DNA of 64,000 bases from Carcharhinus longimanus (taxonomy: Eukaryota). The DNA is taken from assembly GCA_030264375.1 (NCBI GenBank), contig JASCQW010000132.1, positions 75,193,029-75,257,028 of the forward strand, given 5' to 3'. Shown here one piece after another: positions 1 to 64,000 of this stretch (position 1 is its first letter; every line of letters starts with the position of its first letter). Under the pieces are notes generated by a model. That model was given only the letters and a program-made list of their open reading frames with translations, was not told the DNA's origin and made no database searches. The translations under genes and the position numbers were made by a program.

Positions 1-592
1 TGGAACTATATAAAATGTTGATTCATCCACAGCTTGAGTTTTGTGTACATTTCTGGTCACCACATTACAGGAAGGATACAATTGCTTTGGAGAGAGTGCA
101 GAGGAGATTTACAAGAATGTTGCCAGAGCTTGAAAATTGTAGCCATGAAGAGGGATTGGATAGGCTAGGGTTGTTTTACCTTTGAACAGAAGAGGTTAAG
201 AGGTGACAAAATTGAAGCTTACAAAATTGTGGGAGGCCTAGCTAGGATAAACAGGAAAAACTTGATTCCTGAATTGAATTATCAGGGGGCATAGCTTTAA
301 GGTGATTGGTTGAAGGATTAGAGGGGACATGAGGAAAAACCTTTTCACCCAGAGCGTGGTGATCTTCTAGAATTCATTGCATAAGTTGGTGGTTGAGGCT
401 GAAATGATCAACTCAGTTAAAAGATACCTGGATCTGCATCTGAAATGCTGTAACCTGCAAAGCTAGGGGCCAAGCGCTGGGAAGTGAGATTAAAATGAAT
501 GGCTAATTTCTTTGTTCTTTCTATTGGCTGGTGCAGACATGATGGACTGAATGGCCTCCTTCTGTCAAGTATCTTTGCTATGGTTCTATGGT
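1..592 (+). mobile_element. CR1-type LINE, 3' end of ORF2 plus 3' UTR (decayed)
   Basis: Translates to LYKMLIHPQLEFCVHFWSPHYRKDTIALERVQRRFTRMLPELE..., the typical CR1 ORF2 C-terminus; ends in gatggactgaatggcctccttctg...ctatggttctatgg tail. Confidence 0.9.
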
Positions 593-647
593 TATTTTCT
601 AGAAATTAACATTAATTCTAACTGTAATAAGAAATTAATTATGCAGA

Positions 648-1521
648 GGCCATAACTTCCCCAGAGTGGCAATTAACCTGCACTACATTTCTTCAGTGTC
701 TGTCTTGCCTGACCATCCTTACCCAGGCTGGATGAGATCCAAGCTGCACATGGGTCCCTGCATTGATAATTGGAGTCCAGAAGAATCACAGCAAAGAGGG
801 GAATGCCCCCTTTTACAGCACTTGCTGCCATAAAGCAAGTTTAAAGGTCCCATTAAAAATAACAGGCCATAGAGAAAGTAAATGTCTACGGTAAATGGGT
901 GGAATTGCTGGAGGGGGCTTCGGACATTGGGACTATGGACATTGGGAGGGTGGAAGTGGGGCTGGACATGGAGGTGGGCACTGGAACTGTTGGGAGATTG
1001 GGTCGGATCGGAGGTTGGTGCGGATCCAGGTGGGTCAGGTCGGCTTGCCAGGGGTGGGTTGGGTCTGTTTGGAATGAAAGTCAGGTCTTGGGGGAAGAGG
1101 TCCAGCCAGGTTGGGTGGGAGTGAGGATCGGGTCAAGACAGTGGGAGGGGCATGGAAGGAGTAGGTGGAAATCCTTTTCAGTGATGGGGAAATCCCATAG
1201 AGGTTAAGGTGTGTTCAGGTGGGGGGGCGGGTGGGGAGCAGTGCGGGCAGATTGTTATGGTCAGGGTGCCCTGCGCAGTGATTGGTCTTGGTATTTAAAA
1301 TATTTATATTGAAGTTAGAAGTAATTTTATTTCTTCCAACTTTTATAAAGTAACTATGAAGGTAACAATTGTGGAAGTATCGGAGGTTAGAGATTTAATT
1401 TGCTTTGTTGGAAGATTCCCAGCCCAGCACAATTGTTCAGGGGAAATTTGCATTTCTGGGTAGTTGTGCATCTTTGGGATACCCTCAAATCAGATGCTTC
1501 GGAGTCAGGAAGCTATGGGTC
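648..1521 (+). mobile_element. Non-autonomous DNA transposon-like element with terminal inverted repeats and a G-rich interior
   Basis: ggccataacttcc (648-660) and ggaagctatgggtc (1508-1521) are imperfect inverted termini; a related copy lies in the opposite orientation from 1688. Confidence 0.55.
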
Positions 1522-1687
1522 TATAAATATTGAAAGAATGCACTGGACTTTTAGAGTTGTTTCATTCACTTGAGCATCTCTCAAGGTAAATGCAAGGGTG
1601 AGTCAATGATTCTTTCTCCTTAGCTGGGTCAGAGGTATCTCGTTAACCTGATGGCCTTCTACTAATTTAACAATTATGGTAAACTTT

Positions 1688-2017
1688 GGGCCATAGCTTC
1701 TGAGCTCTAGGGTAGTGTAACTGCTTATACTCAAAAGATGCACTAAAGAATCCTTCAGCCCAGGTAATGACTGCGCAGCAACTGCCTAGGCAGTGCAAAT
1801 CTCTGATGGGCAACTACCCTATGTTGGGAAACCTTTGAAACTGTTTTACATCACAAACTTCAGATAGTTCTAAATGAGCTATATAGTTACCCAGAAAAAG
1901 TCAGAAGAATTAAACCATTTCTAACTTCAGAATAATTATAGTACAGAACCATACCAACCCCCCAGTAGAACTCCAGTTGTCTTACAACCCTCCGACTATC
2001 CCACTTGCACGGGACTC

Positions 2018-2052
<35 letters not shown>

Positions 2053-2550
2053 CCACCCCACCCCACCGACCGCCCCTGCCTTTCCCACTCCCAACTCTCC
2101 CACACATCTTCATGAATACCCCACTCCCATAGGACTCCCCCTACTAGCACATCTCCACAGGATTTCCCCCACACCGACATGACTACCCCATCTCCATGAG
2201 AGCTTGCCAACCCCACAGGCATTCTCTCCCCAAGACTGACTCCCACCTCCTCCCCACCCCTGCCTTTAAGGCCTGACTGCTGACCTCAGCAATGCCCCCA
2301 GCCAAGGCCTGACTACCAACCCCTCATCATCACTACCTACCCCCAAAACTTCCATTGGCCCGGTCAACCTTTGAACTTATCTGATTTATGGCAGGTAGTG
2401 TCATAAGAAAAAGAGGGTGTGACTTATTCACCAGTAACTGAGTTGCTCTCAGTGGTAGACCCCAGGATCACATTACACCATACCTATATCAGCTGGTTTA
2501 AGGCAACAGGTCGGAGAGATAGGATCACTTGGATTTCCTGGTAAATACTT
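1688..2550 (-). mobile_element. Second, inverted copy of the same non-autonomous element (C-rich interior, poly-C tract at about 2018-2051)
   Basis: 1688-1940 aligns by eye with the reverse complement of 1290-1521 (ccatagcttc, caaaagatgcac, tgcaaat, atagttac, ttctaacttca blocks in the same order). Confidence 0.55.
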
Positions 2551-2589
2551 TACACTTAATTTTAAATGGCCTCTTTCAAGCCATTGCCT

Positions 2590-2705
2590 AGGGCGCAATC
2601 ATACCGGCTCTTCACGCCGCACTCCCGTTGCGGCAAGGTAGGAGAATTTGGTGCCCAGTCAAATCTCCATTCACTGCAGCATGAATGGCGGTAATATTCT
2701 GGCCT
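2590..2705. mobile_element. Short hairpin MITE (Harbinger/Tourist-like)
   Basis: gggcgcaatcatacc...ggtaatattctggcc imperfect inverted termini flanked by tag/tta; related copies at 9696, 11866, 13857, 25287 and 40748. Confidence 0.5.
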
Positions 2706-4687
2706 TAGTCTTTTTTTTTGTTTTGAATCTGTTTGACAAATCTGGTTCTAAACTTATTTTTCTATGGACATGTGCAATATTGATTGGTTATGCTGAATGG
2801 TAATAAAATACTTGACAATGCTTAAGATCTGAACGTGAATGTACAAATCTTACATAACAGGTTCTTATTACCTGTCCTTCAGATCATTTAGAATCCTCCA
2901 ATAAAATTGCAATTTGCTTCTATTCTTGTGCTGCCCCTTCACTTCAACTCCGACTGGACATTCTTTGGTTGCTCTGATTCCCCAACTACAACTGAGCTAT
3001 CCCTTGAGCTGCACTGTGGTTTAAGTGCTCTCACTCAGAGCTGCCAATGTACTTACAAATGAGAAAACAAAAGCATGAACCCGATAACAGTTCACACCGA
3101 CTTTAACTGTTGCCATAGTGATAATATCTGCATGATGTCATCTGTGGCACTGATTCAACATTGCACAGTAGGAATAGGTGCCAAATGCAATGTGCTACTC
3201 TGAACCAGCTATTCCAAAAGGATAATATTTGGATTAACCATCCAAAAATATGGTTCGAGAGAAAAAAAAAATCCTGACACCATTTTTCAAAAGAAGCATT
3301 GAGAACACTTGCCAGGTGCTACAGGTTCTCTCAAATAGCCTTGCGTCAGGCATAATCTGTGCCAATATGTTACAGAAGTCCGATTAATTCTTAATGAGAA
3401 AGAAACCTTTTTTTTAAGCATACGGGATTTAGTAATTCTAGAAAAGCCTGTTGGAACGCACCTGTAATTAAATTGGAAAGGAAAAGGAAGAAAGAGCAAA
3501 AAATAAAGAGAGGAAGGAAAGGAGAGAGACACAATTAAAAAAAAAACAAGCCATGAACATTTGAGCTGGTATTATTGTTAATCATCCTCTGTTGCACTTT
3601 AAGGATTCAATTGTGCAGCACTCCTGTGTCTGGCCATAGGTAAAGGGTAATATGCAGTGTTCCCATCCACATATGATGGGTATAGTATAATGATCAAATA
3701 ACGGAAATATATGTTTCCTGCCATTCATCATAGGAATGCCTATAATGGCTGTTTGGTCCTGGTATCTGGTGTATGTATAGCAAATTGAAAATTTAAGATG
3801 CCATCATTGATTGCGGTGTCTTTAGCTTTTAAACAGAGGTTTTCAGCAACTTACACTACGAGAAGCCTTGGGTTAATCTACATTATGTCTCCATGGAGAC
3901 TGCTCTGCAAAGACCCAAGAGCCCAACAAAATTATTTAAGTACTTTGGTACTTAAGTACCAAGTAGGACTCAGCCAAATTCTACTATAGCTGGTCACTTA
4001 TCCTTAGCAGGATACCTACATTTTGTGGTCTATCTGGCCATAACAGTTTTAAAACAATTGTCAGGAAAAAAACACTTAAAGTGGTACTTTAAAATAATCA
4101 GAATTATTTGCATGCTCATTCTGAAACAACACAAGAATCAGGACAAAATTTGGAGATCAAAGTTTTAAGTCACATTTAATGTGAACAGAATGGGACATGA
4201 ATATCTCATACTGTCTTCTGATACTCTCATTGATACTGGTATAGCATATCAGCTCAAAGTGAACTATTACAAGCCAAAAATATATTCTGTTATAGGTCAT
4301 GTTAATTTCCCCCAAAGACATACATGCTTTTGTATTTCAGAGGCTCATTAAAATTATCCTTATTACAGACTCACTTGTCAGCATTGGAAGCCTCCTCCTT
4401 TGTAATATTTTTGCTTTAAATTTTTAAAGCAGATTAACGGATACTTCATGCAGAATTGTACAATGAGGTTTTTTTTAAAAAAATTCCTCTCCTGAATAGA
4501 AATAGAAGTTTCTTGGGCTGGAATATTGAGTTTGTTAGCAAGAACTTGAAATCAGGAAAGAAGCAGAAAGATTAGAAGGCCAATAATCAATGCTTTTTCT
4601 GATTGACGTTTCCTCATCAAAGTAAGAACTGATAGTATTAAAACAGCAACTAAATAAAAATAGTCATAATGCCACATTAGGTAATCT

Positions 4688-5235
4688 AGGGGAGACGGTG
4701 AGGTAGTGGTTAATTGGGTTCAAATCATTGGTGAGCCAATGGTTAATTGGGTTCAAATCCCACTACAGTAGCTGCTGGAATCTTTTTTAAATTCATTTGT
4801 GGGACATGGGTGTCACTTGCTGGCCAGCATCTATTGTCCATCCCTAGTTGCCCTCAGAGGGCAATTGAGAGTCAACTGTGGCTCTAGAGTCACAAGTGGG
4901 CCAGAGCAGGTAAGGATGTCAGATTTCCTTCCCTAAAAGGACATTAGTGAACCAGATGGGAGGACACTAGTGAACCAATTAAATTAGTTGAAAGCTAGTT
5001 TCAGTAATGGTGATCATGAAACTATCACTCAAAATGATAAAAACCCTTCTAGCTCACTAATGTCCTTTACAATAGGGAATCTCCTGCCTCTGCCCAGGCT
5101 GGCCTCTTTGACTCCAGACCCACGACAATGTGATTGACCCTTAACTGCCCTTTGACATTCAGTTCAGGGGTAGCTACAGATGGGCAATAAAGGCAGGCCT
5201 TGCCAGTGGTGCTCATATCCCCGAAGAAATAAAGG
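4688..5235 (+). mobile_element. tRNA-headed SINE (same family as 20724-21084) with an inverted 3' fragment of the same SINE nested at about 4783-4975
   Basis: Head ggggagacggtgaggtagtgg...gggttcaaatccc; body ctcactaatgtccttt...gactccagacccac; tail gatgggcaataaaggcagg; the inner segment matches the reverse complement of body and tail. Confidence 0.75.
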
Positions 5236-6280
5236 AACAAACACTTACTTTATTTTTAAGTGTTTAATATATTTCAGCCTTTATTTTAACTGGGACAAAG
5301 ATACAGAAAGGAAAACAGCAACTGAGGTATCTCCAGGGCAACATGTTCCATTGACGTTGTACGAAATACTGAGCCATTAATTATTAGTCAAGCCAGATAT
5401 AAATGCAAAGATAAAGTCATGACAATAGTGCTGTATGAATCACTCCTAATTAATTACAAGAAAATTAAGAAATAAGCAGGCAGGGAAGGAAAAGATGCCA
5501 CCATAGTTCGCTATCAGACAGCTCCCTCTGTGCATTTTTCTCTAGATTAATTAATTCTGATTGTGAGAAAAAGGAAGCTGATCCAGGTGGCAATATTAAA
5601 GTTTCCCGATGACCTTATATTTGTGCAAACATGCTTCCTTTTACCATTTTGGGACTGCACAAAATGTTGGCAACACGAGGGACACACTTAGGTTTGTAGA
5701 ACAAATCATTTAGATCATTATAGTTTAAATATGAAAAACCCAAATACTAAGTCCAGATAAAATATGTTGCTATTTAAGATTCTCTCTCTTTCTGGCAATG
5801 TGAAATGAAATGGTCGCATGGCCAACCATGTAGAAGATTGAACTATTTTCCAAAGGGCTTATAGTTTCGGTAATAACCAAAAGGCACCAAAAAAACCCAA
5901 AGGCTGGGAAATGTCTCGCAGCTGCTCGCTTTTTGATGACTTCCTGCAGCCAAAGTCATACATTTCCCAGCCAGAGTCAGAAATATTCAGCAGCTGTTTA
6001 CATTTTAGTTCGACAACAGTGAAATTGCAACACGTGGAACTAGAATGATATAAAATTCCGGTCACATCAAAGTCATCAACCAATCCTGCAAACAGAATAG
6101 ATAATCCCACTGAGGGATGCCCATGATAAACTGAAATTCCACACCTCCAGATTAACCAAACATGCCTAAACTTGACATATGACTGCAGTGACCAATCATT
6201 CAAACAGCCCGCCCACCTGCTCCTCTAGCCAATGATGCAATGATAGAATCCCTGCAGTCCAGGAATTGAACCTGGGTCAA

Positions 6281-6514
6281 ATCATAGAAACCCTACAGCA
6301 CAGAAAAGGCCATTTGGCCCATCGAGTCTGCACCGACCCATAATCCCACCCAGGCCTACCCCCATATCCCGACATATTTACCCACTAATCCCTCTAATCT
6401 ATGCATCTCAGGACACTAAGGACAATTTTAGCATGGCCTATCAACCTAATCTGCACATCTTTGGACTGTGGGAGGAAACCGGAGCACCCAGAGGAAACCC
6501 ACACAGACACGAGG
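6281..6514 (-). mobile_element. HE1-type (V-SINE) shark SINE, truncated by an assembly gap
   Basis: Reverse complement contains gggtttcctctgggtgctccggtttcctcccacagtccaaagatgtgcagattaggttg and the CR1-derived tail gggccaaatggcc...ctgtagggtttctatgat. Confidence 0.9.
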
Positions 6515-9500
6515 NNNNNNNNNNNNNNNNNNNNNNNNNNNNNNNNNNNNNNNNNNNNNNNNNNNNNNNNNNNNNNNNNNNNNNNNNNNNNNNNNNNNNN
6601 NNNNNNNNNNNNNNNNNNNNNNNNNNNNNNNNNNNNNNNNNNNNNNNNNNNNNNNNNNNNNNNNNNNNNNNNNNNNNNNNNNNNNNNNNNNNNNNNNNNN
6701 NNNNNNNNNNNNNNNNNNNNNNNNNNNNNNNNNNNNNNNNNNNNNNNNNNNNNNNNNNNNNNNNNNNNNNNNNNNNNNNNNNNNNNNNNNNNNNNNNNNN
6801 NNNNNNNNNNNNNNNNNNNNNNNNNNNNNNNNNNNNNNNNNNNNNNNNNNNNNNNNNNNNNNNNNNNNNNNNNNNNNNNNNNNNNNNNNNNNNNNNNNNN
6901 NNNNNNNNNNNNNNNNNNNNNNNNNNNNNNNNNNNNNNNNNNNNNNNNNNNNNNNNNNNNNNNNNCTTCTCTCGAGGCTGTGCCCTTGAGTCCTGCTATC
7001 CTTCTTAAGCAGGAAGAATCTCTCTACCACTACCCTATCTATCTCCTTCATTATCTTATACGTCTCTAAGATCCCCCCTCAGCCTTCTAAACTCTAACAA
7101 GTACAGACCCAGTCTATTCAGTCTCTCTTCATAGGCTAGCCCCCTCATCTCCAGTATCAGCTGATACATTTCCCAATGCAGCAACTGTTCAAACATAATT
7201 CATTGTATGACATAGAGCGCACACACTTTATCCAAATGTCAAAGTTACTTTCTGTAAACTGACCCCATTACTTATTAATAATACCCCTAATGTTGTAAAA
7301 CAGTATATCCTTCAATCTCAGTGTGATAACATTAAGAATAAATACAAAATATATTAATTCCTGTTGTCACTTTGCAGTTCATTGTTGGCATTACAATTTT
7401 GAATTTCTGCATTTAGAAGGAGCTGTGTATATACACTTTTGTGGTGTAAAGGTTCCCCCATACTCACATTGGCACTGTAATGCTTCAGTTTTATGTCTCC
7501 CAGCTGCTCGGGTATACTGCTGAGCAAATTCTTTATCAGAAACAGTTCCCCTTCTCAAATTGTGATACTTTTTTCCGTAACTACAGTCATATAGTATCAA
7601 AGTCTTATACCCAGGATAGATCGGCTGACCTCCAAATGGGAAATAAATAATGCACATACTGAGTAAGGACAGAAGGCTTTTTTAAATTTAGTTAGGGCAT
7701 CATGATTGCCATGGGCTTGGAGGGCTGAAGGACCTGTTCCTGTGTTGTACTGTTCTTTGTACGTTATTGTCCCAATTACCACCCGCCATTTAATCCTGCT
7801 TCGCCCTAACAAATGCATTTATATTTGCCCTAACAAATGCATTTGACTCCCTGAGGTAAATTTTTATTTTCATTGCCTGAATAATAATCTAGAATGGAGA
7901 TAGCCCTTCTTTTAAAAGATGTCCACTCATGAAATTTAATGGAATGAAAGCTGGATGGGTTTTATAACAAGAAAGTACAAGAGTAGGCTGCTAACCCCTT
8001 CAAACTATTTTGTCATTCAATTACATCATAGCTGATCTATACCTTAGCTTCTTTTCCCTCCTTTGGTTCCACGATCCTAAATACAAAAACACATTAAACT
8101 CAGTTTTGAAATTTTCAATTCACTAAACCTGAGCAGTTGTTTTAAGGAAGGTTGGGGGAGGTGGGAAAACAGTTTCTGGTTTGCACCACACTTCGTGTGA
8201 AATAAGTGCTGCTTGAAATCATTCCATAGACAGATTACCATCCAGATGATGAAGAAGAGGGATGGACGCCAATGTCAGAGTGATTAAAATTGGAGATACC
8301 AATGCAGCCAGAATTGAAACAGCACAGATACCTTTGAGCTTATAGAACTAGGAGAGTTTACAGAGATAGGGAGAGATGAGGGGATTTGAAAGCCAGAGTG
8401 AGAAATAAAATTAAGTCATAGTTGAACTGGCATGTATGTCGGTCAACGAGCAAAAGGGCATTCAGTGATAGGAACTTGGTGCGAGTTAGAATACGACAGC
8501 ATTGTTTTGGAACAGTTTGCAGAGAATGAAAAAGAGGAACCTGACCAGGAATATGTTTAATTACCCAAGTCTAGAGGTAACAAAGACACGGATGAAGAGG
8601 TCAACAAAAAGTGAGCTGAGGCAGGAACAGAATAATGGAGGTGGAAGTGAACAGTTTTAATGATGGCACAGATACCTGGTTGGAATCTCAACTCCGGGTG
8701 AAATTTGGTACCAAGGTTGCAAACAGTCAGTGAATAGATTTTGTGGCAGAAACAATACAAAATCTGGACCATTTTCTAGTCTTGGGATTGAGATTTTTGC
8801 AGTCTTGAGACTGAATGTACACGCCAGAAGAAGATGGAAGTCTCAACTTGTGGACCTTTTTGAGAGAATTTTCCAGCAAGTTCAACTTTCACTGGACAAT
8901 TCCACTGGCCCTTGGACCTTCTGCGGAAGTCTCCAACTCTTGAGGTGGAGCTGGAGACTTAGGACAATTCTGATTTACTTACCTGAATTATTAGCAGGAA
9001 ATGTTCGACAGAAAATTCCAAGAATAATTCCTGAGTATCTACAGAATTGATCACGCAATCAGTCACACAGAACCCCAACTCCTCCCTGACCACCTCCAGG
9101 GCAGGGCAAGTGAAGTTGTTCCAGTCCAACCACCCCTCTCGAACACTTAAATCCAACTACCCAAATACCTGTACCAGCCAGGCCTGACAACTGCCCAAAC
9201 CACCTATCTGCTTCATCCATCTGCAACCCTCACCTGTTTTATCCGCTTATGCACTTAATTTACCACATAGCTGTTACACATTTCTATTTATTACTATTGA
9301 CCCGTGCAGAGATTTGCTCAATTCACGTATACACCAAAAATGATAAAATAGACCCAGCGCGGGAAACAGAAAGAGAAACAGCAGCAGCCATGGAAGCGAT
9401 CACATACCATTAATAAAGCTCTGTTCATTTTTAACCAAAGTCTGTCTTGTGCAATGGAGGCCAAATGGCTAAATATGTGTGAATAAATGACACTCTGAAG

Positions 9501-9695
9501 GCAGATTATAGAGCTGTCTGTGATAAATGAGATGCTAAAGCTTTAGGTACATCTGAGCGTTTTGATTATTTTGCACAGGCAAACAAAATAGCTGAGGATA
9601 TTATACTGTCGACGTTCCTGAATTGATGTAATTTTGTTCAACCTGATAAACCTGGCACTAAAACATACTAACAGATTAGAGAGGTTGGAGTCTAA

Positions 9696-9820
9696 GGCCG
9701 GAACTCTACCAGCTCGCCCGCCACAGAATCGGCATGGGCGAGGGCCTGGCAACAGAAATCTCCATTGAGGTCGGGCAGGAATTTCTGTCTCGCCCACGCA
9801 AGGGCATAAATGCCCGCCCA
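9696..9820. mobile_element. Short hairpin MITE (Harbinger/Tourist-like)
   Basis: taa|ggccggaactctacc...gcataaatgcccgccc|atag; internal aaatctccattga core shared with other copies. Confidence 0.5.
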
Positions 9821-10098
9821 TAGAATTGTAGAGTTTTGCAGCATGGAAAGAGGCCCTTCAGCCCATTATGTCCGTGCCATTCATCAAGCACCTATCTATT
9901 GTAATCACATTTTTCAACACTTGGCTTATAGCCTTGTATGTAATGGCATTTCAAATGCTCATCTAAATACTACTTAAACATTGTGAGGTTCCTACCACAG
10001 CTGCCTTTTGATATCCTGCACATACTTGAACATTTTGAAATGCTAATCAATTTTTGAACATGTGAGAACATGAGAAATTTTTAACACAACCAACTTAC

Positions 10099-10197
10099 CA
10101 GTACAACGGGACAAATAGAAGATGGCGGTAAGATATGGTCTTTCAGTGGTCCACAGTCACATTCAGGCTTAACATGGGAAGCACATTTGTTGTGGAG
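10099..10197 (-). CDS. DGKB: DGKB coding exon, C-terminal half of C1B domain ([33 protein letters not shown])
   Basis: 99 nt, phase 0-0; acceptor tttttgcag|CTC, donor CTG|gtaagt; the peptide closely matches the vertebrate DGK-beta [25 protein letters not shown] segment. Confidence 0.96.
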
Positions 10198-11989
10198 CTG
10201 CAAAAACGAAATCATTACGATTGAATATTTGGAATCAACTTGGCACTGAAAATAAATAATACACAAACCTAAAAACTAGTTTGCTATTTTAGCATAGCTA
10301 GTGGCCAGGAATTTCTTCAGAGTTGCTCATATTTCAGTACAATTTCACCAGAGCTGCATCATTACCTCTATTTTTGTTTATAAAGATCTCTACTCCACTT
10401 CTGGCAAAGTTGAGGCTATGGAATAGGAGCAGCTCCAAGGAAATCTGGGACCATATTGTACAGAGAACATCGTACAAACATTTTGAGCACACATCTGCTA
10501 ATATTGCCAGCATCCGTCTTTGGCCCATACTCCTTGATATTTCAACATGCCCTCAAATCTTTCCCTTCCCAGCCCAGCCCAAAATTCATATGTTGCTAAT
10601 TGGTCAGAACATGATTGATCAGCAAATCCATGCAGAGCACCCTAGAAGTGGTATCTTCAGTCTTCTACATGCATTATTTATTCTTTCTTTTTATGGAGTT
10701 TAGCTGTGCAGATTGAAACAGATTAAAGAACATTAACATAGCACACTTCATGCAAATTAATTTTTAAATTAACACTAAATTATCGGGTATGGGGGCGTCC
10801 CTCTTTATTGGACTCTCTGTGGTTTATTAAGTGACCTGGCTGAAGGGGAAGGGCCATTGAAAGCCAATCCCCCTGCCCTTGACTCTGATTCTCCCCTGTA
10901 CCCTTGTGTAGGCTTCTATCCCATTCACCTTTGATCTGGGGTTTCATGATTTTTCTGGGCCTTGTTGGGGGGTGGAGGGGGGGGGTGCAGATTCAAACAC
11001 CACCAGTTACCACCATTTCCACTGGCCTTAGGGGGTGACATGTAAAACTGCAGGCCTCTGATTTGGTGAGAAGTCTGCTGCCAGGGACCTTAATTGCAGG
11101 GGAGGCTTGATGATGACCATATCAGTGCCTGAAGGATTCCTTTGGACCTCCCCCATGGAATTGATGGATTTTCTCCACTGATTTGCTGTTTGGTGGGCAA
11201 GACCCACTTTGGCCCCACAACGTGGGCTTTGTTAGTCACCAATCTAAGAAGAAAATTGATGGACTTCACCTAGTGGTGAACAATGCAATGTCATAATTCA
11301 TTTCTCTCCAGGACAACTGAGAACTCATGAGGGAAACTGTTAGGTATACCAGTATTTTTCATTTTAAGATGCTGAAGATTCAATGCGTTGGAATTTTACA
11401 ATAGTAAGCCACTTCAAGTTATTCACAACCTGATAATAACATGAAGGAACCTCATCATTTTCTAAAGAAAAGGATCATATTTACATTTATGCATATTTTT
11501 TCAACATCTCAGGATGGCCCTGAACAACTCATAGCCAATGAATTAACTTTGCTGTGTAGTCACTGACAACAATGAGACAGGGGAGATAAATGCAGCAGGA
11601 TTCCAGAGTGGAGAAATGGGCCTGAACAGCAATGAGATTTTGGATAAGAGTTGGGTTATAAAAGTAGTGGGATTTGAGAATAGGGAGATTGGTTATAAAG
11701 GCAGCAGGATTTCAGAATGCTTTCCACTGCAGTCTGTGGATTCCAAACTCACGTTTTGAATGTGACATCTCAGGGAAGCAGTTAGGCAATTGGCTGCTGA
11801 GTATTTCATATTTATCTTATCTAGATTAAGCAATTTAAATTAGAGGAGAACATTATTTGAAACATTGGACAGGATTTTATGGCCTCGCTCGAGCAAATTT
11901 CCACCTGAGGTCAATGAAGATTTCTGTTGTCAGACTCTCATCTGCTCCAATTCTTGGCAGACGAGGCAGTAGAGTTCCAGCCAATAAGC

Positions 11990-12692
11990 ACAATCAAATT
12001 GAGGGGCATTTGTTAGAAAAAAATGCATTAGTTAATTAAAACACAATAAAGATGGCAGGGCAAGTGAAGTGTTGTAGCTGCAGTATATGGGAATTAAAGG
12101 ACACCAATGTGATTGATCCATGGCAAACACATCTGCACTAAGTGCCTGCAACTTGAGGATCTTCGGCTGAGTAAGGCATCAGCTAAAGAACAAGTTACCT
12201 AGATACTTTGTTCAGGAAGCCAGTCACCTCCCTTCAGCTAAGGTTGTTTGATTTTGTCCAAGGTCAGACACAGGAGGGTGTGACTGCATGTGATGCAGAT
12301 GTGGGGATCCATAAGGTGGAAGGGGAGCAGACTCAGTTTTTGAAATTGTTCTATAGATTCAAAGTTTTTGCAGCCTGTATGGGTGAAAACAGGGAATGAA
12401 GGGTGGATGAGCAAACTGACCATGGTACTATGGCACAGAAAGCCATTTAACCTGGAGAATAAATAGGAATTAAATGATACCGGGGATGTTATAGTTGGAG
12501 AAATAGGCACAATACTCTGTGGCCTTAAGAGTCCAGAAGGCTGAGTTGCCAGGCCAGTGCTATAGTCCAGGGCATCTGCTTGGGGCTGGAGAGGAACTTG
12601 CAGTGGGAGGAGATAGTTAAAGTTGGATACCTATAGATACCAGTGACATAAACAGGACTAGGAACAAGATTCTATTTAGGAAATATAAGCAG
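11990..12692 (+). mobile_element. CR1 LINE 5' region / ORF1 remnant (zinc finger followed by SGNH-esterase-like part)
   Basis: QVKCCSCSIWELKD...HICTKCLQLEDLRL followed by decayed ESRRLSC...GLERNLQWE and GTNDI-like motifs typical of vertebrate CR1 ORF1. Confidence 0.7.
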
Positions 12693-12793
12693 NNNNNNNN
12701 NNNNNNNNNNNNNNNNNNNNNNNNNNNNNNNNNNNNNNNNNNNNNNNNNNNNNNNNNNNNNNNNNNNNNNNNNNNNNNNNNNNNNNNNNNNNA

Positions 12794-13340
12794 ATGTATT
12801 TCCAGGTCAGGATGGTGTGTGGCTTGGAAGGAGGACCTGCAGGTAGATAGTGCTGCTCCCATTCATCTGGTGCCCTTGTTCTTCTAACTTGTGGAGTTCC
12901 TGGGTTTTGAAGGTGCTGTGGGAAGGAGCCTTGGTGCGTTGCTGCAGTGTATCTTGTAGATGGTACACACTGCTGTCATTGCAAGTGTAAAGTTGCTATA
13001 ATCCCAGAGAACTATAGGCTGCTCTCCCCCTCGAAAGGCAAGAGAGCTGGCTGATACTGGTTTAACCTGAGGATCACTACACCTCAGGTGAGGGGCAAGG
13101 TTGAGCCTTCATGAATAACCTCAGATGGTAGGAAAGNNNNNNNNNNCATGCTGTTGGCGCTGTCCTTCATTAGTAATCAGCTGCCCACTCGACTGAGTGA
13201 AACCTTTACAACAATGGTGGAGATAGTGAATGTTGAAAGTGGTGGAAGGCATGCCAATCAACTTGGCTACTTTGTTCTGAATGGTATCTAGCTTCCTGAG
13301 TGTTGTTGGAACTGCACTCACTCAGGCAAGTGGACACAGT
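12794..13340 (-). mobile_element. 3' fragment of the same LINE family as 60243-63476, interrupted by another tRNA-derived SINE (about 12985-13205, minus)
   Basis: ORF 13121-13321 (MSAVPTTLRKLDTIQNKVAKLIGMPSTTFNIHYLHH) matches the minus-strand translation around 60620-60730; the insert has a tRNA-like head and body gaggttattcatgaagg...cctgaggtgtagtgatcctcaggttaaacc. Confidence 0.75.
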
Positions 13341-13799
13341 GCTTTTTAGTCTAGGAGCATGGAATGATTCTCCAAATAGACAAGACAAAGGATTGATACT
13401 GTGTATTTTTTTAACCAGCAGCATAACTCCGCCCATCTCCACCCTCTACTCCCTAAATAGTTGATTTCATGAGATCAATTTCCTTTTCATTGACCAACTT
13501 CATCAACCTAGCAAAGTGCCTCCCCTAGATACACACAGGCAAGTCTAGGTATGTAAAACATCCCCATCTCGTCCGACTAGTAATCTAAAAAATTACACTA
13601 TTTCATCAATTTGTGACTACATATCCCAATAAATAACTTAGAATATAATGTCAACAGCTCCAATTGAATTAACGTCATTGATCACATTTGTTTTCAGTGA
13701 TATAAATGTTAATACATTCAGCTCTGATTAAAGTTCTGTACCTGAATTTACCTGAACCTGAATGGGGATAAAATCTTCTCAACCACCCAGAGAAATGTT

Positions 13800-16250
13800 G
13801 AGCGCCTTCATCTGCCGCTCACAAACACAAGACACGTTTTATAATGATCTCACTTGGGGAGGCTCGTAAAATCCCGTCCCAGGTCAACGGAGAATTCCGT
13901 TCTGCGAGTCTCGCCCGCCCGAAATCGGGGCGGGCGAGGCGGTAAAATTCAGGCATTGTGCGTAAAAATGTGAGGAAATTTGAGGGGGGGGGGGGGGAGG
14001 TGGGTGAAATAGGAAACAGCCAAATACTCCGTTGTGGTCGGTTTCTGTACCAGTGCTTTTTCCAACGATATGGAAATATAGGAATATTTGACTCGCTTTT
14101 AGCAACTTCCACAAATGATTAAGCCAAAGGAGATGTTCCATCTCTGGTCGATTTCCTTCTATGAATCATGATAGTAAGTTATCCCCTCGATAACGATTTG
14201 TAATTGCTGTGCCCAGCCACCGAAACTGCATTTACAATTCTTCTGAGATGGAAGACTAGCGACGTTTACAATGTTCGATTTGGAGGCAAAGTCAAGGGCA
14301 GCGGTGTTTAATGTAAATAACATTGACTTCTTTCAAGGTCGCCGGAGGTGAAATCAGAGTCTTCGTGTGGTATTTGAAGAGGCTGTTGCAGCTGTTCCTA
14401 TATGCCTGGTTGACTCCATTTTACCAACAACAATTAAGTCACTAAGTGGTTCTACAACTCGGCAACTTTACCTCCCAGGAGTGCAAATGCACTCATCTCA
14501 GTTTACACTGCACTAACACAGCCTTCCTTCATCAATCATAAAACCAGATGTACCGTCTCTGCTTTGTGAGAGGGAATCATACATTTTGGAGCATATCTTT
14601 TCGCCCAGGAGGGTTTCTAAGTGCCACGTATTGTGTTTACACTGCATCTTACAGCTTGCAACCAAAATAAACTAAGTAATACGCCAACAAGTGCTGGAAT
14701 GTTATGCTGATATTTAATTAATTCGGCTTAAGCCGCAGAATTAAGAATCAGAACAGTTTCTGAGAATGGTGTCAAGTTTTGTCATTGGACTCGGACGAGC
14801 ATTAAGACCAAGGGGAGTTTTGTAGCACTCGGAAGACGCCGCTCTGGAGATTCTTCCTATCACCGGTGCTGCCTCTCGGACCTCTCTGTTGGATGTGTGT
14901 GAGAGATGGAGAGAGCAGTGATCGAGCCCATGAACAATGCGTCAACTCAGCCAATACCAGCCTCACCACCAGCGACACGAGTGCAATCTCCATCCTACTC
15001 CAGGCAGACCCCCAGGTTGTCAATCATTTCTTTTACCAATGTTGGTCCAAAGTGGGGGAGGAACTTTCAAGCCTTTTTCTGCTGTGAGCGAGCTGGTGTG
15101 TTTTTATCTCGAAACAAGCTCACCACCAAGGTAACAAACAAAAAAACAAAGTTTTGAAGGGTTTCCCCAGAATCTTTTAATCACCTGGGAATGCAAAGTG
15201 GTTGAAGGATTGCAGAATCGCAGCCTGAGCAGGCAGCATCCGAATGAGAAAGCAAATCTGACCGCGCTGCGCTTGTCTTTTGGCGAATTACCCTGAGCCT
15301 TCCGTGCATCAGTTTTATAGAAACTCAGTGGAATTAAAACTCTGCTGCATTATTTTAAAAACAAATCCATCCGAATATGTAACTGACCACTCGTATTTAA
15401 ACTGATGCAAATATCAGGCAGTGCTTAGAAACTGCATAAAATTCTGACCATTGTAACCTGACTGTTCCCTTGATACACATGCAGGGCAGATATTACTAAG
15501 ACGAGACAAATAATAAATTGTTACCGCGACGAGAAATGTGCCGTTGTAAAAGTTCGACAACGTTCACATATCTTCAAAAGCCTGAATATAAATTTTATGT
15601 ATTTCACTGTAATTTGATTCAGGGCGGGCGAGGATTCCAGCTCCTGGGATCTTTCAACTTTTGTTGTTTTGCACCTTCTGATCCGAGATTTTCACTCCGG
15701 CTTTAGAGCCGCTCGCTTTGGTCTGTTTTTAAACTTCCCACAATCTTTCCCCGCGGATGGGCACACCACGCTCAAGTTGCCCACACTTTATCATACAGAA
15801 GAAATAGTAATTCATTGCAGGCAAGTAAAGAACGGAGGCAAATGTAGTGAATGAAGGGAGAGGAATAAAGAGGGGCAAAGTGACTGAATTCTACTGTTTT
15901 GCTCTTCACCCACTGGAGGGATGTTCAAAAGTGGAAAATCGTTCTGCGATTTGCCAATTGTTGAAAAAAATGTTAAAAGTCTAACTCAAGCGGATTGGCA
16001 TTCTTGTAGAGAACAACACCTGCGCTCGAAGAAGTAGCTACATGAGGTAGCTGTAAGTGATGTAATGGCGCAGTGATTAAGACTGCTGCCTCACAGCGAC
16101 AAGGACCCGGGTTCGAGTCCGAGCTTGGGATACTGTCTGTACGAGTCTGCACGTTCTCGCCAACGTCTGAGCGGGTTTTCTCCGATTTCCTCCCACAGTC
16201 TGAAAGACATGACAGTTAGGTGCATTTTAAATTCTCCCTTAGTATACCCA
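13800..16250. promoter_or_regulatory. Intronic CpG-retaining island, candidate promoter or enhancer
   Basis: Mostly unique sequence with visibly more CpG than the flanks; embedded repeats (MITE at 13857-13954, SINE at 16060) keep CpGs that have decayed in paralogous copies; GC boxes at about 13928 and 15621. Confidence 0.5.
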
Positions 16251-16340
16251 AACAGGCGCTGGAGTGTGACGACTAAGGATTTTTCCCAGTAACTTCATTG
16301 CAGTGTTAATATAAGCCTATTTCTGACATTAATAAAAAAT
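16060..16340 (+). mobile_element. V-SINE with HE1-like head and the alternative 3' tail (cagtaacttcattgcagtgttaat...aataaa)
   Basis: tggcgcagtgattaagactgctgcctcacagc...gggttcgagtcc head; the same tail is seen at 46250-46330 (minus) and 49795-49875. Confidence 0.85.
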
Positions 16341-16899
16341 ATAATCGATTCAGGGAACGTGTTTCCTAAAGGTTTAGACTTTAACCTCTGGGTGAGAAGC
16401 TCATGACTAACCACAGCAACTTTGTACTGGGAAAATGTATCCGAAGCCAGGAAGTGTAGTTGGAATATAAAAGGGACATGAATGGAACTGATACTGCAGC
16501 TGTTGGTTTCAAACCAGTGAATAGCATAAATGTACTGTCATATAGTTCATAGGCTTTTCTTTTAATTGTTCCTGAGTTTTTCTGTTAAATGTTTTACAAT
16601 TGGGATGTAACTTATGTAACTCTCAGTAGCTGTTGCCATTATCACTGGCATACATTCCTAGCTGCTCAGGTTCCCACAGTAGAAAAAATTGCCATCCCTT
16701 TATGAGGCTCTGTAACTGTTGCCATAACAACCTCACCCTGAAATCAACCATTTTCTCCAAATATCATCCCATATTATAATCCCCCTTTTGCAAGGTTATT
16801 GAATGCATTATCATCGTCATCATTCAGCTCCCAGCTCATCTGTTTCATAATTCTCTGTTGGAATCTATTTGCTTTGTTTTCCAATCTGTCCATACAAAC

Positions 16900-17870
16900 A
16901 ATGGACAATTGTAATCAAAAGCACCACTGGCATTTTCTGTAATTGTGACCACCCCTCTTTGTCCCTTGAACCATTCCACTAAAATTGATGCAGTAGAGAA
17001 CTCCATTCCCCACCACCTCCACCTGTTCTGGGTTTTGACATCCTTGTGACAACCCCATCTAGGCTGCTGCATACCCTCCAGGGTTTCAACGTAGCTAACA
17101 AACATCCAGCTATGACACCTCAGCCAATCTCCACAGTTTCACTTCTCCTGCATCCCGAGATTTTATTGTTGGCTCTTGTACCTCACTTGCCTCAGAGAAT
17201 ATTCATAAGCATGGGTTCAGTCTGGACATGCATGTTCATTACATCTAGTCAACAGCTTGACCATCACCCTCAATTCTATGACTGGACTGCTTTATTGTCA
17301 GACTGATTATTGATGAATCAGAACATTACACAATGAGTTTTCTTTATTCAGTTCCTGACAAAACTATAGATTCTGGGACAGACACATTACTGGCTTTTCA
17401 AAACTGCTGATTTCAAAAAAAACAAGTTGTCAAGAATTTTGCTGTGTGCATCTTGTACTGGTCAAGTCCCATTCACTTAAATTTCCACCAATATTTACAG
17501 CTTTGCCCCAAAAGGGCACATTAAAAATTCTCATTGTTACTTACCAATCCTTGTATGGTTGCCCTCTATTTTACCTTTGAATTCTGTTCCAAACTTTATT
17601 GCATCTGATGCCCTTTCAGTCCACAGCACATCTTTCTTTCTACATCCAACTTACCACTCCGCCATCGATAGCATAGATATATAGATAGGTTCCACCATCA
17701 ATTCTCTGTAGTTACTTCCTTCACCCTTTAGAAACTTTCAGCAAACTCATTCTTTTGATAATGTTTGGTAATTTCTCCTAACTTTCTCACTGTTGCTCTA
17801 TGTCCATTTTCTTCCTTGTGAATAACTTTGTGTTATTTACTGGGTCATTTACTGTGTTAACTATTCTATC
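16900..17870 (+). mobile_element. Highly decayed L2-like LINE 3' region
   Basis: ttaaaaattctcattgttacttaccaatccttgtatggttgcc... and a downstream 3' UTR pattern resembling vertebrate L2; no intact ORF. Confidence 0.45.
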
Positions 17871-20723
17871 CAGCCGCAAGTTTTGTTTGTAGATGCTCAG
17901 TCCATTTTATTTGAGGTTTTGCATGGACTTCAAGTTCTTCTTACTTTGAGTGGCTAATTCCATCATTAATTGTATCCTTTCATTCCACATTGTTCTTAGT
18001 TGTAATTTCCCAGGAGGAAATCTGTATTCATTGTGCTAGAATTCTGTTTGAGCATGCCTTTGAAGTGTTACAATCACCCAAAGGATTTTACTTACTTCAG
18101 CTTTGATCACAATATAGGCAGATTTGTCAACCAAAATTCTCAGTAAATATTTGGTCAATCTTAAGTGATGTCTTCACCAGAATGGCCTGATTTCAAATCT
18201 TACTTTCTCCCTACACCCTGCTAATATTGAAAACCTTCCCCACCTTTTGATCTCACAGGATTGTTACAGTGCAAAAGGAGGCCATTTAGCCCATCATGTC
18301 TGCAAAGTTTTCCAATCGAGCATCATGACTGACTGCTATTTCCCTCTCCACTCCTCCTGCACATTGTTTCAATTCAAGACAGATATGGCACATAAACCTC
18401 TCAAGTGAACTTTGACTAGCTGTCATCATAAACCATCCAACTTTAATATAGAGATATCAATGTAAAAATATCACCAACAGAGTTTGTGTGTTTCATTGTT
18501 ATCTGTGATCAAATGCTTTTAAATGTGAGGTTAGTGGGCTTTCTCAGAATAATTTGTCCAAATTTAAATTATATAGCAGGAAGATCTTATGATTTTAAAA
18601 ATACAGATCACTTAACATCGCACACTTATCCCAAAAGTTTAACATAACATTTCACACACATAAGCCCACACTTATAGATACAGATGCAAGGGAAAAAATA
18701 AAGCACGGAACTTTTCCCCAAAATCTCTTAGTGTCATAATGTCAAGAAAATGGCTGTCCTCCATGTTAGTCTTTTTGGCAGGCTTCGCACTGCAATCTTC
18801 TGGCACTCTGTCAATTTTCTTGACAGTTAAGAGCTTTGCACTGATAGAGGGATAGGACGGACCCTAAATAAGCATTGAAGCTGGCTTCAGACTTACTGGG
18901 CACCATTTTTCAGGGTGCCCCAATCTGCTGGTGGTTCAGAGACCTCCTCCTACCTCCTTTGGGACATTGGAACCTCCTCCCTTTATCGGCAGTGTTGCTA
19001 TTCCCCCACACCAGCACAGGTCACCTGCATCAAGGTATCAGGATCCTCCTGATGAGTCACCTGGCAGATTCCGGACATTGTGCAAAGCTCCCTGTCATTG
19101 TGCATAAACCTACAAGCAAAGCATCAACACCAAAGCCTCTGTCACAGCTCCAACCCCACTCAGGCCCCATCCTCACTCAGGGCCCACCTTTGTGACCCTG
19201 ACTGTGACACAATTAGTGCCCAGCTAGGCACTGCCTGAATGCCAGGTGGGCACTGTCAGTTGCACTTTTGATGGGCACTGCTCAGCCATGCCCTCAACCA
19301 CCCAAGGAATTTAATGGCCTCCGATTCCCCCCCACCCCCCCACCCCGGCCCGGCTTGGCCATGGCACCCGCTCTCTGCTACTACAGAGCAGTAATCATTC
19401 TTGCTGGCGAGACATCATGCTGGCGAGGTGGGAAGCATCTGGGGAGGGGGGAAGCAATCATATCAGACTCAGTAATCATATGGAGATTCAAGAAGTCTTG
19501 TGTTAATGAGGTTCGTGCCCCTTTTGGGCACAAACCTGTTCTCACCAGTAAAATGTTGCCGAGAAAATAGCCTCTCACGCTAACTTCATGGCTTACCACT
19601 GAACTGGTAAAATCTCTCCCAAGATTTTATTTCAGTCTCTTTTGTAGTGGGCCTGTAGTTCATCGGATGAATTGAGCTGGAATAGTGGTTTTGTCAAAGC
19701 AGATGATTCTTAGTAATCTGCAAAGCCTCTTGTAGTTGAATTGCCAGAGAGATGGTTCTTAGCTGGAATTGGAACAGATTGGGGGAGAGTCCTTCCAGAA
19801 CTTTCAAGTTATAACTGTGTATTACCTTGGTTGCATGGTTGTCACACTTTTGGTTAGATGGGTTAAATGGTGTTTCAGGTGGTATTGTTATCCCTGACAT
19901 TTTGCACTTTGACCAACTTATACTAAACTCTTTTATCCAGCTGCTCTTTCTTACTCATGAGATGAACAAAGGACAAGGGTGGATTCACAGGTCAACCTAA
20001 TTTTATTAAAGATCCTTACTATTAAATCTCTATTTAAAAAATTCAAGTCTTAACTCTTAATATAACTTATTAACACACCGTACTATCTATTTGAGATTGA
20101 TGCTACCCACGCAGTTAAGTTTGGCTAGGTTGCAATTTGCCTTCACTGAGCCCTGCCAATTCAGATAGTTTGCCTCTGAACTCAAAGTTTCCTTCATGAA
20201 GGTTGGCCTCACACATCCTTTTCTGTCATTGCTGTGTCTTTGCTAGTTGGTTGAGCCTTTGCTGGGTGTGGCCACCAGGTGTTTCTTCTTATCCCCCTCT
20301 TCCCATTCTTCTGGAAGGCTTCCTGGCTTTCAGCCAATGAGGTTACCGGGCGGGTGTCACAGCAGCCAATGGGATTGCCAATCCATATATGGAAGATGAC
20401 AGGAGTGTGGTCCTCAGATGCATGGAGTGCACATAGCCCTTTCTATATACAGTAACTGAATCTGGCAGACACACAAAACAATATCATTATTTGATCAGAC
20501 TCAAGCACCTCTGGTCTTAGCTTCCAGAGTAAGACCAAGCTTATCCTTGCGTCTGACCTGCATCTGTGTTTAAATCTAGCCTGTCCAAATTCCTGTCAGG
20601 CCTGGCTGCTCAAGTTGTTGGCTGTTGTTTAATTTAGATTCTTCATTTCTGTATCCAGTTTAGCTGGTCAGGCCATTGGCCATTTGGCCACAGTTTCTGT
20701 GTCAGAACCATTTCAGCTGTTAC

Positions 20724-21084
20724 TTTATTTTTATTCATTGGTGGGTGTCGCTGGCTGACCAGCATTTATTGTCCTGGCCAGCATTAGTTGCCTGAGGGCA
20801 GTTGAGAGTCAACCACATTGCTGTAGCTTTGGAATCACATGTATACCAGAACTGGGAAGGATAGCAGATTTCCTTCCCTAAAGGATATTAGTGAACCAGA
20901 TGGGTTTTTCCAACAATTGACAATGGTTTCATGGTCATCAGTAGACTCTTAATTCCAGATTTTGTTTATTGAATTCAAATTCCACAATCTGCTTTGATGG
21001 GATTCAAATCTGGGTGCCCAGAACATTAGCTGAGTTTCTGGATTAATAGTCTAGCAAAAATACCACTGGGCCATCACCTCCCCC
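20724..21084 (-). mobile_element. Full-length tRNA-headed SINE (head+tail derivative of the 60243-63476 LINE)
   Basis: Minus strand begins ggggaggtgatggcccagtgg (A box) with a degenerate B box; the body closely matches 63195-63476 and is joined directly to the tail caataaatgctggtcagccagcgacacccaccaatgaataaa seen at 60243-60300. Confidence 0.9.
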
Positions 21085-22765
21085 TAAAGGCAGAGCATCG
21101 TATGCACCATCCATGGCTAGCCGAGGAAGTTAAAGATAGCATCAAATTGAAAGAAAAAGCATTCATTACTGTAACAATTTATGATAGCTCAGAAGTTTAA
21201 ACAGATTTTAGAAATCAGCAAGGGATTACTGAAAAAGATAAAAAGTGATGAATTAGAGTATGAATTTAATCTAGCCAGAAACGTAAAACAGACAGTAAGA
21301 GTTTCTATCAGCATTTAAAAAGAAAAAGAATAACTAACATAAGTGTTGGTCTGTTAGAGGGTGAGACTGAGAGATTAATCATGAGAATGGCAGAAATGGT
21401 GGAGTGTTGAACAGGCATTTTGCGCCTGTTGTCACTGAAGACATATAAAAGAAATCCAAAGGAGACCTGAAAATCAAGAGACACAAGGTGATGAAGGAGA
21501 AATTTAAAACATGCACAATCACTGGGAAAAGGTATTGGGGCAATTATTAGAACTAAAAGTTGACAAGTCTCTGGACCTGATGGCTTTCCTAGGATTTTAA
21601 AAGAAGTTGCTGCAAAGATAGTAGATGCATTGATGGTGACCTTGCAAAATTCTCTCAATTCTGGGAAGGTCCCAATGGATTTGAAAATTGTTTCTCGATT
21701 CAAGAAATGAGGGAGACTGAAACAGAAAATATGAAACTACAGGCCAGTTAACCTGAACTCTATAATAAGAAAAATGCTAGAATGAATTATTACAGATGTA
21801 AAAATAGGACATTCAGAAAATAATAAAATTTGGCAGAGTCAACATGGTTTTGTAAAAGAGAAATCACATTTAAGTAATTTGTGGATAAAGGGGAATCTGT
21901 TGATGTGGTGCACTTGGATTTTCAAAAGGTAGTTGTCAAGGTCCCACAACAAAGGTTACTTTACAAAATAAGAGTTTATGGTGCAGGGGTAACATTTTAG
22001 CATGGCTAGTGGATTGGTTAGCAAATAGGAAATAGAGAGTAGGGATAAGTAGATCATTTTCAGGCTGGTAAACTGTTACTAGCAGAATGCCACAGAAATC
22101 AGTATTGGGGCCTCAACTACTTATAATCTATATCAATGATGTGATGAAGGGATGAAATGTATGGTTGTTAAATTTGCTGATGACACAAAGACAGGTAGGA
22201 AAGTAAACTATCAAGAGAACATAATGAATCCACAGAGGGATTAAAAAAGGTTAAATGAGTGGGTAAGAATTTGGCAGATGGAGTATAATGCGGGAAAATG
22301 TAAACTTGTCTGCTTTGGCAGGAAGAATAGAAAAGAAGCATATTTTTTAAACGAAGAGAGACTACAGAGCTGAATTGTACAGAGGGATCTGAGTGTCTTA
22401 GTACATGAATCACAAAATGTTGGTATGCAGGTATATCAAAGTGACTAGGAAAGTAAATGGAATGTTAATGTTTTTTGCAAGAGCAATCAAGTATAAAAGT
22501 GTTACTATAGTATACAGGGCATTGGGTGAGATCACATCTGGAGTAACATGCACCATTTTGGTCACTTATTTCAGAAAGGATGTAAGTGCATTAGAAGCAG
22601 TTCAGAGAAATTTCAGACTAATTCCTGGAGTGCAGGCTTATCTTCTGAGGAAAGGTAGAAATGGAGCCTATACTCTTTGGAGGTGATCTTAGTGAAACAT
22701 ACAAGTTCCTCAGGGGACTTGACAGGGCAACAGGGTCACAGTTCAAAAATTAGGGGTCTGTCATT

Positions 22766-23090
22766 TAGAATCATAGAATCCCTACAGTGCAGAGAGGGAC
22801 CATTCAGCCCATAGAGCCTACACTGACAACAATCCCACCCAAACCCTATTCCCATAATCCCATGTTTACCATTCTAATCTCCTTGACACTAAGGGGAAAT
22901 TTAGCATGGCCAATCAACCTAACTGGCACATCTTTGAATTGTGGGAGGAAACAGCAACACCCAGAAGAAACCCACACAGACATGGGGAGAAAGTGCAAAC
23001 TACACAGAGAGTTACTCAAGGCCAGAATTGAACCCGGGTCCCTGGCGTTATGAGGCAGCAGTGATAAACACTGTCCCAACGTGCTGCCCA
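22766..23090 (-). mobile_element. HE1-type SINE inserted in CR1
   Basis: Reverse complement: gggcagcacgttgggacagtgtttatcactgctgcctca...gacccgggttcaattc...ctgtagggattctatgattct. Confidence 0.9.
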
Positions 23091-23283
23091 TTAAGATTGA
23101 GTAAAGTAGAAATTTTTTCACTCAAAAGGGTTGCCAGTCAAAGTAATTCTCTTCCCCTGGGAGCAGTGGAGATGAGGTCATTGAACATGTCCAAGACTGA
23201 GTTAGATAGATTTTTGATTAGAAAGGATGTCAAGGGTTATGAGGTGGATATGCAAGCATTGGACTGGAGTAAACACAGTAAGA

Positions 23284-23530
23284 ACTCTGTGTGGAGTCTG
23301 CACATTCTCCTCGTGTCTGTGTGGGTTTCCCCCGGGTCCTCCGGTTTCCTCTCAGTCCAAAGATGTGCAGATTAGGTTGATTGGCCATGCTAAGATTGCC
23401 CCTTAGTGTCCTGGGATGTGTAGGTTAGAGGGATTAGAGGGTAAATATGTAGGGATACGGGGGCAGGGCCTGGGTGGGATTGTGGTCGCTGCAGACTTGA
23501 TGGGCCGAAGGGCCTGTTTCTGCACTGAGG
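23284..23530 (+). mobile_element. 5'-truncated HE1-type SINE flanked by Penelope terminal-repeat fragments
   Basis: ctctgtgtggagtctgcacattctcc...gggccgaagggcctgtttctgcactg; flanked by ttggactggagtaaacacagtaagaa (left) and cctggtgttgtgagacttctta (right). Confidence 0.8.
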
Positions 23531-23729
23531 TAAACACTTCCCTGGTGTTGTGAGACTTCTTAAAGGGTTATGGGGGCAGACAAGAAAGTGGAGTTGAGGC
23601 CACAATTTGATCAGCCATGATCTTATCAAACAGGGGAGCAGGTTCAATGGGCAGAATGGCCTACTCCTGCTCTTCATTTTTGTGTTCTTCTGTAATTATT
23701 TGACAGTTATTCTCTTTTTGGCAGCGCTG

Positions 23730-23890
23730 ATTACAGGATAAATGTTGGCGAGGACACCAGAAGAATTGGAAACAGATTTTTTTTCACATCCACCTGACCA
23801 AACAGATGGAGCCTCAGTTTAATGTCTCATCTGAAAGACAGTATATCTGCCAATTCAGCTCCAAACTGAAGTGTCAGACTGCATTATGTA
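23730..23890 (-). mobile_element. DeuSINE (AmnSINE1/SacSINE1-like Deu domain) fragment
   Basis: acatccacctga...cagatggagcctcagtttaatgtctcatctgaaagacag...gtgtcag is the reverse complement of the conserved Deu-domain core. Confidence 0.75.
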
Positions 23891-24669
23891 GTGACTCTAC
23901 AGAACAACTGTTAATGCTGCTATCACGTGTATAAGATACTTGATCTGGGATGTCTAGGATATGAAGGTATGTTTGAAAGTGAGACTTCCAGCTTTTCTTT
24001 TTTTAAAAAAGATAATCAAAATTAGGGAATTCAATGCCAGGGGGAGAGGGGGGTGGCATGGAAGTACTTTTCATTTTAGCACATACTCTCTTCTGAAGTG
24101 TTGCAAATCAGACTAAAGGACTATCAGATCCAACTTCGAAAAAGCACCCACTACTGCACTAGAATGGTAGCTTTGCTATTCTCTATGCCATCTGCCTTTG
24201 GGCCTACATGAGTGGTATTATGAGTTGGAACTAGCTCAATGCTGCAGGACTGTCTACAACAGGAGCTTGATTCAGACTCATTTCAATTAGGATCCTTTAA
24301 ACCAACACAGGAGACTTTCAGGCCTTCATCTGAATTAGACAGGACTCCAAATCTCAACGGTGGAAGCATCAGTGTATAACCCAATGTGCAATTTGGTTTC
24401 CATAGAGTCATGCGTGTGTCTATCATTTCTTTGGGAAAGTCTCAAAGTACTTCACATTAAATACATTTAAAGTATAAAGATGACAAATACAGCAGCCAAT
24501 ACATACACGGTGAGAGCTATGAACCAGCTGTTCATTCTTGGTGAGGCTGACGGCCTGAATCAAAGTCATGAACGATATTCCAAGTGACCACGACCATGGT
24601 GCATTTTCTTTCCTTGTCCCCTTTGACCTGTCTGCAACATTTATACAATCATATACATACCTACTCCTG

Positions 24670-25120
24670 TTTTGGAGGCAGTTCAGGGAAAGCTCACTTG
24701 GTTGATTCCTGGGATGATGGGATTGGGCCTGTACTCATTGGAGTTTAGGAAAACAAAAGGTGATCTTGTTGAAACATAAAGGATTCTGATGGGGCTTAAT
24801 AGGTAGATGCTAAGAGGATGTTTCCCATCATGAGAGAATCTAGAACAAGGGAGCAGAGATTCAAAATAAGGGGCTGCCCATTTAAAATGGAGATGAGAAG
24901 GAACGACTCAGGAGTTATTAGTCTTGGCAATTCTGCTCCGAAGAGAGCAGTAGAAGCTGGGTCATTGAATTATTCAAAGCTGAGTCTGGAAGATTTTTGA
25001 TCTACAAGAGTGAAAGTTAATGGGGGTGAAGGTCTGGTTGGGGGATTGGGGCGAGGGGGGGTATTGCAAGATCAAAGAGTGAAGTATCCTATTCCAACTC
25101 TTATTTCTTATGCTATGTTC
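24670..25120 (+). mobile_element. CR1 3' fragment
   Basis: GLYSLEFRKTKGDLVET...RMFPIMRESRTREQRFKIRGCPFKMEMRRN. Confidence 0.85.
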
Positions 25121-27429
25121 TTACTATCTTCCTCCAGTGCCTATCCTATGTTGTCGAGCCTTATGTGACTGTTCTCATCTGGTTCCATTTTTAGCTACTT
25201 AACATCCAATAGTCCTTTCCAAATCAATTCTCGTCATTACTCTCTCACACATCTGCTGTCTCTTGGTGACATCATTCAAAGATGCAGGTCAGAATTTTCT
25301 GACCATTCACGCTAGTGGGATTTTCCCATCCCGCTGCACTGAATGGAGAATTTGGTGACAGCTCTCTGTTTCCGTCTACGCTGCAGCAGGAATGTGGTGA
25401 TAAGATCACACCCGCAGAGTCAGCTTTCACCTCTTTGGCCGAACTGTTGCTAAACGTTTCATCCACACCACTGTCACTTTGCACCTCAATCATTCTGACA
25501 TTCTATCTTCAGCCCCAGTTTCCGCAATCCCCAAACGTAACAACATCCAAAATGCTGCTGGTTCTATCCTAACTCCCAAACACACAATAGTCATTGCTGA
25601 TCTACTTTGGCACCTGATTTTCCAACACTTCTGATTTAAAAATCTTACGCCCAAGCTGAAATGATCTTTCTCCTCCCATCTCCATAATCTTTATTAGCCC
25701 TGTAATGCTCCCTTAGAACTCTCCATTGGCATCCTCTACATTGTGCTTTCTTTTGCCTCACCACCAGTGGCTGTGCCTTCAGGCATTTAAAGTCCAACCT
25801 CTGGAATTCTCTAGCTCAAGCCCTCTACCTTTTTTCCCCAAGATAAGATCCTATTTAAAGCTAATTGCTTTGTTAAATCACTCCTGACAAAGTTTTGTCA
25901 GTCAGGAGAACTATCAGTCAGTCCTCAATTTATTGTCTTCAAAAGACAGTATTTCCAATATTTCTGCTGAGTGTCAGCCTAGAATATGAGCTCAAAATAT
26001 AGAGTGGGATTTGAACCCTCAACTCGGTCATGATTCTGATTTCAGTATGCATATGAACATCAATACTGTATATATATCTGCACCACCATATTTAACTTTC
26101 CTAAGCTAAGAATAGAGATAAACTGAGCTGGAAGTCATAAAAAATGTTCACTGAACCAAATTATACTATCTAATCACATACCCATTAAAGTTATGAAAAT
26201 CCTCATTTCTAGACAAGCACTTCAATTCTAATACCTCAGATCCTTAGGTATTCTATCAATTCTTTTGAGTAATGTAATAGTGCTAAGGCTGTCAAAGCAA
26301 ATCTCCAGTGTCAAGTACTGGATGAATAAATATTTCTTGCGACTACATAATCCATGAAATGAACCTCAGAAGAACAATTAAAGATCTGAAGACATGACAC
26401 TGAGGAGTTGCTGTTCTACATTAGCATGCAATCTCAGATTAATTACATTTTGTACATGATGCATATGATATTCTGTTGCCATATTTTACCATTAGATAGA
26501 AGACTTTTCTTTTATTGTTCAGAATCCTTTCCCTTTTATAGCACAGTTCTACGTAGGCTGCATTTTAATTGTCAACAGCTAATTTGCTTACAGTTACAGT
26601 ATTTACCCTGCAGTTAAATGTTCCCTTTCTAAAGATGTTAGATCAAAATTAGAAATATTCTTTAAGGTTGCAATGTTAGTGTTGAAAATGCTGTGAAATA
26701 AAGATGAGCTATTAAAGTGTATTAGCATGCAGGACATGGCATCAAGATGCATGTTCAATCATCCAGGATGCCTAGATCTTGACCTGAGCCAGGGCAATGT
26801 CAACAGAAATTGGATGGAGCCCAGCTATTTCTGTGGTAAGCAACAAGGAATATCATGATCCAAACACGAGTATGCGCACCATAGTGTTTGATTATAAGCA
26901 GCATTGGAAGTGTCTTGCCCATTCACCTGGTTACCTGCAGTTGGTGTGCGTGCTTTATAGCAATGCGGGATAACAATTAACTGTGAGCCTTCAGGTAGAC
27001 ATTACGGTGCACATAATCATTTGCGTCGTTCATAAAGAGTAATATTATTCTTACTGATTTTATCTACTTACTGAAAGCACACATTATAAATAAAATAAAC
27101 AAATGTTGTGGCTTCCTGAACTTAAATCGCCACTCACGTGAGACCTGCAGGATTACGAGCTAATAGTGAGGAGTAACAGGTTGTTAACCTAAGTTAAGTG
27201 CTTTCAGATTTATTTTATTTTTCTTGAGCTCCTCTCACTTTCAGTGATTGAGACTATGATCAGGATTTTCCATTCCAGGGCTAGGTCCTGTGGTGGGAGG
27301 GGGAACACCGAGTGTTCCCTGAGTGTTTCCCACCATGGAGGTTAGTGGGAATTTGTGCTGAATCGCACAATGCTACTTAGGCACCCAGACGTCAACTTCT
27401 TTATCACAAACTCATCGCAGGTAAGAGCA

Positions 27430-27660
27430 AATGGACCAGCAATCCTGGGGAGCTTCACCTGCAGATTCAGTGGCACTTCCCTCAATGTGCTGCTTAATAC
27501 AATTGAAACTTGGAGCAGCATCCCGCACCCCAAGATGGAAAGTGGAGGCCAAGCCATGTGACCAATCCTGTGTGGAGGGATGAAATCAGGCTGGTCAGCC
27601 TCTCGGGCATCCATCAGATGCAGTGCCGGAAACAGAAACCTCAACTGCTTACACTCACTT
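27430..27660 (+). pseudogene. Myb/SANT-like DNA-binding domain remnant of a PIF/Harbinger transposon
   Basis: Joining ORFs 27355-27561 and 27510-27725 across a frameshift gives RFSGTSLNVLLNTIE...P/DGKWRPSHVTNPVW...VS...QCRK, the Myb/SANT (trihelix) pattern of Harbinger accessory proteins. Confidence 0.65.
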
Positions 27661-27751
27661 CACTGAGTGGTACAGTGGATGTCGGTCTCAGAGCCAAAGG
27701 CATCATCAGTGCAGCCCATGCATAAAAGAGCTACTCAGTGTGATAGGTGAT

Positions 27752-27950
27752 GTAAGAAGTCTCACCACACCACGTTAAAGTCCAACAGGTTTATCTGGTA
27801 GCATAAGCTTTCGGAGCACCTCCCCTTCACTCACCTGATGAAACAACAATGTTCCAAATGCTCGTACTACCAAATAAACCTGTAGGATTTTAACCTGATG
27901 TTTTGAGACTACTTACTGTGCCTCCCCAGTGCCAGCATCTCCATATCATG
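27752..27950. mobile_element. Palindromic mini-Penelope (two inverted terminal-repeat fragments)
   Basis: gtaagaagtctca..aaagtccaacaggtttatctggtag is inverted to ctaccaaataaacctgtaggattttaacc..tgagactacttac; degenerate ctgatga/cgaaagc motifs lie at the centre. Confidence 0.7.
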
Positions 27951-28079
27951 ATAAGGTGATGACTGAGAACCCTCTGCAGTCCATCCAGCCTGCAGATGGG
28001 GTGGTCACTGTGAGTTCCTGACCCCTCTGTCAATGTATCAACAGCTGAATCCTTTTGGCAATTACATGGTTAAGCCAGC

Positions 28080-28120
<41 letters not shown>
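28080..28120. repeat. (TG)n microsatellite
   Basis: Directly visible tgtgtg run. Confidence 0.98.
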
Positions 28121-28126
<6 letters not shown>

Positions 28127-28184
28127 GAGGGGTGGTACTGGCATAACTGCTGTTTGGAACATCTTGAGGTACATCGAGGGAAGG

Positions 28185-28855
28185 TCAAGGCGTCACAGGT
28201 GGATAGGATCGTAAAGAGCGCTTTTGGTACACTGGCCTTTATAAATCGGAGTATCAAGTATAAAAGTTGAAGTGTTATGGTAAGGCTGTATAAGGCATTG
28301 GTGAGGCCGAATTTAGAGTATTGTGTACAGTTTTGGTCACCTAGTTACAGGAAGGATGTAAATNNNNNNNNNNNNNNNNNNNNNNNNNNNNNNNNNNNNN
28401 NNNNNNNNNNNNNNNNNNNNNNNNNNNNNNNNNNNNNNNNNNNNNNNNNNNNNNNNNNNNNNNNNNNNNNNNNNNNNNNNNNNNNNNNNNNNNNNNNNNN
28501 NNNNNNNNNNNNNNNNNNNNNNNNNNNNNNNNNNNNNNAAGCAGGCTTTTTCCACTGAGGCTAGAGGAGAAAAAAAACAGAGGGCATGGGTTAAGGGTGA
28601 AAGGAGAAAAGTTTAGAGAGAATACTGGGGGGGCTTCTTCACGCAGAGACTGGTGGGAGTGTGGAATGAGCTGCCGGATAAAGTGGTAAATGCGGGGTCA
28701 GTTAAGAAAAACTTGGACGGGTTTATGGATGAGAAGGATGTGGAGGGATATGGTCCAAGTGCAGGTCAGTGGGACTAGGCAAAAAATGGTTCAGCACAAA
28801 CAAGAAAGGCCAAAAGGTCTGTTTCTGAGCTGCAATTTTCTACGGTTCTATGGAG
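28185..28855 (+). mobile_element. CR1 3' region spanning a gap
   Basis: VDRIVKSAFGTLAFINRSIKYKS...[26 protein letters not shown]; 3' tail ttctacggttctatg. Confidence 0.9.
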
Positions 28856-31381
28856 TTTGAAAGCTCGATGTGCTTCAGTTTTGGATATGGCAACATACCA
28901 GTGTCTTTTAAGAAAGAGTGTCTTCCCTTGTCTTTTCATCAGTACAGGTGTGTTTTCTAGTGACCTACCTCTATGTTAAGTTGATCTTTGATGAAAATTG
29001 CACAGATGACGCTAGACATTAAGAATGAAGGAGCGACCATGTGTGGAAACACTGTAGAACTATATTTTACTAGGTTGGGCCATTACTGCCTGCCGTTAAG
29101 GAAGCCTGAAATTTCTCATCAAAGAATTCAAGTTGTCCTGTTAACATCCGGGAATAAGAATTTGGTGGACCAAAAAAATGATGATTTGAAAGTTGCATGG
29201 ACAGTTTCCACATTCTGTGCCACAAGAACAGAAGGTATTACTGCGAGATACTGGAGTGCTTGATAAAGAATGTGACAATCTTATTCAGCAAGTCACCTTT
29301 CGATAAGAAGTTTATATCAAATATCAAGAGAAACCACCACATCTGCTTGTGAGTTTAATACTAGCCAGGGAACTTAATGGTGCAGTGGCAATGGATTTAA
29401 ACATATGGGACAAAGTTGGGGTTTTTCTTTGTTACGCTGTTTGGTTATGGTGACTGGATTTAGCATATTCACTGTAATACATGGCAAACACAAATGGACC
29501 ACTGTCAATCAGGTCATGAAGAAAAGGGTGGTCAGGATGAGGAACACCAACAGAACTGTGTTGGTGGGGAATTTGCCAATGGGGAATTTCATTGTCATGC
29601 ACACTGTGGCTGAGAGCCCATTCAGTAATGGTATGTGCAAGAGAAACCATGCAGTGATAGATGACATGTTACATAAAATATTGGCTGATCAACCAGACTG
29701 TAAATTGCAAACGGTGCTTGAATGGGCAGTACATGCAAAGAACTCTTTGCAAATAGTTGGGGGGTTCAGTCTGTACCAGTTGGTGCACAGCAGGAATCTG
29801 AGATTGCCTTTGGTCTCATCAGATGCTCCCCCTGCTCCAGAAAATACTGGCATTAGCTTTACTTATTCTGCTTACATGAATGCCTTCATGCAAGCAGAAA
29901 GGATTTTGTCAAAGTTGAGGTTTTGGAGAAAATTCAGAGTACCTTAGAGCCAATGAGAGTACAGTTTAGACAGGGAAACCTGGTATATTACAAAAGAGAA
30001 GGGCAGAAAGAATGGAAAGGTCCTGGCAAAATGATTGGCAGTGAAGGAAAAGCAGTAATTGTACAATACAGAAATCAAACTGTTAAGGCTCATTATTTGA
30101 TCCGAATTAACACTGACTATATTTTTACAGGTTTGGAACAAGGCTCAGAGAGTGAAGGGGTCTCATGCACTTTACATTTGTACATCTTGGGCAATTATCA
30201 GAAGCCAACATCAGCACATAGAGAATTGATCGTCAATGAATGAAGTAAAACTGAAGTGCAGGATAAGGCTTTTATTCAAAAGGACAAGTATTTAAAGTAG
30301 GAACAAAAGTAGCATATATGCCAGAAAAACCCAGTGTGGGTAAGGATGCCATTATCAGAGGAAGAACAGGAAAACCAATTGGGAAATATAAACATTGGTT
30401 AACGTGGAGGAGGAAGGTCAGGAGATAGGACTTGTGCATTGGAAAAATGATGCAAGGATGTGGAAGGCCAGAAAGCACATTGTAAGTTCTGACAGTGAAC
30501 CAGAAAAAGGTTGTGATAGCAGGAAAAGAGCATGAAATTGCAATCAGGCCTCTGATCCAATGCGGGAAAGGTTGTGTACCCATAGTACAGAAAGAGAGAA
30601 AGGGATAAGTAGAGTTTGGACTTTGGCAAGAAAAAGAAACCATGGAACAAACTAGGAACGTTACTGGAAGCAGAAGCCCTCAAGATAGAGAGATTGTAGT
30701 GGCTACTAATAAATTTGGAAGATAGCTGATAAAGGAAGCAAAACAAAGAATTGGAAAGTATTTTGACTGTATACCAAAATACCAGCCAGCCTCATCACAT
30801 AGGCACATCAAAGCTAAAGCAAAAGCAAAACTGGAAGCTCAGGGTTTTGTGGAGAGACCTGGAGATCAAGATGTCAGGGTGGACTCCCCAACTACAGGGA
30901 ATGTAAGCTTGAAGTTTATTTTTAGCCACTTTAGCAACATACTCCTGAGAGTGCAAATTGATAGATATAAAAGCTGCATTTTTTGCAGGGGGAGAAATTT
31001 CAAAGGGAAATATTTTTGAAACTAATTAAAGAAGCTGCTGATACAGAAGGAAAATTGTGGAAATTAAACAAGTATGTTTATGGACTGAATGCTGCACCAA
31101 GAGTATAGTATATTTCCATCAGGTTGGTCTTATTGAAAACAGTTTTCCAGACCCTGTGATGTGTAATTGGCGTAACAAGATAGGTTAGCAGGAATCTTTA
31201 TTATGTATGTGGATGGTTTTCTGTGGGGAGGTTCAGTCGAATTTGAGCAATGGGTGATTGATAAAATCATGAAGGAATTCAAGATTGGAAATCAGGCTTC
31301 AGGGGCCTTTCATTACATAGGTTTAAACATTAAGCAAAACAAATCAGAAATGACATTGAAGCAACAATCTCATTGAGAAAG

Positions 31382-31540
31382 TTAGGTGAACTGGCCGTGC
31401 TAAATTGCCCCTTGTCAGGGGGACTAGCTAGGGTAAATGCATGGGGTTATGGAGATAGGGCCTGGGTGGGATTGTAATCATTGCAGACGCAATGGGCCAA
31501 ATGACCTCCTTCTGCACAGTGGGATTCTATGAATTCTACG
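31382..31540 (+). mobile_element. HE1-type SINE 3' fragment nested in the copia RT
   Basis: ttaggtgaactggccgtgctaaattgcccc...gggccaaatgacctccttctgcacagtgggattctatga. Confidence 0.85.
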
Positions 31541-31799
31541 AAAAAAGTGTTAGTCGCATTCCAAAAAATTGGGTCAGGTCTTCACAAAAAAGGTTCCACA
31601 GTCCAAGGAAGAAACAGATCAATAGAGAGGTTTATCTGGACAGTTGAACTGGCTGTGCATTCAGAATAGGTCTGATGCTAGTTATGACATGTTGGAGCTG
31701 AGTACTATGATGAAACACACTACGTGGATATGCTGGGGTAAACACAGTAAAAAGTCTGACAACGCCAGATTTTAGTCCAACCGATTTATTTGATAGTAA

Positions 31800-31841
31800 A
31801 CTCACTAGTTTTCAAGGGGATTCCCTCTTCTTCAGGTGAGT
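31800..31841 (-). ncRNA. Minimal type I hammerhead ribozyme motif (Penelope-associated)
   Basis: ACUCAC-CUGAAGA-AGAGGGAAUCCCCUU-GAAA-AC-UA-GUGAGU: stem I ACUCAC/GUGAGU, core CUGANGA and GAAA, stem II AGGG/CCCU. Confidence 0.7.
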
Positions 31842-32073
31842 GGAGAGTTCTGGCCTCAGACAGAGCATATAAAGCACAGACAGTTTACAGATTACTGATT
31901 AGAATGCGAATCTTTACNNNNNNNNNNNNNNNNNNNNNNNNNNNNNNNNNNNNNNNNNNNNNNNNNNNNNNNNNNNNNNNNNNNNNNNNNNNNNNNNNNN
32001 NNNNNNNNNNNNNNNNNCAGTAATCTCTAAACTGTCTGTGCTTTATATGCTCTGTCTGAGGCCAGAACTCTCC

Positions 32074-32115
32074 ATTCACCTGACGAAGAGGGAATCCCCT
32101 TGAAAGCTAGTGAGT
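32074..32115 (+). ncRNA. Minimal type I hammerhead ribozyme motif (Penelope-associated)
   Basis: AUUCAC-CUGACGA-AGAGGGAAUCCCCUU-GAAA-GC-UA-GUGAGU: stem I AUUCAC/GUGAGU, intact core, palindromic AGCU replacing helix III, predicted cleavage 3' of A32109. Confidence 0.8.
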
Positions 32116-32964
32116 TTACTATCAAATAAATCAGTTGGACTAAAATCTGGTGTTGTCAGACTTTTTACTGTGAAACACACTACAGCAGAGGAAGTTCTGA
32201 GAACAAACAAAACATTGAAGAAATTACATTTTGAGAAATGCACGCTCAAGTTTCCAGCCTTGGGTGAACAAGATGATTTGAGGTTGGTCATTCTTAGCAA
32301 TGCTTCATGTGTTGTTCTTCCAAATGGATATTCTAGCACAGCACAGTTTAATCTCATTGGCTTGAGAAGCCAAGAAAATCAAATGGGTAACGAACAGCAA
32401 CTTAGTGGCTGAAACATTGGCATTAGTAGAAGCATATTGTGTGTGTGTTGCAGGGGGGGGAAACCTACTGATCCAATATATTGACAAACACACTATACAA
32501 AGGGAACAATGAGAAAAGTTTGCCGATCACTTGCTACCCTAACAATCGATCCCTCCAGGGAAACGTCCGCTCAGTGAAAAGCAGAGCTGAAAAAAAAGCT
32601 AAGAATAGGCCTGGCTAGCATGAAAGAAATGCTATACAAGGGAGATCTCTATGCTACGATGGGTAGCCAGAATTCACCATTTTTCAGACTATTTAATGAA
32701 AAGAAACGCCTGCTCCAAGAAATTGTTAAATTTATTGTAAGAGGGGCATCATATGCTATAATGGAAAATTGAATGTTTGCTTTGTAATTATGTGTATATA
32801 CAAAAGGTGGTCATGGGAATATGAGATCTACAATGTTGAAGCACATAACCTTGTTTCTGTTTTTCTTTAAATGTGTCCTTGAATTTATTTTTTTTCTTAA
32901 GCTATATGCCAGTATATCAGCAATTGCATCCATTGGCAAATACATTGTTAAGCCAATTGAATTC

Positions 32965-33495
32965 TTGTAGGCCATATGATATAGGAGCAGAATTAGGCCA
33001 TTTAGCCCACTGAGTCTGCTCTGCCATTCAATCATGGTTGATATGATTCTGGACCCCATTCTCTTGCCTTCTCTCCGTAACTCTTGATCCCCTTATTGAT
33101 CAAGAATCTATCTATCTCTGTCTGAATGACAGTCAATGACCTAGCCTCCACAGCCCTCTGTGGCAATGAGTTCCACAGATTCACCACCCCCTGGCTGAAG
33201 AAATTCCTGCTCACCTTAGTTTTAAAGGAGTATCCCTTCACTCTGGGGCTCTGCGCTCAAGTTCTAGTCTCTCCCACTAATGGAAACATCCTTTCCATGT
33301 CCAATCTATCTAAACCTCTCAGTATTGTGTAAGTTTCAATTAGATCCCCCCTCCTCCTTCTAAACTCCATCGAGTATAGATCCAGACTCCTCAACCGCTC
33401 CTCATATGACAAACCCTTCATTCCCATTCTTGTGAATCTCTTCTGGACCCTCTCCAAAGGCCAGCACATCCTTCCTTAGGTATGGAGCTCAGGAC
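32965..33495 (-). mobile_element. CR1 3' fragment
   Basis: LERVQKRFTRM..GMKGLSYEERLRSLDLYSMEFRRRRGDLIETY...RNFFSQGVVNLWNSLPQRAVEA. Confidence 0.92.
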
Positions 33496-33899
33496 AGTTG
33501 ATGATCAATGGCTCAACCTCCAACAGTGTATAAATGGACACAGCCGGAACATTTAGAGAAGCAAAAAATTATTAAAATAAACTTGCTAAAGATAAAAAAT
33601 AAGCTTCCGGCTTATTCTTTCACCATTCACATTATTAGAATTAACACCTTCCACACAGAATTCGCATGTTGTCTGGGGCAGGGGAAAGGTGTTTGGTCTT
33701 CAGTGCACCAGCGAATGACTTGGCAGCTTCCTCCATGGACTCTGCATGATCTGCATGGACTCGCCACTTTGGAGGTTGCTGCCCTAGAACCCATGTAGAC
33801 AACTAGCAATGCATCAACCGCTTGGCACACAATCCAGTGGGTTGTTTGTTTGGAAGCATGAGAAAGATGCCTGAAATCCAAGTGCCCTCAACCCCATCT

Positions 33900-35150
33900 T
33901 CTCTGTTTGCACAAGGACGGTTTCAACACAGTAGGGGTGAGAGACAGAGATTGGAGGAGGCCAGGCTGGGCTTGAAGAACCTTAGAGTTTTACGAGTGGG
34001 CAGCTGAGTGGACAGGAACTGGACTGAGTCAGCGAAGATGGAAAGATCAGCGAATGGCTTCTATCCAGTACAGATCCATGCATAACGTGGGCATATAGAA
34101 ACCTCAGGGTCATGCATTCCTGCATTCTAGCAGCAGCTTACACAGTCACTTGCTCTCTCCTCTCGCACTTACAGATACCAGCAGGAAGAGGGACATGTAA
34201 GAGAATATGCTCTATCCAGCAGTTCCTCCAACCCACAGAGGACCGGGGATATTGAGGAGGAGGAAGAAAGTGCACCTGCTGTGCCATCACAGCAGTCACC
34301 TGCACCCTCAACATTCGCAGACACTCACACCACACTTAGCTAACAGATCTAGGTCAGGCAGGGACTCCTGTAATGGTGGTTACTGCACTGACACATGTCC
34401 ACAACAGGAGTCAGGAAAATCCAAGCTCACCTACGCTCTGAGGTCTCTGGGGAACATCATCTGCAATGTCCAAGTTAGATAATGAGCCTCTGAGATCAGC
34501 CCAGCTGAGATGCTGGAGATGTTGTGAGTGGAGCGGGAACATCAGGCAGAGATGGCAGAGGCCCTCAACAGAGTGGCACATTAGGAGAGGGAGTAGTCAC
34601 CTGCTGGCTGATGTAGTGGTTCTAATCTGAAGCATTGGAAGTCTCCATGGGGAGAATGGCAAATGCCATGGAGAATCTTACCCAGCAGAATGCCAAGTTT
34701 CTGTCAGAGAAACGTGCAGACCTGCACTCCAACACATGGTGGAAATCTTTCAGTAGGGACACAAAAGGGGGGAACACAAAAGGGGGAACAGGGCACCTTT
34801 ACCTCCTTCCACACAGGAGTCAGGCAGGGGCCTTCACACAGCTAAAGGAAGAAGTGACTGTAAGACACCCCTGGAATCTCCATGCAGGACTCTGAGGATA
34901 TGCAGCATTCGGGATTCTATTCGCCTATGACCCCTTTAGCTTGGTCCTCTGTGACTGCAGAAGAAACAGCTGCCCTACAGCAGGACAGCTAAAGTTAGTC
35001 TGGGCCTTCCAGGTCTCGTGTCTCCAGAGGACACTTGACTTGGTCATCCAAGATGGCAGGACAAATTGGTCAGCTGGCTACATGCACCCATGCTTCAGAT
35101 GTCAGGGGAGCACCTAGAAAAAGTGGTAGAAAATGTGAGGTTCAGAAGGT
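33900..35150 (+). pseudogene. Decayed C-terminal exons of a Harbinger-type Myb/SANT accessory protein gene
   Basis: HSRGERQ/IGGG motif (TGGG-like, as follows Myb/SANT domains), an intron ending ctctcgcacttacag, then acidic/Ser-Pro DTSRKR..EEEEESAPAVPSQQSPAPST and coiled-coil-like EHQAEMAEALNRVA..EVSMGRMANAMENLTQQ with stops. Confidence 0.5.
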
Positions 35151-35649
35151 AAGATTTCACACGTAGCTATACGGACGCACTATGATTGTTGATGTTCTTA
35201 CACTTCTGTAAATAGACTACACTTGCACTTTAATGAGGGCTGATGTGATTTAATTGCGATTTATAGTTCTTAGCCTATGTACCCCTCCGCCTTCAGCCAA
35301 ATACACTAAGCTGGTTTATGTCCCCTGGAATCATGCACATGCAGGGAGGCAAGGGTCATTTCCAGGAACTCGCAAGCCATGTACACGAAGCCTCCCTGCA
35401 CACTGAGCCTTTGCCTTTCATGTACTTATCTGTTGAAACACCCCAGCAGTGTCAGTACTAAACCCTGGGGTTCCCTTAAGTTAACCAGTTGAGTTGAGCT
35501 GACCTGCCACTCCACCCACACCTGCTGACCTAAGTTCCACACATGGCCATGGTGCATATGACTTTTGAGATCGAGTCCAAAACTGTTCAACCTTCCCCAT
35601 TAAGCTTTCCTGATCTTACCATCAATCTCCCCACAGTCAGCCTCTCCCA

Positions 35650-35955
35650 CCACCTGGCACAGTGGTTAGTATTGCTACCTCACAGTGCCAGAAATCCAGC
35701 CTTGGGTGTCCATGTGAAGTTTGCATACTCTCCCTGTGTCTGTGTGCGTTTTCTCCGACAGCCCAAAGTTGTGCGGATTAGGTGGACTGGCTATTCTAAA
35801 TTGCCCTTTACTGTTCCAAAATGTGTAGGTTTGGTGGATTAGCAGGGTAAATGTGTGGAGTTATGGGGATAAGGTAAGGAAGAGGGCCTGAATAAGAGAA
35901 TTGGTGCAAACTTGATGAGTCTGATGGCCTCTTCTGTGCTGTAGGATTCTATGTT
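35650..35955 (+). mobile_element. HE1-type SINE
   Basis: tggcacagtggttagtattgctacctcacagtgccag...gatggcctcttctgtgctgtaggattctatg. Confidence 0.85.
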
Positions 35956-37387
35956 TACGTCTCCCACCTTACGGAAGAGCCCATTCCCCACCCGAACCTG
36001 CCTAATCCCAGATTCCAGTTTTCCTTCTGTTTTCCCTCTAACAAGCTTCAGTGTTTCTTCAACCATCATCGTAGGACTCACTCTGCCACACTACTGGCTC
36101 CCACGGCTTCCTCTAATCTTATCATCCTTTCCTATAAACAATTTCCTCAGAAAGCCCATCAGGGCTCATCCATTGATCCATAAACCTCCCTCTGAATCCT
36201 CTTCCCTTCTTCGTCCCCCCTCCCAGCCCTCCCTTCACAATTGCACACCCCCTCCATGCCTGTTCACCCCACTCACTCCACCATGGCCCTTCTTACCATA
36301 CCACCTCATCCATTCCAAAATCCTTGCAGCATTTCTTTCACCTACCTCCCTCACCCCTCTTGTTAGGCCTCCACACCCATCCCACCTCTACAATCCTTTC
36401 CTCCATGTCTAATCCCCCCACCACCCTGCACAGACCATTGCTGCGAGGCAGTATCTTATGCAGCTATCCGCCAGCAGTGAGAAGAGATTCACATCCTGAA
36501 AGTTCCTGTACTGTACTGAAACAGTAAAGGATTCACGAGGCTGATGCTTCACTCAGCCACTGTTGCTCATGGTGTTCCAGGGTACACAGTTACTGGAAGC
36601 CTCTGTCTTCCAATCTTTACAAGTTGCCCAGGCTTTCTTCCAGGTGAGTCCTGATGGTGTCCACACCATGTTGGTCCAGACCGGCGGAATATCCCACTGA
36701 TGGTTGGCAACGTAAATTGGTCCACACCAACCTTTGGGAGTGATGCCCGCCATGAGAGCACAAGTTCCAGCCATCATTCCACATTGGCAGGAAACCATTT
36801 TTTCAACTCCCACCACATCGTTGGCCCCACATCCCATCCTCCCAACCTCCCGATTAAACCTGTTGCTGTTCAAACTGGAAAATGCTAGCCAATGAGTATG
36901 TCAGGGATACAGGCTGAAATGATTCAATCCCATTTCTCCCAAGTTAGCTGATTTCACTGTGGGAGATGAGAACACTGTTACAATGTGCTATCTTTCCTCT
37001 GGGCTCATGGGAGGAAATTCAGATAGGGTTCCTTAGTCTGACATTCAATAACCCACACTGGATATGAGCACTTGTGGATGTGATGATGGGCCAGAATCAG
37101 GCTCTGCCATGATTCCCCACACAGTTAAATAGCCTGTTAATTTTCAACAGCCAAACTTTCACATAAACATGGACACTTTGCAGAGTGGTAGGAGAGCACC
37201 GTAAAACTGTACATTGCAAAGAATGAACATCCTCTGCAGAGGAGGATACAGGAAAGTAAACAAACAGGAAAAGAATAGAACACTGCTTGATATGTTTGAA
37301 AGTAAAAAATTTTGAGAAAATGGTAAGTATAAATTATATATTTGCAATGATTGAAGGACATGTAGAGTTTTTTCTAATCGTGTTACA

Positions 37388-37717
37388 GTGTGGGAGTGGT
37401 AGGGGATGGGGAAACGGCTGAGGTCTTGAATAACTTTTTTGTTTCGGTCTTCACGGAGGAAGACGTGAATAATTTGTCGGGTGTTAGCGATGGAAAGGTG
37501 GTAGGACTGGAGGGTCTCAATGACATTATTGTTACTAGNNNNNNNNNNNNNNNNNNNNNNNNNNNNNNNNNNNNNNNNNNNNNNNNNNNNNNNNNNNNNN
37601 NNNNNNNNNNNNNNNNNNNNNNNNNNNNNNNNNNNNNNATCTTATTGAATGACGGGGCAGGCTCGAAGGGCTAGATGGTCTACTCCTGCTCCTATTTCTT
37701 ATGTTCTTATGTTCTTA
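37388..37717 (+). mobile_element. CR1 LINE ends flanking a gap (interior unresolved)
   Basis: ETAEVLNNFFVSVFTEED on the left; (ttcttatg)n CR1 tail on the right. Confidence 0.85.
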
Positions 37718-40700
37718 TCAGAAGTCTCAACTCTAAGAAAATCAGTTAACCCAGCAAAAAATGATACATGTTGTCTCTTTCCTTCCCTCCCCAAAAAGCC
37801 CATCTAGCTATCTAAATATTTGAAAATTGCCCCCCTGCAAGCTCACACAATGTGGCAAAAGTACAAAATAAAGCAACCACCTTAGGCTTCAAAGTCTGCA
37901 GGTTACTAGGCAACAGTGCACACAGTCAATAAGATTGAATCTGTACATTTCCTTTGTCAATATACAAGGTTTGGAAACAAATCTCACCAACAATCATCAG
38001 ACCCAAGCGGTCAGGAGAAATGCTCTAATTTCTAATAATTAACACATGTCTTTGTTAATAATTACAGATAACATTACCTTACATGAAATATAAAATACAT
38101 AAGAGGTTTGTTGTCAGAAAAACCAGACACTGTAACTGATTCTTAAACACAGCCTGTTTATCTCAACTGGGGAAAGTATAACTATTAAGATAAAATTAAT
38201 AGCGGAGTCTGAAATCAAGTACCTGACCTCTGACTAGTATACAAGGATATTTATGCAGAGAAGTTCACTTACCACAGGTAACTTAGCAACAGGAAATTAA
38301 GACCCAAGTAGGGTTAATTTACTAAGGACGCCAAGGCCTCATTGTGGTGTAATTCAGTGGCACTGTAATCTCATACATTTGTCACGCAAATTCCCAACCC
38401 CAGTGGCGTGGCTGCTTGTACACTAATTAATGCTCACCAGGCGATAGATACAACATTAAATGAATGCACCTCAATGAGCCATTGAAATTCAAAGATAAAT
38501 AGCAGCTCCGTAACTTGGCAGTGTAGAGGCTTAACAAGAAAATTATCAAATTGCTACATTAAAAAAAACTCTGATGGTCTTTGTGGGGAGTACGTTCTTG
38601 TTCTTTTCGTTGTGGAAAAAAATCAATTGCTAATTGAAGAATTAATAAACGACAAGTTCTATTTCTCCTCTCCATCTTGCGGTGCACTGAACTAACTTTT
38701 GATTTTTTATGAGAAATGAATAAGTGAGCTCTTTATATCTCTTGGACCCAATTATGTTTTCACTTGGTAATTGGAACAAGAAATAATACACATTAAATAA
38801 AAGAACTCAAACTGGCTAGCTGCCCTTTCGTGCACCAGATGTTGTTTGGGAAAAAATGATGGACATACACTATAAAACAATGACGTGAGGTTTACGTCAC
38901 TGTAAGACGAAAATAAATGTTGCACTGTGACTATCACGAGCTTGACTTGCTTTGCAGATGATTAGCTCCACAATGGTTCCTCCCCAGAGCTGGATCCAGT
39001 AATCATAATTCTAACACAGGGTTTAATGTGACAGTTAGCACTCAGTCTGGCCATTTGTCAGCAGCATAAATTGTGGAGCTTTTACATGATTAGACAAAGA
39101 GTACAATATTTTTCTAAGCTTNNNNNNNNNNNNNAAATATTTCAAGGCAATGCATATTTGCAAAGAAATGAACTCGAAGTAAAACACCGTAGCAATTTCT
39201 GCTTTACAAATGGCTTTAAAACATTTACCTGAGCTGTGATAGTGTGACATTCTCAGCTGCTAATATTTTGCACGGAATCACTTAGCTGAGACTGTTTTTC
39301 CCGCCAGGAAATTCAGAGTAGCACGACCAAGCCACTGTTCCCAGCCATTGATTTTAAAAGAGGTGACAGCACAGCAGGTCCCCTTACCTTCTGCTGCTAA
39401 GTTCGATTCATCTCACACCAAAAGATTGCTCTTTCAGTCCAAGCTGCCCCAAGACTAGCCCATGCTCCGCCCATAACTTCCACAGTCTACACAGTGAAAG
39501 ACAAACCCACAAGTATAAACAGTATTAAAAGAAAATTGTGGATTTTTGGGGATTCCCCAAAATTGACACATTTTCCCCTTTTCTTTAAGGTCACACTTGC
39601 TAGGGCTGCAGCCCAAGTTTCACAATTCTCCTGATGGGGCTCCTGGGCATTTATTCTTCATATCTGACAGTTCATTATTTGAGCATGGATGATAGCTCAG
39701 TGCTATCTATGTCTGATGCTCTTTTCAACGTAGGTGATTGGATAGTGATAAGGCAGTGGCCCTAACTGACTTCTCCTTTTGGCCAAAAAGGCTAATTGGG
39801 GTACCCCTCACTCTTTTGTTCCAGCTTGGGGTGAGCAAACCCACAGCAGAGAGTGCTCAGGATGTTGCTGGTATGTAAAATTCAGTACCATACAGGTGAG
39901 TATTAAGGCATTAGGGGAGCTAGAAGAGACCAAAATCAAATCTAAACAGGTGAGAGTAAAATCTTCTCCCTGTTAGCTTTTGCGATTTGGGTGGAATTTA
40001 AAAATAAAATTGAACTTAGTTTCCGATGGGCTCACTATTACAGTACAAATCGGTCTAAAATATTGCAGACTATCAGTATCAGCATCAAGCACTCCTAGAT
40101 ATGCTGTGTTGATCAGTCACTCATATGTTAACATTGACTCTGCATGGATACATACCTCTGTTGACATTAGGGTTTACACTGGACACTTAATGTAAATCTG
40201 CAATATAGGTAAAATACTGGAATTACACAGTAACTCCATCAGCATCTAAAAAAAATTCGCCAGGTTTCCTTTTTCAATTCTGATGAAGATAAACTACCCA
40301 GAATGTTCACCTACATTTTCTCCTTTCAGATACTGACGTGTGTTTCCACCTTTATCTATTTTACTGTGTGTCCCAATGTCTCAGGTATATCTCCAAAACT
40401 TTTCTCCATTTTGATATCACAAAAAAAAATCATACAAAAGGAGGAACTGCTATATGTGGTGGATCTATAGTAATACCACGGACGTTTCTACCCTGTGCCG
40501 ATCTTGGTGCCAAAATTGAAAACAGTTCAAGCACTGGCATGTAACATCGCTGAAATTGATACACAGAAAATTTCTACATCACACCTTCAAAATACCACTG
40601 GAATAAAAGTTTATATCAAGATCATCCGAGAAAGAGTACAGTATGTTAACAATGAAAATAACCAAGTCCTCTCTCTATGATGAGTTAAGTAAGACTAAGC

Positions 40701-43649
40701 AGTGGGTAGATCTCATTTGAATATTATCTTCACTTTTGAATACATAGAGAGGAGATTTTCGGTTCTCCTGCAGAATGTTTTCCAGCAGCGGAGTTAACTC
40801 ACCATTGACCACCAGTGGGATTTTCCAGTACCATTAATATCCACAACGTTTTGCATGGTTTTTGTTCCCAACGCTGGGGAACCTGCCATGGGGAGGCTGC
40901 CTTCAATGGGACTGGAAAATTCCACCCACAGGAAGGGCCAGAATATCCCACCCATTGAAGCATAGAGAAAAGGAGTGGAAGTAGGTCTTTCAACCCTTCG
41001 ACCTTGCTCTGCCATTCAATACGATCATGGCTGATCCTGTACTTCAATACCATTGTCCACACTTTCCCTATATCCCTTGACGCATTTAGAGTCTAGAAAT
41101 CTACTGATCTCAGTCTTCAATATTGAAACATAGATGAATCTTCTGATGGATGTACTTCCATGTCCTTTTGATGGTAACTCAACAGGATGACATCAATGAA
41201 AGAACTTGGTGAAGATGAGAGACTATGTGAACTTGGGATATTGTTACAAGACAAGGAAATTAAAGGGTGTTGTAAAGAATGGAAGAGACTAATAAGCTAG
41301 ATAGTGCATGTTCCTTCTATCTAGGAAATCCAGAACAAAAGGACATAACCTTAAAATGAGAACTAAGCCAGTTTAAGGTGAATTCAAGGAAATATTTTCA
41401 CATGTTGAATGTAAGAAATGTGCTGCTCAATTATGCCATAGATGCTCTATCAATTGAAGAGTTTAAAAGGGAGGTAGTTACTTTCATGAAAAGGACCTCA
41501 AATGATGAAAGGATGCTAAATTACATTAAAATGCATAGGAGCTATATTGGATAAAAATATGTAGCTCTCTCAATGTGTCAAATGATCTATTCCTGTTTCT
41601 AAATTAAGATCAAAACTAAGGCTGCTATTCAAGAAGTAAGTTTGATTTTACTGTTAAGAAATAGAGGAAGCTAAACATGGTAAACAACTGAGCTCAAAAA
41701 GGATGACACCATAGGCAAGGCACCACTTTACTTTAGCAGTGTGCTGGGACTGCAACTATTGACCTACAGTAACCTTTATTGTGATTCCAACCACATTGGC
41801 CTCTATAACCTTAGTTTTACCATTCCATTGGTAATCTTGCATTTGAGTTGAGAGCAATTAATCTCACTTCCCCTTTGACATTCAAAATTGTGTCTTCTTC
41901 TGGATAAAGACTGGGATGAAATGAATAACCGAGATGTTCTCTCAGCAACTGAATTGAGCTGGTTCTAACTGTGTGTCACTCAATGGCATAATTGAATATT
42001 CTACAACATTTTTGTGATGATTGGGAGCTAGGAGTTGGCTGGGCTAGATCTACCCTGCTTTTATGGAAATAAGACGTAGGTGGGCAATTGCCCATAATGT
42101 CACAGTTTAGTTACTGGACTAGAAAAAAATTGGATAAGGAGCTGACAACGTGTGTGGAGAGTTTTGGAACTGCATCTGGATGTTCACATGGTGAAATATC
42201 ACTGTCGCATTGAGTAATCACATCTTAATATTATGCAGAGGGAATTAAATTGGTTAGACTTTGGTGGAGAATTTGGAAGAATGTTGTGTTAAGCTTATCC
42301 ATTTTGTAATTTTGGCGGAAGATGCTGGCGAACCTTTGAGAGCTCCTCTTTTGAACACACATACCGGGATTCACCGTGGTTAGGATGATGACGTTCCTTG
42401 CACACTCCCTCTCCTGTAAACTAGCCTGGTGGTCTACTACCCATTCTTAACTGCATGTGTAGGGTTAAAGAGCTTTGCTCTGATCTCTTATTTATATGAC
42501 CAGAGAGCTCTGTCTAAAGCCCACTGTATTTGATGTTTAGATACTTTTTTTGTAGTCAAACATTATTTTATCCCTTTGATGTTAACTTGTGTGGAAGAAA
42601 ACCTTTGTCACATCAGGTAATATGTTGTAAGATTAGTGTTTGTTTCACACAGTGGGATGCCGCTTTTGTTTTGTTGTTACATTTAGAACATTATTCGCCT
42701 TGGTGTGAAATGTCTGTCTTTGGAACATGACTTGTACTTGCCTCTACTTTTCGTTAAAATTACTTAAGTCAGAAATTTCAGCACATTATATCTAATTATG
42801 ATAAAAGCCATCAATCTGAAATTTTGGGCAGAATCTTTTTCCCCTTTCAGAGGTATGAGTGGAGGTGGGAGGGTCTGATATTAGCCAAGATGGTATCAGG
42901 ACCAATACCCAAAGCCTTCCCACCTCCATCAGAAGTTAATTCTAGGCAGGAAGGCTAGTAGTCGACCTACACACCCCACCTCCACTAGAGGTTCTTAAAT
43001 GGACAATTAATGACCATTTATTGCAACTTTTCTAGTTCCAGACAGGCCTGTCAACATACGGCTGCATGGTTGAATAAACTGTGGGAGCTGCATATCACCT
43101 GGAGACAGGAGCATGGGTGGGCTCTCGATCTACACTCAACATTGCATGTTCAAGGGCATGGACATGGAACAGGAGATGGCAGCTGTTCTTTCTGCCTCTG
43201 ATTTACCAGCAGCTCTAACCAAGCGGGCTATTGCATGTTGGGGTCCTGCGACTATCCTCCTAATTGTTTAATGGGCAGAAGATAAGGCAGGCCTTTCTCG
43301 TAAGAGTCAACATGGTTGTCTCATCATTTTTCCAGACAGTGAGCAAGACACCCACCGAAACAGAAGATCCCATCTATTAATTCCATTTCTTTCTCAACAG
43401 ATGCTGCCTGACCTGTTGAGTGTTTCCAGCATTTCCTGTTTTTATTTTATCTATGCTTGGGTTTGTTTGTTGATATCGGAAAAACATTAAGTTACAGTAT
43501 CATTCTCCAACCGTCCAATATTTCATTACCTTAATGAGACTCAGAACAATATTAATAGTGTTGTAAATTAGCGCTTTTTTGAAATTACAACTGGCAGCAA
43601 GTTAAACCCAAGTTGTGCAATCTCTCTTTACAACAATCTGAGATCTCTA

Positions 43650-45005
43650 TCAACTTCAAGAAGATGACCATCATCCCGGTACCAAAGAAAAGCCAGGCAG
43701 TGTGCTTTAATGACTATCATCCGGTGGCTCCGACATCCATCATTATGAAGTGCTTTGAAAGGTTGGTCATGGCATGAATCAATTCCATGCTCCCAGATTG
43801 CCTGAATCCACTACAGTTCACCTACTGCCGCAATAGGGCCACAGCAGATGCCATCTCTCTGGCCCCACACTCAACCCTGAATACCTAGATAACAAGGACA
43901 CCTATGTCAGACTCCGATTTATTGACTTTACTTCAGCCCTCAACACCATTATTCCTATGAAACTCATCTCCAAACTCTATGGCCTGGAACTCGGGTCCTC
44001 CCTCTGTGACTGGATCCTGAACTCCCTAACCCACAGACCAAAATCAGTAAGAATAGGCAATACCATCTTCTCCACAATCAATCATTCTCAACACTGGTGC
44101 CCGACAAGGTTGTGTTCTCAGCCCCCTACTATATCCACCTATGAGTGTGTGGCCAAATTCCCCTCCAACTCAATTATGAAGCTTGCTGACAACACCACAG
44201 TAGTGGGTTAGATCTCAAACAATGATGAGACACAGCTCAGGTGAACTGGTGCAACGACAATAATCTCTCCCTCAATGTCAACAAAATGAAGGAGATAGTC
44301 ATCAACTTCAGGAAGCATAGTGGAGGCCATGCTCTTGTCTATATAATGAGGATGAAGTGGAAATGGTTGAGAACTTCAGGTCTCTGGGTGTTCAGATCAC
44401 CAACAACCTGTCCTAGTCCCCCCATGCTGATACTATTGTTAAGAAAGCCCACCAACACCTTTACTTTCTCAGAAGACTAAGGAAACTTGGCATGTCCGCT
44501 ATAACTCTCACCAACTTTTACAGATGCACCATAGAAAGTATTCTTTCTGGTTGTACCAGAGCTTGGTATGGCTCCTGCTCTGTCCAAGACAGCGAAAAAA
44601 CTACAAAGGATTGTGGATGAAGCCCAGTCCATCACTGAAACTAGTCTTCCACCCATTGACACTGTCTACACTTTCCACTGCCTCAGCAAGGTAGCCAGCA
44701 TAACTAAGGACCCCACACACTCCGGACATATTCTTTTCCAGCTTCTTCTGTTTGGAAAAAGATACAAAAGTCTGAGATCACATACCAACCAACTCAAAAA
44801 CAACTTCTTCCCTACTGCCATCAGACTTTTGAATGGACCTACCTCATATTAAGTGATCTTTTTCTACACCCTAGCTATGACTATAACACTGTGTTCTGCA
44901 CTTTCTCCTTTCCTTCTCTAGATACGGTATGCTTTGTCTGTATAGCATGCAAGAAACAATACTTTTCACTGTATAATAATACATGTGACAATAATAAATC
45001 AAATG
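43650..45005 (+). mobile_element. Rex1/Babar-type LINE, RT region to 3' tail (decayed)
   Basis: [105 protein letters not shown]; tail aataaatcaaat. Confidence 0.9.
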
Positions 45006-45556
45006 GTACCAAATTGATCTGAAGAACACAAAATTCCTGTCCGCTATTCTTAAAAAGTTGAAATAATTAAATATGGTTAACACATTTATTCACAGCATCA
45101 CACAGCTCAATTTTAACTAAGCCATCAATGTCATCACCTCAGAATTAAAATTGTCAAGTGTTAGGGAATTCATTTCAATCATAATAAGGAAATTATGTTA
45201 ATTGTACAACATGATAGAATATCTTGGTACAATGAGATTTTGCTCTATGTTGATATTCAAAATAGGACAACTTAAAGCTTAAATAAGAGCAAAACACCAC
45301 AGATGTTGGAGACCTGAAATAAAATTGAAAGCACTGGCAAATCTCAGCAGGTCTGGCAGCATCTGAGGAGAGAGAACTATCTTAGTTCCAAAGAAGAGTC
45401 ATATTGGACTCAAAGCATTAATTCCGTCTCTCTCTTTCCACTGTTTGTTTTTAAAAATGTTTTGTTTTTATTAAGAAGAAAGCTTCCCTGTTGGGATGCT
45501 CACTGTACTTGCTGCCAATCGTCTATAGCTGTGAAAGATGAAGCTGCAGTACTTAC

Positions 45557-45673
45557 AGTGATTTGACACCACACACAGTGCAGGCCTGTAAGACCCTGAT
45601 AACACTTGATTGTTTTATGGCACTTGTCACATTTCTTTGGACAGTTTCCTTCGACCCAGAAGTGGTGCATTAC
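45557..45673 (-). CDS. DGKB: DGKB coding exon, N-terminal part of C1B ([39 protein letters not shown])
   Basis: 117 nt, phase 0-0; acceptor tctcccacag|GTA, donor ACT|gtaagt; matches DGK-beta. Confidence 0.96.
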
Positions 45674-45778
45674 CTGTGGGAGACATGCATATCATTTGTT
45701 TAGAAAATACATCAAAGTCTGGAGTTTAAAGTCAATACAATTCTCACAGTGAAAGATATGTCAGAGAGGACAGCTTAC

Positions 45779-45867
45779 GGTTGCATTCTTTTTTGACTTG
45801 ACATAGGTGTTGATGCAGGAGGGAGGGGCTCTGGACACACAGCGCTCATGAACAGTATACTTGCAGA
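45779..45867 (-). CDS. DGKB: DGKB coding exon, end of C1A ((F)[29 protein letters not shown])
   Basis: 89 nt, phase 1-0; acceptor tttgcag|TC completes a TTC codon with the previous exon; donor ACC|gtaagc; 105-nt intron to the next exon. Confidence 0.96.
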
Positions 45868-46249
45868 CTGCAAATTTAATAGCATAGGTCAGTAAATCAA
45901 CTTTCTATTCCAAGTCAAAATCAGCAAAAACAGCATGTTTTTAAATCAAGCTTACTGATAGTTTCTTTTGCAAGATTATCATCAATGTACACACAAAAAA
46001 CGTTTAAACACCTGAAAAGAAAATGAACTCCTGTTCAAAAGAATACTAAGTTACTTTTTTTTATGAATTACTCAAGATAGGACCTGAAGCAAGCCATTCA
46101 GTTCCTCAAGCCTGTTCCACTATTCAAGGAGATGTGTGTTCCTTCAAAGCTGTGCATCCATGCAACAGTAGCACACAATTATTACGGCCTTGCACATCCT
46201 GATGTTAAATGAGGTTTACTGAGGTTTACTCTATCTCACGAACAAACAA

Positions 46250-46552
46250 CTTTTGGTTAAAGTTTGTTTATTAGTGTCACCAATGCAGTGTTAATGTAAG
46301 CTTATTTAAGTTAATGTGAAAATTCCCCAGTCGCCACGCTCCAGCAGCTTTTCAGGTACACTGAGGGGGAATTTAGTATGACCAATGCATCTAACTAGTA
46401 CATCTTTCAGTGTATGAGAGAAAAAACAGTACACTCAGAGAAACCCCATGCAGGCATGGGGAGAACGTGCAGACTCCCCCCAGTGACCCAATCTGAGAAT
46501 CGAATTTGGGTCCCTGGTACTGTGAAGTAGCAGTGCTAAATACTGTGCCACC
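46250..46552 (-). mobile_element. V-SINE with alternative tail (same type as 16060)
   Basis: Minus head tggtggcacagtatttagcactgctacttcacagtaccagggacccaaattcgattc; tail ggcgactggggaattttcac...gacactaataaac. Confidence 0.85.
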
Positions 46553-46591
46553 ATTCCCTCCTGGACAGGAAATTAACGGAGGCAAGCCAAG

Positions 46592-46925
46592 TGGGCGGCA
46601 TGGTAGCACAGTGGGTAGCACTGCTGCTTCACAGCTCCAGAGACCTGGGTTTGATTCCTGGTTTGGGTCACTGTCTGTGTGGAGTTTGCACATTCTCCTC
46701 ATGTCTGCATGGGTTTCCTCCGGGTGCTCCGGTTTCTTCCAACAGTCCAAACATGTGCGGGCTAGGTTGATTGGCCATGTTAAAATTGCCCTTAGTGTCC
46801 AGAGATGCATAGATTAGAGAGATGAGTGGGTAAATATGTAGGGATACGAGGATAGGGCCTGGGTGGGTTTGAGATTGGTGCAGACTTAATGGGCCGAATG
46901 GCCTCTTTCTGTACTGTAGGATTTT
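46592..46925 (+). mobile_element. HE1-type SINE, near full length
   Basis: gggcggcatggtagcacagtgggtagcactgctgcttcacagc...gggccgaatggcctctttctgtactgtaggattt. Confidence 0.93.
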
Positions 46926-47274
46926 TAGGTTCAAACCTAACATGCTTTATCAGGTAGAATGAGCAGCCAACTTGTGATAGTTCCTGCAGTCCAAAGCTAT
47001 CACTCAGCATCAGTCTTTCCTGCAGCCCCCTCACTGACCATTCAAGTTGCAATTTCCCTCCCTAACCCTTCAACTCACTCCTTCTTCCTCTCACCTCTTT
47101 CCTGTTTGCTGCTTCCTTCCTGGCCACCCCAGGAGAGGTAATGGGCAGGAGGGCTAGGGAGGATAGTGGCAAGTCAGGAAAGGTGACAAACTGGATGCAA
47201 AAGCAATGAGTTGGAGATAAGTTAAAAGTCAATAATAGTTGTTAAGTTATTAAGAGTCAGTCAGATGGGTCCAT

Positions 47275-48190
47275 TAAGTCTGCACTGACACTTCACCTGA
47301 TCTACCTGGTTCCATTTGCCAGCACTTGGCCCACAGCCCTGAATGCCAAGTGCTAATCAGATACTTTTTAAAGGATGTGAGGCAACTCGCCTCTACCATC
47401 CTCCCAGGCAGCACATTCCAGAATATCACCACACTCTGGGTTGAAAAAAAGTGTTTCCTCACATCCCCCTAAGCCTTCTGTCCCTCACCTTGAACTAGTG
47501 TCCTCTCATGACTTACCCAGTTGGTCCCTATCCGCTATGTCCATACCGCTCATAATCTTGTACACCCCAATCAGGTCATCTCCCCAAGTCTTCTCTGCTC
47601 TAACGGTAAATTTAGGATTGAATCCAGTAAATCTGACAATTTGTGGACTAGCTGCTTACTGTGTCAATGGTAGTATTCTTTCTTTAACTTATTTTAAAGT
47701 ACGTATTATGTATAGCTTTTTTTTCCTATTCTGCTGGTAGCACAGATCCTTGCCTGAATATTGGTGCACATAACAAAATTCAATCCACACATGGATAGAA
47801 AAAAAATAGATGGAATATTGATCACAACTGATCTATATCCTAAATCCTGTCTCCCATCTTGATTCCATACTCCTAATACCTTTGGCTAAGAAACATATGT
47901 AGTGAACATATAATTGTGGCAGCATCTACTGCATTTTGGGGAGAATGTTCCATTTTAACATCACCTTTTCTGTGAAGGAGTGCTTCTAGCTTTTCTAATG
48001 AATCACCGGGCCCTGATTTTTAAGATTATGACCTCGTCTCACACTCAAGCTAGCAGAAAAGGTTTCCATCTGTCCAATTTCTTTTGAAAATATGAAAAAC
48101 ATCAATCAAAATCACCACTTAATATTCTATATTCCAGGGAATACAAGACTAGTTTATATAATCTCTCGCCATACTTGAACCCTGGGAAGC
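47275..48190 (-). mobile_element. Two decayed CR1 3' fragments (about 47275-47600 and 47810-48190)
   Basis: MRKHFFSTQSVVIFWNVLPGRMVEA and related CR1 3' ORF2/UTR sequence. Confidence 0.7.
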
Positions 48191-48937
48191 TTGTGAATTG
48201 GTGATTCATTCTTTCCAAGATCTTGGGCTGTAACAAAGGTGGGTAAAGTTAAAAACAAAATGGCTGCAATATCACACAGCTAGACTGTTTCTGCCCTCTC
48301 TCATTTTCGTGGGTTTGAGGAAGGGTTTGAGCTTTGGAATTGGCCCACACATATTATGAGGTCAATTACCATTCTGTGCATTTATTGAAAGTCGGTCTCT
48401 TGAAATGTTTCCATTATTCCCAAAAGGGACCAACATCGAGCAGCTGTATGAAGGTGAGGACCATGCTTGGAATAAATCATGGTGTGGGATAAGTTTAAAA
48501 AGGGATGTACATATGCTTTTCAAAATTTAAAGGACTTGCATCCCTTTGTAATAAAAGTTGCCGATCGCCACTCAGAGGAGAAGTTACCATTAAGAACTTT
48601 GCCATTTCAAGGGGGTTGTCACCCTCCTGGCATCACACTGGCATTGGAACAGTGGACAAGGATTCTATACAATTGCCAGGATGGATGCAGTTGGAAATGG
48701 GTGTTACCATCTCAGAAATCAAGATCAAAAGAGATGAGGATCAGTAGTCTGCACAGGAAGGGCAAAGTGCCAGGCATCTGAAAGTCAGAGAAGAGAGATG
48801 AGGGATACAAAGGATAAGATGACATTATTCTAAGTATGGAATCTACGAGCAGAGGTGATGATGAGTAAGGCACCATGCTGAAGGAGACAGCAACCCTCTA
48901 TGGAGATGGTCACAGACAGTGTGCCTTTGTCAGTGTG

Positions 48938-49003
48938 GACCTTTGTGTATCACACAGAGATGACTGTACACCGGTGCATCACCCAGGTGACAGATGCCTC
49001 TTT
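48938..49003 (+). pseudogene. PIF/Harbinger (HARBI1-like) transposase HTH remnant
   Basis: DLC../.TVHRCITQVTDA resembles the GDLCGISQSAVHRCIxEVTxAL helix-turn-helix of Harbinger transposases. Confidence 0.5.
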
Positions 49004-49029
49004 ACCAACAACACAACTCATATTAGCTG

Positions 49030-49380
49030 ACTTATTATTTTCACATATATTGGGATACAGTGAACAGTTTTGTTTTGTGCACACTAGACAAAGTATACCA
49101 TTCAGAGGGTACATAGGGGAGAAGGAAAGGCGAGGGTGCAGAATATAATGTTACAGTCATAGCTAGGGAGTAGAGAAAGATTAGCTTAATCTAAGGTAGG
49201 TTCATTCAAAAGTTTAATGGTAGCAGGGAAGAACAGGTTCTTGAGTTGGTCGGTACGTGACCTCAGAATTCTGTATCTTTTTCCTGATGAAAGAAGGTGG
49301 AAGGGACATGTCCAGGGCATATGGCCTCCTTGATTATACTGGCTGCTTTTCCAAGGCAGCAGGAAGTGTAGATGGACTGC
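49030..49380 (-). mobile_element. Rex1-type LINE 3' fragment
   Basis: Reverse-complement match to 44650-44990 (GKRYRILRSRTDQLKNLFFPATIKLLNEP). Confidence 0.88.
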
Positions 49381-50388
49381 TGCCATTGTGTTCTTAAATT
49401 AAAAATAAACTTGTGCTTAATCATATAGCTGCATATAGATAACTCACACGAAAAAAGTTGTATGGTATTACAGTCTAGAATTTATAAAATGAGGTGGGGA
49501 GCAGGGGGGAGAATGGTCTCAGAAGCAAGAATGTTGAGAACATTTATTTGAAGAGGTTCCACCCTTTAAGCCACCCAAATCAAGAATCCGCAGAAGTACA
49601 TCTGTCTGGTCAACCAATTAAATGAAAAGGACAAACCGGACTATTGGATCTATTCAGGTTTCTCTCTGCCATTAAATCTCACCCAGAAGGAAAAATCAGT
49701 TCAGAACAGCACTCTTATTTTCCCATTTTCCAGAAACAATACCTGATGGCAAATGGGTAGAACAAAAATAGCAACATGATCCACTTTCCGAACAGGGCCA
49801 GAGTGTGGTGACTAGGGGATTTTCACAGTAACTTCATTGCAATGTTAATGTTGCCTACTTGAGATACCAATAAATAAGCTTAAACTTATTTAACCATTGT
49901 TCTGAAGGACAGAAAATTTAAATGATCAGAATTGTCTTGCATGTCATGAGCTATAATTGGCTTTATAATCCATCTCTGTTGAGACAAATTACATAAATCT
50001 GAAAAAAATCTGAAATTTTACCTAATTCAGGTCACTTGAATTTTTATTATACATGGTTTGACCTAATAGAACATTGTCTGAAAAATGAACTCTTTCGGTG
50101 TTATTTTACTGAGTACAATCAGTGCTTTTAATCTGATTTAAAAGTCTACACCTCATTCAAATTGCTCAATTCAAATGACCTAAATTTGTGTTTTGGAAGT
50201 ATATTCTGTGTTAACTATATTGCTTAATTTGAAACACTAGAAGATTCAATATTTAGCAGGAGACAGGAATTTTACAGATCTATAGTCTGCCGAAGATTAC
50301 TAAGCAGCATATATCACAGAGTGACTGGCTGAGTTTTAGATTGTAAATCACTGACAAATAAACTGGGCAAAAAGCATGCCACAAATAA

Positions 50389-50790
50389 GGGTGGCTTGGC
50401 GGCACAGTGGTTAGCACTGCTGCCTCACAGCTCCAGGGGCCCAGGTTCAATTCCGGCCTTGGGTGAAGTTTGCATATTCTCCCAGAACCCAAGTCTGCGT
50501 GGGTTTCCTCCCACAATCCAAAAATGTGCAGATTAGGTGGATTGGCCATGCTAAATTGCCCTTTAGTGTCCAAAGATGCCCAGACTGGGTGGATTCGCCA
50601 TAGGAAATGTGTGTGGTTATGTGGCTAGGGCAGGATAATGTGGATTATGTGACTTAAACCTGGTGTTGTCAGGCTTCTTACTCAGTTATGTCGATAGGGC
50701 AGAGGAGAGGGCCCAAGTAAGACACTGTGTCACCAGAGTTGGTGTAGATTTGATGGGCCAAATGGCCTCTTCTGCACTGTTGGGATATTG
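50389..50790 (+). mobile_element. HE1-type SINE with a short internal Penelope-repeat fragment
   Basis: ggcggcacagtggttagcactgctgcctcacagctccaggggcccaggttcaattcc...; aaacctggtgttgtcaggcttcttac at about 50656-50681. Confidence 0.88.
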
Positions 50791-51603
50791 TGANNNNNNN
50801 NNNNNNNNNNNNNNNNNNNNNNNNNNNNNNNNNNNNNNNNNNNNNNNNNNNNNNNNNNNNNNNNNNNNNNNNNNNNNNNNNNNNNNNNNNNNNATTGTGA
50901 TAAATAGAAGCAATGGCCAAACCTTTTTTTTTAAGCTTGAATGGAAATTTTCATTTGTCAATCATTGATTAAATTGTTACCAGAGGATTTAATCTGAAAT
51001 TTTGTTTGCTTCAAAGGATTGAATTTCTCATCAAAATAATTAAAACAGTCATTTCTCTCCACGATTAACAACCGACTAACATGACATTGTATGCTTACAG
51101 AGTCTCATGATGTTACTTGCGGATTACTAATTACTGAGAAAAACAAATATTTTCCCAATTTGGGTTTGTTGAAATAAATAATTTCACCCTGATTTTGTGT
51201 TCAAGAGGATGTATGCCTATTTGATGCTAGGATGCATGCTGCACAGGAATGCAGCAAAATACATAGTGCTGTGTGATCCCTAAAATCAATTGAATCTTCA
51301 AGTAAATAGCACTGATTTCCTCTACCCAAGGCTGATAGTGCTGCTCAGGATAATTATTTAAGGATAAAATCATCCTGGAATTGTAGGGCACAGCAAGAAG
51401 TACAGCTTCATCTTATTAGTCCATTAAGGCTTAAAAATACACTAGAATGCCACTTTACATGCTCTGTCAAGGCAGAAAGGAACATTATTGAAATATATAA
51501 TTCAGCTTGTATATTCGAATAATAGATTTAGAAAAAGATGTGGTTGAACTGCATGTTTGAAGTGGTCTTGACAGTTTATTTTCCATATTATCATAATACT
51601 CAC

Positions 51604-51721
51604 AGGAACAGCAGAGACCCTGCTTGCCGAAACCAATCAGTATGTTCAAACAGAGATTGCAGTAAGCAGGTTTGTTAAAGTGCTTTAGTCTCCACACGTG
51701 CTGTCCATCATCCTTCACATT
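51604..51721 (-). CDS. DGKB: DGKB coding exon, C1A domain ([39 protein letters not shown]+T)
   Basis: 118 nt, phase 0-1; acceptor cttaaatag|AAT, donor TCCT|gtgagt; closely matches DGK-beta [40 protein letters not shown]. Confidence 0.97.
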
Positions 51722-51789
51722 CTATTTAAGAAGAACAAATCAACAGTCCAGGTTAGACCATTTCTTTTGTGATCTAGACCTTCAATGAA

Positions 51790-52175
51790 ATAAAGTAGAT
51801 TTATAAGGCACCAATTCCCAAAGCACTTTGAAAATTACACCTGCAGCGTAATTACTGTCAATGACAAATGACATGGCCAATTTATGTATAGCAAGATTCC
51901 ACACACAGCACTGTGACAAATCATTGCTTAATCTGTTTTGCTGGCATTAGTTGAGGAATGAATGTTGTCCAGGACACATGGTGCCACATAATCTTTAACT
52001 TCAGCGGGGCCTGGGTTTTTACATTGTATTCTGATCGACAGCACCTCCAACAATGCAACATTTGCTTAAGTCTGTGCTAAAGAGCAAACATAAGGAATAT
52101 TTTCAAATCGCGAAATAGGATTTAAGTGCACAACATTCTGATTCATAAGCAAGTGTGCAAGCAATGAAGCCAAAT
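51790..52175 (-). mobile_element. Old DeuSINE (SacSINE1-like), near full length
   Basis: caaagcacttt...gccaatttatgtatagcaagattccacacacagc...ccaggacac...ggggcctgggtttttacatt...gacagcacctccaacaatgcaac, plus a decayed tRNA head at the right end. Confidence 0.7.
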
Positions 52176-52599
52176 CAATATTTTCTGCAAAACAAAGATA
52201 TGTGAGTCATTAAAGATGGCAACAGAGGAATTCAAATAAGATTAAGAGCATTAGCAAGATACAAAGTATTTATTGCTGTCATCTGATGTAAATTGCAAAT
52301 ATTAGATCACTCTCTAGTACCTATGGACATTTTCTCCCCATCCTTTTTTTGGGTCCCTGCTCCTCTCTCTCATGCAGTAATCTCAGCCAAGGCTGTGATT
52401 GGAAAATTTGATTCCTGCTCTCTATTAACCAATGCCAAGAAGCCATACAAGAATAATCTGGAAATACTCTGCATCAATTCCTTTTTCCTGTTGGAGTTGA
52501 GGGGAATACGCAAGTCTCTGGCCTCTGTTTGGTACATGTCCAGAATGGAATGACTGTGATCATGAACTTGATAATTCCTAGATTATTCTGGTGGTAGCG

Positions 52600-53262
52600 A
52601 TCACAAGACATCGGGGCAGAATTAGGCCACTTGGCCCAACAAGTCTGCTCCACCATTCAATCATGGCTGATATTTTTTCTCATCCCCATTCTCCTGCCTT
52701 TTCCCATAACCCCTGACTCCTTTATAAATCAAGAACCTATCTTTCTCTATCTTAAAGACATCCAATGACCTGGCCTCCACAGCCTTCTGTGGCAAAGAGT
52801 TCCACAGATTCACCACTCTCTGGCCGAAGATATTCCTCCTCATCTCTGTTTTAAAGGATTGTCCCTTTAATCTGAGGTTGTGCCCTCTAGTTCTAGTTTT
52901 TTCTACTAGGCGAATCATCCTCTCCACCCCCACTCTATCCAGGCCTTGCATTATTCTGCAAGTTTCAATAAGATCCACCCTCATCTTTCTAAACTCCAAT
53001 TAATACAGACCCANNNNNNNNNNNNNNNNNNNNNNNNNNNNNNNNNNNNNNNNNNNNNNNNNNNNNNNNNNNNNNNNNNNNNNNNNNNNNNNNNNNNNNN
53101 NNNNNNNNNNNNNNNNNNNNNNNNNNNNNNNNNNNNNNNNNNNNNCTCAGAAGTACATCCCTGCTCTTGTATTCTAGCCCTCTTGACATGAATGTTAACA
53201 TTGCATTTGCCTTCCTAACTGCTGACTGGACCTGCATGTTAACCTTAAGAGAATCTTGAACT
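52600..53262 (-). mobile_element. CR1 3' region spanning a gap
   Basis: MEFRKMRVDLIETCRIMQGLDRVGVERM...RRNIFGQRVVNLWNSLPQKAVEA; KVNMQVQSAVRKANAMLTFMSRGLEYKSRDVLL. Confidence 0.92.
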
Positions 53263-53828
53263 GCACTGGCAGTGCATTGGGTTAATAGAATAGATATGCT
53301 GAAGTGTGACATATGTGATGGTGCATCAGTGAAATCAACAGTCATGTGCTAGACTCTCCCTTGAGAGGTTAGAATACACTGTACTCAGCAGAGACATAAC
53401 AATTCTGTACCTGTTCATATATTATGTTAATCAAACAGTTTAAACCAAGTATCAGAGTAAGACTACAGTCTGTTTGGGGAACAAAGATCATGCATTTCAG
53501 AAGTCAGGAATTATGTCAAGAGTCCACAGAACATAATGCTAATACAAAGCAGGGTAACAGCAATGGTGACACCAACCTAGCTGGGGATTGGTGTCATGGA
53601 CAGAAACACAAAGAGGGAATGAAGGGAAACTTGGTATCAGCTCATACTTACAACCTGATGGAGGAAAGTGGAAAACTGGAGACCAATAGCATTGCTAATA
53701 CATGTCCAACAGTCACCACACTTCCTGCAGCTTTGACGGCCCACAGAGAGGCTAAAGATTGGCGTTTTGGGAAAGAAACTTCCTCATGTACTAAGCAGCA
53801 TTGAGTCTGCATGGCAAAGTGCAGCAGA

Positions 53829-53935
53829 CACAGTAAGAAGTCTCACAAATCAGGTTAAAGTCCAACAGGTTTATTTGGTAGCAAAAGTCACTAATTTTCG
53901 GAGCACTTGCTGCCCCTTCATCAGGCGAGTATGGG
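53829..53935 (-). mobile_element. Penelope terminal-repeat fragment containing a hammerhead motif (53888-53928)
   Basis: UCGC-CUGAUGA-AGGGGCAGCAAGUGCUCC-GAAA-AU-UA-GUGA followed by ctaccaaataaacctgttggactttaacc. Confidence 0.75.
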
Positions 53936-54534
53936 GCCAATAATGAATATATATAAGCTGTCCCAATCAAACTGACCTTCATAAACAACCCTTTAAGCAG
54001 GTTTAACACAGCATAGACAAAGGCTCGCGTAATACTGGGATTGAGGCCATTCGTCAAATTCTGCAGTTAAATGCTTGAAACTCAGAACAGTTTGAAGACA
54101 AGACAGTTTCCCAAAACACCAGAGAGATTCTGGTCCAGCCCCCAACAATTGTAGATTTTCACCCTTCATAAAAGCAACATTTTGCTTTCAGCTAACCAAC
54201 AGAATTTCCAAAGAAAAGAAACACAGGGAGAGAGAGAGAGAGAGAGAGGCTCCTCTTTCAGCTTGATGTTGCTAACACTCCAGCTCCCAAACTGAAACTG
54301 ACAATGACCTCCTGTCACCTGAACTGCCCACAGGTTTTTTTCTACTCTCAACAATGACATCACCAAAGGCTGTGAGCATGAATTTAAAAAACTCTTAAAG
54401 ATAACCAACATCACAATACATAGAAATATAGAAACTAGGAGTAGGCCATTCGGCCCTTCAAGCCTGCTCCACCATTCAGTATGATCATGGCTGACCAATC
54501 TCAATGCCATATCCCTGCCTTCTCCCCATATCCA

Positions 54535-54940
54535 TTTCGAGTCAGGATGACCCTTTGTCAGAGCTGAACACAAAGAAAATCAGACTAGATTTATACTATG
54601 AAGGTGGGGGAGGCAGTAATTGGTGAAAGACAATGTAAATGGTGACAATAAAGGCTGAGAAAGGTGCCAAAAAAGTCCATTAAGTGCTCAGAACGTGTGA
54701 ATGGCAGAACAAAAGGTACAGATTATTAGAGAATTACCTGAGGATTGTGGCTTTGGCTCTGTCATAAAGACAAGATGGAGGGCGAGATTTCAGAAGTGGA
54801 AAAATAAAAGTAATAAAAAGTGATAAAACTGGATGAATGAGATGAAAAGAAATAAAATAAAATAAATGGAGATGAGGTGAAGGTGGGGATGGGATGATGA
54901 GAGTTCATGCTCTGAAGTTGTTGAACTCAATGTTCAGTCC
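54535..54940 (-). mobile_element. 3' end of a second Penelope-like family (ORF terminus, UTR, degenerate hammerhead)
   Basis: 54940-54905 translates GLNIEFNNFRA*, resembling Penelope GIY-YIG C-termini; 54561-54535 reads CUGACAA-AGGGUC-AUCCU-GACUC-GAAA. Confidence 0.65.
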
Positions 54941-55367
54941 TTTTGCCTTGAAGAGTTCAAGATAAAACAAAGCAATGTTGAGGCATCAATATTATGGCAA
55001 CTTTACCCTCAAACCAAGGTGATGTAGGCAGAACTGGACAGTAGATTTTATTTTAACTTGGCCATCTGTGGAGAAGATTTTACATTATATTTATTGTGGT
55101 ATGTTAACAAGGTTAGTCCATTTTGAACTAATATTGGCCAAAGAAGCCATTTTGTATTTTGCACTTTTCACATATTAATTAGTGAGATAACAAGCAGTCA
55201 GCATCAGGTGAGAAAATAAATGGTGAGATTCAGTGATGTATAATTGAAGAATTGTCATTCATCAAGTAGTTATTAACAGTTGGAAAATAATATTTGAAGT
55301 GTAAAACATTATTTGCTGCAAATCAATGTTTCTAAATGAGCTGCTACTGTCTGTGGAAGATAGTAGT

Positions 55368-55600
55368 CATGATGTGGAGATGCCGGCGTTGGACTGGGGT
55401 AAACACAGTAAGAAGTCTGACAACACCAGGTTTANNNNNNNNNNNNNNNNNNNNNNNNNNNNNNNNNNNNNNNNNNNNNNNNNNNNNNNNNNNNNNNNNN
55501 NNNNNNNNNNNNNNNNNNNNNNNNNNNNNNNNNNCAGGTGAATGGAGAGTTCTGGCCTCAGACAGAGCATATAACAGCACAGACAGTTTCAGAGAACACT
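55368..55600 (-). mobile_element. Penelope terminal repeat spanning a gap
   Basis: atgtggagatgccggcgttggactggggtaaacacagtaagaagtctgacaacaccagg and caggtgaatggagagttctggcctcagacagagcatataa match 31724-31890. Confidence 0.85.
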
Positions 55601-56524
55601 TGGTGCTACTGTTCTTGACAGTCTGAAGCAGGTACACAAAAAAGAATGGAGATTTGTCCAAGCGCAGATAAAAAGATCATGAAATGTCCCATTGTTCTTC
55701 CCCTTGGCACCATATGCGCAAATGGCCAAATTCAATAAAATTAACCCAGTAACCACAAAATGCCAATCAACTAATTACAATAGGCCAGATTGACAGATGA
55801 GTTCATGTTAATTCAAGAGCTCAATGTGCATTTTGAAAACCATCTTGTTGCTTGCTAGTTCGATTATAAATTGTGGAGGTACATGGTGCTCCTGAGGATA
55901 GGATTTGTGAGAAGTCACTGTCAGCGAGGAATCTAAGGAATATATACACTTCAACCGGCGATGACTGCCTGACTAAGAGTGTAAATTTGGTTGTGTATCT
56001 TGACAAGTACGCTTTTACCTTTTACCCTCTTGTTAAAAAAATGAACTTTAAAATCATCTGTTATTTCAAATTTAAAACAGTTCAAAGGGTTGATTTGGAA
56101 CTCAGTAGTTAGGTGCGTGCAATTAAACTAGATTTAAATGTAAATTGAATGCCTCTTTAAAACTGGGCCACTAAACAAAGCAACATACAGTTCATTACAC
56201 AATACATACAAATTTTCACCTGAACGTTTTGAACAGTTAACTGCTGAAACCATGAACATGAACTTTAAAAGGGACAACTTGTAAGGCACATTTTATTTTT
56301 TATGTAGAATAATCATAATCAAATAGCAATTTCATACTAAAATGCATAACATAGGGATTTTAAAAATAGGCAAAATTTTGACTAATTTAGATCTTGCAAT
56401 TACACCAAAATGTGACAGTATTTCAGCATAAATGTTATTTCAAATAAAGTACACCACACTGTCTTACAACACAATACCAGCGCAGCCACAATCACAATCC
56501 TTTAAAGAGATGGCTGGAAGCAAC

Positions 56525-56905
56525 TCTGAGGTCTATAAAATAATGAGGGCCATAGATCAGCTAGAAGTTTAACATCTTTTCCAAAGGTAGGGAAGTTTAA
56601 AATTAGAGAGCATAGGTTTAAGGTGAGAGGGAAGAGCTACAAGAGGGGAGAGATACGAAAGTGTCCAGAGGGGCATTTTTTTCTCCACACCAGGGTGGTG
56701 AGTGTCCAGAACAAGCTGCCAGAGGGTGTAGTATGGGCGAGTATAATTTTGTCTTTTAAAAATCATTTAGACAGTTACATGGGTAAGATAGAGGGATATG
56801 GGCTAAACACGAGCAATTGGGGCTAACTTAGTAGTCAAAAAAGGGCAGCATGGACCAGTTGGGCTGAAAGGTCTATTTCCATGCTGTAAACCTCTATGAC
56901 TCTAT
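56525..56905 (+). mobile_element. CR1 3' fragment
   Basis: EVYKIMRAID...REHRFKVRGKSY...FFLHTRVVSVQNKLPEGVV; ctctatgactctat tail. Confidence 0.88.
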
Positions 56906-57989
56906 AATAAGAAAAAAAATTAAGTAGCACTTCTTGGGCATCAGGATGTGCAAAATTGTTCTCATTTTAAATCATTCCTAATGCAATCTTCTTTCCAAAA
57001 AGGTTTGCAGTCACAGACCCCTCCTTGTCCCCTCCTTGTCAAATCAATCCCATCCATCCCCTTCAACACCTTACTGAAGGCCCACATCCTTGTAAGTATT
57101 TCACTGGCCAGTCATTGGTTGAATTCAAATGAGAACTGGTGGACAAAATGGCAATGCATTTGTGGTCAAAGAAAAAGATAAACCAACAGTTACAACAGGG
57201 CCACACATTTTCATTAGCAGGCTATCAAATGCAGACAGAACAGGGATTCTTGTAAGTTCCATTAAAAGAGGAATGTGGGGCTCTTAGCAACTCATTGCAT
57301 TGAATTGAATTACTGACCAAAGTGAGAAATCCATCAAATCGCAAAAAATTTGAAAACCTAACTGAAGTCTAGATGCTTCAATTAGATTACCTAATTTTCA
57401 GTCAAGTATTGCATTCCCTCTAATATTAATATATCAATTATATTGGAACAAAGTAGCATAGAACTCTGATAAAATAGGAGCCTTGGATGTGACTTGATAT
57501 TTTTTTCAATCCCTCACTTCCATTCACTTTGCTTTCTCCCTCTGATACTCAGTGCTTGCATTGATTAATCATCTTCCACTTGTGAGAACAGACGCACAAG
57601 GCTTCAACAACGCTCACAGCTTCTAATGCTTTTGCTGCTTATTATGTATGGTGACAGAAGACAACATGGATACAATAGTTGGTATTTCCCTTGGGTGGGA
57701 TACAGATCTGGAGGACTGAGAGATTAAATTCTAATTAATTTGATCAAATCATCATCACACATACTGACATCTGCTAACAATGTGACAAATGTCATCCATC
57801 AGGACTCACATAATCATAATATTTTAATTTAGAAGCCATGTGAACAAAGAACTTCAGAACACCAAACCAATAACTGTTCATTGTTGTACCATTTGCTAAC
57901 ATCCCATGTTAAAGCACAGCGAGCTGTAACCTAATTTAAATTTACTCATTATGGGAGCTAAACTGAAGTGACTTAAACTAGGGTGACAT

Positions 57990-58320
57990 GGGGGAGGCAT
58001 GGTGGCACAATGGTTAGCACTGCTGGCTCACAGCACAAGAGCCCCGGGTTCAATTCCAGCCTTGGGTCAATGTCTGTATGGAGTTTGCACATTCTCCCTG
58101 TGTCTGCATGGGTTTCCTCCAGGTGCTCCCGTTTACTTTCGCAGTCCAAAGATGTGCAGGTTAGTTGGATTGGTCATGCTAAATTTCCCCTTAGTGTCAG
58201 AAAGACTAGCTAGGGTTATTGCATAGGTTTATGGGGATAGGGCCTGGGAGGAATTGTGGTCGGTGCAGACTCAATGCACTGAATGGCTTCCTTCTGTACT
58301 GTAGGCATTCTATGATTCTA
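57990..58320 (+). mobile_element. HE1-type SINE
   Basis: ggcatggtggcacaatggttagcactgctggctcacagc...ctgtaggcattctatgattctat. Confidence 0.92.
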
Positions 58321-59199
58321 TACTGTCCTTAGCCCTTCTCTCTGATTTTTCCAACCTAATTTTTCGGAAATGCCCAGCTTTGCTTTGAGACCACGCCAAC
58401 TTCATAATCATGAGCCATGCTTACAAATCTAAGGCAGTCAATGGTCAATGCCCAGTTCAATCATACTACTTGTTAATATAGTCCCCACAACACATATATC
58501 CTCCTTGCATAGCATAGGCAGCCATTTATAATCAGACAAATGGTACTCATCATAGAACTAAGTCAAACCGTAAAAACACCATTTGCCAGATTAAGCTTGT
58601 TGCATAATTCAGGACTTCAATAAGTACTTACCCTGTATTTACCAATTTTTAAAAAAAGGGAATTAAAGTTAAAGTCAGGTCTTTGAGCAGTGTCAATGAA
58701 TTTTCTGTACATTGTTGAAGTGCTTAGTGATGAGATTTTATATGCAATTGTTAACATCAATGAAGACAAATATCTACTAAATGAAACTTAGTTCTTCCCA
58801 GCAAAATATGTTGGTTTCTTATTTGGCTTTATTGCCCACTGCATAAAGGGAGTAAACCACTTTAACAGCAATGTTAACATAAATGACTGGGACTCTACAA
58901 GCTGGTTCTTCTTGACACCAATTTGTTGTTTAGTCTTTGTTCAATTAGTTAAACTATTTTGAGAATTTAAAGCTAAAAAAGGGAGGGTTTGGGTCAGGTG
59001 AAATTTGAAATTCTTAAAAAATAATATACCCTACCTAATTGCTGCATTTGNNNNNNNNNNNNNNNNNNNNNNNNNNNNNNNNNNNNNNNNNNNNNNNNNN
59101 NNNNNNNNNNNNNNNNNNNNNNNNNNNNNNNNNNNNNNNNNNNNNNNNNNAAATTTCAAATTCTTAAAAAATAATATACCCGACCTAATTGCTGCATTT

Positions 59200-59740
59200 G
59201 TATAGAACCTTGCTGAGACCTCACCTGGGATATTGTGCAGAGTTTTGGTCCCATTATCTAAGAAAGGTTTTATTTGCCACACAGGGAGTGCAATAGGGGT
59301 TCACCAAATTAATCCCCGCGGTGGCAAGGTTGTTCTATGAGGAGGGATTGGAGAGACTAGGTCTGTATTCCCTGGAGTTTCAAATAATAAGGGGTAACCT
59401 CAGTGACACTTGGAAATTCTTAACACAGCATGACTGGGTGGATATAAAAGACTTTCCCCCTAGCTGTGAGTCTAAAACCAGGGACACGGCCTCAGAATAA
59501 GGGATAGGCCATTTAAGACTGAGATGAAGAGGCATTTCTTCCCTCACAGGGTGGTGAATCTTTGCAGGGTGCTGTGAAAGCTCAATCATTGAATACATTC
59601 AAAACAGAATGCCATAGATTTCCAAAGGCCAATGATTAAGGGATATGGAGATAGAGAATTACATTGAAGTAGGTAATCTGCCATGATCTAACTGAATGGC
59701 AGAGCAGGTTCAATGGGCGAAATGGACTGCTCCTATTGCT
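59200..59740 (+). mobile_element. CR1 3' fragment (decayed)
   Basis: LYRTLLRPHLGYCAEFWSHYLRK...YEEGLERLGLYSLEFQIIRGNL...GHGLRIRDRPFKTEMKRHF. Confidence 0.85.
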
Positions 59741-60242
59741 TTTGCCCTGAACCTGCCTCCGGTGCATTCATTTTCATTTTTTACTTGAATGGGAAGCTGT
59801 GTAAGTAACTATCCCACTTCTGGGAGGTTGATATCATTGTTCTACTTTTCAACTTTAGCTGTTGACAGCAAGGCTTCCTGAGCCTCAGAAAATCAGCAAC
59901 CATACCCAGATGAGGAGTATCAGACCCCAGTGGTAAGTGCCTTTATATGTAGCTCCACAATCCAACCTACCTGCCTCCCTACAAAGCCACCCAGTTATGA
60001 GTAATTCCCATTAATAGAGAAAACGTTTACTTTGCAGAGGCAAAAACCAGTCATACCCTTCTCAATATGCAGGATGTCAAAGATGGGGAATGTTCACCTA
60101 TTGTAGTTTCTCCATCTGTCAGAGCACATTAATTTGTCTGATGGCCCTTCAAGTGCTTCGTCACTTATACTTTTTAACCAGAGATGATAGGTGACCTCCT
60201 TCAATCACGCAATAGTGACAGCGTCAAATACTTAAAAAAAAA

Positions 60243-63200
60243 TTATTCATTTGCGGGACATGGGCGTCGCTGGTTAGCCAGCATTTATTGCCCATCCCTA
60301 CTGACCCTTGAGAAGGTGGTGATGAGCTACCTTCTTGAATCGCTGCAGTCCATATTCTGTGGGCTGACCCACAGCACCGTAAGAGGGGGAAGTCGAGGAT
60401 TTTGGCCCAGCGACTGTGAAGGAATGGCGGTATATTTCCAAGTCAGGATGATGAGTGGCTTGGAGAGGAATTTGCAGGTGGTGGTGTTCTCATGTATCTG
60501 CTGCCCTTGTCCCTTTAGACAGAAGTGGTTGTGGGTTTGGAAGATGCTGTCTAAGGATCTTTGGTGAATTGCTGCAGTGCATCTTGTAGATAGTACACAT
60601 TCCTGCGACTGAACATCAATGGTGGAAAGACTGAATGTTTGCAGATATGGTGCCAGTCAAGAAGGCTGCTTTGTCCTGGATAGTGTCAAGCTTCTTGAGT
60701 GTTGTTTGAGCTGCACCCATCCAGGCAAGCGGGAGTATCACACCCCTGACTTGTGCCTTGTAGATGGTGGATAGGCTTTGGGGAGTCAGGAGTTGAGTTA
60801 CTTATCACAGTATTCCTAGCCTCTGACCTGCTCTTGCAGCCATTGTGTTTATGTGGTGAGTCCAGTTGAGTTTCTGGTCAATGGTATCCCAAGGATGTTG
60901 ACACTGGGGGATTCAGTGATGGTTACACCATTGAATGTCAAGTGTTAGAGTGTTTCTTATTGGTGATGGTCATTGCCTGGCATTTATGTGGCACAAATGT
61001 TACTTGCCACTTGTCAGCCCAAGTCTGATATTGTCCAGATCTTGTTGCATTTGAACATGGGCTGCTTCAGCATCTGAGGAGTCGCGTATGTGCTGAACAT
61101 TATGCAATTATCGGTGAACATCCTCACTTCTAACCTTATAATGGAGGGAAGGTCATTGATGGGTCAGGTGAAGATTGTTTGGTCTAGGACACTACCCCAA
61201 GGGACTCCTTCAGAGATGTTCTGGATTTGAGATGACAGACTCTCCACAACCACTACCATCTTCCTATGGACCAGGTATGACTCCAACCAGCGGAGAGTTT
61301 GCCCCCGATACCCATTGATTCCAGTTTCACTAGGATTCCTTGATGTCACATTCAGTCGAATGCGGACTTGATGTCAAGGACTGTCACTCTCACCTCATCT
61401 CTGGAATTCAGCTCATTTGTCCATGTTTGAACCAAGGCTGTAATGAGGTCAGCAGCTGAGTGACCCTGGTGAAACCCAAACTGGGCGTCGCTGAGCAGGT
61501 TATTGCTGAGCAGGCGCTGCTTGATAGCATTGTTGATGATCCTTCCATCACTTTACTGATGATCAAGAGTAGACTGATTGGGCGGTAATTGGCCAGGTTA
61601 GATTTGCCTTGCTTTTTGTGTACAGGACATACCTGGACAATTTTCCACTTGGTTGTGTAGACGCCAGTGTTGTAACTATACTGGGAGAGTTTGGCTAGAG
61701 GAGCAGCAAGTTCTGGAGCATAAGTCTTCAGTGCTATTGCTGGAATGTTATGAGGGCCCATTGCCTTTGCAGTATCCAGTACCTCCAACTATTTCTTGAT
61801 ATCAGATGGAGTGAATCGAATTGGCTGGAAACTGGCATCTGAGATGCTGGGGACCACTGGAGGAGGCCAAGATGGATCAGCCACTCGGCACTTCTGGCTA
61901 AAGATTACTGCAAATACTTCAGCCTTTTCTTCTGCACTGATGTATTGGGCTCCTTCATCATTGAGGATGGGATATTTGTGGAGCCTCCTCCTCCACTGAG
62001 TTGTTTGATTGTCCACCACTATTCTCGACTGGATGTGGCAGGACTGCAGAGCTTAGATGTGATCCATGGTTATGGTATCACTTAGCTCTGTCTATCACAT
62101 GCTGTTTTTGCCATTTGGCATGCAAGTAGCTTCACAAGAAGCTTTTGTAGCTTTGCCAGGTTGACACCTCATTTTCAGATATGCCCTAGTGCTGCTCCTG
62201 GCATACCTCCTCCACTCTCCATTGAACCAGGGTTGATCCCCTGGCCTGATGGTAACGGTTGAGTGGGGGAATATGCCAGACCATGAAGTTACAGATTGTG
62301 CTGGAGTACAATTCGGCTGCTGTTGATGGCCCACAGCGCCTCATGGATGCCCAGTCTTGAGTTGCTAGATTGGTTCAAAGTCTATCCTATTTAGCACGGT
62401 GATAGTGCCGCACAACAGAATGGAGGTTACTCTCAATATGAAGGCAGGGACTTTGTCTCCGCAAGGACTGTGCGGTGCTCAGTCTTACTGATACTATCAT
62501 GGACAGATGCTCTGCAGCTGGCAGATTGGCAAGGATGAGGTAAAGGATGTTATTTCCTTTTGTTGGTTCCTTCATCACCTGCTGCAGACCCAGCCTAGAT
62601 TGATTCGATCAGTAGTGCTGCTGCCAAGTCACTCTTGGTGGTGGACATTGAAATTCCCCACTCAGAGTACATTCTGTGCTCTTGTCACCCTCAGTGTTTC
62701 TTCCAAGTGTTGTTCTACATGGGGGAAATAGTGACTCATCAGCCAAAGGAGGATGGTACATGGTAACCAGGAAGAGGTTACCTTATCCATGTTTAACCTG
62801 AAGCCATGAGACTTCATGGGGTCTGGAGTTGATGTTAAGGACTCCCAGGGCAACTCCCTCCCAACTGTATACCACTGTGCCAGCACCTCAGCTGGGTCTG
62901 TCCTGTTGGTGGCACAGACATATCCAGGGGTGGTAATGATGGTGTCTGGTTTGTTATCTGTAAGGTACGATTCTGTGAGAATGACTATGTCAGGCTGTTG
63001 CTAGACTAGTCTGTGAGACAGCTCTCCCAATTTTGGCACTAGCCCCCAGATGTTAGGAAGGAGGACTTTGCAGGGTCAACAGTGCTCTTTGTTTTACCGT
63101 TGTCTTTTCCAGTGCTTAGGTTGATGCCAGGTGCTCCGTCCGGTTTCATTTCTTTGTTGAGACTTTGTAGCCAATGTTACAATTGAGGCTGTTTCAGAGG

Positions 63201-63476
63201 GCAGTTGAGAGTCAACCACATTGCTGTGGCTTTGGAGTCACATGTAGGCCAGACCAGGTAAGGACAGCAGATTTCCTTCTCTAAAGGACATTAGTGAGCC
63301 AGATGGGTTTTTCCAACAATCAATTATGGTTTCATGGTCATCAGTAGCCTCTTAATTCCAGATATTTTTTATTGAATTCAAATTCCACCATCAGCCATGA
63401 TGGGATTCGAACCCAGGTCCCCAGAGCATTCTGGATGAGTAGTTGAGTGATAATACCACTAGGCCATCACCTCCCC
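60243..63476 (-). mobile_element. Apparently full-length single-ORF non-LTR retrotransposon (APE endonuclease + RT, CR1/L2/Jockey group) with a tRNA-like 5' head; ORF decayed
   Basis: 5' ggggaggtga-TGGCCTAGTGG...GGTTCGAATCC. APE: NIWGLVPKLGELSHRL..QPDIVILTESYL, GNFNVHHQEWLGS, KEPTKGNNIL. RT: LDTAKAMGPHNIP..KTYAPELAAPLAKL..ANYRPISLL, QFGFHQGHS, LDIKSAFD, GVPWGSVL, INDLP..MFTDN. 3' tail gatgggcaataaatgctgg...gaataa; candidate TSD TACTT(A/G)AAA. Confidence 0.88.
63403..63466 (-). promoter_or_regulatory. Type 2 RNA polymerase III internal promoter (A box 63466-63456, B box 63413-63403)
   Basis: TGGCCTAGTGG fits TRGCNNARYGG; GGTTCGAATCC is a perfect B-box consensus; the spacing is tRNA-like. Confidence 0.8.
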
Positions 63477-63724
63477 TACTTGAAACCTCTTCAGTTGTGA
63501 AGATTAATTTGTAATATATGTCACAGGGCTTCTTAGGTGGCTGTGTTTTTTATGGCGTTGATGAGTTAAGCCGTGCAGGTGCATTAATCAACTGACTTCA
63601 GCAGCCGTTAACAGGTGTTTTACAGCTGGCTGCATTTGTTGTCAATGCCATGCATGTATAGTTCTCCTGTTTTACTCTGGGTGGAGCATCGGTCAGGAAA
63701 TCAGGAAGCATGGATTTCTTTGAG

Positions 63725-64000
63725 GACAGCACGGTTGCTAGCACTGCTGCCTCAAACTGAGAGACTTGTGTTCAATTCCAGCCTCAGGTGACTGTGTGGA
63801 GTCTGCATGTTCTCCCGGTCTCTGCATGGGTTTCCTCCCACAGTCCAAAGGTGTGTGGGTTAGGTAGATCGGACATGCTAAATTGAACATTAATGCCATG
63901 AGGATTAGCAGAGTAAATATGTGGGGTTACAGGGATAGGGCGTGTGAGATTGTAGTCGGTGCAGATTTGCTGGGCCAAATGGCCTCCTTCTGCTCTATAG
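63725..64000 (+). mobile_element. HE1-type SINE
   Basis: gacagcacggttgctagcactgctgcctca...gggtttcctcccacagtccaaagg...gggccaaatggcctccttctgc. Confidence 0.9.

What the first reader, a model, noticed from the sequence alone, without database searches (positions are those of the whole stretch)
60229..63485. Autonomous-type LINE whose 5' end is a tRNA-like Pol III promoter, with no ORF1
Seen (minus): the element starts at 63476 with an A box (TGGCCTAGTGG) and a perfect B box (GGTTCGAATCC). It runs ~420 nt without any tail or poly-A break into an APE endonuclease (NIWGLVPKLGEL..QPDIVILTESYL, starting about 63055), then RT and the family 3' tail. The whole unit is bracketed by TACTTAAAA (60229-60237) and TACTTGAAA (63477-63485), a plausible TSD implying a single insertion. 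There is no room for an ORF1. Established: LINEs of the CR1/L2/Jockey group normally use Pol II internal promoters and usually encode ORF1, while tRNA heads define non-coding SINEs. Inference: a SINE-LINE hybrid, i.e. a protein-coding retrotransposon driven by a tRNA-type promoter that also spawns head+tail SINEs (20724, 4688). I do not know of a description of this in sharks but cannot search the literature. This copy's ORF is decayed.
Basis: partly seen in the sequence, partly recalled or inferred. Interest (0 to 1): 0.85.

Follow-up and report, generated by a model that had tools for sequence, protein, structure and literature searches.

The report
Shark LINE with Pol III head
This is a dead copy of an abundant shark jumping gene (a Zenon LINE) whose full-length form starts with a tRNA-derived promoter-like head and lacks RNA polymerase III stop signals along all 3.3 kb, so it was likely a protein-coding retrotransposon transcribed by the polymerase that normally makes only short non-coding RNAs.

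Summary
Confirmed as a family feature; the TSD claim fails. Of 60 copies picked by the endonuclease alone, 29 run unbroken into the same tRNA-Thr-like head, and none shows another shared 5' end. The family is the elasmobranch Zenon LINE of Stuart et al. 2026 (PMC13343379). No ORF1 is normal for Zenon. All 7 published shark and ray consensuses begin with this head, but the paper never mentions tRNA or a promoter. New here: over 3,275 alignment columns the sense strand has 0 TTTT runs and 0 four-of-five-T windows (23 expected). Shark CR1 and Rex1-like families and 65 related ORFs show no such gap. This is the mark expected if Pol III reads the whole element. The frame is open for 979 codons, and subfamily changes are mostly silent (22 of 34), so the headed form encoded its own enzyme. 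It has no in-frame AUG before codon 295. SINEs are head plus tail, with several junctions. The body does not match the Deu domain. Pol III transcription and translation are inferred, not shown. The scan found this family before in three other genomes.

The parts
63380..63476 (-). tRNA-derived head (closest tested: tRNA-Thr(AGT)), with about 20 extra nt between anticodon arm and T arm in the family; this copy lacks 11 nt of that insert
   Evidence: Aligns to the genome's own tRNA-Thr(AGT) gene L234: score 51 vs best of 300 shuffles 45.5. Column counts. Folds with z -2.7 to -3.8.
63456..63466 (-). A box
   Evidence: each column 28-35 of 35-36 copies
63403..63413 (-). B box
   Evidence: majority in every column, with CpG decay at two
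63197..63379 (-). 5' body shared with the SINE; not Deu, Meta or V domain as far as I could compare; holds several upstream ATGs
   Evidence: near-identical by eye in 7 published shark and ray Zenon consensuses
63055..63193 (-). LINE-specific leader: open in the endonuclease frame but without ATG; a conserved ATG at 63149 lies in another frame
62300..63054 (-). APE endonuclease domain (NIWGL, LTE, GDFN, LDL, SDH motif columns), broken in this copy
   Evidence: Pfam PF14529 E 1e-9 and PF03372 E 1.4e-5 on copy L015 (2 of the 4 pieces sent gave no family, 1 gave only a hit below cut-off)
60900..61800 (-). Reverse transcriptase domain (NYRPI, QFGF, KAAFD, GVPQG, FADD motif columns); this copy reads FTDN at the catalytic box
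   Evidence: nearly all full-length relatives carry PF00078
60298..60300 (-). ORF stop codon, inside the tail shared with the SINE
60238..60312 (-). 3' tail shared with the SINEs, with AATAAA at 60289-60284; poly-A in most copies, a T-run in this one
20724..21084 (-). Full-length SINE of the same head, body and tail
4780..4960 (-). 5'-truncated SINE (body plus tail)

Best explanation
The locus is a decayed full-length copy of the elasmobranch Zenon LINE, a single-ORF endonuclease-RT retrotransposon that begins with a tRNA-Thr-like A box/B box head and was likely transcribed end to end by RNA polymerase III, the 3.3 kb RNA likely serving as both message and template. Shown: the head is the family's 5' end; the frame is open for 979 codons; the source elements were under purifying selection; T-runs are absent on the sense strand; there is no in-frame AUG ahead of the endonuclease. 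Inferred steps: (1) TFIIIC binds the boxes and Pol III starts at the G-run. (2) The polymerase crosses the element because TTTT and degenerate T-rich terminators were purged, and stops in flanking DNA or near the tail. (3) The uncapped RNA is translated without scanning, from a non-AUG start or by a shift from the conserved out-of-frame ATG about 95 nt ahead of NIWGL. (4) The protein binds the 3' tail and inserts the RNA by target-primed reverse transcription, mostly 5'-truncated and without a TSD. (5) The SINEs are the same RNA with the ORF removed, mobilised in trans. The head likely joined Zenon once, by template switch, before sharks and rays split.
For: Head is the 5' end: 29 of 60 endonuclease-selected copies run unbroken into it, 22 end at scattered points inside the same 5' part, 3 reach it across a break, 5 hit an assembly gap and 1 ends at the endonuclease. 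No other upstream sequence is shared at the truncation points. 7 of 7 published elasmobranch Zenon consensuses start with it; 0 of 3 hagfish and coelacanth ones do in the 400 nt shown (by eye). Coding: 0 stop columns of 979 once CpG decay is allowed for (3 without, all CGA/TGA/CAA mixtures). Linked subfamily variants are 22 silent vs 12 replacement, ratio about 0.19, P 2.5e-6. Head subtype is linked to ORF variants at 5 columns, 3 of them outside CpG. Pol III mark: 0 TTTT and 0 four-of-five-T windows in 3,275 columns vs 4.4 and 23.2 in shuffles (3 of 600 and 0 of 600 reach it), while A, C and G runs are as expected. 0 vs 11.7 in the ORF under synonymous-codon shuffling, 0 of 1,500. Controls by the same method: canonical CR1 has 3.1 TTTT and 23 windows per kb, Rex1-like 3.0 and 14. 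65 related metagenome ORFs have an observed/shuffled ratio of median 1.11, minimum 0.64, and none lacks TTTT. The window copy has 0 TTTT in 3,231 nt vs 6.8 per kb in the rest of the window. Human Pol III stops at T4 or longer and at degenerate T-rich signals (PMC3141230).
Against: No transcript evidence: the putative RNA runs are contigs and cannot show start, strand, cap or polymerase. TTTT alone is not significant against the codon shuffle (P 0.09) or a first-order Markov null (P 0.12); the signal rests on TTT and four-of-five-T counts. Kojima states that non-LTR retrotransposons are Pol II transcribed and that SINE length is limited by weak Pol III processivity (PMC10886601). An uncapped RNA with upstream ATGs and no in-frame AUG until codon 295 should translate poorly, and no fold stands out in the body (z -0.7 to +1.8). 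Unlinked common variants gave only weak selection (ratio about 0.6). Every copy seen is old (median 9.8% from column majority). A 20-nt insert widens the A-B spacing.
Confidence: 0.62

Rival explanations
1. Pol II transcribes the LINE (from the body or by read-through). The tRNA head is a retained passenger or a TFIIIC-bound boundary, and T-run loss has another cause such as RNA stability or pairing with the poly-A tail.
For: Pol II is the rule for LINEs (PMC10886601; PMC5786205). It solves capping. AATAAA lies in the tail.
Against: It does not predict a sense-strand-only, T-only purge through the whole ORF. The closest headless relatives with DNA (L301, L307, L300, L304) have ratios of 0.95-1.62. 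Copies start within a few bases of the same G-run, about 10 nt ahead of the A box, as for a type 2 Pol III promoter (established knowledge, recalled).
Confidence: 0.18
2. Division of labour: Pol III makes the RNA that gets inserted, while the protein comes from rarer capped Pol II read-through RNAs of other copies.
For: It explains the T-run purge and the sharp 5' end without translation of an uncapped RNA. The protein works in trans on SINEs.
Against: Purifying selection on linked subfamily variants is easier to keep if each source copy uses its own protein. The missing AUG is still unexplained.
Confidence: 0.15
3. The headed form is a non-autonomous hitch-hiker copied by a normal, headless Zenon elsewhere in the genome.
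For: No intact copy was found. 29 of 40 RT-selected copies end inside the ORF, so their 5' ends are unknown. Searches score only the best candidates.
Against: No alternative 5' end in 60 endonuclease-selected or 40 RT-selected copies. The frame is open and subfamily changes are silent-biased. All 7 published consensuses are headed.
Confidence: 0.04
4. Chance neighbours: a SINE inserted next to a truncated LINE at this locus.
For: It happens: 3 of 40 RT-selected copies have a separate SINE upstream (L208, L210, L228). The TSD is not significant.
Against: 499 exact junction 18-mers. The same junction is bridged by contigs in runs of other organisms (records 8 and 32) and stands in published consensuses.
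Confidence: 0.01

Closest known systems
Elasmobranch Zenon LINEs (CarCar, RhiTyp, ScyCan, HypSab Zenon-1, SquAca Zenon-1/2/3; Stuart et al. 2026, PMC13343379)
   Same: Same family: 2.9-3.3 kb, single APE-RT ORF, no ORF1, poly-A tail. The first 400 nt of the published consensuses match head, body and leader by eye, RhiTyp_Zenon-1 most closely.
   Different: The paper has 0 hits for 'tRNA' and 'promoter' in the main text and 0 for 'tRNA' in the supplement as held. I saw no mention there of a SINE partner, the T-run purge or the missing AUG.
Lepidopteran Zenon and its internally deleted derivative Persaeus (Wang et al. 2019, PMC6740152)
   Same: Single-ORF Zenon of about 3.3 kb that repeatedly yields short 5'+3' derivatives.
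   Different: Persaeus has no tRNA homology and no Pol III promoter. Here both LINE and short form carry the head.
RTE-1_DAn and relatives (Kojima 2018, PMC5786205)
   Same: LINEs noted to contain a tRNA-like sequence (one sentence).
   Different: Another clade. The paper treats the hits as noise to remove and gives no position, function or polymerase. I did not see the sequence.
tRNA-headed bipartite SINEs (Bov-tA, AfroSINE, SINE2_Gav; Kojima 2018 model)
   Same: Head plus LINE 5' part plus LINE 3' tail.
   Different: In that model the head joins an already deleted LINE. Here the head sits on the full coding LINE.
Cassandra, Helenus, Ajax (TRIMp3; Kojima 2024, PMC10886601)
   Same: Retrotransposons with a small-RNA-derived Pol III promoter.
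   Different: LTR-type, non-coding, 311-1263 bp.
SacSINE1/Deu-SINEs and HE1 V-SINE of sharks
   Same: tRNA-headed shark SINEs.
   Different: The body here does not resemble the Deu core shown for EbuSINE2 and SINE2-2_CM or the V domain. The tail is Zenon's, whereas SacSINE1's is reported as L2-2_CM-like. I did not see the SacSINE1 or HE1 consensus itself.

Membership tests
Elasmobranch Zenon LINE | Single ORF with APE and RT, no ORF1 | tested here: met
   979 codon columns, 0 stops, motifs in order
Elasmobranch Zenon LINE | Poly-A tail | tested here: met
   A-rich ends in most copies; 7 of 25 tails have 1 or more T before the A-run
Elasmobranch Zenon LINE | High nucleotide identity to the published consensuses | tested here: met
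   By eye on the first 400 nt of 7 consensuses; not aligned by program, remainder not shown
Elasmobranch Zenon LINE | RT falls in the Zenon clade | tested here: inconclusive
   Tree of 41 rows: shark copies 100/100, apart from canonical shark CR1, nearest to 4 unnamed proteins (88/85), in a weakly supported group with insect, crustacean and amphioxus sequences, into which the long-branched Rex1-like rows also fall; no named Zenon reference on hand
tRNA-derived SINE (SINE2) | A and B boxes at the 5' end | tested here: met
tRNA-derived SINE (SINE2) | Head homologous to a tRNA | tested here: met
   Aligns to tRNA-Thr(AGT) L234 above 300 shuffles. Only this one tRNA was tried and it was found with a pattern built from the head, so the isotype is tentative; no cloverleaf by ARAGORN or Rfam
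tRNA-derived SINE (SINE2) | No internal Pol III terminator | tested here: met
tRNA-derived SINE (SINE2) | Short and non-coding | tested here: not met
   3.3 kb with a 979-codon frame; met only by the short partner
tRNA-derived SINE (SINE2) | Transcribed by Pol III | not testable with these tools
   Only contigs could be laid
Deu-SINE (SacSINE1) | Deu/Nin central domain | tested here: not met
   A 16-nt Deu core motif taken has no match in the element or the two SINEs at up to 3 mismatches (3 hits elsewhere in the window, 1.6 expected); SacSINE1 consensus not seen
MetaSINE | 66-bp Meta domain right after a tRNA-Thr-like head | tested here: not met
   By eye against bivalve Meta SINEs only; the fish members were not seen
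V-SINE (HE1) | V domain | tested here: not met
   By eye against bivalve V-SINE alignments
SIDE (Persaeus type), for the short partner | 5' and 3' ends of the partner Zenon, middle missing | tested here: met
   (joints skipping about 2,900 nt)
SIDE (Persaeus type), for the short partner | No Pol III promoter | tested here: not met
   A and B boxes present

The most novel reading that the evidence does not exclude
Elasmobranch Zenon is an autonomous, protein-coding retrotransposon transcribed over 3.3 kb by RNA polymerase III and translated without cap or AUG. It rewrote its whole coding sequence to drop Pol III terminators, kept this way of life in both sharks and rays, and makes SINEs simply by losing its ORF.
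Probability: 0.6. Interest if true: 0.87.

Novelty: new variant of a known kind. Interest (0 to 1): 0.72.

Why it matters
The working rule is that LINEs use Pol II and only short non-coding SINEs use Pol III (stated in PMC10886601). A coding LINE with a tRNA head and a terminator-free 3.3 kb body would break that rule. It would be a natural case of a long Pol III message, and would raise a testable question about translating an uncapped RNA with no in-frame AUG. It also gives a route to SINE birth that differs from the bipartite model of PMC5786205: head first, deletion second. Practically, shark repeat libraries will split these elements into SINE and LINE pieces, and the head-body segment is one of the commonest repeats in these genomes (7,963 exact SINE-junction matches).

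Tried and rejected
TSD: not above chance. Deu/SacSINE1 identity: this was my own first reading, recalled from memory, and I dropped it. Meta and V domains did not match by eye. Older subfamily: a search with divergent copy L127 returned only the main family at 74-77%, so no between-subfamily comparison at depth was possible. Seven SINE copies with tRNA-like short A-B spacing each have a different junction and look like independent deletions of the insert, so they are not evidence of an ancestral head. Structure in the body (IRES or ribozyme): no window stood out. Which frame the leader codes in: by-eye comparison with the stingray consensus gave 3 silent of 6 changes in the ATG frame and 2 of 6 in the endonuclease frame; undecided. 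The stretch before that ATG varies by non-multiples of 3 between species, so it is probably non-coding. Protein search with the endonuclease piece found nothing. PDB gave no match. Pfam missed the short RT pieces. RNA runs: contigs of run X16 bridge body and endonuclease (records 13-15), but RNA is a guess and contigs show no start or strand; depth figures were not used. Self-target avoidance as the cause of T loss: rejected, because A-runs (T-runs on the other strand) are at expected levels. One region (L033) was fetched with wrong coordinates and dropped. P0097, the top hit, is a duplicated moth protein whose score is inflated.
Full report
Observation. On the minus strand the element runs from 63476 to about 60238. 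The copy is dead, with 21 in-frame stops and 18 frameshifting indels. The proposed TSD is not above chance. Only 5 nt match exactly, 22% of mismatched flank pairs do as well, and 0 of 15 two-ended LINE copies and 1 of 23 SINEs have a repeat of 7 nt or more.

The head is the family's 5' end. A 401-nt junction query gave 5,018 first-look candidates; 40 were scored and all matched. To avoid selecting for the head I searched with an endonuclease peptide (152 matches) and fetched 60 of the best-ranked, skipping short contigs and most loci already held. Of these, 29 run unbroken into the head, 22 stop at scattered points within the same 5' part, 3 reach it across a break, 5 meet an assembly gap and 1 stops at the endonuclease. 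Upstream flanks share no sequence at the junction, in truncated or in headed copies. Of 40 RT-selected copies (from 152 matches), 29 end inside the ORF, 4 at gaps, 1 runs unbroken to the head, 3 were scored as reaching the shared 5' part (one of them, L191, by a separate body fragment) and 3 have a separate SINE upstream. No alternative 5' end is shared. Exact junction 18-mers number 499 for the LINE form, with control 0. Contigs from runs of other organisms bridge body and endonuclease (records 8 and 32). RT fragments sit in gene models of Mobula, Heptranchias, Scyliorhinus, Pristiophorus and Heterodontus.

What the family is. Stuart et al. 2026 (PMC13343379; passages, outline and supplement rows cut at 400 characters seen) report Zenon elements from five elasmobranchs, all without ORF1 and with a poly-A tail. 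All 7 of their shark and ray consensuses start with this head, body and leader. The 2 hagfish and 1 coelacanth Zenons do not, in the 400 nt shown, and two of those three show T-runs there (by eye). The words 'tRNA' and 'promoter' do not occur in their main text. So the missing ORF1 is ordinary, and the head is in print as sequence but unremarked. My RT tree separates the shark copies from canonical shark CR1 and puts them among invertebrate sequences, with weak deep support and no named Zenon reference. The whale shark preprint names CR1-Zenon only as a class.

The head. It aligns to the genome's tRNA-Thr(AGT) gene above 300 shuffles. It keeps the T arm and an anticodon-like stem, and it carries about 20 extra nt between them. 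ARAGORN and Rfam do not call it a tRNA. I first took the body for the Deu domain from memory. The Deu core shown in Kojima's supplement is unlike it and the motif is absent; bivalve Meta and V domains also differ by eye. The SacSINE1 consensus and Nishihara 2006 were not available, and Repbase and Dfam could not be searched.

It encoded its own enzyme. In an alignment of 80 copies (3,289 columns, median divergence 9.8%) one frame is open from column 295 to 3231. Three stop-majority columns are CGA/TGA/CAA mixtures from CpG decay, and 0 of 979 remain after adjustment. Catalytic motif columns are intact. In 149 copies, 35 of 71 common variants are linked. From the endonuclease on, 22 of 34 are silent against an opportunity ratio of 2.84, a ratio of about 0.19 with P 2.5e-6. 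Two head subtypes are linked to ORF variants, so head and ORF travelled together. Unlinked common variants gave only about 0.6. The first in-frame ATG column is codon 295, past the endonuclease. A conserved ATG lies 95 columns ahead of NIWGL in another frame; which start is used is unresolved.

The Pol III mark. Human Pol III stops at four or more T and at degenerate T-rich signals (PMC3141230, abstract and section 13). The sense strand has 0 TTTT, 5 TTT and 0 four-of-five-T windows in 3,275 columns, against 4.4, 21.9 and 23.2 in shuffles; A, C and G runs are normal. The gap holds in every segment, and against synonymous-codon shuffles (0 vs 11.7, 0 of 1,500). TTTT alone is weak against codon and Markov nulls (P 0.09 and 0.12). 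Two other LINE families of this genome, treated alike (27 copies each, 956 and 2,325 columns), have about 3 TTTT per kb and 14-23 windows per kb. Of 80 related metagenome loci, the 65 with a frame of 330 codons or more have a median ratio of 1.11 and a minimum of 0.64; none lacks TTTT and none has both boxes upstream. These 65 are single sequences and not all are Zenon. This is the main evidence that the head is a working promoter for the whole element. It is indirect.

The SINEs. The 30 best matches to the 20724 SINE share head and body and join straight to the last 60-70 nt of the LINE, through at least four junction forms. Exact counts are 2,107 for the long form and 5,856 for the short forms. 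LINE and SINE heads differ at 17 of 293 columns, mostly alignment ends and CpG sites; the three diagnostic sites also occur in 7 of 36 ORF-bearing copies. This fits repeated internal deletion, as for Persaeus from Zenon (PMC6740152, passages), or a SINE front end grafted on a truncated Zenon, which would also explain the lost AUG. I cannot tell which came first.

Mechanism and odds. Most likely (0.62) Pol III makes one full-length RNA that is translated by a cap- and AUG-independent route and then inserted. Rivals are Pol II with a passenger head (0.18), Pol III template with protein from Pol II RNAs (0.15), a hitch-hiker on a headless Zenon (0.04) and chance (0.01). The laid RNA-like runs are contigs and decide nothing.

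Novelty. Ten searches of the held library found no report of a Pol III-transcribed coding LINE or of this head. [quoted passage not shown] Other papers seen: PMC5499810 parts 1-2 of 6; PMC4824008 passages, section 9 and supplement parts 1-2; PMC11481361, PMC10468316, PMC2746220 and PMC3531059 passages. Most subscription papers are not held, and supplements I could not read (PMC5499810, PMC3531059, file 1 of PMC4824008) may name the SINE. Three earlier notes of this scan describe the same family in other genomes (read after my identification); none mentions the T-run test in the lines shown. I rate it a new variant of a known kind, interest 0.72.

Noticed in passing
window 63750-64000, + strand: Another repeat just upstream of the head, found in several fetched loci; it has a V-domain-like motif and looks like the shark HE1 SINE (name recalled).
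   Followed up: no
window 12797-12975 and 13208-13333, - strand: Further 3' fragments of the same Zenon family, 74-75% identical to the focal copy.
   Followed up: no
window 5005-5155, + strand: A second SINE body fragment, inverted and next to the SINE at 4780-4960.
   Followed up: no
window 63290-63265, - strand: The body has a purine-rich stretch (TAG..GAAGGAAA) resembling the conserved RTE 5' UTR motif shown in the Kojima 2018 supplement. It is short and may be chance; if real it could mark a shared initiation element of single-ORF LINEs.
   Followed up: partly
ORF columns 295-3231: Phe is 1.8% of codon columns, with TTC:TTT 16:2 and one TTA, against a median 3.1% in 14 close relatives and 5.3% in 65 metagenome ORFs; T avoidance may reach the protein level.
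   Followed up: partly
3' ends, e.g. window 60238-60246, L138, L154, L156: 7 of 25 tails carry T before the A-run and the tail holds AATAAA, recalling polyadenylated Pol III SINE RNAs (PMC8466645, search listing only).
   Followed up: partly
P0002, P0005, P0006, P0018, P0026, P0060-P0062: Annotated shark and ray gene models contain Zenon RT fragments, probably mis-predicted exons.
   Followed up: no
L234:1494-1567: A genuine tRNA-Thr(AGT) gene followed by T-runs.
   Followed up: yes

Follow-up and report, generated by a model that had tools for sequence, protein, structure and literature searches.

Copies of a LINE family in the genome of the shark Carcharhinus longimanus share a tRNA-type head as their fixed 5' end, and the sense strand of this family shows a depletion of terminator-type T clusters that extends to codon choice. 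The combination of a tRNA head with the absence of terminators is a real feature of these elements and provides strong, albeit indirect, evidence from sequence that RNA polymerase III (Pol III) would have transcribed them. It is regarded as probable that Pol III transcribed the active master copies and that the resulting RNA served for translation as well as for reverse transcription. A broader reading, held with less assurance and still favoured, is that a vertebrate LINE took up a SINE-type Pol III promoter, recoded its entire 2.9-kb frame in both codons and amino acids until all Pol III terminators, canonical and weak, were gone, and became, across sharks and rays, an autonomous SINE translated from uncapped RNA that lacks an in-frame AUG.

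A Zenon-type LINE and its tRNA-type head

The element lies in a window of 64,000 nt, by which is meant the whole stretch of DNA that was analysed, and its features, together with a related short SINE, are located as follows.

60243..63476, minus strand: Zenon-type LINE copy, full-length and decayed, with tRNA head, leader, single endonuclease-reverse transcriptase (EN-RT) frame and A-rich tail
63456..63466, minus strand: Pol III A box (element positions 11-21), read from the sequence and the majority position
63403..63413, minus strand: Pol III B box, read from the sequence
63197..63476, minus strand: 5' module common to the LINE and the short tRNA SINE, about 290 nt in the majority
63039..63149, minus strand: uORF of 36 codons that begins at the conserved AUG and has its stop inside the start of the endonuclease domain
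60298..63069, minus strand: endonuclease and reverse transcriptase coding region, broken in the window copy
60243..60307, minus strand: 3' tail common to the LINE and the SINE, about 65 nt, usually followed by an A-run
60234..60242, minus strand: T9 run adjoining the tail of the window copy, which would terminate Pol III there
20735..21083, minus strand: short SINE copy, LINE head joined to LINE tail, lower end approximate

Judged by sequence comparison, the copy is an elasmobranch Zenon LINE of the CR1 group (PMC13343379). The published set comprises CarCar, RhiTyp, ScyCan and HypSab Zenon-1 as well as SquAca Zenon-1 to -3 (Stuart et al. 2026, PMC13343379), and the first 400 nt of the window copy, to which a comparison by eye was confined, agree with these consensuses. 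The best BLAST hits of the LINE protein are Zenon-like single-ORF elements, and in a quick tree built without a named Zenon reference the protein stands apart from shark CR1 (98), at a node in an open fork. Matches to PF14529 (endonuclease) and PF00078 (RT) were obtained on stop-free pieces of sister copies, and, as is characteristic of Zenon elements, there is a single APE endonuclease-RT ORF and no ORF1, with a leader of about 350 nt preceding a frame of 979 codons in the family majority.

The window copy itself differs by 7.3% from the family majority at non-CpG sites, its reading frame is interrupted by many stops and frameshifts, and in its decayed state four T occur within five bases in 8 windows. 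A first look at the 2.68-Gb genome gave about 45,600 candidates for the LINE; the best other copies reach 79-84% identity to the window copy among 40 DNA candidates scored, and no younger or intact copy was present among these 40 or among 150 scored of the 79,009 candidates retrieved with an RT-side protein query. The family appears to be extinct in the C. longimanus genome, although intact frames have been reported for some species (3/612, 1/1419 and 1/294; Table S3 of PMC13343379). Convincing target-site duplications were seen in none of 10 near-complete copies, and scans of viral contigs for the LINE returned zero loci. The family is characterized by a poly(A) tail, most of 26 tails ending in GAATAAAAA(n), with the window copy as an exception. 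Nor is the T9 run behind its tail a family trait, since T4 occurs within 3 nt of the end in 2 of 26 tails; the 3' boundary placed earlier at 60243 falls just short of this sense-strand run (60242-60234). The 64,000-nt window contains six RT-like fragments. An older RT family lies at 21.5-22.7 kb.

Pol III boxes follow the consensuses TRGCNNARYGG (A) and GTTCRANNC (B). In the family majority, consensus-type boxes are located at position 11 (A) and position 74 (B), as in the tRNA heads of SINE2 elements, and both pass the strict pattern in 11 of 34 decayed copies. Inspection by eye revealed an A-box-like 11-mer in all 7 published elasmobranch Zenon consensuses and an intact B box in 6 of the 7, and in the shark, dogfish and ray consensuses the boxes stay inside the Pol III consensus, with a more variable spacer. 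In the supplement of PMC13343379 the B-box core gives 7 matches, three of which are 5' heads and four of which lie inside unrelated L2/Rex1 rows. ARAGORN called no tRNA and no full cloverleaf on the head, and a search of the element against Rfam gave nothing above the gathering score and no ribozyme family, the B-box region matching the T-arm part of the tmRNA model weakly (E=0.19, below the gathering score).

The LINE family has the tRNA-type head as its constant 5' end. When a 777-nt query spanning head and endonuclease was used, all 39 other best-scoring loci (40 of 9,930 candidates, chosen by score) covered both parts, 32 of the 39 started at most 17 nt from the 5' end, and of 35 copies that carry the head, 26 align from position 1-2 onwards. 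The same head, by eye, opens 7/7 elasmobranch Zenon consensuses, whose first 400 nt are free of T4, and it is missing from the two hagfish and the one coelacanth Zenon consensuses (3/3), which carry T4 or longer runs in their first 400 nt. These head-less coelacanth and hagfish Zenons, together with the wide reported range of SacSINE1/LmeSINE1, suggest that the LINE may have captured an older SINE head; the LINE head is presumed here to resemble the SacSINE1/Deu sequence.

The short SINE, of about 340 nt, is made up of LINE positions 1-290 joined to roughly the final 65 nt of the LINE, and over positions 1-290 the SINE and LINE majorities are 94.5% identical. The head-to-tail joint, which skips about 2.9 kb, is also found in contigs from 3 of 4 sequencing runs. 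The SINE would thereby retain solely the promoter module and the RT-recognition tail of the LINE, and the LINE offers a specific path, simple deletion, along which a SINE with the two ends of its partner can come about.

Depletion of terminator-type T clusters on the sense strand

The plus strand of 60243-63476 contains 0 AAAA, 14 AAA runs and 13 runs of T4 or more, and the minus (sense) strand is therefore devoid of T4, as had been observed from the sequence alone; the dozen or so plus-strand TTTT reported at that time correspond to the 13 runs counted, which include all seven positions then named. Within the window, AAAA is absent over at most 3,766 nt at a time, and the element lies in that stretch; the second longest such stretch measures 1,269. 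The accompanying remark that other elements of the window, CR1 and copia, have T4 or longer runs on their sense strands was borne out in part: three of the six RT-like fragments have them (8, 2 and 2), the other three, which are short, have none, and no copia element was located, 33 of 53 listed frames of at least 100 codons having been scanned with no Pfam match. The premise that vertebrate Pol III stops at four or more T needs refinement, as T4 is the minimal terminator and T6 or more is required for full efficiency (PMC5725217), and interrupted tracts act too, Orioli et al. (PMC3141230) having shown that human Pol III terminates, sub-optimally, at T3VT, TVT3 and T2VT2.

Base shuffles of the window copy give an expectation of 6.5 T4 against 0 observed (P0=0.0005), and dinucleotide shuffles one of 2.6, for which the zero is borderline (P0=0.055), so that single-copy statistics were rejected as sufficient proof. 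One decayed copy is unable to carry the argument, and the whole family was therefore tested. Simulated neutral decay from a T4-free master yields 1.25 T4 per copy and leaves 27% of copies without any, which is close to the 0.51 T4/kb observed and to the 4 of 14 family pieces over 2.5 kb that are T4-free, indicating that the window copy is typical of its family.

The family alignment comprised 95 pieces (144 kb) from 67 loci, three short head-only pieces unjoined to a body being left out, and the column majority was taken. This majority, 3,288 nt in length with one open frame of 979 codons, is a reconstruction from copies about 7% diverged at non-CpG sites, and its frame was single in 2 of 4 refinement runs, one frameshift being kept in the other 2. 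As is expected of a Pol III unit, its sense strand bears neither T4 nor a non-canonical terminator: T4 is absent, T3 occurs five times and no window has 4 T of 5, and the zeros for T4 and for 4-of-5 windows recur when the loci are divided into two disjoint halves, as well as when the window copy is removed. The sequence-only reading had named T4 runs in the family consensus as what could overturn it, and none were found. One T4 is recurrent among the copies (13 of 46 covering copies) at a TTTCG site, which fits CpG decay and was therefore excluded from the ancestral count.

Synonymous shuffles (5,000, over 935 codons counted from the endonuclease start) lead to an expectation of 5.9-7.1 sites for T4, T3VT, TVT3 and T2VT2 together, whereas 0 are present, a count reached in no more than 3 of 5,000 shuffles. 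With nulls stratified for CpG decay and TpA avoidance, as a test for artefacts of the null, the figures are 0 against 5.9-6.1 (P<=0.0006), and the depletion persists. Over the same codons, T3 is found 3 times against 12.5 expected (P=0.0003), 4-of-5 T windows 0 times against 11.8 (0 of 5,000 shuffles) and 4-of-6 T windows 5 times against 36.2. T4 alone gives 0 against 2.1 (P=0.09), and at the family level it does not reach significance under codon or dinucleotide shuffles (P=0.08-0.24) because merely 1.3-2 sites are expected, while each interrupted motif taken singly is borderline (P=0.04-0.17). Selection for Pol III read-through, as originally proposed, is accordingly supported by a depletion relative to shuffled controls that holds for T4 and the interrupted motifs together, and not by T4 runs on their own. 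Weak terminators would accumulate over 3.3 kb, which provides a reason for an avoidance stricter than that of T4 alone.

The depletion is specific to T, as A, C and G windows show no deficit; T2V2T2, isolated TT, pyrimidine tracts and splice- or donor-like motifs stand at expectation, and AT-rich runs are not significantly depleted. At the level of codons, third-position T is used in 118 of 365 cases where a run of 1-2 T results and in 2 of 37 where at least 3 T would result (Fisher P=2.5e-4), with no effect in the mirror test on A runs at third positions. Phenylalanine is encoded by 2 TTT versus 16 TTC codons in the majority and accounts for 1.9% of the LINE protein, compared with at least 3.0% in 70 metagenome controls, 3.9% in CR1 and no less than 3.3% in 63 full-length relatives; low Phe content accompanies the terminator depletion. 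Taken at the family level, the signal for selection against Pol III terminators is strong, and stronger than the earlier reading had made it.

The same-genome control was one vertebrate LINE family, CR1 (85 pieces, 96.5 kb), which is matched in age (88.2% to its own majority versus 88.6% for the Zenon LINE) and has a T content of 0.220 versus 0.204. Its majority contains 7 T4 and 21 terminator sites against 21-22 expected, the density of T4 in its copies is 3.53/kb versus 0.51/kb, and pieces longer than 1 kb without T4 number 0 of 47 in CR1 versus 26 of 55 in the Zenon LINE. As metagenome controls, 80 loci were found via Zenon-like proteins, of which 70 had a frame of at least 400 codons and 10 were dropped; the 70 are from unknown hosts, their T content (0.235-0.36) is higher in every case, and they are distant, with best hits of 30-38% identity. 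Each of the 70 ORFs contains one T4 or more and a minimum of 8 terminator sites (median 16.4/kb), and an A or B box was detected in 0 of the 70 loci, many of which are 5'-incomplete, so that head absence is not always assessable there. A few of these controls are mildly depleted, with z for 4-of-5 windows down to -3.5 and an observed/expected ratio never below 0.64, and when extrapolated to T=0.204 the controls would have about 15 terminator sites, versus 0 observed in the Zenon LINE. The equal depletion in head-less relatives that would have told against a link with the head was seen neither in CR1 nor in the metagenome ORFs. The arrangement has a single evolutionary origin, and head and terminator loss therefore coincide only once.

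Translation start and competing explanations

In the majority there is no in-frame AUG upstream of the endonuclease domain, the first in-frame Met being at codon 182 and the endonuclease Asn motif at codon 51. A conserved AUG is present at majority position 349, after an A-rich stretch; the ATG is kept in 39 of 46 copies, and its distance to the Asn codon is 95 nt in 33 of 46, which places it out of the EN-RT frame. The same out-of-frame offset is seen by eye in a ray Zenon consensus. Given that no in-frame AUG precedes the endonuclease and that the conserved AUG is out of frame, non-standard initiation or recoding would be needed. That the conserved AUG behind the leader is out of frame had been overlooked in the earlier reading. 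The leader of the window copy folds no better than its shuffles (z=+0.9). For uncapped LINE RNAs translated via 5' structures there is precedent in R2 and L1Tc (PMC6765202).

An A/B-box head on a 3.3-kb majority free of T4 and interrupted T tracts makes it likely that the masters were transcribed end to end by Pol III. TFIIIC would bind the internal A and B boxes, and Pol III would start at position 1, read 3.3 kb and stop at the first T tract of the flank, as transcription of Alu likewise does. The same uncapped RNA would then serve as mRNA, because the intact frame and the terminator avoidance share one sequence, and this would fit a protein that acts on its own RNA. Translation of the LINE RNA would be cap-independent and would proceed without an in-frame AUG, by a non-AUG start, a shift from the 36-codon uORF or reinitiation, and such a cap-independent, AUG-less start is the least certain step of the proposal.

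It could instead be supposed that the LINE was made by Pol II, with the head acting as promoter or by host read-through, and that U clusters were avoided for some other reason at the RNA level, for instance base-pairing to the poly(A) tail, U-rich signals for decay or processing, or pausing of Pol II at T tracts. This is considered unlikely, despite the general view of LINEs as Pol II transcripts (PMC5786205) and the easier translation that a capped RNA would enjoy. It is also compatible with the contig data: among the listed sequencing sets that contain the family none is recorded as RNA, and four contig sets, guessed to be RNA, cover the whole family, contigs being unable to reveal strand, start, cap or polymerase. 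On the other hand, Zenons of all phyla are described as poly(A)-tailed (PMC13343379), and T4 nevertheless abounds in the Zenon-like controls; the local CR1 shows no avoidance; pyrimidine tracts, donor-like sites and AT-rich runs escape significant depletion; the boxes, by eye, conform to the Pol III consensus in shark, dogfish and ray alike while the spacer varies; and the absent in-frame AUG stays unexplained. A shade less probable still is a split of labour in which Pol III makes the RNA that is copied and the protein is supplied in trans from capped Pol II read-through transcripts. Such a split explains both head and terminator avoidance equally well without raising the question of the cap, and the SINE with the same ends demonstrates that trans-mobilisation works; pure trans action would nevertheless be expected to let the ORF decay or vanish as in the SINE, whereas the 979-codon frame has been kept, and the missing in-frame AUG requires unusual initiation anyway.

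That a T-poor sense composition and chance account for the pattern, the head being an unrelated SINE that landed beside the LINE, is very improbable and has been largely refuted by the observations. It draws on the single-copy dinucleotide value of P0=0.055, on the T4-only tests that fall short of significance and on a T content lower than in all 70 controls. Codon-preserving nulls, however, hold composition and still reach the observed counts in 0-3 of 5,000 shuffles, the some 15 terminator sites predicted at T=0.204 are all missing, and a chance SINE insertion beside the LINE was rejected on account of the same junction in 39/39 loci and in the 7 published consensuses. Pol III transcription of master copies whose RNA was also translated is thus retained as the probable reading.

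Meaning and relation to known systems

The divide between LINEs and SINEs is one of protein-coding Pol II elements versus non-coding Pol III elements, and in Kojima 2018 (PMC5786205) LINEs are Pol II transcripts and SINEs are unable to encode protein; a 3.3-kb mRNA from Pol III, an enzyme whose usual products are exclusively short non-coding RNAs, would, if true, break this rule. It would further imply that recoding for read-through by Pol III is possible for a long ORF, and would provide a natural vertebrate leader for cap-independent, non-standard initiation. The lack of 4-T-in-5 windows represents a signature with which repeat libraries may be screened for further such elements. The Zenon family has already been published; its head with Pol III boxes, its avoidance of terminators and its out-of-frame AUG go undescribed in the text searched, the words tRNA, polymerase III and promoter having 0 occurrences in the main text of PMC13343379. 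Titles and abstract openings, a coverage outside which Repbase reports and subscription papers lie, contained no description of an autonomous LINE that has a tRNA head or is transcribed by Pol III.

As described in PMC13343379, 5 of the 7 elasmobranch Zenons have lengths of 3,244-3,314, compared with 3,288 for the majority obtained here, and like the present LINE the elasmobranch Zenons have one EN-RT frame, lack ORF1 and end in poly(A). tRNA-derived SINEs (SINE2, and the shark SacSINE1-type Deu-SINEs of PMC5499810 and PMC4824008) consist of an A/B-box head, a body and a LINE-type tail with no internal terminator, as is the case here; SINE2 elements, however, are short, non-coding and non-autonomous, whereas the LINE is 3.3 kb long and codes for EN-RT. 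The SacSINE1 tail is reportedly common with L2-2_CM (PMC5499810, PMC4824008), while the SINE described here shares both ends with its LINE. In this respect it is similar to RIME, NARTc, Bov-A and Persaeus, which possess the 5' and 3' ends of a partner LINE (PMC5786205, PMC6740152); Persaeus, derived from a lepidopteran Zenon, is without tRNA homology or a Pol III promoter. In bipartite derivatives of this type a small-RNA head, if any, resides solely on the SINE, whereas here the autonomous LINE itself bears it. A different parallel is offered by R2 and L1Tc, autonomous non-LTR elements with uncapped RNA for which an IRES-like 5' structure is thought to drive translation (PMC6765202). R2 moreover relies on a polymerase other than Pol II, as is proposed for the present LINE; its RNA is a Pol I co-transcript freed by an HDV-like ribozyme (PMC6765202), whereas the LINE, in which no ribozyme family was detected, has a Pol III-type promoter of its own.

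SINE, fragments and upstream frame related to the LINE

Several pieces in the window share sequence with the LINE, the decayed Zenon-type copy with a tRNA-derived head, and a conserved small frame lies out of frame across the start of its endonuclease:

20735-21083 (-), SINE composed of both ends of the LINE
4807-5155 and 12797-13333, additional LINE-related fragments, comprising two head pieces in opposite orientation and LINE 3' part
63039-63149 (-), 36-codon uORF whose sequence overlaps with the start of the LINE's endonuclease

A few positions in the head of the SINE have the state that is the minority one among LINE copies, a hint that the SINE descended from one LINE subfamily. The sequence of the uORF is well conserved between the shark and ray consensuses, and for this reason it may represent a recoding or initiation signal.

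Other repeats of the window

The remaining repeats include an older LINE fragment, inverted repeats and a short repeat present in about 12 copies, which we take to be the shark HE1-type SINE:

21500-22650 (+), older LINE fragment bearing RT
31743-32172, inverted repeat, 155 nt, 96% identity
44665-45001 / 49028-49372, inverted pair, 350 nt, 75% identity
6280-6514, 22766-23527, 31381-31538, 35656-35956, 46358-46927, 50389-50630, 57992-58320 and 63728-64000, short repeat

The older fragment, only 68-77% identical to other genomic copies, contains eight sense-strand runs of four T (T4). The arms of the 155-nt inverted repeat are far more alike than the window's other repeat pairs, and two copies of the short repeat also form an inverted pair (46358-46798).

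Metagenome neighbours of the shark protein in the RT tree

In the quick RT tree, the metagenome elements L209 (59-1624) and L184 (1173-3020) are closest to the endonuclease-RT protein translated from the LINE family majority (support 85). The sequence upstream of L184 has a bacterial appearance and may be chimeric. L209, which is without its 5' end, has the lowest T4 density (1 in 522 codons) among the 70 control metagenome LINE loci with a frame of at least 400 codons.
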